Part shown: positions 1-41,840 of the stretch, in pieces
How the letters are laid out: every line of letters begins with the position of its first letter
How positions within the stretch are numbered: the first letter of the stretch is position 1
Source of the DNA: a virus
Taxonomy: Duplodnaviria; Caudoviricetes
Direction: 5' to 3' (one strand)
IMG/VR virus record: IMGVR_UViG_3300016466_000012
Span: 1 to 41,840 of that record
DNA: 41,840 bases
Program-made: the position numbers and the translations under genes
The notes under the pieces: model-generated
Database searches by the model: none
Told to the model about the DNA's origin: nothing
Seen by the model: the letters and a program-made list of their open reading frames with translations, nothing else

Positions 1-124
1 AAACCAAGTTTGCTTAAGGAATAGTTATGCCACCCATTCTATCTGCCTTTGGCTCACTGTCTCCGCGAGGATTCGGCCTGTTTACTGCTGCTGGTGGAAT
101 CACGCCCACCGTGGAATACCTAGT
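1..124 (+). repeat. 124-bp exact direct repeat, copy 1
   Basis: AAACCAAGTTTGCTTAAGG...GTGGAATACCTAGT matches 34840-34963; first mismatch at 125/34964. Confidence 0.95.
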
Positions 125-911
125 AGTCGCTGGTGGGGGTGGCACGACTCAGAATTCTGGCGGTGGCGGTGCTGGTGGGTTTAGAACAGGTACTGGTTTG
201 TCTGTAACCGCTGGCACTGATTACACCGTAACTGTAGGTGGTGGGGGCGCCGGTAATAGTGATTATTTGCAACCCGGAGGTGCTGGCTCTAATTCTGTTT
301 TTTCAACTATCACGTCTGCTGGTGGTGGGGCGGGTTTATATTCTGGTGGCGCAAACCCCGGAGGAAATGGCGGTTCCGGCGCTGGTGGAGGTTATGGGTC
401 TAGCCCCGGAGGGACAGGGAATACACCATCAGTGAGTCCCTCGCAGGGCAATAATGGCGGAACAGGTGCATCTGGCGGTCTTGGATTCGGGGGTGGAGGC
501 GGTGCATCTGCTGTTGGGCAAAATGGGCAACCCGGTGGTGGTGGAACCGGAGGAAATGGAACAGCTTCATCAATTTCTGGTTCCTCTGTAACTTACGCTG
601 GTGGAGGTGGCGGCGGCGCGTATGACTCAGGAAAAGTTGGAGCGGCCGGTGGTACTGGCGGTGGTGGTAATGGTGGTGATGGATATGCTGGGCCAAACCC
701 CAATGCTACGCCGGGAGGCACAAATACTGGCGGCGGTGGTGGTAGTTGTAGAAATGCAAACACAGCAGGCTCCGGCGGCTCAGGCATCGTAATTATCCGC
801 TATCCAAACACATACTCTGCTGCTGCTTCTACTACTGGTTCACCCGATATAACAATCAGTGGTGGTTACCGCATTTATAAGTGGACAGGTTCTGGTTCGA
901 TTACGTTTTGA
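27..911 (+). CDS. Glycine-rich tail adhesin-like protein, allele A
   Basis: VEYLVVAGGGGG, repeated GGGGG runs, YAGGGGG, GGSGIVIIRY; follows the tail-fibre gene on the circular map; AAGGA RBS. Confidence 0.75.
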   Translation: MPPILSAFGSLSPRGFGLFTAAGGITPTVEYLVVAGGGGTTQNSGGGGAGGFRTGTGLSVTAGTDYTVTVGGGGAGNSDYLQPGGAGSNSVFSTITSAGGGAGLYSGGANPGGNGGSGAGGGYGSSPGGTGNTPSVSPSQGNNGGTGASGGLGFGGGGGASAVGQNGQPGGGGTGGNGTASSISGSSVTYAGGGGGGAYDSGKVGAAGGTGGGGNGGDGYAGPNPNATPGGTNTGGGGGSCRNANTAGSGGSGIVIIRYPNTYSAAASTTGSPDITISGGYRIYKWTGSGSITF

Positions 912-912
912 T

Positions 913-1167
913 ATGAAAATGAAAATCTATCGTCTGTATGGAATCGACACGGCAATGCACCTGCTTCGTCCGGGTGCTAAGTGGGAAATCTCCAACACCA
1001 TGATTACCCGTTGGGAAGACCCGCGCCCCTGTCCTACTTGGGAAGAACTGATGGACACGATGGAGAAAATCAAAGCCTTTGAAGACTCCATCAACACCAT
1101 CTACACGGAAGAACAGATTGCAGAGCTCACTGGCTGGCAGAAGATGATCCAGGATGCAGCAGCGTGA
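913..1167 (+). CDS. Small tail-associated protein
   Basis: ATG just after the upstream stop; LRPGAKW...WEDPRPCPTWEEL resembles small proteins found next to phage tail-fibre genes. Confidence 0.55.
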   Translation: MKMKIYRLYGIDTAMHLLRPGAKWEISNTMITRWEDPRPCPTWEELMDTMEKIKAFEDSINTIYTEEQIAELTGWQKMIQDAAA

Positions 1168-1748
1168 AGATAGAAAATCTCTTTCCTACTCCTGTTGCAT
1201 TCTGGAACTTCAATATCACTGACGAGGAAAAGGACTATGTGCGAAATCTGGAACAACGTCCGAACCAAGGCAACACAACTAGCAAACAGAATTACTTGCT
1301 ATTTGAAGAACCTATGGAACGCATTGCGGGGTTTGTAGAGAACTGTCTTGCTGAATACATGAAGGCTATTCATGCTCCTAAGCACAATGTAACGCCTTAC
1401 ATCACGCAGTCATGGGCTAACTACACGAAGCCGGGGCAGTATCACCATAAACACGCTCACCCGAATTCATTCATTTCTGGCTGCGTATACATCGCTGCCA
1501 AAGGAGACAAGATCTACTTCTACCGCGATGGTTATCAGCAGATCAAACTGCCAACGGATAACTGGAACCCCTACAACAGTGATTCATGGTGGTTCGAGGT
1601 GAACGAGGGTGATGTCATCCTATTCCCGTCGAGCCTGACTCACATGGTGCAAACGGTAGACGGTGAAGAAAGAATCAGTATCGCTTTTAATACTTTCCTC
1701 AAAGGCACTATTGGTGGTGCTGATGATTTGACTGAACTGGAGATCTGA
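1164..1748 (+). CDS. Putative 2OG-Fe(II) oxygenase (TIGR02466-like)
   Basis: SWAN...HHKHAHPNSFISGCVY (HxH), LFPSSLTHMV, RISIAFN. Confidence 0.85.
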   Translation: MKIENLFPTPVAFWNFNITDEEKDYVRNLEQRPNQGNTTSKQNYLLFEEPMERIAGFVENCLAEYMKAIHAPKHNVTPYITQSWANYTKPGQYHHKHAHPNSFISGCVYIAAKGDKIYFYRDGYQQIKLPTDNWNPYNSDSWWFEVNEGDVILFPSSLTHMVQTVDGEERISIAFNTFLKGTIGGADDLTELEI

Positions 1749-1749
1749 G

Positions 1750-2115
1750 ATGGCTCATTTTGCTGAACTCGATGCTAACAATGTCGTACTGCGAGTCATC
1801 GTGGTCGGCAATAAGGACACCGCTGATGCTACGGGCGTAGAGAAGGAGCACATCGGTGCGGCTTTCTGTGAACGTCTATTCGGTGGCACTTGGAAGCAGA
1901 CTTCTTATAACGGAAACTTCCGCAAGAACTACGCTGGGATCGGGTACACATACAACCCCAGCATTGATGCTTTTGTTCCGCCGAAGCCCTATGCCTCGTG
2001 GGTGCTGAACAACGACACTGCTCAATGGGAAGCCCCGACTCCGATGCCTACTGATGACAAGCGTTATTCGTGGGATGAGCCGACACTATCTTGGATTGAG
2101 ATTGAAGGGATGTAG
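1750..2115 (+). CDS. Conserved phage tail-associated protein (MAHFA-type), copy A
   Basis: WKQTSYN..RKNYAGIGY..DAFVPPKPYASW; clear paralog of 35720-36085. Confidence 0.75.
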   Translation: MAHFAELDANNVVLRVIVVGNKDTADATGVEKEHIGAAFCERLFGGTWKQTSYNGNFRKNYAGIGYTYNPSIDAFVPPKPYASWVLNNDTAQWEAPTPMPTDDKRYSWDEPTLSWIEIEGM

Positions 2116-2117
2116 TC

Positions 2118-2435
2118 ATGAGTCAAGAAGCGGAAATGGCCCTATTGACTCACAAGGTTGAGTCTCTGCATTCGGATATGGGAGAGATGAAATTGGTTAT
2201 GCGTGACGTAGCTTCTGCGCTAACCAAACTTGCTCTCATTGATGAGCGTCAATCAAAGATGCTTGAGACTCAAGAACGCATCTTCAAACTCATCGACAAG
2301 CTCGATAATCGAGTCGATGCACTTGAGAAGTCCGAAGGTAAACAGAACCAAGCGGCTACATGGGTATTCGCTGCCGTATGGGGTGCTGCTGGTCTTCTGG
2401 CTATGTATATCGCCAAGATGCTAGGTCTGGTATGA
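2118..2435 (+). CDS. Coiled-coil protein with C-terminal TM helix; possible holin
   Basis: Hydrophobic C-terminus WVFAAVWGAAGLLAMYIAKMLGLV; ATGA-coupled to the endolysin. Confidence 0.5.
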   Translation: MSQEAEMALLTHKVESLHSDMGEMKLVMRDVASALTKLALIDERQSKMLETQERIFKLIDKLDNRVDALEKSEGKQNQAATWVFAAVWGAAGLLAMYIAKMLGLV

Positions 2436-2884
2436 GGATCCAGGTAGCGGCATTGTCACTCTCTGCTGCTACCCTTGTCGGTATAGCACTGCACGAAGGC
2501 TACCGAGAAAATGCTTATATTCCAGTTCCCGGCGATGTACCGACGATTGGATTCGGCACTACAGAAGATGTGGAGCTTGGTGACAAGACGACACCAGAAC
2601 GGGCGCTGGTAAGGCTCCTGAAAGACGCCAACAAGTTTGAGACTGCCATTCAGTCCTGCGTCAAAGTCCCGCTACACCAGTATGAGTACGATGCTTTCGT
2701 CAGTTTGACATATAACATCGGGCCTAAAGCATTCTGCTCGTCCACGCTGGTCAAAAAACTTAACAATCAAGACTATTCAGGGGCTTGTCAAGAAGTCCTA
2801 AAGTGGGATAAGTTTCGTGGCAAGCCTTTACCCGGTCTAACTAAGCGCCGTCAGCAGGAGTATCGACAATGCATTGGTTCTTGA
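2432..2884 (+). CDS. SAR-type endolysin (GH24 lysozyme)
   Basis: N-terminal weakly hydrophobic segment VAALSLSAATLVGIAL, then HEG...GDVPTIGFG, YNIG..AFCSSTL, LPGLTKRR. Confidence 0.9.
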   Translation: MRIQVAALSLSAATLVGIALHEGYRENAYIPVPGDVPTIGFGTTEDVELGDKTTPERALVRLLKDANKFETAIQSCVKVPLHQYEYDAFVSLTYNIGPKAFCSSTLVKKLNNQDYSGACQEVLKWDKFRGKPLPGLTKRRQQEYRQCIGS

Positions 2885-3318
2885 ACAAGTGGGTCATAGG
2901 TGGGGTTCTTATTCTCGTAATGACTGCCGCCGCATACTTCAAGGGCTATTACAAGGGTAAGAGTGTTGTCCAGAGTGAATGGGACAAGGTAGTAGCAGAA
3001 CAAACCATTAAGACTGTAGAAATCGAGCGTACCTTGCGTACCAAGATTGATACAGTCGTGGAGGATAAGAATCGTGAAATTGCTCGTATCAAGCGTAGCC
3101 ACGCTTCTATTGTTGCAGGGTTGCAGCAGCGTACCCAAAGGGATTCCATGCCCTCAAGTCCCGAAGATCCACAAGATTGCAGTGGAACCGGACTTTACCG
3201 AGAGGATGCAGAATTTCTTGCAGGGGAATCTGCCAGAGCCGATCAATACGCAATAGAACTTCTATCTTGCTACAAAGCCTACGACGAGGTATTCAATGCC
3301 GTTAACGGTAACAGATGA
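2869..3318 (+). CDS. Rz-like inner-membrane spanin
   Basis: N-terminal TM helix and helical periplasmic part; directly after the endolysin; contains an embedded lipoprotein ORF. Confidence 0.75.
   Translation: MHWFLNKWVIGGVLILVMTAAAYFKGYYKGKSVVQSEWDKVVAEQTIKTVEIERTLRTKIDTVVEDKNREIARIKRSHASIVAGLQQRTQRDSMPSSPEDPQDCSGTGLYREDAEFLAGESARADQYAIELLSCYKAYDEVFNAVNGNR
3074..3256 (+). CDS. Rz1-like outer-membrane lipoprotein spanin, embedded in Rz (+1 frame)
   Basis: GGAGGA at 3060-3065, GTG at 3074, signal peptide KLLVSSVATLLL plus lipobox LQGC, Pro-rich mature part. Confidence 0.8.
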   Translation: MKLLVSSVATLLLLQGCSSVPKGIPCPQVPKIHKIAVEPDFTERMQNFLQGNLPEPINTQ

Positions 3319-4258
3319 TGAATTTCTGGCCTGTTGGAATAGGCACAAAAGTGCTTCCGCAGTCGCAAAAGAGTTAGGTATACAAGTTCGTAATGTTTAC
3401 TCAAGGCGCAGAAGTCTTGAGAAAAGGTATGGAACAATCCTTACTGCAAACCACGAATCAAGTCCTACACGCACTGGTTCGTTAGACGTATCCAGAGGTG
3501 TAGCAAAGTGGCAGGTAGAAGATGGCATGGTTTTTATCTTCTCTGATGCCCACTACTGGCCTGGTGAACCTTCTACTGCTCACAAGGCTCTTGTAAAACT
3601 CCTCAAGAAGTACCGCGCTCATGTGAAAGGCGTCATCTGCAATGGAGACGCATTCGATGGTGCTTCTATCTCTCGCTGGCCCTCTCTTGGATGGGAACAC
3701 AAGCCCACTGTTAAACAAGAGCTGGAAGCGGTTACAGATCGCCTAGAAGAACTCGTGCAAGCAGTACCGGGTGCTAAGTTCTTCTGGCCCTGTGGCAATC
3801 ACGATGCTCGATTCGAGTCCCGTCTTGCTAACTCTGCCCCTGAGTATGCTGGCATTACTGGTATCCACCTGAAAGACCATATCCCTCGCTGGATTCCTTG
3901 CTGGCGTGTAGACATTAACGACGACATCGTTGTGCGTCACAGAGAGGCAGGAGGGGAGCACAGTGACTGGAACAACGTGGTCAAATCCGGCAAGACCATC
4001 GTTACCGGACACGATCACCGCATCGGTGTAGTGCCTTACGAGTGTTATTCAGGTCTTAGGTATGGTGTGCGTACAGGGATGCTTGCTGATGACGCGCTAG
4101 ACCCGCAATTCAATAACTACATGGAAGCGAAGCAACCGAACTGGCATTCGGGCTTTATCGTGCTTTCATTTGTAGACGGGCAACTCCTGATGCCAGAAAT
4201 TGCCCGTAAGTGGTGTGATGGAGTTATTGAGTTTCGCGGAGAACTAATCGAAGTTTAG
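3296..4258 (+). CDS. Calcineurin-like metallophosphoesterase with N-terminal HTH-like segment
   Basis: SDAH, GDAFD, GNHD, GHDH motifs; SASAVAKELGIQVRNVYSR. Confidence 0.85.
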   Translation: MPLTVTDDEFLACWNRHKSASAVAKELGIQVRNVYSRRRSLEKRYGTILTANHESSPTRTGSLDVSRGVAKWQVEDGMVFIFSDAHYWPGEPSTAHKALVKLLKKYRAHVKGVICNGDAFDGASISRWPSLGWEHKPTVKQELEAVTDRLEELVQAVPGAKFFWPCGNHDARFESRLANSAPEYAGITGIHLKDHIPRWIPCWRVDINDDIVVRHREAGGEHSDWNNVVKSGKTIVTGHDHRIGVVPYECYSGLRYGVRTGMLADDALDPQFNNYMEAKQPNWHSGFIVLSFVDGQLLMPEIARKWCDGVIEFRGELIEV

Positions 4259-4930
4259 GTCCGGACGATTAGCCTTAATCCAATCGAGAGCCTCTTCGTT
4301 GAGGCTCTTAAAGTCTCTGCCTATCGTTTGGGAGCCAGCATGATGAACGTAAGCCCGACTGACGAAGTGCTTGAACCCGAGCTGACTCAGATCGTGACAC
4401 CATATGTTGTCGCTGTACCAGTTGATGGGTGGGATGCGGATTCCTGTCTTCCACACTTCCCTGGTGATCTGGGCGAATATTGGGGCTACAACGCTGACCT
4501 CTTTGATTAGGTTCTCGCTAGCCCACTTAACTCCCATTCGTTCATCTTTGTCGATTGTTGATCGAATGTTCTGAGGCCACAGCACAAAGTCTGATCTAGC
4601 GCCTAGCAAACCAACTTTAAGTTCGCTGAGAAGCTCTGTATCGCGCTCAAAATCTTCAATGGTAGTCGGAGTAAGGACTACGTCATCATTCGCAATGTAG
4701 AGCCTCTCACAAGGCCAGATATCAAAAGCAGTTTGGATGGCTGCGTTATATGAGTCACCAAAGTTTTTGCCGTAGTTCAGGTGATACTTCGTCTCATTAC
4801 CAAAGTCTACTGCCTGACCACCCTTCCTAGACCACAGGACAGGATGACCAGGCGCATAGGCTTTGATTGATGCTGCAAGCACTGAGACACAAGTTCCTTG
4901 AGTGCTGCAAACAACAATCGGTGTCAGCAT
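4244..4930 (-). CDS. GT-A/GT2-like glycosyltransferase
   Basis: NFGDSYN, ANDDVVL, NWYSDNIWC, YVHHAGSQT. Confidence 0.7.
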   Translation of the reverse strand: MLTPIVVCSTQGTCVSVLAASIKAYAPGHPVLWSRKGGQAVDFGNETKYHLNYGKNFGDSYNAAIQTAFDIWPCERLYIANDDVVLTPTTIEDFERDTELLSELKVGLLGARSDFVLWPQNIRSTIDKDERMGVKWASENLIKEVSVVAPIFAQITREVWKTGIRIPPINWYSDNIWCHDLSQLGFKHFVSRAYVHHAGSQTIGRDFKSLNEEALDWIKANRPDLNFD

Positions 4931-5316
4931 TGGAATCCCGCTTCAACGAGGATTTCCTTGATTTTCGGCGGCTTGAAATATGGCCCCTTGATCACCTTCC
5001 CATCTTCGCGCTTCACCGTCGTCAACTTGCCATCCAGAGTGATGCACTTAGAAAAGTTCGACAGGGCTACGGCATCCCATGCCATATCAATCGGATAGCC
5101 CTTTGCGTGAGCGTATCCCACAAGCACCCAGATCGTGTCGCAAATCGCGTCCAATGTAGCAACATCATTGCCACCATCTACTGCAACACTGAGTTCATTC
5201 ATTTCCTCATTGATTAATCGCAGGTAGAGGTCTGCTGTTTTTTCACTCTTGTCCTGCTCTGCTGCGTTCATGAAACGCTCAACATCATCAAATAGCGTGT
5301 AAGTGTTCTCAGTCAT
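4924..5316 (-). CDS. MazG-like / all-alpha NTP pyrophosphatase
   Basis: LINEEMNEL, LDAICD, SNFSK, REDGKVIKGP. Confidence 0.85.
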   Translation of the reverse strand: MTENTYTLFDDVERFMNAAEQDKSEKTADLYLRLINEEMNELSVAVDGGNDVATLDAICDTIWVLVGYAHAKGYPIDMAWDAVALSNFSKCITLDGKLTTVKREDGKVIKGPYFKPPKIKEILVEAGFQC

Positions 5317-5324
5317 GGTTTGCC

Positions 5325-5717
5325 TCAGAATGGAATGTCAGAGTCACCGTAGTCCTTTTCTCCAGGAACAAATTTCTCCTTCGACTCGGACTTACCGCCC
5401 AAAAGCGTTAGCTGGTTCACAATGATGCCGGTGGACTGACGATCATTTCCCTCTTTGTCCTTGTACTTGGTTGTGCGAAGCGAACCCTCGACGAGCACCT
5501 GTCCACCCTTCTTGAGATACTGACCTGCGATTTCAGCGGTACGACCAAACGACGCACATGAGTGCCACTCGGTGGTCTCCTTCTTCTCACCGTTTCGATT
5601 TGAGACATTAGACGTTGCGATTGAGAAGCTCGTCACTTGACTGCCATCAGCAGTGTGCTTGACCACAGGGTCTTGGCCTACGCGGCCACACAGAATTACC
5701 TTATTCAAAGTTTTCAC
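5325..5717 (-). CDS. ssb: Single-stranded DNA-binding protein
   Basis: NKVILCGRVGQDP, TEWH, VEGSLRT, acidic tail DSDIPF; start GTG 5717 or TTG 5708. Confidence 0.95.
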   Translation of the reverse strand: MKTLNKVILCGRVGQDPVVKHTADGSQVTSFSIATSNVSNRNGEKKETTEWHSCASFGRTAEIAGQYLKKGGQVLVEGSLRTTKYKDKEGNDRQSTGIIVNQLTLLGGKSESKEKFVPGEKDYGDSDIPF

Positions 5718-6261
5718 TCCAGAATTTGTCCCATTCGGAACGGATCGTTTCAAACATTTGCTTATCGGCACTCAAAGGCACGGCGATGCCGACTTCGCCG
5801 TCAAAAACATATAAGTGAGCAGTCTCGATTCCAGTCACCATCATCTGGTGTTGCATCTGGACGGCATAGTGCTCTGGTATTTCACCGTTCTCGGCTTGCT
5901 TCCAGAGGTCGGAAGCCTTTCCCTTCATCGGGCATTTGATCTCTACGATCAATTCACCGAACAAGTCGATACCATCAAGAGAAGCACCATAGTCGCCAGA
6001 AACAAACACGCCGGTGCGCAGTATGCCAACGATTCCTTGATATACGTCACGCGCCAGCGGCTCAAGCTCTTGCCCTCTACGCATCGCATAATTCGATTTC
6101 GCATTTTCGCCTCTCTTAGCCTTGACTACATCTTTAGGCTTTTGCCACGGTGATAGACCCATAACAGCAGGAGTCTCTGAGGCCATGCGTTTCGTTCTGC
6201 GGAAGTCTAACCATTCCTGAGAACCTTGCACTAGGTCAATCTCTACGCAGCCTGTCTGCAT
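5701..6261 (-). CDS. YqaJ-like / lambda-exonuclease-family nuclease
   Basis: QGSQEWLDFR, ASE, GASLDG, EIKCP, HYAVQMQHQM. Confidence 0.9.
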   Translation of the reverse strand: MQTGCVEIDLVQGSQEWLDFRRTKRMASETPAVMGLSPWQKPKDVVKAKRGENAKSNYAMRRGQELEPLARDVYQGIVGILRTGVFVSGDYGASLDGIDLFGELIVEIKCPMKGKASDLWKQAENGEIPEHYAVQMQHQMMVTGIETAHLYVFDGEVGIAVPLSADKQMFETIRSEWDKFWSENFE

Positions 6262-6530
6262 CTGTATCTCTTTCCAATCTCTGATGGTGTAAGAGGCTTA
6301 GGTCTAGCAACGTCAGGCTTTTTGCCCCACTGATACACAGGCACATGAGATTGATAGTTCCTGTCCCAACCGCAGATATGTACCAAGTCCAGCACCCACA
6401 ATTCCTTCAGGTGACGCTGTGCTGTTCTTTGGGCTATTCCTAATTCAAAAGCCAAGTCATCTGATGTATACGCTTCTTTGTTCTGTAGATGTGCAATGAC
6501 TTTGTAAACCTGATACTTCATTGCAGTCAT
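6243..6530 (-). CDS. Winged-HTH DNA-binding protein
   Basis: TSDDLAFELGIAQRTAQRHLKEL; ATGA-coupled start at 6530. Confidence 0.65.
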   Translation of the reverse strand: MTAMKYQVYKVIAHLQNKEAYTSDDLAFELGIAQRTAQRHLKELWVLDLVHICGWDRNYQSHVPVYQWGKKPDVARPKPLTPSEIGKRYRCRQAA

Positions 6531-6646
6531 GAAAGAAGCCACCAAACCAGATAGAACATAACTGCAAACGGGAACAAGGCTCCTGCCATTGCACCAACAA
6601 TAGCGAACCCAAGCCACAAATCTTCAAAAAAAGATTTAATCCTCAT
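6527..6646 (-). CDS. 39-aa membrane peptide (not in ORF track)
   Basis: MRIKSFFEDLWLGFAIVGAMAGALFPFAVMFYLVWWLLS; ATGA overlaps with both neighbours. Confidence 0.7.
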   Translation of the reverse strand: MRIKSFFEDLWLGFAIVGAMAGALFPFAVMFYLVWWLLS

Positions 6647-6999
6647 TTCTCACTCCTCGCTCGTATGGCAGCTGCGCATTCATACAACGCAGAGTTCCAT
6701 GCCCCGCAGTACCGTCGAGACATTTCGTCTGGCACCCGCGCACACGCCTCGCGTTCTGCTGCTACGGCTTTTGCAAGCACCTCATCGGCATCACACGGTA
6801 AGGGTTTGCCTCCAACTTCATACGCCTTATTGCGCCATATCTGTGCGCGTTGTTTCTGGTACTCGACTTCTGCTTCGCAGACTTCTTTGGTTTGCTTTGC
6901 TACAAGTTTGGCGAAGCGTTCTAGGTGTTGCGGCAAAAACGGGTAGCCAAGAACCAGCCCAGCCTCCCGCGCCATGCGAATGATGTCATCGTGGTTCAT
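6643..6999 (-). CDS. Hypothetical phage protein (AEREACA motif)
   Basis: DDIIRMAREAG, LERFAKLV, AAEREACA, AAAIRAR; ATGA-coupled. Confidence 0.7.
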   Translation of the reverse strand: MNHDDIIRMAREAGLVLGYPFLPQHLERFAKLVAKQTKEVCEAEVEYQKQRAQIWRNKAYEVGGKPLPCDADEVLAKAVAAEREACARVPDEMSRRYCGAWNSALYECAAAIRARSEK

Positions 7000-7217
7000 C
7001 GCTTCATTTCCTCTGCCGCTTGCAGCAAGACACTTTTCATTGGTCTGCTGGCACAAGACTCAGCCATTCGTTCCACAATCTCAATGCAAGATTCCTTACC
7101 ACCACACATACCTGCAAACTGAGCTAATGCGTTAAGCATTGCAGGTGTCAGTGGCGTAATCCGGTGAATGTCACACTTACGCGCCATTTCGCCTATATCC
7201 AGTTGCATTCCTTGCAC
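6996..7217 (-). CDS. Hypothetical protein
   Basis: Fits the coupled operon; start uncertain (7187 possible). Confidence 0.5.
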   Translation of the reverse strand: MQGMQLDIGEMARKCDIHRITPLTPAMLNALAQFAGMCGGKESCIEIVERMAESCASRPMKSVLLQAAEEMKR

Positions 7218-7378
7218 CTCTCATCTGTTTTCTTTAGATCGTATTCGCACTGTTCAGACATACGGAACGGGATAGACTTCATTCGACGAGTGACCTCGTT
7301 AAACCAACCATCCTGAACTCGCACAATCTTCTCAAACGGCTTCCGGTTGTGGCAGCCGTACTTCTTCAAATCGCCCAT
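7193..7378 (-). CDS. Small Cys-containing hypothetical protein
   Basis: YGCHNRKPF...CEYD...RCKEC; AGGAGG upstream of ATG 7378. Confidence 0.6.
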   Translation of the reverse strand: MGDLKKYGCHNRKPFEKIVRVQDGWFNEVTRRMKSIPFRMSEQCEYDLKKTDERCKECNWI

Positions 7379-7556
7379 CCTGATGATCCTCCTGGTTTTG
7401 CAGCCAATACATGAGGGCTTCGCAATAGCAATCAATCTTTGCTGCGTGTTTGCGAGCTTCAGACCATTGCTTACGAAGACAGGCATCATGCATAACCCTC
7501 TGATATTGCTCCATTTTGAGCATTAGAAAAGCGTAGTCAGTTGCTACTGTATTCAT
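7332..7556 (-). CDS. Hypothetical protein
   Basis: MNTVATDYAFLMLKM...; operon context. Confidence 0.5.
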   Translation of the reverse strand: MNTVATDYAFLMLKMEQYQRVMHDACLRKQWSEARKHAAKIDCYCEALMYWLQNQEDHQDGRFEEVRLPQPEAV

Positions 7557-7911
7557 AGTCACCACCATATCCAAATTTAAAGTTTTCCAACATTTCCTTA
7601 ACGCGACAGTAAGGCTTCTGATCCGTCTCAACAATTTTTAGATGTGGACTGCTCAAGCAGCTGCCATCGAGTTCGTAGAGACTTCCTGTTACCCAGTCAA
7701 CCCATACCTCGCGCATCCTTTCAACCTTATAGCCATTCTTGCTCCTGACCAACGTCTCCAGGTGAATCTTGGTAAAGCGTCTAGCGGAGATGCCGGTCAG
7801 TGTCTTCACTTTCTTTTCAATCAGGCTGCTTGCATCAACAAGCCTGTGCAATGTGATCAATGCCATTTCACTTAAACAAGCACCATCACTACTGACCCGA
7901 AACACCTTCAT
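7537..7911 (-). CDS. Hypothetical protein
   Basis: 124-aa ORF overlapping both neighbours; WVDWVTGSLYELDGSCLSS. Confidence 0.55.
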   Translation of the reverse strand: MKVFRVSSDGACLSEMALITLHRLVDASSLIEKKVKTLTGISARRFTKIHLETLVRSKNGYKVERMREVWVDWVTGSLYELDGSCLSSPHLKIVETDQKPYCRVKEMLENFKFGYGGDYEYSSN

Positions 7912-8446
7912 TCTGTACTCGCTTCTTATTGAGGGTCATTACGATCTTGCCGTACTGAGTTCTCGGAACCTGAGTCAGAGACTCGACCTTGTAGAACGCT
8001 TGAATCTTCTCAAGACTTGATCCGACCTTCTCTGCAAGCTCGGAAATCTTCTGGATGTCTTCTTCGTTCAATGTTGCATCGCCTTCTTCTGACGGAGGAA
8101 GGTCTTCACCGTTATAGATGTACAGCCCGAGTCCATGCAGTGCGATAGCCTTTGCCAGACAGCGTTGCATAGCCGTATTCACCTGGAATGAATCGGGGTG
8201 CTCGATGGCTTGGTTACGATGGTTCATGACAGGCAACTGTGCAGTACGCGAAACGCCAAACGCATTCACAGTGCAGAACACCATCATGGTATGACCAAAC
8301 ATCCTAGGCTCCGCGTACTCCCAACTAGCCGTAGGGTCTTGCAGCAGGAGTTGGTCTACAGCCCATGCCCATGACAAGTACGTCAGTCCGTTCTTGCGTT
8401 CGACGTACTTGCTTACGTCAACCTTCCTAAGTTCTGCGTATTTCAC
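7889..8446 (-). CDS. Sak3/DUF1071-like single-strand annealing protein
   Basis: LTYLSWAWA, QLPVMNHRN, NTAMQRCLAKAIALHGLGLYIYNGEDLP; GAGGAG RBS. Confidence 0.85.
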   Translation of the reverse strand: MKYAELRKVDVSKYVERKNGLTYLSWAWAVDQLLLQDPTASWEYAEPRMFGHTMMVFCTVNAFGVSRTAQLPVMNHRNQAIEHPDSFQVNTAMQRCLAKAIALHGLGLYIYNGEDLPPSEEGDATLNEEDIQKISELAEKVGSSLEKIQAFYKVESLTQVPRTQYGKIVMTLNKKRVQNEGVSGQ

Positions 8447-8601
8447 TTTGTCTCCTCAATGATTTCACCGTGGAAATCGAATGTCCAACACCATTCGTTA
8501 CCGCATGAGCAGTAGCACTCAAAGACATTGATGCTGCCCCACTCGACGAACATATCAAACTCGTCGCCATTGCACTTGGGACAGGCAAGGTCTTCTCTCA
8601 T
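8443..8601 (-). CDS. 52-aa zinc-ribbon-like protein (not in ORF track)
   Basis: MREDLACPKCNGDEF...ECYCSCGNEW; coupled at both ends. Confidence 0.7.
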   Translation of the reverse strand: MREDLACPKCNGDEFDMFVEWGSINVFECYCSCGNEWCWTFDFHGEIIEETK

Positions 8602-8765
8602 GTGCAACTCGTCGTGACATTGCCATTTGGCTGCTGGCAGACCAGGCAGCTAACGAACTGCCCATTGATCAGATAGGTCTGCGTCCAGCACTGCACAGCA
8701 TGGGCATTGTTGTACAGAAACAAGCCAATTAGTGCGCCCACAACAATCCAACAATTAGTCTTCAC
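8598..8765 (-). CDS. 55-aa secreted Cys-rich peptide (not in ORF track)
   Basis: AAGGAG RBS, GTG start, signal peptide ending AHA, mature VQCWTQTYLINGQFVSCLVCQQPNGNVTTSCT. Confidence 0.7.
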   Translation of the reverse strand: MKTNCWIVVGALIGLFLYNNAHAVQCWTQTYLINGQFVSCLVCQQPNGNVTTSCT

Positions 8766-8961
8766 GAAAGTCTCCTTGGGTCATCTTTTGCATTTCCAAC
8801 TCATGCAGGTCGTTCGCAATCCCTTCAAGGTATCGCGCCACTCCCGACCAAGGGCGCGGGTCGTACGGAGCGCCTTCCAATAGCGTTTGTGGTGGGTAGC
8901 AGATTGAGCGCACTGATATGCCATAGCGGTTATCCCCTGTCCTGAAGTCTGTCTGCTTCAT
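8755..8961 (-). CDS. Hypothetical protein
   Basis: MKQTDFRTGDNRYG... fills the gap between neighbours; start uncertain. Confidence 0.4.
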   Translation of the reverse strand: MKQTDFRTGDNRYGISVRSICYPPQTLLEGAPYDPRPWSGVARYLEGIANDLHELEMQKMTQGDFRED

Positions 8962-9214
8962 AGTCCGCCAATTCGGACAGGTATTGTTCAAATGCTTCAA
9001 GTAGTAGTCCGCCAACGGCCTCGAAGTCTCGCTGCTTGACTGCCGAAAGAATCGCGTTGTCATCTTTGATTTCTTCTCCGTAGATAGCAAGGAACTCAGG
9101 GAACAATGCTTTGCGGTCGTAATTCTTGTAAAGACGTTCAGCATCCTTTTCCCATTCTGCATCACGAAATGCTTTTTCTACATAAGGGGCTTGCAGCCAG
9201 CTGTCGTAGCTCAT
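8930..9214 (-). CDS. Hypothetical acidic protein
   Basis: MSYDSWLQAPY...; ATGA-coupled to the upstream ORF. Confidence 0.65.
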   Translation of the reverse strand: MSYDSWLQAPYVEKAFRDAEWEKDAERLYKNYDRKALFPEFLAIYGEEIKDDNAILSAVKQRDFEAVGGLLLEAFEQYLSELADYEADRLQDRG

Positions 9215-9387
9215 AATCCCCACCGAAGATGGTTAACGATTCCTCTGCAAGCGGCTGCGCGCTCATCTTGCCCATTTTCTGCATATCCATCTGCCAACGC
9301 ATCGATGAACTCCAAGATGCGTTCACGCTCACGAAGCATTGCATCAGCCTTCTCGTTCATTGATTTCAACATCTGTTCTACAGTCAC
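9211..9387 (-). CDS. 58-aa first gene of the leftward operon (not in ORF track)
   Basis: GGAGG RBS, GTG start, MTVEQMLKSMNEKADAMLRERERILEFIDAL... Confidence 0.7.
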   Translation of the reverse strand: MTVEQMLKSMNEKADAMLRERERILEFIDALADGYAENGQDERAAACRGIVNHLRWGL

Positions 9388-9420
9388 TTTAGCCTCCGTT
9401 GTTGTTGTGCTGCGGAGTCC

Positions 9421-9485
9421 ATCATCCGGATTTTTTTCTGCGTGTCAACACTTGTGCTGAACTTTTTTTGTGGCACACTTGTGCC
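9421..9485. promoter_or_regulatory. Divergent promoter region with operator-like repeats
   Basis: Leftward TTGACA-16-GATGAT (9448-9421); rightward TTGTGC-16-CACACT with TGn; ACACTTGTGC at 9448 and 9475; palindrome GGCACA-CT-TGTGCC at 9472-9485. Confidence 0.6.
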
Positions 9486-9502
9486 TCCCATACGGAGGAA
9501 CC

Positions 9503-10462
9503 ATGCTCATCACACAAGATGAAGTTGACCGCTATGTGCCGCCCAAGACGGCTCTGGCTATCAAGTCAGCGGACTTGTACGCAGATGACGTAATTGAAGC
9601 CTTTTTGAATCCGACTGTGGCGCAAGGGGCTACATTGCCGTGGCCGAAGACTCACGAGAATCTTCGCTTCCGTCCGCAGGAGGTATCGCTATGGATGGGT
9701 ATAAACGGCCACGGAAAGTCGATGATGACCTCTCATGTGATGCTGGACATACTGTTTCAAGGTGAGACAGTCTGCATTGCATCTTTTGAGATGAAGCCTG
9801 TAGCTACACTCAGGCGTATGACTCGTCAGGCACTAGGCTTTGCTAGTCCTACTGAGTCATTCATTAAGCAGTTCCACAAGTTCCTAGATGGTCGCCTATG
9901 GTTGTATGACCAGCAGGGCACGGTAGACGGCAAGGAACTGCTAAAGGTCATCCGCTACTGTGCTGACGTTAAGGGTATCAATCACTTTGTGGTCGATAGC
10001 TTGATGAAGACCGTCAAGAATGAGGATGACTATAACGGTCAGAAGATGATGGTAGACGAACTCACTTCTATCGCTCGTGACCACAATATCCACATTCACC
10101 TGATTCACCATAGCCGCAAACTTGCTGACGAAACACAAGTGCCTGGGAAGTACGACAGCAAGGGTTCAGGATCCATTACGGACCAAGTTGACCAGTGCTT
10201 TTCCGTTTGGCGCAACAAAAAGAAAGAGGCTCGCGTAGCCAGAGGTGAAGAAGATGACGGTGTGGACGCTCTATTGGTATGCGATAAGAACCGTCATGGC
10301 GAGTGGGAGGGTCGCATCGGACTCTACTTCAATTCAGAAGGACAGTTCTATGGAGAAACTGAATCATGGAGACCGAGGTACACCGACAAAATCGACAAGC
10401 TATGCCAACAATCGCCAGATTCGTTGACGAATGTCGTTCAGTTTTCGGCGAAGTCAAAGTAA
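9503..10462 (+). CDS. SF4 (DnaB/T7 gp4-like) replicative helicase, no primase domain
   Basis: Walker A GINGHGKS, SFEM, Walker B FVVDSL, IHHSRK, KGSGSITDQVD, KNRHG; GGAGG RBS. Confidence 0.9.
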   Translation: MLITQDEVDRYVPPKTALAIKSADLYADDVIEAFLNPTVAQGATLPWPKTHENLRFRPQEVSLWMGINGHGKSMMTSHVMLDILFQGETVCIASFEMKPVATLRRMTRQALGFASPTESFIKQFHKFLDGRLWLYDQQGTVDGKELLKVIRYCADVKGINHFVVDSLMKTVKNEDDYNGQKMMVDELTSIARDHNIHIHLIHHSRKLADETQVPGKYDSKGSGSITDQVDQCFSVWRNKKKEARVARGEEDDGVDALLVCDKNRHGEWEGRIGLYFNSEGQFYGETESWRPRYTDKIDKLCQQSPDSLTNVVQFSAKSK

Positions 10463-10477
10463 GGTACGCGAGAGAAA

Positions 10478-10882
10478 ATGGAATCGAACGGGGAAATGCG
10501 GTTCGTAGTGTATTCGATGGAACACCTGAAAGCGGCTTTCTCGGCTGCGAGTCGGGCTTTGACTGGCGACTGCTTTGTGCTGACATTGCAGAGAGAGAAA
10601 GAAAAGAGAAGGAACGCGCAGAACAGGAGATATTGGGCAGTGCTGCACGAAATCGCCGAGCAACTAAATATAAGTGACGTAGAGGCTTGGCATGAATGGG
10701 CAAAGCGAAGATTCATAGGAGTAAAAGAAGTTTCCTTGCCAGACGGTGAGATTGTGGCAGTAGGCAAATCAAGCACAGAACTATCTGTCAAAGAGTTTGC
10801 CGACTACATGACAAGTATCGAAGCATGGGCAGTGGACCAGGGCGTAATCTTCAATGAGCTTCCTTCTTCAACACCTTCTTGA
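10478..10882 (+). CDS. NinB/Orf-like recombination protein
   Basis: RRNAQNRRYWAVLHEIAEQ, STELSVKEFADYMTSIEAWA. Confidence 0.8.
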   Translation: MESNGEMRFVVYSMEHLKAAFSAASRALTGDCFVLTLQREKEKRRNAQNRRYWAVLHEIAEQLNISDVEAWHEWAKRRFIGVKEVSLPDGEIVAVGKSSTELSVKEFADYMTSIEAWAVDQGVIFNELPSSTPS

Positions 10883-11144
10883 GTACCACGAACACGCAAA
10901 GCTGTTTCCTAAGAAACAGAAGTTTTCTACAAACGAACTCGCACTGCTAAGAGCCTTGAGCGAAGAACCTCAAACCACCAAAGAACTAGCAAAAAAGGTT
11001 GGTGTTCAATCGACAACAGTTGGACGGCTCATCACTCGACTCAACGAAGAATATGGTGGAATTGAAGTTCAGTCTTTCGGACGATCAGCGCCTTCCCTAT
11101 ACTGGCGTTCCGAAGGCTTTACCGCGATCTATGACGAAGTCTGA
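10854..11144 (+). CDS. Winged-HTH protein
   Basis: PQTTKELAKKVGVQSTTVGRLITRL. Confidence 0.65.
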   Translation: MSFLLQHLLEYHEHAKLFPKKQKFSTNELALLRALSEEPQTTKELAKKVGVQSTTVGRLITRLNEEYGGIEVQSFGRSAPSLYWRSEGFTAIYDEV

Positions 11145-11409
11145 AAAACAACACATGAACAAGGTTGCAGAGTTGGGATGTGTCCTCTGCAAACATCTAG
11201 GCTTAGGAGAAACTCCAGCTGAGTTGCATCATCCTCGTACCGGAACTGGTGCAGCACTCAGGGCAAGCAATTGGGATGTGATCCCACTGTGTCCAGAGCA
11301 CCATCGTGGAAACACTGGATTGCATGGCATGGGACGCAAAGCATTTGAGCGTTACTATGGGATCACAGAACTTGGACTACTTGATAAGGTTAAGGAATGT
11401 CTGCGCTAG
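11131..11409 (+). CDS. Ref-like HNH nuclease
   Basis: VAELGCVLC, AELHH, VIPLCPEHHRG. Confidence 0.8.
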   Translation: MTKSEKQHMNKVAELGCVLCKHLGLGETPAELHHPRTGTGAALRASNWDVIPLCPEHHRGNTGLHGMGRKAFERYYGITELGLLDKVKECLR

Positions 11410-11618
11410 ACACGCAAATCGGTGGTACGCACTACAAGAACTTTGTAATCGAACCAATCGAGTTCATTCACAAAAACAAGATTGGATTCTGCGAGGGCAA
11501 CGCTATCAAATATCTAGTGCGGTGGCGTGAGAAGGGTGGCAAGCAAGACCTTCTGAAAGCCAAGCACTACATTGATTTGCTACTGGAAATGGAAGATGAG
11601 CGCGTTCAGCCGGAATAA
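11397..11618 (+). CDS. DUF3310 (SaV / T7 gp1.7-like) protein
   Basis: QIGGTHY, EGNAIKYLVRW..KGG.QDLLKAKHY. Confidence 0.85.
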   Translation: MSALDTQIGGTHYKNFVIEPIEFIHKNKIGFCEGNAIKYLVRWREKGGKQDLLKAKHYIDLLLEMEDERVQPE

Positions 11619-11997
11619 GGGGAAGCGCGGAGAACTAGCCGTCTGTCACATAATCTTTGAGTTGACAGGATGGAACGCTCAGAGACGAGTCAAGAATGAC
11701 CACGGTGACTCTGATCTGATTGGTGTTCCTGGTTGGTCAGTAGAAGTCAAGGATCATGCCAAGTCTACCCTCGGAGATGTACGAGAGTGGTGGGCACAGG
11801 CTTGCCACCAATCCAATGGATTAGTTCCGCTGCTCGTTTACAAACGTCAGCGTGGCGAATGGAGGGCCGTCTATCCACTATGTGTTCACCTAACAACCCA
11901 GGAAGCAGACTGGTGGAAAGATTTTGACTTTACAGTAGAAACTTCAATGGAAGGATGGGCAGCCACGGCAAGGGAGATTTGCAGTGGGTGTGATTGA
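11596..11997 (+). CDS. PD-(D/E)xK Holliday-junction resolvase-like nuclease
   Basis: SRNKGKRGE, SDL, VEVK. Confidence 0.75.
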   Translation: MSAFSRNKGKRGELAVCHIIFELTGWNAQRRVKNDHGDSDLIGVPGWSVEVKDHAKSTLGDVREWWAQACHQSNGLVPLLVYKRQRGEWRAVYPLCVHLTTQEADWWKDFDFTVETSMEGWAATAREICSGCD

Positions 11998-12505
11998 GCG
12001 TATGACCCGAGCAACAACGAGTACCAATCTTAAGTGCGATGAGCTGCACTTTGACGCTGATCTGATTGCAAGCAGTGGATTTGTGGCAAGGCGAAGAGGA
12101 CTAGGAGCCTTGGCGTTTTGGTCCAAGTATGCACAGGACAATTCCAAAACGAAGGAATTGCTGCGAGAGCTGATGACACAGTTCGTCGGTAAGAAACGCC
12201 AGGAGAGATCGCACCTGCCCAAACGTATGCTTCACGACATCGCAGAAGCAGCTCTCTGCTACTGGCTAACAGATGTCTGTCGATCATGTAAGGGCGTGAA
12301 ATTTGAGGCTCAAAACCAGGTGCTTACGGACAAGGTTTGCAAGCGTTGCCGTGGAACAGGCAAAGAAGCGCCTCCTGCGGCACAAAACTGTGGCATTGAC
12401 TTAGATAATAACCGCTTTCGAGAAGAGTTTTCAGACTGCATCGAAATTTTGCACCATGCATTTATGGACTATGCATCCAGACTTGCAAGGAAAGCGAAAC
12501 GGTGA
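11984..12505 (+). CDS. Q-like late antiterminator (zinc finger)
   Basis: CRSCKG...CKRCRGTG; last gene of the nin-like operon, upstream of a promoter-terminator pair. Confidence 0.7.
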   Translation: MGVIERMTRATTSTNLKCDELHFDADLIASSGFVARRRGLGALAFWSKYAQDNSKTKELLRELMTQFVGKKRQERSHLPKRMLHDIAEAALCYWLTDVCRSCKGVKFEAQNQVLTDKVCKRCRGTGKEAPPAAQNCGIDLDNNRFREEFSDCIEILHHAFMDYASRLARKAKR

Positions 12506-12511
12506 TATTGT
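12483..12511 (+). promoter_or_regulatory. Sigma70-type promoter driving the non-coding structured region
   Basis: TTGCAA-17 nt-TATTGT with extended -10 TG; predicted start near 12518. Confidence 0.7.
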
Positions 12512-12517
12512 TGTAGT

Positions 12518-12900
12518 GTCTGATCTGGCAGTCAGGCATTCATCCATACCCCGGTGTAGTGATAGGGGCTTGTGTGGTCACAACGCATATGGATGAGTGC
12601 CAAGTGATTGCCCAAGCCAAGGGCCAAGCCTCTATCAGTACATTGGGGTTTTTCTTTGGATCAGACCGTACTGTCCGCGTAGCAATGCGCCTGTAGGGGG
12701 CGGCTGACAAGAGAACCCGAGCGCCATTACCCAGCGCAGCTAGGCTTCCATAGGCACTAGCACGAACGAGGACGGCATTTTGATGCACGGCGATTAGCAC
12801 CCGTAAGGTGGCCTCGGAAGAAGAATATGGCCCGAGAGGGAGATAGGATTTTTATCCTATAGGTCTTTTGATTCAGGGGGATCAAAAGCCTTGGGTTTCC
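12518..12900 (+). ncRNA. Putative large structured non-coding RNA with attenuator-like 5' domain
   Basis: No credible ORF; helices 12527-12548/12588-12612 and 12549-12572/12625-12648; 12518-12526 pairs with 12658-12666; several downstream hairpins, two with GNRA loops. Confidence 0.6.
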
Positions 12901-12902
12901 TA

Positions 12903-12931
12903 TTGACTAAAATAAATCAACAACCTATTAT
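12903..12931 (+). promoter_or_regulatory. Late promoter (pR'-like)
   Basis: TTGACT-17 nt-TATTAT. Confidence 0.75.
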
Positions 12932-13001
12932 CGTGCCAAGAACTATAACTATCTTGACTCAACCATAGTTGTGGTTCGCTTGCCCTCCGCGTAGTAAATT
13001 A

Positions 13002-13025
13002 ACCCGCTTCGGCGGGTATTTTTTT
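13002..13025 (+). terminator. Intrinsic terminator (tR'-like)
   Basis: ACCCGC-TTCG-GCGGGT followed by A and T7. Confidence 0.85.
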
Positions 13026-13036
13026 GGGAGAAGATC

Positions 13037-13168
13037 ATGCCGATGGTCGGAAAGACTAAGTACCCTTACACCGCTGCCGGTATGGAAGCCGCTAAGAAAG
13101 CTGCTGCCAAGAAAGGCAAGCCTATGGCTAAGACCACCTGGAAGCTTGACGGGAAGAAAAAGAAATGA
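13037..13168 (+). CDS. 43-aa Lys/Ala-rich basic protein (not in ORF track)
   Basis: MPMVGKTKYPYTAAGMEAAKKAAAKKGK...; GGAG RBS. Confidence 0.75.
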   Translation: MPMVGKTKYPYTAAGMEAAKKAAAKKGKPMAKTTWKLDGKKKK

Positions 13169-13323
13169 AGATGACCAAAGCTGAGAAGAAGGTTGGCAAG
13201 GTAATGCGCGAGTACAAGAAGGGTGAGCTGCATTCGGGTAAGGGTGGTAAGGTAGTAAAGTCTCCGAAGCAGGCTATTGCAATTGCTCTGTCTCAGGCTG
13301 GAATGTCGAGGAAGAAGAAATGA
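13165..13323 (+). CDS. 52-aa basic protein, DUF6496-like (not in ORF track)
   Basis: KVGKVMREYKKGELHSG...KQAIAIALSQAG; ATGA-coupled. Confidence 0.8.
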   Translation: MKMTKAEKKVGKVMREYKKGELHSGKGGKVVKSPKQAIAIALSQAGMSRKKK

Positions 13324-13463
13324 AACCTGGTCTCTACGCAAACATCCACGCAAAGCGCAAGCGTATCGCTGAAGGATCGGGCGAGAAGATGCGGAAGCCT
13401 GGAGCTAAAGGCGCACCTACAGCCAAAGCATTTAAGGCTGCTGCGAAAACGGCCAAGAAGTGA
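13320..13463 (+). CDS. 47-aa basic protein (not in ORF track)
   Basis: MKPGLYANIHAKRKRIAEGSGEKMRKPGAKGAPT...; ATGA-coupled. Confidence 0.8.
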   Translation: MKPGLYANIHAKRKRIAEGSGEKMRKPGAKGAPTAKAFKAAAKTAKK

Positions 13464-13621
13464 CAATCATCTGGTTCAATCTATGGCTGCTCTCAAATGG
13501 GCATCTGCTATTGATTGAAACCTTTGATACGCTTGAGCAGTGTCAGGAGTATCGACAAGAAATCGAAACTAAGGAACCCGGTGATTATTATTGCCGATGG
13601 GTGCAAATGGATAAAACATGA
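13460..13621 (+). CDS. 53-aa hypothetical protein (not in ORF track)
   Basis: MTIIWFNLWLL...FDTLEQC...YYC; GTGA and ATGA coupling. Confidence 0.6.
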   Translation: MTIIWFNLWLLSNGHLLLIETFDTLEQCQEYRQEIETKEPGDYYCRWVQMDKT

Positions 13622-13968
13622 ACGGGCTATCACTTGAAAAACTACTGCTGATGTTTGGTGGTAAAGGTATGGCCCCATATGGTCTGCGCGAAGGCTCTGG
13701 AATGCCGAAGGGACTCGGATTCCTCGGGCCTGTGATGGGCCGTGAAGGTGTATCCACTGAATTATCAGCAGAAGATGAAAGCGGCGAATATCCGCTTATG
13801 GTTCCTACGCTGACAAAAAAGGAATTGAACCTTCTGCTGTCTGGTCGGAAGATTCCTGATGAACTTTATAACAAGGCTCGGATGTGGGCTGAGTCTCGCC
13901 GCAGGATGGGCAAAAGCCCGTTTGCTACGCCACAAGATATTCGTATGCCTGCCGGACTATTGGACTAA
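13618..13968 (+). CDS. Hypothetical phage protein
   Basis: 116-aa coupled ORF, PKGLGFLG..STELS..YPLMVPTLT. Confidence 0.65.
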   Translation: MNGLSLEKLLLMFGGKGMAPYGLREGSGMPKGLGFLGPVMGREGVSTELSAEDESGEYPLMVPTLTKKELNLLLSGRKIPDELYNKARMWAESRRRMGKSPFATPQDIRMPAGLLD

Positions 13969-13970
13969 TC

Positions 13971-14453
13971 ATGAAGTGTCCTATCGCCACACAAGATATT
14001 CATATCAATCTAAAGAACCGCAATAAAGCGTTCAAGGAATATGGCTATGGCCCTGCCAATCCTGAGATTGAGGACGATGAGTTCTGGAATGCTCGTGCAA
14101 AGGAATGGAACACTTCAGTAGATAATGCAAAGACTATGCGCTGTGGAAACTGCTCTGCATTCATCCAAACTCCTGACATGATGGAATGCATCATCAGTGG
14201 CATTCAGCAAGAAGAATCCGATGATGAGACATATGCTAACGAAGTAGTCGATGAAGCTGATCTTGGATACTGCGAGTTATTTGAGTTCAAGTGTGCTGCT
14301 GATCGCACTTGCTCTGCCTGGCTGGTTGGCGGTCCTATTACAGAACCGATGACTAGCAAACAAAAGGCCATGCTTAAGTTTGCAAAGATGGATTACGAAG
14401 AGGAAGAAGAAGATGAAGACTCCGGCATGGACGAGGAAGGCAGGGAAAGCTAA
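13971..14453 (+). CDS. Cys-rich protein with HiPIP-like cysteine pattern
   Basis: CGNCSAF...GYCELF...TCSAW. Confidence 0.55.
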   Translation: MKCPIATQDIHINLKNRNKAFKEYGYGPANPEIEDDEFWNARAKEWNTSVDNAKTMRCGNCSAFIQTPDMMECIISGIQQEESDDETYANEVVDEADLGYCELFEFKCAADRTCSAWLVGGPITEPMTSKQKAMLKFAKMDYEEEEEDEDSGMDEEGRES

Positions 14454-14712
14454 GTCTGGTGGACTAAACGAGGCCGGACGAAAGTCTTATGAAAGAGCCA
14501 ATCCAGGTTCTGATCTTAAGCCTCCTGTGCGTTCTGGCGACAATCCTCGCCGCGCAAGTTTTCTGGCTCGTATGGGGAATATGGCTGGGCCTGAGTACAA
14601 AGATGGCAAACCTACTAGGCTTCTTCTTTCGCTAAAGGCATGGGGAGCATCGAGCAAAGCAGATGCAAAGAAGAAAGCTGCTGCCATTTCAGCTCGTAAT
14701 AAGAAAAAGTGA
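14413..14712 (+). CDS. Basic protein, DUF6321-like
   Basis: AWTRKAGK..GGLN..GR, RRASFLARM, LSLKAW. Confidence 0.7.
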   Translation: MKTPAWTRKAGKAKSGGLNEAGRKSYERANPGSDLKPPVRSGDNPRRASFLARMGNMAGPEYKDGKPTRLLLSLKAWGASSKADAKKKAAAISARNKKK

Positions 14713-15233
14713 GGCACACATACGGTGTTGAGAACCTGATCGTTAGATCATGGGGAGAGGATGCAGAGCTTTACATCGGCTCGTTCACATCCATAGCCGA
14801 TAATGTCGAAGTGTTTTTGGGCGGAAACCATAGGACTGACTGGATCACTACTTATCCATTTGGTCACATTGGAAACTGGAAGTGGCACGGCAAAGGTCAT
14901 CCAGCTACGAAAGGCGATGTTGTCATAGGCAACGATTGCTGGCTTGGATCGGGATGCACAATCATGAGTGGGGTGACCATTGGGGATGGTGCTATTGTTT
15001 CAGCCAAGGCAGTTGTCACAAAAGACATTCCGCCCTATTGCATCGCCGCAGGCAATCCTGCTCGCGTGGTCAAGCAAAGATTTACGGACGAACAGATTGC
15101 ACGACTACTTGATTGCCCGTGGTGGCAGTTAACGGACGAAGAGATTGAAGAGCTGATTCCGCTTCTGTGTTCAGATCGTGTCGAGGAACTGATTGAAAGA
15201 CTTGCCAGAAACACTACACCTGGGGTCCGGTAA
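14709..15233 (+). CDS. Hexapeptide-repeat O-acetyltransferase (CatB/Vat-related fold)
   Basis: IGSFTSIA, GGNH..DWITTYPF, IGNDCWLG, IMSGVTIGDGAIV, GNPARVVK. Confidence 0.9.
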   Translation: MRHTYGVENLIVRSWGEDAELYIGSFTSIADNVEVFLGGNHRTDWITTYPFGHIGNWKWHGKGHPATKGDVVIGNDCWLGSGCTIMSGVTIGDGAIVSAKAVVTKDIPPYCIAAGNPARVVKQRFTDEQIARLLDCPWWQLTDEEIEELIPLLCSDRVEELIERLARNTTPGVR

Positions 15234-15723
15234 GAACTTCATCCCGGAGATGTTTAACGTAGACATTCTTGAGCGTGTCAATCCAGACCTAGTGCTGGAC
15301 ATCACGAAGGTAGAGTGGGGCAAAGAGTTCGATACCAAACGCTTCGGCAAGGTAACTCTAAAGCCAGGAATGTTCAGCAGGATTGTGACAAACGATTGCC
15401 TTGAACACATCCAAGACCTGGTGCAAGCAATGGCTAACTGCCGAGACTTCCTGTGCAAAGGTGGCACGATGGAAATCTCAGTGCCTTACTGGCTAAGCCT
15501 TGGCGCTGATCAAGACCCGACTCATATCAGGCGCTTCAACCAGAACTCCTGGCTCTATTACACAGATTGGCACTGGTATCTAGGATGGGAAGAACGCTTT
15601 GTAATGCGCTCTATGGAGTTCAAGTTAAGTGAGTGGGGCGCAACACTAGATGCTGATGCAGAAACGCTCCTGCGAACTCCTACAGCCGTAGATTCGATGC
15701 AAGTTGTATTGGAGAAGCTATGA
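15193..15723 (+). CDS. Class I SAM-dependent methyltransferase
   Basis: LHLGSG, NVDI, CLEHI, GGTMEISVP, DPTH. Confidence 0.85.
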   Translation: MKDLPETLHLGSGKNFIPEMFNVDILERVNPDLVLDITKVEWGKEFDTKRFGKVTLKPGMFSRIVTNDCLEHIQDLVQAMANCRDFLCKGGTMEISVPYWLSLGADQDPTHIRRFNQNSWLYYTDWHWYLGWEERFVMRSMEFKLSEWGATLDADAETLLRTPTAVDSMQVVLEKL

Positions 15724-15887
15724 CGCCGGAAGAGATGTTCAATTCATTGCTAGGTCGCACGATTGAAGGCGTCGAGATAGATGATGGAGATATCTATCTG
15801 GAGTTAGACGACGAGCGCATCTTCGGGCTGTATGTGGACGAGGACGGCGATCTGAATGCGTCTCTGATGGGACGGAAGGCCAATTAA
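15720..15887 (+). CDS. 55-aa acidic hypothetical protein (not in ORF track)
   Basis: MTPEEMFNSLLGRTIEGVEIDDGDIYLELDD...; GGAG RBS, ATGA-coupled. Confidence 0.7.
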   Translation: MTPEEMFNSLLGRTIEGVEIDDGDIYLELDDERIFGLYVDEDGDLNASLMGRKAN

Positions 15888-15961
15888 AAGTTAAAGATCG
15901 CAAGAAGGGTAACGCATGCAACAAGTGCAGCAGTAGCAATGTATCCAATAAGTTCGTTCAT
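15884..15961 (-). CDS. 25-aa hydrophobic peptide, counter-oriented (not in ORF track)
   Basis: GGAGG RBS, MNELIGYIATAALVACVTLLAIFNF. Confidence 0.55.
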   Translation of the reverse strand: MNELIGYIATAALVACVTLLAIFNF

Positions 15962-16080
15962 GATTGCCTCCGTAAAGCGAGTACGACGGAGTAAAACATA
16001 ATTTCTTAGAGAAATGACAATCTATTTTTCTATCAGTAGCGACGCTACAATAGGTAAAGGTTATCAATCTTGGAGGCTCT

Positions 16081-16383
16081 ATGAGTAACGAGACCGAGCC
16101 TAAAGTGGGCGTAAATGTGGGCAATAGGGGTAAGGGGCGTCCCAAGGGCGTACCGAACAAGTCAACTGGTATTGTCCGCGAGGTGATCGCTCGCATGGCT
16201 GATGAGAATGCCGAGAACTTTGTGATGTGGATGAACCAGGTAGCGCAGAAGTCGCCGGATAAAGCGTGTGACATCTATCTGAAGGCGATCGAGTATCACA
16301 TCCCGAAGTTAGCCAGAACAGAAGTCACTGGTAACGATGGTGGCCCTCTAAGCATCAAGGTGGTGAGCGGCATTGATGAATGA
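16081..16383 (+). CDS. terS: Terminase small subunit (putative)
   Basis: GRPKGVPNK, EVTGNDGGPL; directly upstream of the large subunit; GGAGG RBS. Confidence 0.75.
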   Translation: MSNETEPKVGVNVGNRGKGRPKGVPNKSTGIVREVIARMADENAENFVMWMNQVAQKSPDKACDIYLKAIEYHIPKLARTEVTGNDGGPLSIKVVSGIDE

Positions 16384-17641
16384 GAAGGTAGTAGACACTG
16401 GTTACCGACCGCGTGAGCCTCAGAAGCAGATCCACCGTGCTGTAGCCAAGAGCCGCTTCACAGTGGTGGTTGCTCATCGACGTATGGGCAAGACAGTGGC
16501 TGCGATTAACCAGTTGATCCACAGTGCGCTCAAGTGTGACAAGCCCAATCCTAGGTACGGTCTCATTAGCCCGACCTACGGGCAAAGCAAGCGCACAGCC
16601 TGGGACTACTTGGTTGAGTTCACTAGACCACTAGGTGCTGCGGCAAACATCACTGAACTGCGTGTGGACTTCTGGGATCGTCGCATCCAGCTCTACGGTA
16701 GCGATAACCCAGACAGCTTGCGTGGACAGTATTTCGACGGGATCGTGATTGATGAGATTGCCGATCAGAATCCAAAGATTTGGAATGAGATCATCAGGCC
16801 TGCCCTAGCCGATAGACACGGTTGGGCCTTGTTCCTAGGAACTCCGAAGGGGCGTAATCATTTCGCAGACTTCAGAGATAGAGCAGCTAAAGATGAGAAC
16901 TGGTCTCTTCTAGAGTTCAAGGCTTCCGAAACGGGCATCCTTGATCCAAAGGAACTGGAGTCAGCCAAGAAAGAGATGGGCGCTGACAAGTACGCACAGG
17001 AGTTCGAGTGTTCATTTGCGGCTGCTGTGGAAGGCTCGTATTACGGATCGCTTATCAATGACCTGGAATCTGATGGTCAAGTCGGCAAGATTCCAAACGA
17101 GCCTCTAGCCAAGACATTCTGTGCTTGGGATTTGGGCATGAGTGATTCGACTGCTATCTGGGTGGCCCAGGTGGTGTCAAAGGAAGTGCGCCTGATCGAC
17201 TATGTGGAGAACCACGGTGTCGGTCTCGACTGGTACTTCTCCTGGCTGCAAGAGAATGGCTATCACCATGCGACGCAAATACTGCCGCACGACGTAGAGG
17301 TCAGAGAGCTAGGAACTGGCAAGAGTCGCAAAGAAGTCCTGATGGAGGCTGGTCTAGAGATCGAGGTTGCCCCGAGACTTTCGGTTGCTGATGGCATACA
17401 GGCCGTCAGACAGTTATTGCCTCGTTGCTGGTTCGACGAAGAGCGCACGAAGATGGGACTCGATGCGCTGAGAAACTATCGCCGAGAATATGACGAAAAG
17501 CGGTCGGTCTTTTATGATCGACCCTTGCACGATTGGAGTTCACATGCGTCAGATGCGTTTAGATATCTGGCGATTGGATTAAAAGAATCTGGCTCTGATT
17601 GGGGCCGACCATTGAACATTGACACAAGGTGGGTGGTTTGA
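16376..17641 (+). CDS. terL: Terminase large subunit
   Basis: HRRMGKT, LRG..FDGIVIDE, GTPKG, WDLGMSDST, HDWSSHASDAFRY. Confidence 0.95.
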   Translation: MNEKVVDTGYRPREPQKQIHRAVAKSRFTVVVAHRRMGKTVAAINQLIHSALKCDKPNPRYGLISPTYGQSKRTAWDYLVEFTRPLGAAANITELRVDFWDRRIQLYGSDNPDSLRGQYFDGIVIDEIADQNPKIWNEIIRPALADRHGWALFLGTPKGRNHFADFRDRAAKDENWSLLEFKASETGILDPKELESAKKEMGADKYAQEFECSFAAAVEGSYYGSLINDLESDGQVGKIPNEPLAKTFCAWDLGMSDSTAIWVAQVVSKEVRLIDYVENHGVGLDWYFSWLQENGYHHATQILPHDVEVRELGTGKSRKEVLMEAGLEIEVAPRLSVADGIQAVRQLLPRCWFDEERTKMGLDALRNYRREYDEKRSVFYDRPLHDWSSHASDAFRYLAIGLKESGSDWGRPLNIDTRWVV

Positions 17642-19782
17642 TGATTACCGACATTCAGGTTAAAGCCATTCTCGAATCAGAGATTGATGACGCCATTGGG
17701 TATCTAGAAACCGATACCACTGACGAACGCGCCAAAGCGATGAACTATTACCTGCGTAACCCGCTAGGTAATGAAATCGAAGGCCGCTCACAAATTGTCA
17801 CTGGTGAAGTCGCTGAAGCAGTTGATGGTGCTTTGCCGCAGCTCATGCGCGTTTTTACGTCTACTGATGACGTAGTTGCATTCGAGCCTAAGTCTCCGGG
17901 TGACGAACAGTTTGCTAAACAGGCTACTGAATACGTCAACTGGGTTTTCTATCGTCAGAACGAAGGATTCCTGATTCTGCACAACTGGTTTAAGGATGCA
18001 CTGCTCCAAAAGACCGGCATCGTCAAGGCTTATTGGAATGACGAGACAGATGTTATTAAGGAAAAGTACAAGGGGCTGACTGACAACGAGTTGGTCCTTC
18101 TGCTTGCTGACGGCCAGTGGGAAGTCATCGAGCAAGAAACCGAAGAGACGATGGATGAGTTTGGAATGGTTAACCGCAGCCATTCCGTGAAGGTTCAGAA
18201 GAAGGTAGGTGAGGGCTACGTCGTAGTCGAGAACGTCCCGCCTGAAGAGTTCCTCATGTCCAAGAATGGCCGGACTGTGCAGGACACTCCATTCTGCGCT
18301 CACCGTCGGATGATGACCCGTAGCGAGCTAGTGGCTATGGGCTTCGATAAGGACATTGTGGACGGTTTGCCTAGTGGTGATCGACTCCAGTATTCGCAAG
18401 AGCGTCTGGCGCGTTACGACCGTTCAGAGATGCCTGACGATACGCAGTCGATTGACTATGCGATGCAGGAAGTCGAGGTATACGAGTGCTATATCCGCAT
18501 TGACGAAGATGATGACGGCATTGCTGAACTCCGCCGGATTGTTTATGCCGGTAATGAGATTCTGGAAGATGAGGAATGTGATTATGTCCCGTTCCATGCT
18601 ATCTGCCCGATTCCGATTCCGCACAAGTTCTATGGTCAATCACTGGCTGACCGCACTATCGACTTGCAACTGATTAAGACGACGATTACTCGTCAGATGC
18701 TGGATAACCTTTATCTGACCAATAATGCTCGTGTAACTGTGGTCGATGGTCAGGCCAATCTTGATGACCTACTGACTAGCACTCCGGGCGGCATTATCCG
18801 TGTCAAGAATCCGCAAGCCGTTAATCAGTTGGTCGTGCAGAATGTTGCTGCACAGGCTTTCCCGATGCTTGAGTACCTTGATTCAGTTCAAGCCAAGCGC
18901 ACAGGCGTATCTGATGCCCAACAGGGGTTGAATCCAGACATCCTGCAAAACGTCACTGCCGCTGCTGTAGCGGCTATGCAAGGTGCTGCTGCTGGCAAGT
19001 TGGAACTGATGGCCCGTATCTTCGCTGAGACGGGCGTTAAGAGCCTTATGCAAGGCATCCTGCATCTGCTATGCAAGTACCAAGATAAACCGCGTGTAGT
19101 GCGTCTGAGAGGCCAATACGTCCAGTTTGACCCGCGTCAATGGTCAAACCAGTATGACGTCTCAATTAACGTTGGATTGGGCACTGGTAGCCGTCAGGAA
19201 CAACTGGCGATGCTCAATATGATCATGCAGAAACAAGAGACGATTCTTCAAGGTTATGGGCCTGCTAATCCTCTGGTATCGGTTGGGCAATATCGTGAGA
19301 CTCTTGGCCGACTTATAGAGGCTGCTGGCTTTAAGGATACGGACAACTTCTTCAAGCCTGTCCCGCCAGAAGTGGATGCAATGCTGTCGCAACCGCAGCA
19401 ACAGCCTCAGCAACCTGATCCGGCAATGATGATTGCCCAGGTGGAGCAACAGAAGGCACAACTGAAGGCCCAGAGTGATGCTCAGAGGCTTCAGGCAGAT
19501 ATTCAAGTGGAATCGGCCAAGTTGCAGGCTAATCGTGAGCAAGCGATGGCTGATATTGCTATTCAACAGGCAAAACTTGAATTGGAGCGGGAAAAGAATG
19601 CTGTCAAGTTGCAACTAGAGCAGGCTAAATTGATTGCTGAAACAGCTATGGCGCAGCGAGAAATGGCACTCACTGAACGCCAGCAGTTGATTTCAGAACT
19701 GGAAGATGCGCGTGAGCGTATGGAAGAACAAAGCGAAGCGGCAATGCTGCTGAATAACGTATTGATGCAACTGAGGGGCTGA
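17641..19782 (+). CDS. Portal protein (P22-like, with C-terminal coiled coil)
   Basis: Follows terL; DALLQKTGIVK; Q-rich coiled-coil tail; about 713 aa. Confidence 0.9.
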   Translation: MITDIQVKAILESEIDDAIGYLETDTTDERAKAMNYYLRNPLGNEIEGRSQIVTGEVAEAVDGALPQLMRVFTSTDDVVAFEPKSPGDEQFAKQATEYVNWVFYRQNEGFLILHNWFKDALLQKTGIVKAYWNDETDVIKEKYKGLTDNELVLLLADGQWEVIEQETEETMDEFGMVNRSHSVKVQKKVGEGYVVVENVPPEEFLMSKNGRTVQDTPFCAHRRMMTRSELVAMGFDKDIVDGLPSGDRLQYSQERLARYDRSEMPDDTQSIDYAMQEVEVYECYIRIDEDDDGIAELRRIVYAGNEILEDEECDYVPFHAICPIPIPHKFYGQSLADRTIDLQLIKTTITRQMLDNLYLTNNARVTVVDGQANLDDLLTSTPGGIIRVKNPQAVNQLVVQNVAAQAFPMLEYLDSVQAKRTGVSDAQQGLNPDILQNVTAAAVAAMQGAAAGKLELMARIFAETGVKSLMQGILHLLCKYQDKPRVVRLRGQYVQFDPRQWSNQYDVSINVGLGTGSRQEQLAMLNMIMQKQETILQGYGPANPLVSVGQYRETLGRLIEAAGFKDTDNFFKPVPPEVDAMLSQPQQQPQQPDPAMMIAQVEQQKAQLKAQSDAQRLQADIQVESAKLQANREQAMADIAIQQAKLELEREKNAVKLQLEQAKLIAETAMAQREMALTERQQLISELEDARERMEEQSEAAMLLNNVLMQLRG

Positions 19783-19783
19783 T

Positions 19784-22189
19784 ATGGCTATTACCGTTGA
19801 AGATTTGTATGCGGGATTGTTGGGTCGTACCCCAGATGTTGCTGGCGCTGAATACTGGAATAGCATCTTTGGCCCGACTATTGATCCAAATGAGATTGAG
19901 CAATTCCGTCAGGCTGCTGCACCTGAGATTGCCCGTCAACAGCAAGAGGCTTATGCACAGGAACTAGCCGCTGCAAATGTTCAACGTGTTGCAGAACCGA
20001 CAATGCAGACTGCTGCGCAAAGTATCCGTAGCATTGAGCAAGTAGCCGCAGAACGCGCTCCTCTGGAAACAATCAATAGTTTGCTTGCTGCACCACCGAC
20101 TGGCTCTGGAGAAGCCGGTAGTGAGGCTTATGCGCTGAATCAGCAGGCATTGCTGATGGACAAGTTCCGTATCGAAGCGCGTCAGGCCTATGACAATCCT
20201 GCACTCTTTGATTCGATTCTTGCTCGGATTCAATCGTCTAATTTGCAGGCTGACCGCAAACAAGCAGTAACGGATTTGATTCGCACTGATATTGCTAGAC
20301 TGAATGATGCAATCAGGGAAAACCCTAACGTCACTTCAGGCCAATACATTAGCAATGCTGCCCGCGCTCTGGATGACGCTTTTGGTGGTGTTTTGGGTAC
20401 TAATCAAGCCAATGCACTGTCGCTTGATTTCCGCAGCCCTGTAGAACTAGCAGAAGCGATCCAAGCATTCCAAGCATCCAATGGTCGGTTGCTTCCTGAA
20501 GATGCCTTGCGTGTTGCTCGTCAATACGATGCAGAAGATGCTCGCAATATCGGGCTGGCTCTAAACACATCATCCAATTCTCGCGGGCAAGAAGGTTTGT
20601 TGGGTAGCACATTCGGCGTCAATCAGGCTATCGTCCGATATGACCCGCAAGCTAATGAATTCAAACCCGACCAAGGTGGCGCCAAGAAAGACGTATTCGC
20701 TGCCCAATTCAATGCTGCACTAAATATTGGTGACAGACTGCCTAGCACAGAAGGTCTTACTGCTGTTGGCGACCCTGAAGATGGATTCTTCACTAAAAAA
20801 CTTGGCAATCCGGGCGCTTATGACCTTTTTGCTGTTTACAAACTCAATCCCAATACTGGTGAGGCTGTACAAGTCGGCACTTCCACCAACTTCAATCCAG
20901 AACTAAGTGGATTTAAAAAGTTTGTAAGCAGTCCGTTGGGCCAAATTATCATTGGTGTTGGCACTGGACTGTTGCTTCCTGGTGCAGCAAACCTAGTTGC
21001 AGGCGCTTTTGGCACTGGTACTGTTGCCTCTAGTGCTATTGCTGGCGGTCTTTTGGGTGCTGCTGGTTCTGCAATTACTGGTGGGGACATTCTTACTGGA
21101 GCGCTATTTGGTGCCGCTGGCGGTGCCTTCTCTGGATACATTGGCAACCAAGGTGGATTGGGGAATACTCTCAAAAATGCTGGATTTAATCTATCTGATG
21201 ACGTAGTAGCAAACTTGAATAAGTTTGTTAGTGGAAATACAGTTGCATCTGCTGACGATATTGCCAGTGCAAGGGCAACCATTTCCGCGGCTCAAGCGGC
21301 CGGAACTTTAAGCGATGATGCCGCAAGAGTTGCGGCTGAAACAATTGAAAGCGTTGCTCAAGAAGCAGATGCAATCGCTAGAAGCGGAATACTAAATCAA
21401 GTCAATCCTAATGTTCAAACAAACATTCCGGGTCAAGGATTTTTTGCTGACGGAACTCCATTTACTCCGAGTGGTTATGGTCTTACAAGCCCAGTTCCGG
21501 GCGTATCAGAAGCGGTGCAACGTGCATTCCAAGGCGTTGCGTTTGCAAATGCAGACGAAGTTACTCAAGCAGCAATCAATGCAGCAAGAGCCGCAAATCA
21601 AAACATTTCCCTGACAATGCCAGGTGGATTGAATGTAATTACAGCAAATCCTGCTGGACAAACCGTCCTTACACCATTCAATCAATTCTCGCAAACTGGC
21701 CCCCTTGCATTTGGTGGTGCTGCAGCAGGGGCTGGATCCGCCGCTGGTGCTGCAGCGGGTGCTGGCGCTGGTTCGGGGCTTGGCGCAGCTTTGGGTGGGG
21801 TTGCTAATCAAGCGATTGACTTTGTAAAAAACAACGCTGTTCCTTTAGCAATAGGTGCTGCTGCAGGCGCAGCAAGACCTGAAATACCTCCAACACAAAT
21901 TGACATTGGACTTCCTGCATGGGTATATGACCCTGCTCAAAGCGCAGTATTTGGTCGCATTCAAGCAGCACAAGCAGCAATGCCAGCACCCATGCCAAAC
22001 CTATTTAACGCTCAATTCCAGCGTGGCGGATTGGGTGCTGGTCAATTTATTGGTTATGACCTTTTGAATCGTACTGGTGATATTCCGCAACAAACCCTGT
22101 TGGGCGTATCTCCGCTTGCAATGCCTCCCATGAATCTTCTAGGAGTTACTGGTGGACAAGCCCCAACAAGCCAAACTGCTCTTGTCTGA
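19784..22189 (+). CDS. 801-aa Ala/Gly-rich putative virion protein with N-terminal DUF4214-like motif
   Basis: LYAGLLGRTPDVAGAEYW; central Gly-zipper-like hydrophobic region. Confidence 0.55.
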   Translation: MAITVEDLYAGLLGRTPDVAGAEYWNSIFGPTIDPNEIEQFRQAAAPEIARQQQEAYAQELAAANVQRVAEPTMQTAAQSIRSIEQVAAERAPLETINSLLAAPPTGSGEAGSEAYALNQQALLMDKFRIEARQAYDNPALFDSILARIQSSNLQADRKQAVTDLIRTDIARLNDAIRENPNVTSGQYISNAARALDDAFGGVLGTNQANALSLDFRSPVELAEAIQAFQASNGRLLPEDALRVARQYDAEDARNIGLALNTSSNSRGQEGLLGSTFGVNQAIVRYDPQANEFKPDQGGAKKDVFAAQFNAALNIGDRLPSTEGLTAVGDPEDGFFTKKLGNPGAYDLFAVYKLNPNTGEAVQVGTSTNFNPELSGFKKFVSSPLGQIIIGVGTGLLLPGAANLVAGAFGTGTVASSAIAGGLLGAAGSAITGGDILTGALFGAAGGAFSGYIGNQGGLGNTLKNAGFNLSDDVVANLNKFVSGNTVASADDIASARATISAAQAAGTLSDDAARVAAETIESVAQEADAIARSGILNQVNPNVQTNIPGQGFFADGTPFTPSGYGLTSPVPGVSEAVQRAFQGVAFANADEVTQAAINAARAANQNISLTMPGGLNVITANPAGQTVLTPFNQFSQTGPLAFGGAAAGAGSAAGAAAGAGAGSGLGAALGGVANQAIDFVKNNAVPLAIGAAAGAARPEIPPTQIDIGLPAWVYDPAQSAVFGRIQAAQAAMPAPMPNLFNAQFQRGGLGAGQFIGYDLLNRTGDIPQQTLLGVSPLAMPPMNLLGVTGGQAPTSQTALV

Positions 22190-22382
22190 TGAGTTCTTCC
22201 AAGAGATAATCAAAGATTATCAAACTGAACAACTCGATAGGTTTAAGTATTCAGGCGAGTTTGATTACGAGCAAAGGGAGTCTGCATACAAGAAGTTGCT
22301 TGTTGTAGACGAGATTTTGGCAAGGATTCAAAGCGTGGCTTCTCAGAAGGAAATTGATAAGAAACGCTGGAAGATTCTCTGA
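22152..22382 (+). CDS. Small head-region protein
   Basis: AGGAG RBS; position just before the scaffold gene. Confidence 0.65.
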   Translation: MDKPQQAKLLLSDEFFQEIIKDYQTEQLDRFKYSGEFDYEQRESAYKKLLVVDEILARIQSVASQKEIDKKRWKIL

Positions 22383-22435
22383 TCACAGAGAAACGGATGC
22401 AGACCCGATAGTTCTGCAAACTGTGGAGTATTGAA

Positions 22436-23395
22436 ATGTCTGAGCAAACCATGACCCCGGAAGGGAGTGGAGAAATCGGTGTAAACGAAGCGGCTGACCG
22501 TTTCCTTTCTCTAATGGACGTACCAGAGGACTCGCAAGAGCAACCCGAAGTCGAGCAAGAGGAGGAGGTGGAACTGGAGGCAGAATCCGAAGAATCTGAA
22601 GAAGATTACGAGGAACAGGAAGAAGTCGAAGATGAGCCAGAGGAACATCCTCGCTATCGCGTAAAGGCGGCTGGTGAAGAAAAGGAAGTCACCCTCGAGG
22701 AGCTGATCAAAGGCTATCAACTTGGTGCTGATTACACCAAAAAGACCACAGAGGTTGCCGAGCAACGCAAGGTTATTGAAGCCGAGCGCCAGGCGATCCA
22801 AGAAGCAAAACAACTGCGTGAAGCGTATGCCCAACGTCTACAGCTGGTAGAGCAATTCTTGAGCACTCCAGAAGAAGACATTGAGCACCTCAAGGAATCT
22901 GATCCGATTGGTTATGCGGTGAAGGTTGCCGAGCAAACTCAGAAAGAGAAGCAACTGCAAGCGGTTCGTGCCGAGCAAGCCAAACTTGCTGAACAGCAAC
23001 AATTTGAGCAAGCCCAGAGCCTCCGAAACCATCTTGCTGCTGAGTCTGAGAAGATTGCCGCAATCATTCCCGAGTACGCCGACAAGGAAAAAGGTGCGAA
23101 AGTCCGTCAGGAAATTCGTGACTATGCCAAGTCAATCGGTTGGACTGACCAGGAACTCGGATCGGTCTACGACTCGCGCGCTGTTCTCTCGCTGTATGAA
23201 GGTATGCACTACCGCAAGCTCATGCAGAACAAGCCTGCTGTGACCAAGAAGGTTGCAGAAGCGCCGAAGATGGTGAAGCCAGGTACTACCAAAGCTCAGA
23301 CATCGGAGCGAGAGCAGATGAAGAAAGACAAGGCACGGCTTCGTGAATCTGGAAAGGTTCGTGACGCTGCCGCTATTTTTGAACGATTCCTCTAA
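22436..23395 (+). CDS. Capsid scaffolding protein
   Basis: Acidic N-terminus, VTLEELIKGY..ADYTKKT, coiled coil; precedes the capsid gene. Confidence 0.85.
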   Translation: MSEQTMTPEGSGEIGVNEAADRFLSLMDVPEDSQEQPEVEQEEEVELEAESEESEEDYEEQEEVEDEPEEHPRYRVKAAGEEKEVTLEELIKGYQLGADYTKKTTEVAEQRKVIEAERQAIQEAKQLREAYAQRLQLVEQFLSTPEEDIEHLKESDPIGYAVKVAEQTQKEKQLQAVRAEQAKLAEQQQFEQAQSLRNHLAAESEKIAAIIPEYADKEKGAKVRQEIRDYAKSIGWTDQELGSVYDSRAVLSLYEGMHYRKLMQNKPAVTKKVAEAPKMVKPGTTKAQTSEREQMKKDKARLRESGKVRDAAAIFERFL

Positions 23396-23406
23396 GGAGC
23401 AATATC

Positions 23407-24354
23407 ATGGCTATTTGGAATGCACACGACGCCAAGGGTCTGCGGGAAGATTTGGCAGACGTTATCTACAATATCTCGCCAACGGATACGCCGTTCCAAT
23501 CGTCGGTTGGCCGCACCAAGGCTACTGCCGTTTATCACGAATGGCAGACTGACAGCCTTGCCGCTGCTACCACCAACAACGCTGCTGTTGAAGGTGCTGA
23601 CGCTTCGGACGCTACCCTTTCGGCTACTACCCGTCTTGGTAACTACACCCAAATCCTGCAAAAGACCATCAAGGTCTCGGGCACTCTGGATGCAGTGAAT
23701 AAGGCAGGCAGAAAGTCAGAAAAAGCGTACCAGCTCGCCAAAGCCTCTGCAGAGATCAAGCGCGATCTAGAGACCATCCTTCTGGCTAACCAAGGTCAGT
23801 CGGCTGGCTCGTCGAACTCGACCGCTCGCAAGATGGGTTCGCTCCTGTCGTGGCTGAAGACCAACACGCAAGTTGTTACCGCTGCCAACAACCCGACCAC
23901 CATCGGTGTCTCGACCCGTACTGATGGCACTCAGCGCACCTTCACTGAGCAACTGCTCAAGGATGCTGTTGCTGATGTGTACGAATCGGGTGGCAATCCG
24001 AAGGTGCTGATGGTTGGCCCGGCTGGTAAGCAAAAGGTCTCGTCGTTTGCTGGTATCGCTGAACAGCGTTTCATGGCCCCGTCGAACACGCCGACCACCA
24101 TTATCGGTGCGGCTGACGTTTACATGAGCGACTTCGGCACGATGAGCGTTGTCCCGAACCGCTTTATGCGTAGTCGTGATGCTCTGGTGCTCGACCCGGA
24201 ATACGCTGCCGTTGCGTATCTGCGTCCGTTCCAGACCAACGAACTGGCTAAGGCTGGTGACAGCGACAAGACCCAACTGCTTGTCGAATGCACGCTTGAA
24301 GTCAAGAATGAGGCCGCCCACGCGCTCATCGCTGACCTCGACATGAGCCTGTGA
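23407..24354 (+). CDS. Major capsid protein (DUF5309-like)
   Basis: REDLADVIYNISPTDTPF, HEWQTD, NYTQI, YMSDFG; biased codons; followed by a strong hairpin. Confidence 0.9.
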   Translation: MAIWNAHDAKGLREDLADVIYNISPTDTPFQSSVGRTKATAVYHEWQTDSLAAATTNNAAVEGADASDATLSATTRLGNYTQILQKTIKVSGTLDAVNKAGRKSEKAYQLAKASAEIKRDLETILLANQGQSAGSSNSTARKMGSLLSWLKTNTQVVTAANNPTTIGVSTRTDGTQRTFTEQLLKDAVADVYESGGNPKVLMVGPAGKQKVSSFAGIAEQRFMAPSNTPTTIIGAADVYMSDFGTMSVVPNRFMRSRDALVLDPEYAAVAYLRPFQTNELAKAGDSDKTQLLVECTLEVKNEAAHALIADLDMSL

Positions 24355-24363
24355 TGAAGTAAA

Positions 24364-24389
24364 AATGGGAGGGGGAAACCCCTCCCATT
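24364..24389. terminator. Hairpin terminator after the capsid gene
   Basis: AATGGGAGGGG-GAAA-CCCCTCCCATT; A-tract before, short pyrimidine tract after. Confidence 0.75.
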
Positions 24390-24404
24390 CTCTTAGGAAC
24401 TTTA

Positions 24405-24722
24405 ATGTCACGAATCATCTTTAATGATGGAACGCGAGTCCAGAAGTTTCACACAGTAGATGACCAAGTGGTTATCGAGACTTCTCAGGACATTACTAAC
24501 ATTCTTGAGCAGAACAAGGTTGACCTAGAGGCTGACAAGGCACGACAAGGCTTTGTCAATGAGATGCACCATGTAGCACGAATCCCAAACACGGTCATTG
24601 ATGACCTGAACAAGATGGGAATCATGCGTGGTTTTGCGATTGTTGACGATGTTGAATTCGCAAAGTGGCTGAATACCACTGAGATTGGTATTGCTTGCAA
24701 AACCTATAGGGGACAACTGTGA
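24405..24722 (+). CDS. Hypothetical virion-region protein
   Basis: HVARIP..VIDDL, KWLN; AGGA RBS. Confidence 0.7.
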   Translation: MSRIIFNDGTRVQKFHTVDDQVVIETSQDITNILEQNKVDLEADKARQGFVNEMHHVARIPNTVIDDLNKMGIMRGFAIVDDVEFAKWLNTTEIGIACKTYRGQL

Positions 24723-25396
24723 AAGTCGGAGTCTGCGTACCTTGCCGTGATGAAGTGATGACCTCTTTTGCGTTCGACTTTGCAAAGATGGTTGCTTTCG
24801 ATGTCAAGACTCGATGCGCCCAAGATGGGCATGGTTTGATGATGTACACAATGCCAGGAACGCTGATTTTTGATCAGCGAGAGAAACTGGTAGACGTAGC
24901 ACTCAAAGAGGGTTGCGATGCTGTCCTGTTTATTGACAGCGATATGAGATTTCCGAGGGACATGGTTAATGTCCTTCTGAGCCACGAAGTAGGAATCGTT
25001 GGAGTCAACGCTACTACTCGTAGGCCACCGATTCTGCCGACAGCACTAAATCTTCACATTGAAGAAAAAGATGGGCAAAAGATGCACTGGTGGGAAAAGA
25101 TTGATAGCCGTGGTAAGAAAGGAATTGAAAAGGTCACTGCCATCGGATTTGGTGCAGTTTTGATCCGTAAGGAAGTGTTCGATGCAGTACCAAAACCTTG
25201 GTTTGACGCGCCCTGGGGGAAGAGCGGAATCATTGGCGAAGACGTACACTTCTGCATTAAGTCGCAAGACGCAGGATTTGACACTTATGTTGACCATGAA
25301 CTGTCAATGAAAATTGGTCACGTTGGAGCTAGGGAACACAGATGGTCTGACGTAGAAGACGAGACGCTAGAGGAATTTAACAATGGCCCTAAATAA
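24719..25396 (+). CDS. GT-A/GT2-like glycosyltransferase in the structural operon
   Basis: LFIDSDM (DxD), IGFGAVLI, PWF, GEDVHFC, IGHVG. Confidence 0.8.
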   Translation: MKVGVCVPCRDEVMTSFAFDFAKMVAFDVKTRCAQDGHGLMMYTMPGTLIFDQREKLVDVALKEGCDAVLFIDSDMRFPRDMVNVLLSHEVGIVGVNATTRRPPILPTALNLHIEEKDGQKMHWWEKIDSRGKKGIEKVTAIGFGAVLIRKEVFDAVPKPWFDAPWGKSGIIGEDVHFCIKSQDAGFDTYVDHELSMKIGHVGAREHRWSDVEDETLEEFNNGPK

Positions 25397-26003
25397 CTAT
25401 TCTGACCTCAAAACCACGATTGCCAACTATTTGGCACGGTCTGATCTGACTAGCGTTATCCCTGATTTCATCCAACTGGCTGAACAACGTCTCCGTCGTG
25501 AATTGCGTATCCGTCAGATGCTCAAGGTTGTCACCACAACCACAACTGCCGGAGATTCCACTGTTGCTCTGCCAGCAGACTTTCTTCAACTGAGGGATGT
25601 TCACCTAGACGGCAATCCTGTCTATCCGGTTGAGTATCAGGCTCCTGGTGCATTCTTTCGTAACACTCGTTCTGCTGAGTCTGGCGTTCCTCGTCAATAC
25701 ACGATTCTGGCAACCGAATTTCAATTTGCACCAATTCCCGATTCGACTTACACGATTCGGATGCTCTATTACGCAAAGCCGGATTTCCTTAGTGACGCCA
25801 ACACTTCAAATGTGTTCTTGGCTAACTGTTCTGACGCACTGCTTTACGCTTCTCTTGCAGAGGCTGAACCTTATCTGATGAATGACGCTAGGGTTCAACT
25901 GTGGGCTAGTTTGTATGACCGTGCAGTAAATAACATTCAGACTAGCGATGACCAAGGCGAGTATTCCGCTTCGCCTCTTGCTATGTCTGTTGCTATTCGA
26001 TAG
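25383..26003 (+). CDS. Head-tail adaptor protein
   Basis: YSDLKTTIANYLARSDL..IPDFIQLAE, DALLYASLAEA; position after the capsid gene. Confidence 0.75.
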   Translation: MALNNYSDLKTTIANYLARSDLTSVIPDFIQLAEQRLRRELRIRQMLKVVTTTTTAGDSTVALPADFLQLRDVHLDGNPVYPVEYQAPGAFFRNTRSAESGVPRQYTILATEFQFAPIPDSTYTIRMLYYAKPDFLSDANTSNVFLANCSDALLYASLAEAEPYLMNDARVQLWASLYDRAVNNIQTSDDQGEYSASPLAMSVAIR

Positions 26004-26012
26004 GAGTCAAAA

Positions 26013-26399
26013 ATGTCTGAAATGAGTAACTACCTTGAGAATGCGCTGATTAACGCCGTTCTCCGCAATACGTCATACACAAGTCCTACAACCACTTATG
26101 TCAGCCTTCACACTGCTGACCCTACCGATGCTGGTAGTGGCACTGAAGTCTCTGGTGGTTCGTATGCTCGTACCTCGGCAACCTTTGGATCACCGTCTAA
26201 TGGTGTAACTACCAATAGTGCTGCTGTCGAATTTCCGCAATGCACTAGCACTTGGGGAACTGTATCGCACATTGGCATCTGGGACGCTTCTAGCAGTGGC
26301 AATCTGCTTTTCCATACTGCTCTTGATGCATCGAAGACCATTGAAACCGGCGATATCTTCAAGATTGCATCCGGTAGTCTGAGTGTGACTCTTGCATGA
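26013..26399 (+). CDS. Tail-associated structural protein
   Basis: LHTADP, EVSGGSYAR, WGTVSHIGIWDA..GNLL. Confidence 0.7.
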   Translation: MSEMSNYLENALINAVLRNTSYTSPTTTYVSLHTADPTDAGSGTEVSGGSYARTSATFGSPSNGVTTNSAAVEFPQCTSTWGTVSHIGIWDASSSGNLLFHTALDASKTIETGDIFKIASGSLSVTLA

Positions 26400-27361
26400 C
26401 ACCTCTTACCCTAGAAGAACTGGATTCCCGTGGGGATTTAGATTCTCTAGGGTATTCGCTCGACAACACTTGGTACGCAGATAGAGTCTGTGGGCCTTGG
26501 GTACTTGAGCAACTGGATTACTTTGGGAATCTAGACACTCTAGCATTCTCGCTAGACGATGCGATCTGGAACACCGCTTGCATCATTGACGTAAACACTG
26601 CGTCGATTACAGCAAGTGCTTCCGTATCAGCAAGTGCAAGCCGTACCCAAACTGGTACAGCCAGTATTGATGGAACAGGAACTCTAACCGCCGCTGCTTT
26701 CAGAGAAAGACTTGCAAGTGGTTCGGTTAGCGCATCTGCATCAGTATCAGCAGCAGCAACTCGTATCACCGAAGGAAGCGGAGCCGTACAAGGCTCTGCA
26801 ATCGTTTCTGCGGCTGGTATTAGGGTATTGGCATCATCTGCAAGCGCAAACGCAGCAGCGAGCGTTACAGCGGTTCCTAACGCCATATACGCTGGAAATG
26901 GTTCTATTTCTGCATCTGCAACACTAACCGCTGCTTGTTTGCGTGTCAGATTTGGTGATGCGGTAGTTACAAGTAGTGCAACTGTTGCATCTGACTCAAT
27001 ACGAGTTAGAACAGCACAAGGAGCGATAAATGCTAATGCAACTGTATCTGCGGTTGGTGGCCTTGTTGCGTCTGGCTCTGCCAGCATTAGTGCTGTTTGC
27101 ACTGTGGCTGCTCTCGGGAATGCAATATTTACTGCTTCAGGTTCAGTGTCGGCTGTTGCTGCTGTTGTGGCCGAAGGAACAGTCCTCGGAGAGGCATGGG
27201 TCGTAGTAACAGATTCCGTTAACACTTGGAGTCCTGTTACTGATAGTTCTGATGTATGGACTGTCGTATCAGCAGGTGATAACACATGGACTGCTGTTAC
27301 TGAGGGTCAGAATAATTGGTCAAACGTATCTGCTGGGAATAACACATGGGCACAACAGTAA
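26396..27361 (+). CDS. Ala/Ser-rich repeat structural protein
   Basis: About ten 20-aa repeats; C-terminal Trp every 10 aa. Confidence 0.7.
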   Translation: MTPLTLEELDSRGDLDSLGYSLDNTWYADRVCGPWVLEQLDYFGNLDTLAFSLDDAIWNTACIIDVNTASITASASVSASASRTQTGTASIDGTGTLTAAAFRERLASGSVSASASVSAAATRITEGSGAVQGSAIVSAAGIRVLASSASANAAASVTAVPNAIYAGNGSISASATLTAACLRVRFGDAVVTSSATVASDSIRVRTAQGAINANATVSAVGGLVASGSASISAVCTVAALGNAIFTASGSVSAVAAVVAEGTVLGEAWVVVTDSVNTWSPVTDSSDVWTVVSAGDNTWTAVTEGQNNWSNVSAGNNTWAQQ

Positions 27362-28776
27362 ATTTTGGTGAGTGGATTCCCGATCAACCTGGAGTCGCCG
27401 GTAACTTGACGGAGGCAAAAAATGTTTATCCCATTGCTACCGGATATGCGCCATTCCCTACTGCTGTCGATTATTCGGCTGCTGCATCAGAGACACTTAA
27501 CAATGTTGTTGCAGGAAAAAGCGGAGCGACTACACAGATATTTGCTGGTGGAACGACCAAAATATTCAAGTTGGATGCTTCCGATTTAAGCCTTGATGAT
27601 GTTTCTAAAGCCGGTGGCTATGCAACTCCCACTGGTGACCGTTGGAACTTTACTCAGTTTGGCAAAGTTATTCTTGCTGCCAACAATGAGGAGAAGATTC
27701 AAGCGTGGACTATAGGAACGTCTACAGCATTTGCTGATGTAGCCGCTGCCGCTCCTATTGCAAAGTATGTGACTGTCGTGCGTGACTTCGTAGTAGCAGC
27801 AAACATTGGCGCCGGTACTAATCCTAATCGTGTGCAATGGTCTGACATCAACGATGAGACGGATTGGACTTCTGGTGTAACTAGTCAATCTGACTATCAG
27901 GATATCGCTGATGGTGGGGACATTCGTGGCATCACTGGAGGCGAGTTTGGGCTTGTTCTTACTGAACGAGCGATCATCCGTATGAGTTACGTCGGCTCAC
28001 CGTTTTTCTTTCAGTTCGACACAATTTCTCGCGGTCTTGGCTGCTTTGAACAGAACTCTATTGCACAGTACGGTGGCACGACTTACTTCTTGTCTGACGA
28101 TGGTTTCTATTCATGCGATGGTCAGTCAGTAGTACCCATAGGTGCAGAGAAGGTTGACCGTTTCTTCTTCAATGACGCAAACATTGGTCAAATTGAAGAT
28201 ATCTCTACCGCTGTAGACCCCGTTCGCGCATTAGTGCTGTGGTGCTACAGAAACGCAGCCGGTGGTCAGTCTATTCTTGCTTACCAGTGGCAGATTAAGC
28301 GTTGGTCTTACGGTGAAACGACTGCTGACAAGATTGCTTCTGCAATGACTTCCGGTGTGACACTAGAGGGTCTTGATGCTTACGGTACTGTGGACTCAAT
28401 CACAACTTCGTGGGATGACCGTACCTGGTCTGGTGGTGACCTACTTCTCGCTGGTACTGATGGCGCAAAGATTGTGACCTTCACTGGGGCTAGTGCCACT
28501 GCATCAATCACGACTGCTGATATCACTGCTGGCAACACCTCGATGGTGTCTATGGTGCGCCCTGTGATTGACAATGGTTCTGCCAATGTCTCGGTATCGT
28601 CTCGTATCCTTCTGTCTGCACAGCCGTCCTACAACAGCCCTGTTGCGGCTAACAGTGATGGGCGCTCACCGCAGAGAAGTGTTGGTAAATACCATCGTAT
28701 CCGTGTGGTTCCTACGGGCAACTGGACTGCTGCTGTAGGCGTTGAAGTAGACCTTGCGAATGCGGGTGCGCGATGA
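27346..28776 (+). CDS. Tail nozzle / tubular protein (P22 gp10 or T7 gp12 analogue)
   Basis: FGEWIPDQP, VQWSDINDETDW, beta-rich 476 aa; position in tail operon. Confidence 0.7.
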   Translation: MGTTVNFGEWIPDQPGVAGNLTEAKNVYPIATGYAPFPTAVDYSAAASETLNNVVAGKSGATTQIFAGGTTKIFKLDASDLSLDDVSKAGGYATPTGDRWNFTQFGKVILAANNEEKIQAWTIGTSTAFADVAAAAPIAKYVTVVRDFVVAANIGAGTNPNRVQWSDINDETDWTSGVTSQSDYQDIADGGDIRGITGGEFGLVLTERAIIRMSYVGSPFFFQFDTISRGLGCFEQNSIAQYGGTTYFLSDDGFYSCDGQSVVPIGAEKVDRFFFNDANIGQIEDISTAVDPVRALVLWCYRNAAGGQSILAYQWQIKRWSYGETTADKIASAMTSGVTLEGLDAYGTVDSITTSWDDRTWSGGDLLLAGTDGAKIVTFTGASATASITTADITAGNTSMVSMVRPVIDNGSANVSVSSRILLSAQPSYNSPVAANSDGRSPQRSVGKYHRIRVVPTGNWTAAVGVEVDLANAGAR

Positions 28777-29573
28777 TTTTTCGTACCCTACCGCCATTTG
28801 GTGCTGACCAGCGTGGTGTCGCTGAAGTTGTCCGTGGAATCATGGACGGCAAGACCAATAACACTGGAACACTGACGCTTGCCACTGGTAACGCTACGAC
28901 TACGACTCTATACGACGAGCGTATCAGTCCTGACAGCAAGATTATCTTTGTGCCAATGTCTGCTGCTGCATTCTCGGATACAGCCCCGTATGGCGCATTT
29001 CAGGACAACACAGATCAGACTGCTGCTGCTATTGACGTTGCCTATGCAGTAGCGTTTGGTACTACTGACGAAGAAAACGGAGTCTACATATCCAACACTT
29101 CTCGGATTAACGTCCGCAATGCTGGTTTGTATGACTGTCAGTTTTCCATTCAAGTAAAGAACACGACAAACGATTCACAAAGCATTGATATCTGGTTCCG
29201 CAAGAATGGAACTGATATAGCAGGATCAAATAGTCGATTTGGTATGCCAGCGCGCAAAAGCACTGGTGACCCTAGCCACCTTATTGCGGCCATGAATTTC
29301 TTTCTTGATTTGGCTGCCGGTGACTACGTTCAATTGATGTGGCGTGTATCGGATATTGGCGTATCGCTTGAACACTATGCAGCGGTTAGTGCTTCCGCTG
29401 GCGTAACTCCTGCGATTCCTGCTACTCCGTCTGCTATTGCCACAATGACTTATGTAGCGCCAAATGCTACGACCAATGTGTACGCAAGTTCACAAACTCA
29501 AGGACAAGCGACTATTGCTCATTGGGCTAACTCTACTGCTGACAAGACATACGGTTATGTCGTTATCGGTTAA
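28773..29573 (+). CDS. Tail-associated protein
   Basis: GKTNNTG N-terminus; internal beta-sandwich-like segment AGLYDCQFSIQ...IWFRKNG. Confidence 0.6.
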   Translation: MIFRTLPPFGADQRGVAEVVRGIMDGKTNNTGTLTLATGNATTTTLYDERISPDSKIIFVPMSAAAFSDTAPYGAFQDNTDQTAAAIDVAYAVAFGTTDEENGVYISNTSRINVRNAGLYDCQFSIQVKNTTNDSQSIDIWFRKNGTDIAGSNSRFGMPARKSTGDPSHLIAAMNFFLDLAAGDYVQLMWRVSDIGVSLEHYAAVSASAGVTPAIPATPSAIATMTYVAPNATTNVYASSQTQGQATIAHWANSTADKTYGYVVIG

Positions 29574-29955
29574 GTATGTGAATCCGATGGAACTCAAGGC
29601 GATCTGGCCTTGGGTTAGAGAGAAATTAAATGTAGTGCAAAAGAAATCTCCTGAGAGTTGGATTGCAGAGGAGATTTATTGTCAGTGTTTCAATCAGGAA
29701 GCAATGCTTTGGGTTGGTTATCTATTCAACAAACCCGTATGTATGTTTATACTTGTGCCACTGGGTGACACCGTAGGAATCTCCGTTGCATGGTCGGAGT
29801 CTGAGCCGGTAGCCGATGAAGCCCTGAAACATATAGAAGGCATTGCTAAAAATGGCGGTGCTAAATATCTGGAATTCAGGACTTGGCGCAGAGGTTGGGA
29901 AAAACGCGCACGGCAAATGGGCTTTAGACCTCGCGCTTGGGTAAAGGAGATTTGA
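29557..29955 (+). CDS. GNAT-like protein preceding the ejection genes
   Basis: IAKNGGAKYLEFRTWRRGWEKR..MGF; same position as T7 gp13 and P22 gp14. Confidence 0.55.
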   Translation: MSLSVKYVNPMELKAIWPWVREKLNVVQKKSPESWIAEEIYCQCFNQEAMLWVGYLFNKPVCMFILVPLGDTVGISVAWSESEPVADEALKHIEGIAKNGGAKYLEFRTWRRGWEKRARQMGFRPRAWVKEI

Positions 29956-29956
29956 A

Positions 29957-30802
29957 ATGAGTGACTTGTTTGGGCAACGTGAGCGGGTACAGACAAATGT
30001 AACCCAACTCGACCCTACGCTACGCCCGTATGTCGGTTATGGTCTTGAGGAGGCCCGTAGGCTCTATCAGGGCTTTACACCGCAATACTTTCCGGGTCAA
30101 ACCTATGTCTCCCCGACTCAGGCCACCCAAGCAGCCATACAAGCACAAATCAATCGTGCTACTCAAGGTAGTGCGCTGACTCCGGCTGCACAGCAGCAGC
30201 AACTAGCCACGATTCAAGGCCAGTACCTCGGTGGCAATCCTTTCTTCCAAGGTGCGTTCCAACCGGCTGCTATGGCTGCAACGTCAACGTTCAACCAAGC
30301 CATTCAGGATGTAGCAAGTAACGCCTCACGCGCTGGTCGTTATGGCTCCGGTGCTATGGGGCAATTGCAAGATCGTGCTGCTATCCAGTTAGCAAATGCG
30401 CTAACTGGTACTGCGGGTCAATTGGCCTATCAGAACTATGCTGCTGAACGTGCTGCACAAGAACGTGCCGCTGGTATGGCTCCAACTCTTGCTGCTACTG
30501 ATTACAGCGATATCGCGCAACTTGCTGCTGCTGGTCAAGCTCAAGAGGCTTACCAAGCACAAGCACTGCAAGACGCTATCAATCGGTTCAATTTCCAACA
30601 GAACCTTCCGCAACAGCAACTCAGCAATTTCTTGTCGGCTGCGTATGGTGCTCCTGCTGGTCAACAAACTCGTACCCCTGTCTACTCCTCCCCGCTGATT
30701 AGTGGCCTTGGTGGTGCCGCTCTTGGTAGCCAAATTGGCGGGACTCGTTACGGGACTACTGGTGCAATCCTTGGTGGTCTTGCTGGACTCTTGGGGGCTT
30801 AA
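29957..30802 (+). CDS. Internal virion / DNA ejection protein 1
   Basis: Gln/Ala-rich, AGRYGSG, Gly-rich hydrophobic C-terminus; AAGGAG RBS. Confidence 0.7.
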   Translation: MSDLFGQRERVQTNVTQLDPTLRPYVGYGLEEARRLYQGFTPQYFPGQTYVSPTQATQAAIQAQINRATQGSALTPAAQQQQLATIQGQYLGGNPFFQGAFQPAAMAATSTFNQAIQDVASNASRAGRYGSGAMGQLQDRAAIQLANALTGTAGQLAYQNYAAERAAQERAAGMAPTLAATDYSDIAQLAAAGQAQEAYQAQALQDAINRFNFQQNLPQQQLSNFLSAAYGAPAGQQTRTPVYSSPLISGLGGAALGSQIGGTRYGTTGAILGGLAGLLGA

Positions 30803-30804
30803 CT

Positions 30805-32031
30805 ATGAACGGACTTCTCGGAAATCTGTTTGGCATTCAAGAAGAAGACCCGTTGCTTGCAATGCTTCCTCCTGAGCAACGCGCTCGTCTGCAAGCGCAA
30901 ACTCGTAGCCAAGGCATTACCAATCTTGGTCTGGCTCTCCTGCAAGCCGGTGGCCCCACTCGCACTCCTGGTGGATTCGGGCAACTCTTGGGACAAGCTG
31001 GTATGCAAGCCATGCAAGCTAACCAAGGTCTGATGGATGCAAACCTTCAGCGGATGCTTGCTGCTCGAAAGATGCAACAGGAACAGGCTCAACTAGAACG
31101 TCAAAAGCAATTCCGCACTGGTCTTGCTGGACTGATGCGTACTGAAACTGTGCAACCTGCTGTGATGGATCAGGAAGGCCGACCTGGTGCTGGTGTAGTG
31201 CAACCGGCCTTTACTCGCACGGCCTTTGATCAAGATGCAGCAACTCGACTTGCTTTGGAATACCCAGAGTTTGCTCAAGAAGCCGCTGCTATTCGCAAGA
31301 TGGTTGAGCCGGAGGCTTTCACGCTTGCTCCTGGTCAAATCCGTGTGCGTGGCGGTGAAGTAGTTGCTGCTGCACCGTTTGAGCCGAAAGAAGCAAAAGA
31401 GCCTGATTTGACGAAAGACCGTGATGCCATTTCGGCTGAATTGTTTGGTGTTCCGTTCTCTCGTTTGAGTCAGACCCAAATGTCTCAAGTCAATACTAGG
31501 CTACTTCGAGAGCGTGAAGGTGTTGCAGGGGCAGGCGCCCCGAAGCCTCCTAGTCGCCAACCGGGATTTATGGATGCAACTGACTTGCGCAAGGAATTCC
31601 GTGCCACGCCAGAAGCAAAGGCATTCCAGGAAATGCGTAGTGCCTACGGTGCTGTAGAGGCTGCCGCTTCTCAAAAAACTCCTGTTGCAGACGTTGCGCT
31701 TGCAACCAAGATTATGAAGTTGCTTGATCCTGGTTCTGTTGTGCGCGAGTCTGAACTTGCCATTGCTATGAGTGCAGCGGCTCCGTTGGATCGAATCCTT
31801 AACTATGCAAATCGTCTTAAAACAGGCGAGAAGCTCACAGATACACAACGCGAAGAATTCCGCATTCTTGCGAAGAAGATTTTTGATGCTGCTGAAGTTA
31901 AGTTTGGCGAAGTTGAAAATTACTACGCCGGTATAGCAAGGCAAGGCGGCCTTGATCCTGAATTGGTTATCGGCGGTATGGGTCAAAGACTGACTGCTCG
32001 CGGACGCGCGGCTCTTGATAAGTACAAATGA
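30805..32031 (+). CDS. Internal virion / DNA ejection protein 2
   Basis: Helical, KLLDPGSVVRESE motif; position. Confidence 0.65.
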   Translation: MNGLLGNLFGIQEEDPLLAMLPPEQRARLQAQTRSQGITNLGLALLQAGGPTRTPGGFGQLLGQAGMQAMQANQGLMDANLQRMLAARKMQQEQAQLERQKQFRTGLAGLMRTETVQPAVMDQEGRPGAGVVQPAFTRTAFDQDAATRLALEYPEFAQEAAAIRKMVEPEAFTLAPGQIRVRGGEVVAAAPFEPKEAKEPDLTKDRDAISAELFGVPFSRLSQTQMSQVNTRLLREREGVAGAGAPKPPSRQPGFMDATDLRKEFRATPEAKAFQEMRSAYGAVEAAASQKTPVADVALATKIMKLLDPGSVVRESELAIAMSAAAPLDRILNYANRLKTGEKLTDTQREEFRILAKKIFDAAEVKFGEVENYYAGIARQGGLDPELVIGGMGQRLTARGRAALDKYK

Positions 32032-32039
32032 GGTGATGC

Positions 32040-34097
32040 ATGGCAACTCTTAAAGAGCTTGAGAATGCACTCATCAAGGCTGATGAAGCCGGTGATGTTG
32101 AATCTGCACGCGCACTTGCCTATGAAATTAGAGTAATGCTAGGTGAGCAACCGGAGCCTCAACCGCAACCAGAAGCCGTAGTTTCAGCCGGTAGACAAGT
32201 ACTAGACGTTCCTCGTCAACTTGGACTGACTGCTCGCTATGGCATTGAAGGTCTGGCTGGTGCTGCTGACGTACTTGGTGCGCCAATTCGATCTGGTCTT
32301 GAGCAAGTTCTTGGTCGGCCTGTGCAACCAGCCGGTCCGATGATTGCCAATGTGCTTGGACTTCCTCAGCCGCAAACTCCTACCGAGCGGGTGGTTGGAG
32401 ATGTCGCACGAACTCTTGCTGGCACTGGTGGAGTCGTAGGTGCTGCTCAACTTGCACGACCAGTTGGACAGGTTGCTCGCGGTGCAGCCGAAGCAATTGC
32501 TGCTAGTCCACTCACACAGGCTATCTCTGGTGGCGCTGGTGCTGGTGTAGCAGGTTCTGTGCGTGAAGCCGGTGGTGGGCCTATGGCTCAGACAGTATCC
32601 GGGCTTCTGACTGCGCTTGGTGTTTCTCCATTCGTGCAGCCAGCTGCTACTGGCGTTTCTAACCTTGTAAGTGCTGCTCGTCAGCGTCTTGCTCCAACTC
32701 CAACTCCGACTGTCAATGTAGACATCAAGATTGAGAACGCACTCAAGCCATCAGGCATCAAGTTTGGTGATCTGTCTCCTGCTCTTCAGGAGTCTTTGCG
32801 CCGAGATATTTCCGCTGCTACCCAACTTGGTCCGCTATCACCTGCTGCTACTCAGCGTCTTGTTGACTATCGTCTTACTGGTGCAACTCCGACTCGCGCA
32901 ACTTTGACGCTTGATCCTGGTGAAGTTACTCGCCAAAAGAATCTTGCAAAGCAGGGCGCAAATGTGACTGATCCAGCAGCGCAACGATTGTCTCAAATTG
33001 AGAACGAAAACAATCAGGTTCTGCTATCGCGCATGAATACGCTTGGTGCTGAGAACGCACTTGAGCCGACTCGCGCTGGTATGCGACTGATTGACAGCAT
33101 TAGTTCTGTAGCGAACCAGTATCAAACTAGGATTAGTGACCTCTACAACCGCGCCAGAAGTTCTGGTGGTCGCGCAGCACAGCTTGATAACTATCAGTTC
33201 ACACAAGCCGCTGGAAACGCTTTGGATAACGCCAACCTCGGTGCATTCCTTCCTCGTGAATTCAAGCGTACCCTTAACCAGATTTCCACCGGAAAACTAC
33301 CTCTTACGGTAGACGTTGCAGAACAGATCAAGACGCAACTAGCTACATCACAACGCTCCGCTACTGATGGGAATGTTAGGGCTGCTCTTGGCGCTGTTCG
33401 TGAGGCTCTTGATAACACTCCGCTGCAAAGTGGTCAGCAACTCGGACGCGAGTCCATTGATGCGTTCAATGCTGCTCGAACTGCAAACCGTGAGTTTAAG
33501 AAGCTTCAAGAAAACAATCCATTCCTAAAGGATGTTGTTGAAGGCGTCGAGCCTGACAAATTCTTTGAGAAGTATGTGATTGGACAACCGGCTAGCAATG
33601 TAAAGAAACTGGTTAACTTCCTACCAGAAGATGATCGCGCTCTTTTGAAGAACCAGGTGACTGCTTACATCAAGGATAAGGCTACTGGTGGTCAGCCTGA
33701 TGATGTCGCTCGCTTGTCTGGTCTCAAGATGAACCAGGTCATTAAGTCGATTGGCAAGGACAAACTTGAGGCGATATTCACCGCAGACGAGATTGCTCAA
33801 CTTCGTGCTATTGCCAACGTATCGCGCTATGAGCAATTCATTCCTGTTGGTGCCGCTGTGAACACATCGAACACGGCTGCTGCAGCAACGGCAATGCTAG
33901 ATCGTCTTGCCAGATCAACCATCCTTGGTCGCATCCCTCTTGGCACTGAATTGGTTGGTCGGCCATTGCAAAACATCATCATTGGCTCTCAAGCTCAACG
34001 AGCAACACAGGTGCCGCAAGCACTTACAATTGAACAACTTAGACGAACTGGGACGATCAGCCCTCCCCTCGGGCTTCTGTTCCAAGAAAGGGAGTAG
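32040..34097 (+). CDS. Internal virion / DNA ejection protein 3
   Basis: 685 aa Ala-rich, NTSNTA near the C-terminus; third of three large helical genes. Confidence 0.65.
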   Translation: MATLKELENALIKADEAGDVESARALAYEIRVMLGEQPEPQPQPEAVVSAGRQVLDVPRQLGLTARYGIEGLAGAADVLGAPIRSGLEQVLGRPVQPAGPMIANVLGLPQPQTPTERVVGDVARTLAGTGGVVGAAQLARPVGQVARGAAEAIAASPLTQAISGGAGAGVAGSVREAGGGPMAQTVSGLLTALGVSPFVQPAATGVSNLVSAARQRLAPTPTPTVNVDIKIENALKPSGIKFGDLSPALQESLRRDISAATQLGPLSPAATQRLVDYRLTGATPTRATLTLDPGEVTRQKNLAKQGANVTDPAAQRLSQIENENNQVLLSRMNTLGAENALEPTRAGMRLIDSISSVANQYQTRISDLYNRARSSGGRAAQLDNYQFTQAAGNALDNANLGAFLPREFKRTLNQISTGKLPLTVDVAEQIKTQLATSQRSATDGNVRAALGAVREALDNTPLQSGQQLGRESIDAFNAARTANREFKKLQENNPFLKDVVEGVEPDKFFEKYVIGQPASNVKKLVNFLPEDDRALLKNQVTAYIKDKATGGQPDDVARLSGLKMNQVIKSIGKDKLEAIFTADEIAQLRAIANVSRYEQFIPVGAAVNTSNTAAAATAMLDRLARSTILGRIPLGTELVGRPLQNIIIGSQAQRATQVPQALTIEQLRRTGTISPPLGLLFQERE

Positions 34098-34100
34098 ATC

Positions 34101-34856
34101 ATGCCAAAGGTAAAGATTTCGGACTTTAGTACGACAGCCGGTAACAACACCGACATTAACAGCATCAATATCGCTGAAGGTTGTGCGCCTTCCGGTATCA
34201 ATGATGCTATCCGTACCCTGATGGCTTATCTCAAGGATTGGCAATCTGGTGCTGTCGCTCAGGACAATAGTTTCAATGGTGCTGTGACTGTCTCTGGTGC
34301 AACAGTCCTGAGTTCTACTCTGGCTGTTACTGGAAACCAAACAAATAGCGGCACTCTTACCGTAACTGGCGGCACTACTTTCACTGGCGCTTCGGTAATG
34401 AGCAGTGACCTTAATGTTGCTGGCAAGACCACGCTTACTGGTTCTTCCAGCAAGGCTGCACTGGTAATCCCGAATGCTATGGAAGACATTACTGTATCTG
34501 CTACGGCTGCCACTGGTACGATTAACTATGACGTAACCACTCAGAGCGTTCTGTATTACACCAGCAATGCGTCTGCTAACTGGACTGTCAACTTCCGTGG
34601 ATCTAGCGGCACTTCGCTGAATACGCTGATGGCTACTGGTGAGTCGATTACTGCTACTTTCATTGTGACGCAAGGTTCTACGGCTTATTACAATTCTGCC
34701 GTACAAGTAGATGGTTCTTCTGTCACTCCCAAGTGGCAAGGTGGTACTGCTCCTACTGCTGGTAATGCTTCGTCTATTGACGCTTATACCTATACCATTA
34801 TCAAGACGGGTAGTGCTACGTTTACCGTTCTGGCTGCTCAAACCAAGTTTGCTTAA
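34101..34856 (+). CDS. Tail fibre / adhesin carrier protein
   Basis: INIAEGCAPSGINDAIR N-terminus; Thr/Ser/Gly-rich; KWQGGTAPT..IDAYTYTIIK. Confidence 0.7.
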   Translation: MPKVKISDFSTTAGNNTDINSINIAEGCAPSGINDAIRTLMAYLKDWQSGAVAQDNSFNGAVTVSGATVLSSTLAVTGNQTNSGTLTVTGGTTFTGASVMSSDLNVAGKTTLTGSSSKAALVIPNAMEDITVSATAATGTINYDVTTQSVLYYTSNASANWTVNFRGSSGTSLNTLMATGESITATFIVTQGSTAYYNSAVQVDGSSVTPKWQGGTAPTAGNASSIDAYTYTIIKTGSATFTVLAAQTKFA

Positions 34857-34963
34857 GGAATAGTTATGCCACCCATTCTATCTGCCTTTGGCTCACTGTC
34901 TCCGCGAGGATTCGGCCTGTTTACTGCTGCTGGTGGAATCACGCCCACCGTGGAATACCTAGT
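34840..34963 (+). repeat. 124-bp exact direct repeat, copy 2
   Basis: Identical to 1-124. Confidence 0.95.
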
Positions 34964-35711
34964 TGTTGCTGGTGGGGGGGGCGGGGGTAACAGTTACGCT
35001 GGCGGTGGTGGCGGCGCTGGTGGGTTTAGGACCGCCACTAACTACTCTGTTGCCACAGGTGTTGCGTATACCGTGACCGTTGGCGGCGGTGGCGTTGCTG
35101 CCGCCAGCGGAAGCAATTCTGTCTTTCACACGATTACCTCTACAGGCGGCGGTCGCGGCGGAAGCTATGGCAGCACCGGTCCAGCAAGCGGTGGATCGGG
35201 CGGCGGCGCTAACTATAACAGCGGAAATACCGGCGGCACCGGAACCAGCGGGCAGGGTAATGCCGGTGGTGATTCAATCCCTGGCGGCGGCGGCGGCGGC
35301 GGCGGAGCAAGTGCGGCTGGCGCAAACGCAACAAGCGCAGAAGCAGGTGATGGCGGCAACGGCACCGCGTCATCAATCAGTGGCTCATCGGTAACTTATG
35401 CGGGCGGCGGCGGCGGCGGGTTTCAAACTGGGTATGCCGGCAGCGACCCCGGAGAGGGCGGATCAGGCGGTGGTGGCGCTGGGGCGGCAACTGGCGGCGG
35501 CACCGGGGGCGCTGGTTCGGCTAATTCTGGTGGTGGCGGCGGTGGTTCAAGTGATGTTGGAACAGGCGGCGCTGGCGGTTCCGGCATCGTCATTATCCGG
35601 TATCCAGACACCTATTCCGCCGCCGCATCTACTACCGGCTCGCCGACAATTACAGTGTCTGGCGGGTATCGTATTTACAAGTGGACAGGCTCTGGCTCCA
35701 TCACGTTCTGA
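34866..35711 (+). CDS. Glycine-rich tail adhesin-like protein, allele B
   Basis: Same N-terminus and near-identical C-terminal ~45 aa as 27-911; different loops between the Gly runs. Confidence 0.75.
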   Translation: MPPILSAFGSLSPRGFGLFTAAGGITPTVEYLVVAGGGGGGNSYAGGGGGAGGFRTATNYSVATGVAYTVTVGGGGVAAASGSNSVFHTITSTGGGRGGSYGSTGPASGGSGGGANYNSGNTGGTGTSGQGNAGGDSIPGGGGGGGGASAAGANATSAEAGDGGNGTASSISGSSVTYAGGGGGGFQTGYAGSDPGEGGSGGGGAGAATGGGTGGAGSANSGGGGGGSSDVGTGGAGGSGIVIIRYPDTYSAAASTTGSPTITVSGGYRIYKWTGSGSITF

Positions 35712-35719
35712 GGTTACGT

Positions 35720-36085
35720 ATGGCTCACTTCGCACAACTCGACGAAAACAACGTGGTGACACAGGTCATCGTCGTCCACAACAACGAGTGCCTTGATGCC
35801 GACGGCAATGAGTCCGAGAGCGTAGGTGTGGCATTCTGCCAATCACTTTTTGGAGGTAACTGGAAGCAAACCTCCTACAACAGCAACATCCGCAAGAACT
35901 ACGCTGGGATTGGTTACGCCTACCACGCTGACATTGATGCATTCGTGCCGCCGAAGCCCTATGCATCTTGGGTATTGAATTCAAGTACGGCACAATGGGA
36001 AGCGCCAGTTGCTATGCCTAATGATGGTGAGCGCTATACCTGGGATGAAGCAGCTCAAGCCTGGGTGCAAGTGGAGGTCGCGTAA
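35720..36085 (+). CDS. Conserved phage tail-associated protein (MAHFA-type), copy B
   Basis: Paralog of 1750-2115; GAGG RBS before ATG 35720. Confidence 0.75.
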   Translation: MAHFAQLDENNVVTQVIVVHNNECLDADGNESESVGVAFCQSLFGGNWKQTSYNSNIRKNYAGIGYAYHADIDAFVPPKPYASWVLNSSTAQWEAPVAMPNDGERYTWDEAAQAWVQVEVA

Positions 36086-36426
36086 TGGGTATTCAAGCCT
36101 TTGCCCAGATGGGCAACACCGTAAAGCTGACCGCAGCCACTACAGCTCCAACACCCGTGCAATGCACTGGCAAAACGTTGGGTGGCAACCAATATCGCGT
36201 AGTCAACATCAGCAGCACCGTGGCGTATCTTGGCTATGGCACTGATGCTGCTACCGCTACAGCCAATGCTGTGATTCCTACTGGCGCTGGCGCCAATTCT
36301 GTTTTCTGTTTGGTGCTGCTTGGTGGCACCGATGAAATCCTTTCCTTTGTGCCGAATGCGTACTTTACGGCCAAGACCGCAGCCGGCACGGCTGATCTGT
36401 TTATCTGCCCTGGCGATGGGCTGTAA
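36085..36426 (+). CDS. Hypothetical virion protein
   Basis: TAATG-coupled; beta-rich; ends PGDGL. Confidence 0.65.
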   Translation: MGIQAFAQMGNTVKLTAATTAPTPVQCTGKTLGGNQYRVVNISSTVAYLGYGTDAATATANAVIPTGAGANSVFCLVLLGGTDEILSFVPNAYFTAKTAAGTADLFICPGDGL

Positions 36427-36436
36427 GGAGTGAGCC

Positions 36437-37138
36437 ATGCTCAAGGTTGTAGCGTCACTCGGAGCGACTAGCGGCGCACTGTCGTACCAAGGCACCTGGG
36501 ACGCTGCGACCAACAATCCTGCGCTTGTATCAAGCACGGGCACTCAAGGCTACTACTACGTTGTCTCTGTAGCTGGCAGTACTAACCTTGATGGCATTAC
36601 GGACTGGCAGGTCAACGATTGGGCCATCTTCAATGGCACGACTTGGCAAAAGATAGACAACAGCGATCTAGTGCAGTCGGTCAACGGCCAGACAGGCGTT
36701 GTTGTTTTAACCGCAGCTAACGTCGGGGCTACGCCAAACACAACCTACGTCAATGTCGGCACCGGCCTGTCAGGCGGCGGTCAGCTCGTTGGTAATGTCA
36801 GCGTTGCGTTGGCTAACACTGCGGTGACTGCTGGTACTTATGGCGATGCAGCCAATGTTGCGCAGGTTACTACTGACGCTCAAGGGCGGTTGACTGCTGC
36901 ATCGAACGTAGCAATCTCGATTCCTAGCACCCAGGTAACTGGCCTGGGCACTATGGCTACTCAAAATGCGTCGAACGTAGCAATCACGGGCGGCACTTTG
37001 ACTAGCAACGTCAATTTGACTGGCAACACATCCAACACGGCGACGTTTGCCACAGATTCTCTACCTTTGGTGCCCGAGGGCTATGTAGAAATTCAAGTTG
37101 GTGGCTCAACCAAGAAAATTCCTTACTACGGTGTGTAA
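36437..37138 (+). CDS. Tail-fibre-like protein
   Basis: YQGTWDA, WQVNDWAIFNGTTWQKID, VQSVNGQTGVVVL, DAQGRLTAAS, GLGTMATQ; AAGGAG RBS. Confidence 0.7.
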   Translation: MLKVVASLGATSGALSYQGTWDAATNNPALVSSTGTQGYYYVVSVAGSTNLDGITDWQVNDWAIFNGTTWQKIDNSDLVQSVNGQTGVVVLTAANVGATPNTTYVNVGTGLSGGGQLVGNVSVALANTAVTAGTYGDAANVAQVTTDAQGRLTAASNVAISIPSTQVTGLGTMATQNASNVAITGGTLTSNVNLTGNTSNTATFATDSLPLVPEGYVEIQVGGSTKKIPYYGV

Positions 37139-37395
37139 TGGACGCGCAATCAATCATCAATCTGGCGTTTGGAGCCATCGGAACGCTGTTTGGGTGGGTT
37201 CTCAAGGTGGTCTGGGACTCTGTTAGCGCTCTGCAAGCCGAAACCAAGCAAATCAACAAGGATTTGCACGCTCACTACGTCCGAAAGGACGACTTTAGGG
37301 ACGTTATGAGCGAACTGCGCGAGGAAATGCGTGAGATGCGCTCTGTGCTCACCAGAATCTTCGATAAGCTCGAAAACAAGGCGGATAAGCCGTGA
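37138..37395 (+). CDS. N-terminal TM plus coiled-coil protein
   Basis: IINLAFGAIGTLFGWVL, YVRKDDF, IFDKLENKADK. Confidence 0.65.
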   Translation: MDAQSIINLAFGAIGTLFGWVLKVVWDSVSALQAETKQINKDLHAHYVRKDDFRDVMSELREEMREMRSVLTRIFDKLENKADKP

Positions 37396-37739
37396 ACGTA
37401 GACACTCTGTCCATCGTCCAGTGGGGCGATCCAGAGTCTCTAGGCGAGTTTTTGTTCGAGAATGGGGTACAGCACAGGCTGTTCCAAGAGTACCTGTTAG
37501 ACGACAATGTGGTGGTTCCACGCTATCCGTTGATTGATCTGGACTTGTCAAACATCGACGATTGGCTGCTATTGCATCAAGTAGAGCACCAGGCGTTTGC
37601 TGCGGCTCTAGGACTGGACAATCCGTTCAACATGCTAGACACAGATTGGCGTATCGAATCGGACTTCTATGACTGGATTGCCAACCATCTTTCGATTCAC
37701 AAGCAAATCATTGCTGCGTTAGGCATCTCCTCCACATAG
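37392..37739 (+). CDS. Hypothetical phage protein
   Basis: GTGA-coupled; repeated W...H...H pattern. Confidence 0.65.
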   Translation: MNVDTLSIVQWGDPESLGEFLFENGVQHRLFQEYLLDDNVVVPRYPLIDLDLSNIDDWLLLHQVEHQAFAAALGLDNPFNMLDTDWRIESDFYDWIANHLSIHKQIIAALGISST

Positions 37740-37776
37740 GAAAATGTATTGCTGCGGTGCAGCATAGAAGGACAAG

Positions 37777-40700
37777 GTGAATGTGATGGCGACTGCTCCG
37801 AAACCATTGGTTTACTCGTTGGCAAATGCGCGATTGGCGGCCAACAAGCCCAAGGCCACCGCAAAAGATTTGGCGCGTGAACTGGGTGCTGCCATCTACG
37901 ACACAGAAGGCAAGGTTACTGCGCCTAGCAACTTTTCGTTTGAGCAGTTTGATAAGGCCGTTCAAGAACTCACGAAGTTGCGTGATCCTGCGCAACAACA
38001 ACTCACGTCTCTGCAGGCACAGCGCGAAGCCATCTTGGCTGAAGCTCCGACAAAGCGTGTGCAGTCGCAGACATTCCCTTACCAAATGGTGTCGCAAAAG
38101 GTTCCGACGGCTGAGCAAGCCGCACGCATTCGTGAGCTTGATGCGCAAATAGCGCCTCTATACAGCGCTTCTCTTGCTCCTGCTGGGATTGCTGGGATGG
38201 GAGGCGCTGCGCAACCGACAATGACTGTGCGTGGCGAAGTCTCAGCATTGTCTTCTGCGGTTAAAAACGCGCAGGATCAACTCAACAAGAAAGCAAACAC
38301 GCAAGAAGGTGTAGAGCGCTCTCAGCTTAGCCGCATCCACCGCGCTGAACTCGAGGCAATTCAAATCTTCGGCAAGAAGGCCGGTCTTTCAAAGCAAGAG
38401 ATTGCAGACTTGGTTGCTGCAGAAACGCAAGCCAACAAAACTGAGCTTGCTGATCTAAAGAAAAATCAGTCTGCAGCTGGTTATCAAAGCGCAGCCAAGG
38501 CATCCAGTCCGATGTCAGACGCAGAGCGCGGTCAATTCTTAGAGGCAATTCGGCAGACTTCTTTCTTGCAAGACCTGTTCCGCGAAAACGGTGTGCCTCC
38601 CGATCAGCAGTTGGCGGCAACTCAACGTTACTACGAACTTGCAACGCCGAAAGATCAGCAGTACCAAAAGCAATTTGAAGTCTTGCAATCGTCGCGTTCG
38701 TTTGCCGATCGGCTGCCAGATGCTGCGCGCACATTGGATGCGGGTATTGCGCTTGCTGACAGGCTAGGCATTCCAACCAGCTACATGCAAGGCAAAACCA
38801 CAGTTGGTATGGACTTATTGAATCTTGGTCTTGCTGATACCAGTCGAGATGCACAAGGCAACTTTGTCGTTACTGATGACATTCGTTTTGGTGATGAGTC
38901 ACCTCGCACAGCTCCACAGTTTGTGAAGTATCTGAATGCCATCAAGAGTGAGTTTGAAAACCCGAGCATTAGCAACAAAGCCAAAACGCTCTACACGCTT
39001 GAAGATGGCACTCGTGTTGTTACTGATCGTGTAACTAGCGGTATCAAAGGTGATGTGCAGGGCACTTTCCTTGTGCGTCCTGATGGCGTTGTGTCTTATC
39101 TTGGGGCCGCGCCAAATATCACACCGACTGGTGGTGGCGGTCTTGGTGGATTCCTGAAGAAGATTGCGCCTTTTATCAGCATTGCGCTGTCTTTCATTCC
39201 TGGTATGCAGCCTTTGGCATTGGGCAAGAGTCTGCTAGCTAAGATTGGCATCAACCTTGCTGATGATGTCATTGGCCAAATCGTTGCTCGAGCTGTTGGT
39301 TCAGCAGCAGTTCAGTTTCCGCTTTCTGGGGGCGACTTCAACAGAACATTTCGTGCTGCCTTGATTGGTGGTCTTGCACCTGTTGTTGGAGAGCGCGTTG
39401 CAGGTTATGTGCGTACCGCCTTGCCTGCTGACATGGCTGCTGATACAGCAACTCGTATTGCTGCTAACGTTGGTTCTGCTGCTCAGAATGCGTTTGTCGC
39501 CGGTGTTGCTGGTGGCAACGTAGAAGACATTTTGTTTGGCGCTGCTAGTGGCGTTGTGGGGCAAGAAACGTTTCGCGCCTTGGCAGCCAATGGTGTGAAC
39601 GTAAACACCGCTGCCATCATCGGCACAGGCGTTGGCAATGTTGTGAATGACATTGCTGCTGGCGTTGATCCGTTACTCAGCATTGCTGGCTCAGTTGGTG
39701 ACGTGGCTGCTGCTGCCGCACAAGGTGGTGGGCAAGCTGCTCAACAAGGCGATGAAGCACCGCCTCCACGCCCGTTTGGTGCCGATCGTGTTGTCAGCGT
39801 TGATGACATCGACACGTCTGGATTCCGGCGTACTGGTTTGCAAATTTCCGGCCCAGAAGATTTGTCTCCTGCTGCTTTGGCTGCGGCTGAAGCTAGATCG
39901 CGGCAAGTTTCTGAAGGAACGATTGACGCAGCTTATGTACGCCCTGATGGCAAGCGTGTGCTTGTTATGGGCATGGGTGAAGAAACTGCTGCAGGTCCAA
40001 GTGGTACTGGCCGTGCGCCTACAGGCTCCATGTTTGTTGAGGTGGCGCCAGGCCAATACCGAGAGTTCCGTTATGGCCCTAGCGGAGAGGTTGTTGCTGA
40101 ACAAGGCTTGCGCAATATCAGCGATGCCACGGTCAATAACGCACGAACAATCGGCACGATTGATGATGAAGGGCGTGTAGGGGCAGAAGGTCGCTTGACT
40201 CAGTTTGAGCCGACTGGTGGTGCAACTAAGTTTTTTGGGGAAGCCGTTCCTGCCGCACAAGATGTTCAGCGCTTAATCGCTTTGAGCCAACCTCGAGTGC
40301 CGGTAACGCAAGCGCCGACTGGCAACGTGGCTATCAGCACTGGACAAGTGCAAGGTGATGCCAATGCCATATCCAACATCACCTCTGACATTCTGAACTT
40401 AATCAGTGGCAACGTCTCTGCGACTGGTGGAGAGCAAGGCAACGCAACAGGCAACGTGTCGATTTCCACAGGTGACGCACAAGGCAATGTCGCGGCCAAC
40501 GTGGCTGGTCCTAGTGGAGACGTTACTGGCCCTAGTGGCAACGTGACTATTAGCACAGGCGATGCGCTAGGCAATGCGGCTGGAAACGTTGCCGGTCCTG
40601 GTGGCAATGTTGCCATTGGCAATGTTGCTGGTGAGGCAGGAAACGTAGTTATTGGCACTGGTGGTGGACTTGGCAATGTAAGCGCAAACGTAGCCGGTCC

Positions 40701-41133
40701 CGGTGGTGGTGATGAAGATGTTGTGGTGTCGGAGTTGGATCGCATCCTTGATTTGATTCGTGAGGATATTGGTCAGCCTGCACCTCCGCCACCGCCACCG
40801 TTTGAGGCTCCGCCGCCACCTCCGCCGCCACCTCCGCCGCCACCTCCGCCGGATGAAGGCCCGAAACAACCTGACAAAAAAGAGATTCTTGATCCTAATC
40901 AAAAGAAACTTGACGATGACATCATGCGTTTGATTCAGATCAGCCCGAATGTCACAGGTGAGCAAGCGGTGATTACGCAGGAAGAACCTGGCGGTGTTCG
41001 CTATGGCGGTGGTGGTGGTTTGATTAGTAGCGAAGAGGCTGATTTGAGCGCACTATTCGGCGGGAAGCCCGAAGAGTTGCAAGATGTTTGGAATCAAGCG
41101 TCTTTGCGCTTGAGAAACGCACTGGGGATTTGA
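37777..41133 (+). CDS. 1118-aa putative virion/ejection protein
   Basis: Long ORF with Gly/Ala hydrophobic core, GNV repeats and a poly-Pro tract. Confidence 0.65.
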   Translation: MNVMATAPKPLVYSLANARLAANKPKATAKDLARELGAAIYDTEGKVTAPSNFSFEQFDKAVQELTKLRDPAQQQLTSLQAQREAILAEAPTKRVQSQTFPYQMVSQKVPTAEQAARIRELDAQIAPLYSASLAPAGIAGMGGAAQPTMTVRGEVSALSSAVKNAQDQLNKKANTQEGVERSQLSRIHRAELEAIQIFGKKAGLSKQEIADLVAAETQANKTELADLKKNQSAAGYQSAAKASSPMSDAERGQFLEAIRQTSFLQDLFRENGVPPDQQLAATQRYYELATPKDQQYQKQFEVLQSSRSFADRLPDAARTLDAGIALADRLGIPTSYMQGKTTVGMDLLNLGLADTSRDAQGNFVVTDDIRFGDESPRTAPQFVKYLNAIKSEFENPSISNKAKTLYTLEDGTRVVTDRVTSGIKGDVQGTFLVRPDGVVSYLGAAPNITPTGGGGLGGFLKKIAPFISIALSFIPGMQPLALGKSLLAKIGINLADDVIGQIVARAVGSAAVQFPLSGGDFNRTFRAALIGGLAPVVGERVAGYVRTALPADMAADTATRIAANVGSAAQNAFVAGVAGGNVEDILFGAASGVVGQETFRALAANGVNVNTAAIIGTGVGNVVNDIAAGVDPLLSIAGSVGDVAAAAAQGGGQAAQQGDEAPPPRPFGADRVVSVDDIDTSGFRRTGLQISGPEDLSPAALAAAEARSRQVSEGTIDAAYVRPDGKRVLVMGMGEETAAGPSGTGRAPTGSMFVEVAPGQYREFRYGPSGEVVAEQGLRNISDATVNNARTIGTIDDEGRVGAEGRLTQFEPTGGATKFFGEAVPAAQDVQRLIALSQPRVPVTQAPTGNVAISTGQVQGDANAISNITSDILNLISGNVSATGGEQGNATGNVSISTGDAQGNVAANVAGPSGDVTGPSGNVTISTGDALGNAAGNVAGPGGNVAIGNVAGEAGNVVIGTGGGLGNVSANVAGPGGGDEDVVVSELDRILDLIREDIGQPAPPPPPPFEAPPPPPPPPPPPPPPDEGPKQPDKKEILDPNQKKLDDDIMRLIQISPNVTGEQAVITQEEPGGVRYGGGGGLISSEEADLSALFGGKPEELQDVWNQASLRLRNALGI
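40808..40851 (+). repeat. 12-bp tandem repeat encoding poly-Pro
   Basis: CTCCGCCGCCAC three times plus an 8-bp partial copy. Confidence 0.85.
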
Positions 41134-41134
41134 C

Positions 41135-41840
41135 ATGGCACTTGGTCGCTCACTCAAAACGAATCTGTCCACGATGGCGCAGTTGGTAGCTAGTGCTGGC
41201 CGTCGTGGTGACACCATGCTCGCGCACATCACTCCACAAGAAGCTGAGATGCTCCGAGCATCTGGTGGCGCTGGAACCGTCAATCCCGACACCGGCCTGC
41301 CGGAGTTCTTTGACGGTGGCAAGACGACATTCTTTGGAGGTCCAGGCGAATCAGTGCGGGAAACGTATTATCAGTCTGACGCGCCGATGTTGGACTATTC
41401 CAACGTAAACGTTGGTGTTAGTCCTGTGCGTGGTCTCGGTACAGTTTTCACGCCCGAACTTGAGGCGTACATGAGTCGCGGTTTTGGGCCTAGCCAAGTA
41501 GAAGCGCCCTCGTTCCCCTCCTCAGTCGAGGCCGCCGCGCCGGCCCCTTTTTCTACGGTAGGTGTTCCACAAGGTCAATTCATTACCGCACCCGAGGCTA
41601 TGCCCTCGTCGTTTGCGCCTCCTATGCCTGACATCAGTGGTGGCGGCCCCGCCAAACCGCAAGAGCCTGGTGCTGGGCAGAAAATATTGGATCGGTTGAA
41701 CCAGTTGGATGACTTCCTCAAATCCAACCCGATGCTTGCTCGCGCCATTGGTGCTGGCTTGCCGGCTCTAACGGGTGCTTTGTTGAGCCGTCGTGCTCAA
41801 CGTCAAGCTGAAGATGTCGAGCGTCGTCTTGGTCAACTAG
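41135..41840 (+). CDS. Putative internal virion protein, truncated by window end (not in ORF track)
   Basis: Open to the end; GRRGDTMLAHITPQEAEMLRASGGAGTVNPDTGLPEF. Confidence 0.75.
   Translation, partial: MALGRSLKTNLSTMAQLVASAGRRGDTMLAHITPQEAEMLRASGGAGTVNPDTGLPEFFDGGKTTFFGGPGESVRETYYQSDAPMLDYSNVNVGVSPVRGLGTVFTPELEAYMSRGFGPSQVEAPSFPSSVEAAAPAPFSTVGVPQGQFITAPEAMPSSFAPPMPDISGGGPAKPQEPGAGQKILDRLNQLDDFLKSNPMLARAIGAGLPALTGALLSRRAQRQAEDVERRLGQL

Follow-up and report, generated by a model that had tools for sequence, protein, structure and literature searches.

The question raised by this locus is how a phage that carries a helicase gene and no recognizable initiator or primase starts to replicate its DNA, and whether a structured RNA in its longest gene-free stretch could account for this. 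The window, that is, the whole stretch of 41,840 nucleotides analyzed here (IMG/VR record IMGVR_UViG_3300016466_000012), is the whole of a 41.8-kb linear virus record; because the record is linear and its final gene is cut, part of the late-region DNA is missing. It represents a podophage with SU10-like head genes, in which transcription diverges at about 9.4 kb into a leftward recombination operon and a rightward operon with genes, in this order, for a helicase, NinB, a small HTH protein, a nuclease, a DUF3310 protein, a RusA-like protein and a Q-like protein. No initiator gene precedes the helicase in this early operon. The observation of the initial annotation that neither initiator nor primase is visible held up across the 66 ORFs of this record, which is not closed, in a DUF1376 search and in phmmer searches with ten initiator types. 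Integrase, repressor and par genes are likewise lacking among the 66 ORFs. Two small winged-helix proteins, encoded at 6243-6617 and 10854-11144, are conceivable origin binders and are counted against the reading developed below; for the latter, comparison with the atlas gave generic helix-turn-helix leads alone, all below 0.9. The features around the gene-free stretch are the following.

9506..10462, + strand: gene for a DnaB/T7 gp4-like helicase (AAA_25) that lacks a primase domain, heading the rightward early operon
11984..12505, + strand: Q-like antiterminator gene (phrog_127, E 5.6e-7)
12483..12511, + strand: sigma70-type promoter with extended -10 (TTGCAA 12483-88, 17 nt, TATTGT 12506-11, TG 12503-04)
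12518..12659, + strand: leader (24 sequences; z -5.7)
12664..12900, + strand: domain A, about 240 nt, with covarying helices (12 sequences)
12901..12950, no strand assigned: A+T-rich tract (72%), a candidate unwinding site; 0.05% of 50-nt windows are equally AT-rich
12938..13025, + strand: separate short late leader with an intrinsic terminator (13002-25), kept in relatives including contig L003

The promoter noted initially, which is overlapped by the 3' end of the Q-like gene and predicted to start transcription at about 12517-12518, is present and heads what we refer to as the cassette. Its score is just 8/12, which is why it is absent from the promoter-scan list; a promoter-like pair nevertheless stops 6-7 nt upstream of the leader in all 19 distinct relatives, and L003 has a promoter at the same position. 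Given that the promoter pattern is lenient, the evidence lies in this fixed spacing to the leader rather than in the pattern itself. The stretch into which the promoter points was correctly described as the largest one free of ORFs: in our gene list, 12506-13037 is the longest gap without genes (532 nt; the runner-up has 246 nt), and no ORF is conserved across 8 homologs, the longest frames of which vary in strand, frame and length. The region 12505-12900 folds with z -3.9 on the + strand and z -2.1 on the - strand; the signal comes mainly from the leader, domain A by itself reaching z -1.8 with pseudoknots left out. As also noted initially, a late promoter/terminator pair of its own lies just downstream, the A+T-rich tract doubling as the late promoter (TTGACT-17-TATTAT, 12903-31). 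The late leader, which we take to be pR'/tR'-like and which is a candidate Q target, forms the right edge of an exchangeable slot. This late leader, with its hairpin and terminator, is common to relatives of types A, B and protein, as defined below. The skew check proposed in the initial annotation was uninformative: the turn in cumulative GC skew falls at about 9.5 kb, the point of divergent transcription, and neither this skew nor that of four-fold sites switches at the element (12.7 kb).

The leader consists of four parts.

12518-37, + strand: 5' hairpin
12535-48 with 12589-601, + strand: antiterminator stem
12548-72 with 12626-49, + strand: long terminator stem, which excludes the antiterminator stem
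12649-57, + strand: U-tract

A 17-mer taken from the leader, which is about 140 nt long, matched 34 viral stretches, of which 32 proved true. In the 24 sequences compared, the full-length leader forms the long stem ahead of the U-tract, and a transcript that ends before the terminator stem mostly folds the alternative stem. The antiterminator halves differ between phages yet match their own partners (-20.7 versus -11.2 +/- 0.7 kcal/mol for permuted halves, 0/5000). Since the terminator and antiterminator stems are mutually exclusive, the leader has the anatomy of an attenuator; exclusive stems, U-tract and covariation are all present in the 24 sequences, and the folding models suggest that the leader is probably a transcription attenuator. 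No Rfam family matches it, c4 (RF01695) included, and the strict promoter scan lists no minus-strand promoter over it.

Domain A, downstream of the leader, is resolved into the following elements.

12672-12709, + strand: P1, covarying helix
12721-37, + strand: P2
12739-61, + strand: P3, covaries
12767-71 with 12812-16, + strand: P4, enclosing P5 and P6; covaries
12831-40, + strand: P7, with a GAGA loop
12843-60, + strand: P8, covaries
12865-88, + strand: P9, variable and partly broken
12748..12830, + strand: PK2, predicted pseudoknot of the P3 loop (12748-51) with 12827-30, paired in 12/12 sequences
12729..12896, + strand: PK1, predicted pseudoknot of the P2 loop (12729-33) with the 3' end (12892-96)

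We found domain A in 18 other contigs, comprising 9 close IMG/VR contigs, 5 metagenome contigs and 4 divergent ones. In a 14-mer scan, 3 of 120 loci were true, the rest mostly arising by chance; 5 of 21 loci from the metagenome scan were true, and a relaxed-pattern scan gave 22 loci, 9 by chance. Across 12 distinct sequences, the structure of 65 pairs has 90% of its cells paired and 14 pairs changed on both sides; none of 500 shuffles was as good and slid controls were 34-44% paired, with the proviso that the structure was drawn from the same, related sequences, so that the controls lean in its favour. One of five covariation measures, the number of further pair types, is not above control (26 versus 30 in shuffled alignments). 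Stronger evidence for the fold comes from the divergent lineage, the sequences of which keep P1, P4 and PK2 with new letters. Two of the four PK2 pairs are compensatory, in two separate lineages. PK1 is invariant across 10 close sequences; in the divergent contig L359, loop and 3' tail are both replaced and present 9 complementary bases (read by eye), although the PK1 of this lineage is misaligned and was therefore scored as unpaired in the covariation count.

All hairpins listed in the initial annotation can form, and those at 12739-61, 12767/12816 and 12843-60 covary. The one at 12865-88 does not fare as well (P9), and the GNRA hairpin GCGTA-GCAA-TGCGC (12677-90) was rejected: it is disrupted in 6 of the 10 informative sequences, and it competes with the longer covarying helix 12672-12709. 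Within the P4 junction, GCAT-TTTG-ATGC is lineage-restricted and kept in just 8/12 sequences, and CC-GTAA-GG is better described as CACC/GGTG with a 5-nt loop. No Rfam match was detected in the window, ARRPOF and RF02932 included (for RF02932, to E<=10), and 4 other loci gave nothing in Rfam except int-alpA and weak chance matches. A BLASTN search of cultured phages with the region returned a single 30-nt chance match. A structured RNA new to Rfam, with homologs and covariation, is supported. The description as one stand-alone 390-nt RNA proved too simple, because domain A directly follows an ORF, without a leader, in L289/L301, so that leader and domain A are separable. An HNH gene suspected ahead of A in these two contigs turned out to be an unrelated 225-aa ORF. 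Domain A, as modeled, is a conserved, uncatalogued RNA, predicted to be doubly pseudoknotted, behind a probable attenuator.

The same leader heads domain A, the Betaproteobacteria-1 RNA of Rfam (RF02932; hereafter B) or a third fold, C. B is the version found in most relatives, and matches to it were obtained for 8 of the 13 leader loci scanned, with 68-98 bits; C is represented by two sequences (L024:4178-4428 and L029:10103-10350) without an Rfam match. Besides a G6-TA-G7 tract, fold C has a direct repeat of 9 nt in a position similar to that of a repeat in B. Among the 9 relatives of the Q-like gene for which the contig covers the slot, 4 contain A, 4 contain B (3 of them identical) and 1 has the protein version. 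A and B are without detectable homology at the level of sequence models: the window does not reach the RF02932 threshold (gathering 49.4 bits) or even E<=10, the type-A contig L008 is negative as well, and a model of A, run over 1.25 Mb, picked up none of the B loci at E<=1, its 9 matches in 90 sources all being of type A.

The single protein-type representative, L003, is one 6.9-kb contig whose left flank, ending at the promoter, is 89% identical to that of the type-A contig L002, and whose right flank, beginning at the late promoter, is 87% identical. Between these flanks, it carries an int-alpA-like leader (35.4 bits, below the 35.8 cut-off), a DUF1376 ORF that matches positions 1-128 of 345, the N-terminal half, of a primosomal family, iteron-like repeats (3x11-bp and 3x14-bp), an AT-rich run and an HNH gene. 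In phage lambda, O combines a DNA-binding N-terminal half, iterons and a helicase-contacting C-terminal half, and the L003 slot, judged by its sequence, has the layout of a protein origin. The int-alpA-like RNA (RF02996) lies directly 5' of initiator genes in both L003:647-714 (35.4 bits) and L359:5245-5312 (26.7 bits), both below the cut-off. A late-promoter scan identified no further slot type, L519 being a chance match.

The Rfam listing of RF02932 assigns no function to B, and the motif is reportedly due to the same RNA-motif survey that discusses ARRPOF. B runs about 90 nt beyond the Rfam model (e.g., L193:9915-10130 and L012:9651-9859, the latter on the - strand). An 8-nt segment within this extension recurs just past the closing helix at the 3' flank, and the two copies co-vary: per-position identity is 0.72-0.98 versus 0.35-0.79 when permuted (43 distinct elements), with 8.0 matches versus 5.8 +/- 0.16 permuted (48 elements, 0/5000). 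No co-varying complement of the repeat was found within the RNA (438/3000 permutations were equally good); with no partner inside, the natural partner of the segment would be the DNA template strand beside the AT-rich tract, which makes it a candidate DNA guide. No co-varying, flank-matched direct repeat was found for domain A. A scan of half of the genome collection for B yielded at least 5 true loci among 120. In the cultured Acidovorax phage AP1 (L512, OM049504.1), an unannotated B is located at approximately 11870-12070, immediately after ParB-like, helicase and primase genes. B also occurs in non-phage surroundings in Burkholderiaceae (L431:5915-6132, - strand, and L429:5922-6130; Burkholderia sp. 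Bp9142 and Paraburkholderia metrosideri). In the open-access literature, no function is reported for Betaproteobacteria-1, papers that match the name being unrelated by title and abstract, and the main text of PMC5737381 does not mention it.

The distribution of initiator genes suggests what the slot may do. Out of 80 loci related to the helicase, 51 with at least 2.5 kb upstream were counted: a full initiator lies upstream in 0/12 relatives at >=73% identity versus 35/39 at 42-61%, a contrast essentially between one clade and several, obtained with queries from the distant group and with many short contigs. For B, 78 loci on contigs of at least 4 kb were reduced to 73 contigs by dropping 5 duplicates; by phmmer, none of these shows a full initiator, 23 have an orphan C-terminal half, 3 an N-terminal half only (DUF1376) and 4 a Toprim primase, and two more B loci precede T7-type primase-helicases by inspection. 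The orphan C-terminal half matches positions 179-259 of 383 of phrog_270, a replication-initiation family; the commonest order is cro, B, C-terminal half, and L427 has, by inspection, B followed by a C-terminal-half-like ORF and a DnaB-like ORF. The 106-aa DUF1376 N-terminal half found alongside B in L022:11730-12050 (- strand), L030 and L042 lacks the repeat-bearing linker and may be a remnant or a regulator. Anti-correlation with initiators, a check proposed in the initial annotation, is seen for the helicase family and for B; its strict form is broken for A: besides divergent A, four contigs of one lineage (L359, L360/L383, L387 and L388) carry both a full initiator and a gene for a primase zinc finger, A being inserted where the sister contig L364 carries an ORF. 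In this one lineage, A thus shows the co-occurrence with a protein initiator that the initial annotation named as refuting the origin hypothesis. In these contigs A could be a second origin. Stand-alone primase zinc-finger ORFs of about 140 aa, without a Toprim domain, are also found between initiator and helicase in L356-L366 and L370-L378.

Because of the one-for-one swap in L003, and because full initiators are anti-correlated with the element across the helicase family, we consider it reasonably probable that the cassette is an RNA-dependent replication origin that replaces the DNA-opening half of the initiator and probably not the primase. Several points weigh against this reading: divergent A beside a full initiator, the N-terminal halves kept in three B contigs, the reliance on one contig for L003, B in non-phage surroundings, skew that does not mark the site, the second role of the AT-rich tract as a promoter, the lack of a co-varying repeat in A and the low z of domain A by itself. 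Of the proposed replacement of initiator and primase, the part concerning the initiator is supported by gene context, and the part concerning the primase is not, considering that B adjoins primases in at least 4 contigs by phmmer and in 2 by inspection. As B coexists with primases and not with full initiators, the RNA is more likely an opener than a primer; we favour the opener, and a ColE1-type primer in place of the primase is not supported. Read-through of the attenuator would yield the predicted doubly pseudoknotted RNA, which would do the work of an initiator protein by keeping the neighbouring AT-rich DNA open. At the outset, the leader would fold as antiterminator, and a signal, possibly the terminated leader itself acting in trans in the manner of the P4 CI RNA, would then shift it to the terminator. 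The read-through RNA could remain on its template and form an R-loop at the RNA 3' end, much like the T4 origin transcripts, which do so at an AT-rich element, or the PK1 loop could capture the displaced strand. The phage helicase would then load on the opened DNA, with priming by the host primase or by the 3' end of the RNA.

RNA-started replication is already known for ColE1, T4 and some mycobacterial prophages, and by analogy the cassette likely works like the T4/ColE1 class. T4 oriF and oriG combine a promoter, a transcript and a downstream AT-rich unwinding element at which the phage helicase is loaded without an initiator protein (PMC3016281). The window has a promoter (12483-511) followed by an AT-rich element (12901-50, the late promoter tract); unlike the cassette, the T4 origins span about 100 bp, are not sequence-specific and involve no folded RNA or attenuator, and T4 also brings a primase and an RNase H of its own (PMC3016281). 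No primase was found in the window. As in ColE1, no element-encoded initiator is present, within the 66 ORFs of a record that is not closed; in ColE1, the antisense RNA I overlaps the 5' end of RNA II, and no antisense RNA gene was identified in the window by the strict promoter scan. In cluster A mycobacteriophages, a non-coding RNA region stands in for the Rep protein of related phages, serving plasmid-prophage maintenance beside parABS (PMC7157519); genes for par, integrase or repressor are not seen in the window. The ARRPOF RNA of the Fusobacterium plasmid pKH9 has about 255 nt and contains several pseudoknots; the region to which it belongs suffices for replication when the rep gene is absent (PMC5737381 and PMC12990946). 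A rep gene is found alongside ARRPOF (PMC5737381), just as an initiator is found alongside divergent A, and ARRPOF differs from A in belonging to a plasmid of Fusobacteria and in having no sequence or model match in the window. In P4, RNA-triggered premature termination involving CI, seqA and seqC silences replication genes (PMC4825925), and premature termination in the cassette leader would similarly shut off a replication function, although, unlike c4 (RF01695), this leader has no Rfam match. Another counterpart of A is B, which shares the slot and leader in close relatives, is of similar size when its 3' extension is included and is mostly followed by AT-rich DNA; the two differ in that neither matches the other and that the flank-matched direct repeat is confined to B. 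These sequence tests place the cassette outside RF02932, ARRPOF and c4.

Several other explanations address the same observations. The cassette might encode an exchangeable trans-acting small RNA, such as one that acts as a decoy for a protein of the host or of a defence system, residing in a slot prone to recombination and playing no part in replication. In its favour are the cassette's own promoter and leader, the conserved unpaired stretches within A, the insertion of A next to a full initiator in contigs of the divergent lineage, B in the non-phage context of L429 and L431 and the HNH-like genes often carried by the slot. It leaves unexplained the loss of the initiator in the close clade, the orphan C-terminal halves behind B, the L003 swap and the flank-matched repeat of B, and we regard it as unlikely. 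HK022 put is a persistent antiterminator RNA, and a cis-acting regulator of this kind, letting polymerase enter downstream genes, could be envisaged given that B often follows cro and a terminator and precedes early genes, and that A in the window lies immediately ahead of the late genes. However, the window has a Q-like gene along with a late promoter that is separate from the cassette and a terminator, L003 has the same flanks without any such RNA, and it is the state of the initiator gene that shows the correlation, so this possibility appears quite improbable.

The HNH genes that adjoin the slot in L003, L173, L183 and L184, along with HNH-like ORFs in L004 and L020, bring to mind HEARO, an RNA associated with a mobile HNH nuclease, and the cassette RNA could in principle be the partner or guide of such a nuclease that spreads through this slot; no HNH gene of this kind accompanies the cassette in the window, nor is one present at most of the A and B loci, and L003 has one together with neither A nor B, which makes this account very hard to credit. 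A closer relative of the preferred reading is an origin that folds as single-stranded DNA, of the primosome-assembly or single-strand-origin type, with transcription merely exposing it. The evidence from gene context would be identical, and covariation cannot tell RNA from single-stranded DNA (PMC5737381). The G-U pairs retained in P1c and P3 and the GNRA loops that recur in P7 variants and in the P5 variant of L276/L277 favour RNA, without proving it, in agreement with the initial annotation; folding is also stronger on + than on -, and what the probable attenuator would gate is a transcript. We therefore consider a single-stranded DNA origin very unlikely.

Within the reading as an RNA-dependent origin, a broader and more speculative generalization, to which we give considerably less credence, is that the unrelated pseudoknotted RNAs A, B and C have repeatedly replaced the DNA-binding half of O-type initiators in lambdoid-type phages, opening origins by base-pairing and recruiting the helicase either directly or via the orphan C-terminal half. 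B would recognize the origin through its 8-nt internal guide that matches the 3' flank, and A through the pairing of a loop with its own 3'-end sequence. If true, these RNAs would be RNA-guided replication initiators rather than primers. The reading as an RNA-dependent origin, if right, would by itself assign a function to an orphan Rfam family, add one new RNA fold and account for the many environmental phages with a helicase or half an initiator and no origin binder. As a vector component, such an origin, compact, free of protein and under attenuator control, would be useful as well. The slot has natural variants of the protein type and the RNA type with near-identical flanks, and AP1, which carries B, is cultured. 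In the open-access literature, we found neither a folded RNA that would swap one-for-one with an O-type initiator module nor a paper on the domain A RNA, although the 10,000 viral candidates of PMC10690425 could include A or the leader.

No tRNA or tmRNA was found in the window. The 118-nt divergent control region (9388-9505) has no adjoining repressor or cro, which is unusual for such a gene order, and the late region opens with a string of tiny lysine-rich ORFs (13038-13463), DUF6496 included. A glycine-rich gene and a small downstream gene are duplicated between 1-2115 and 34840-36085, with 71-91% identity over the listed stretches, possibly as a copy of a tail-fibre or receptor module.
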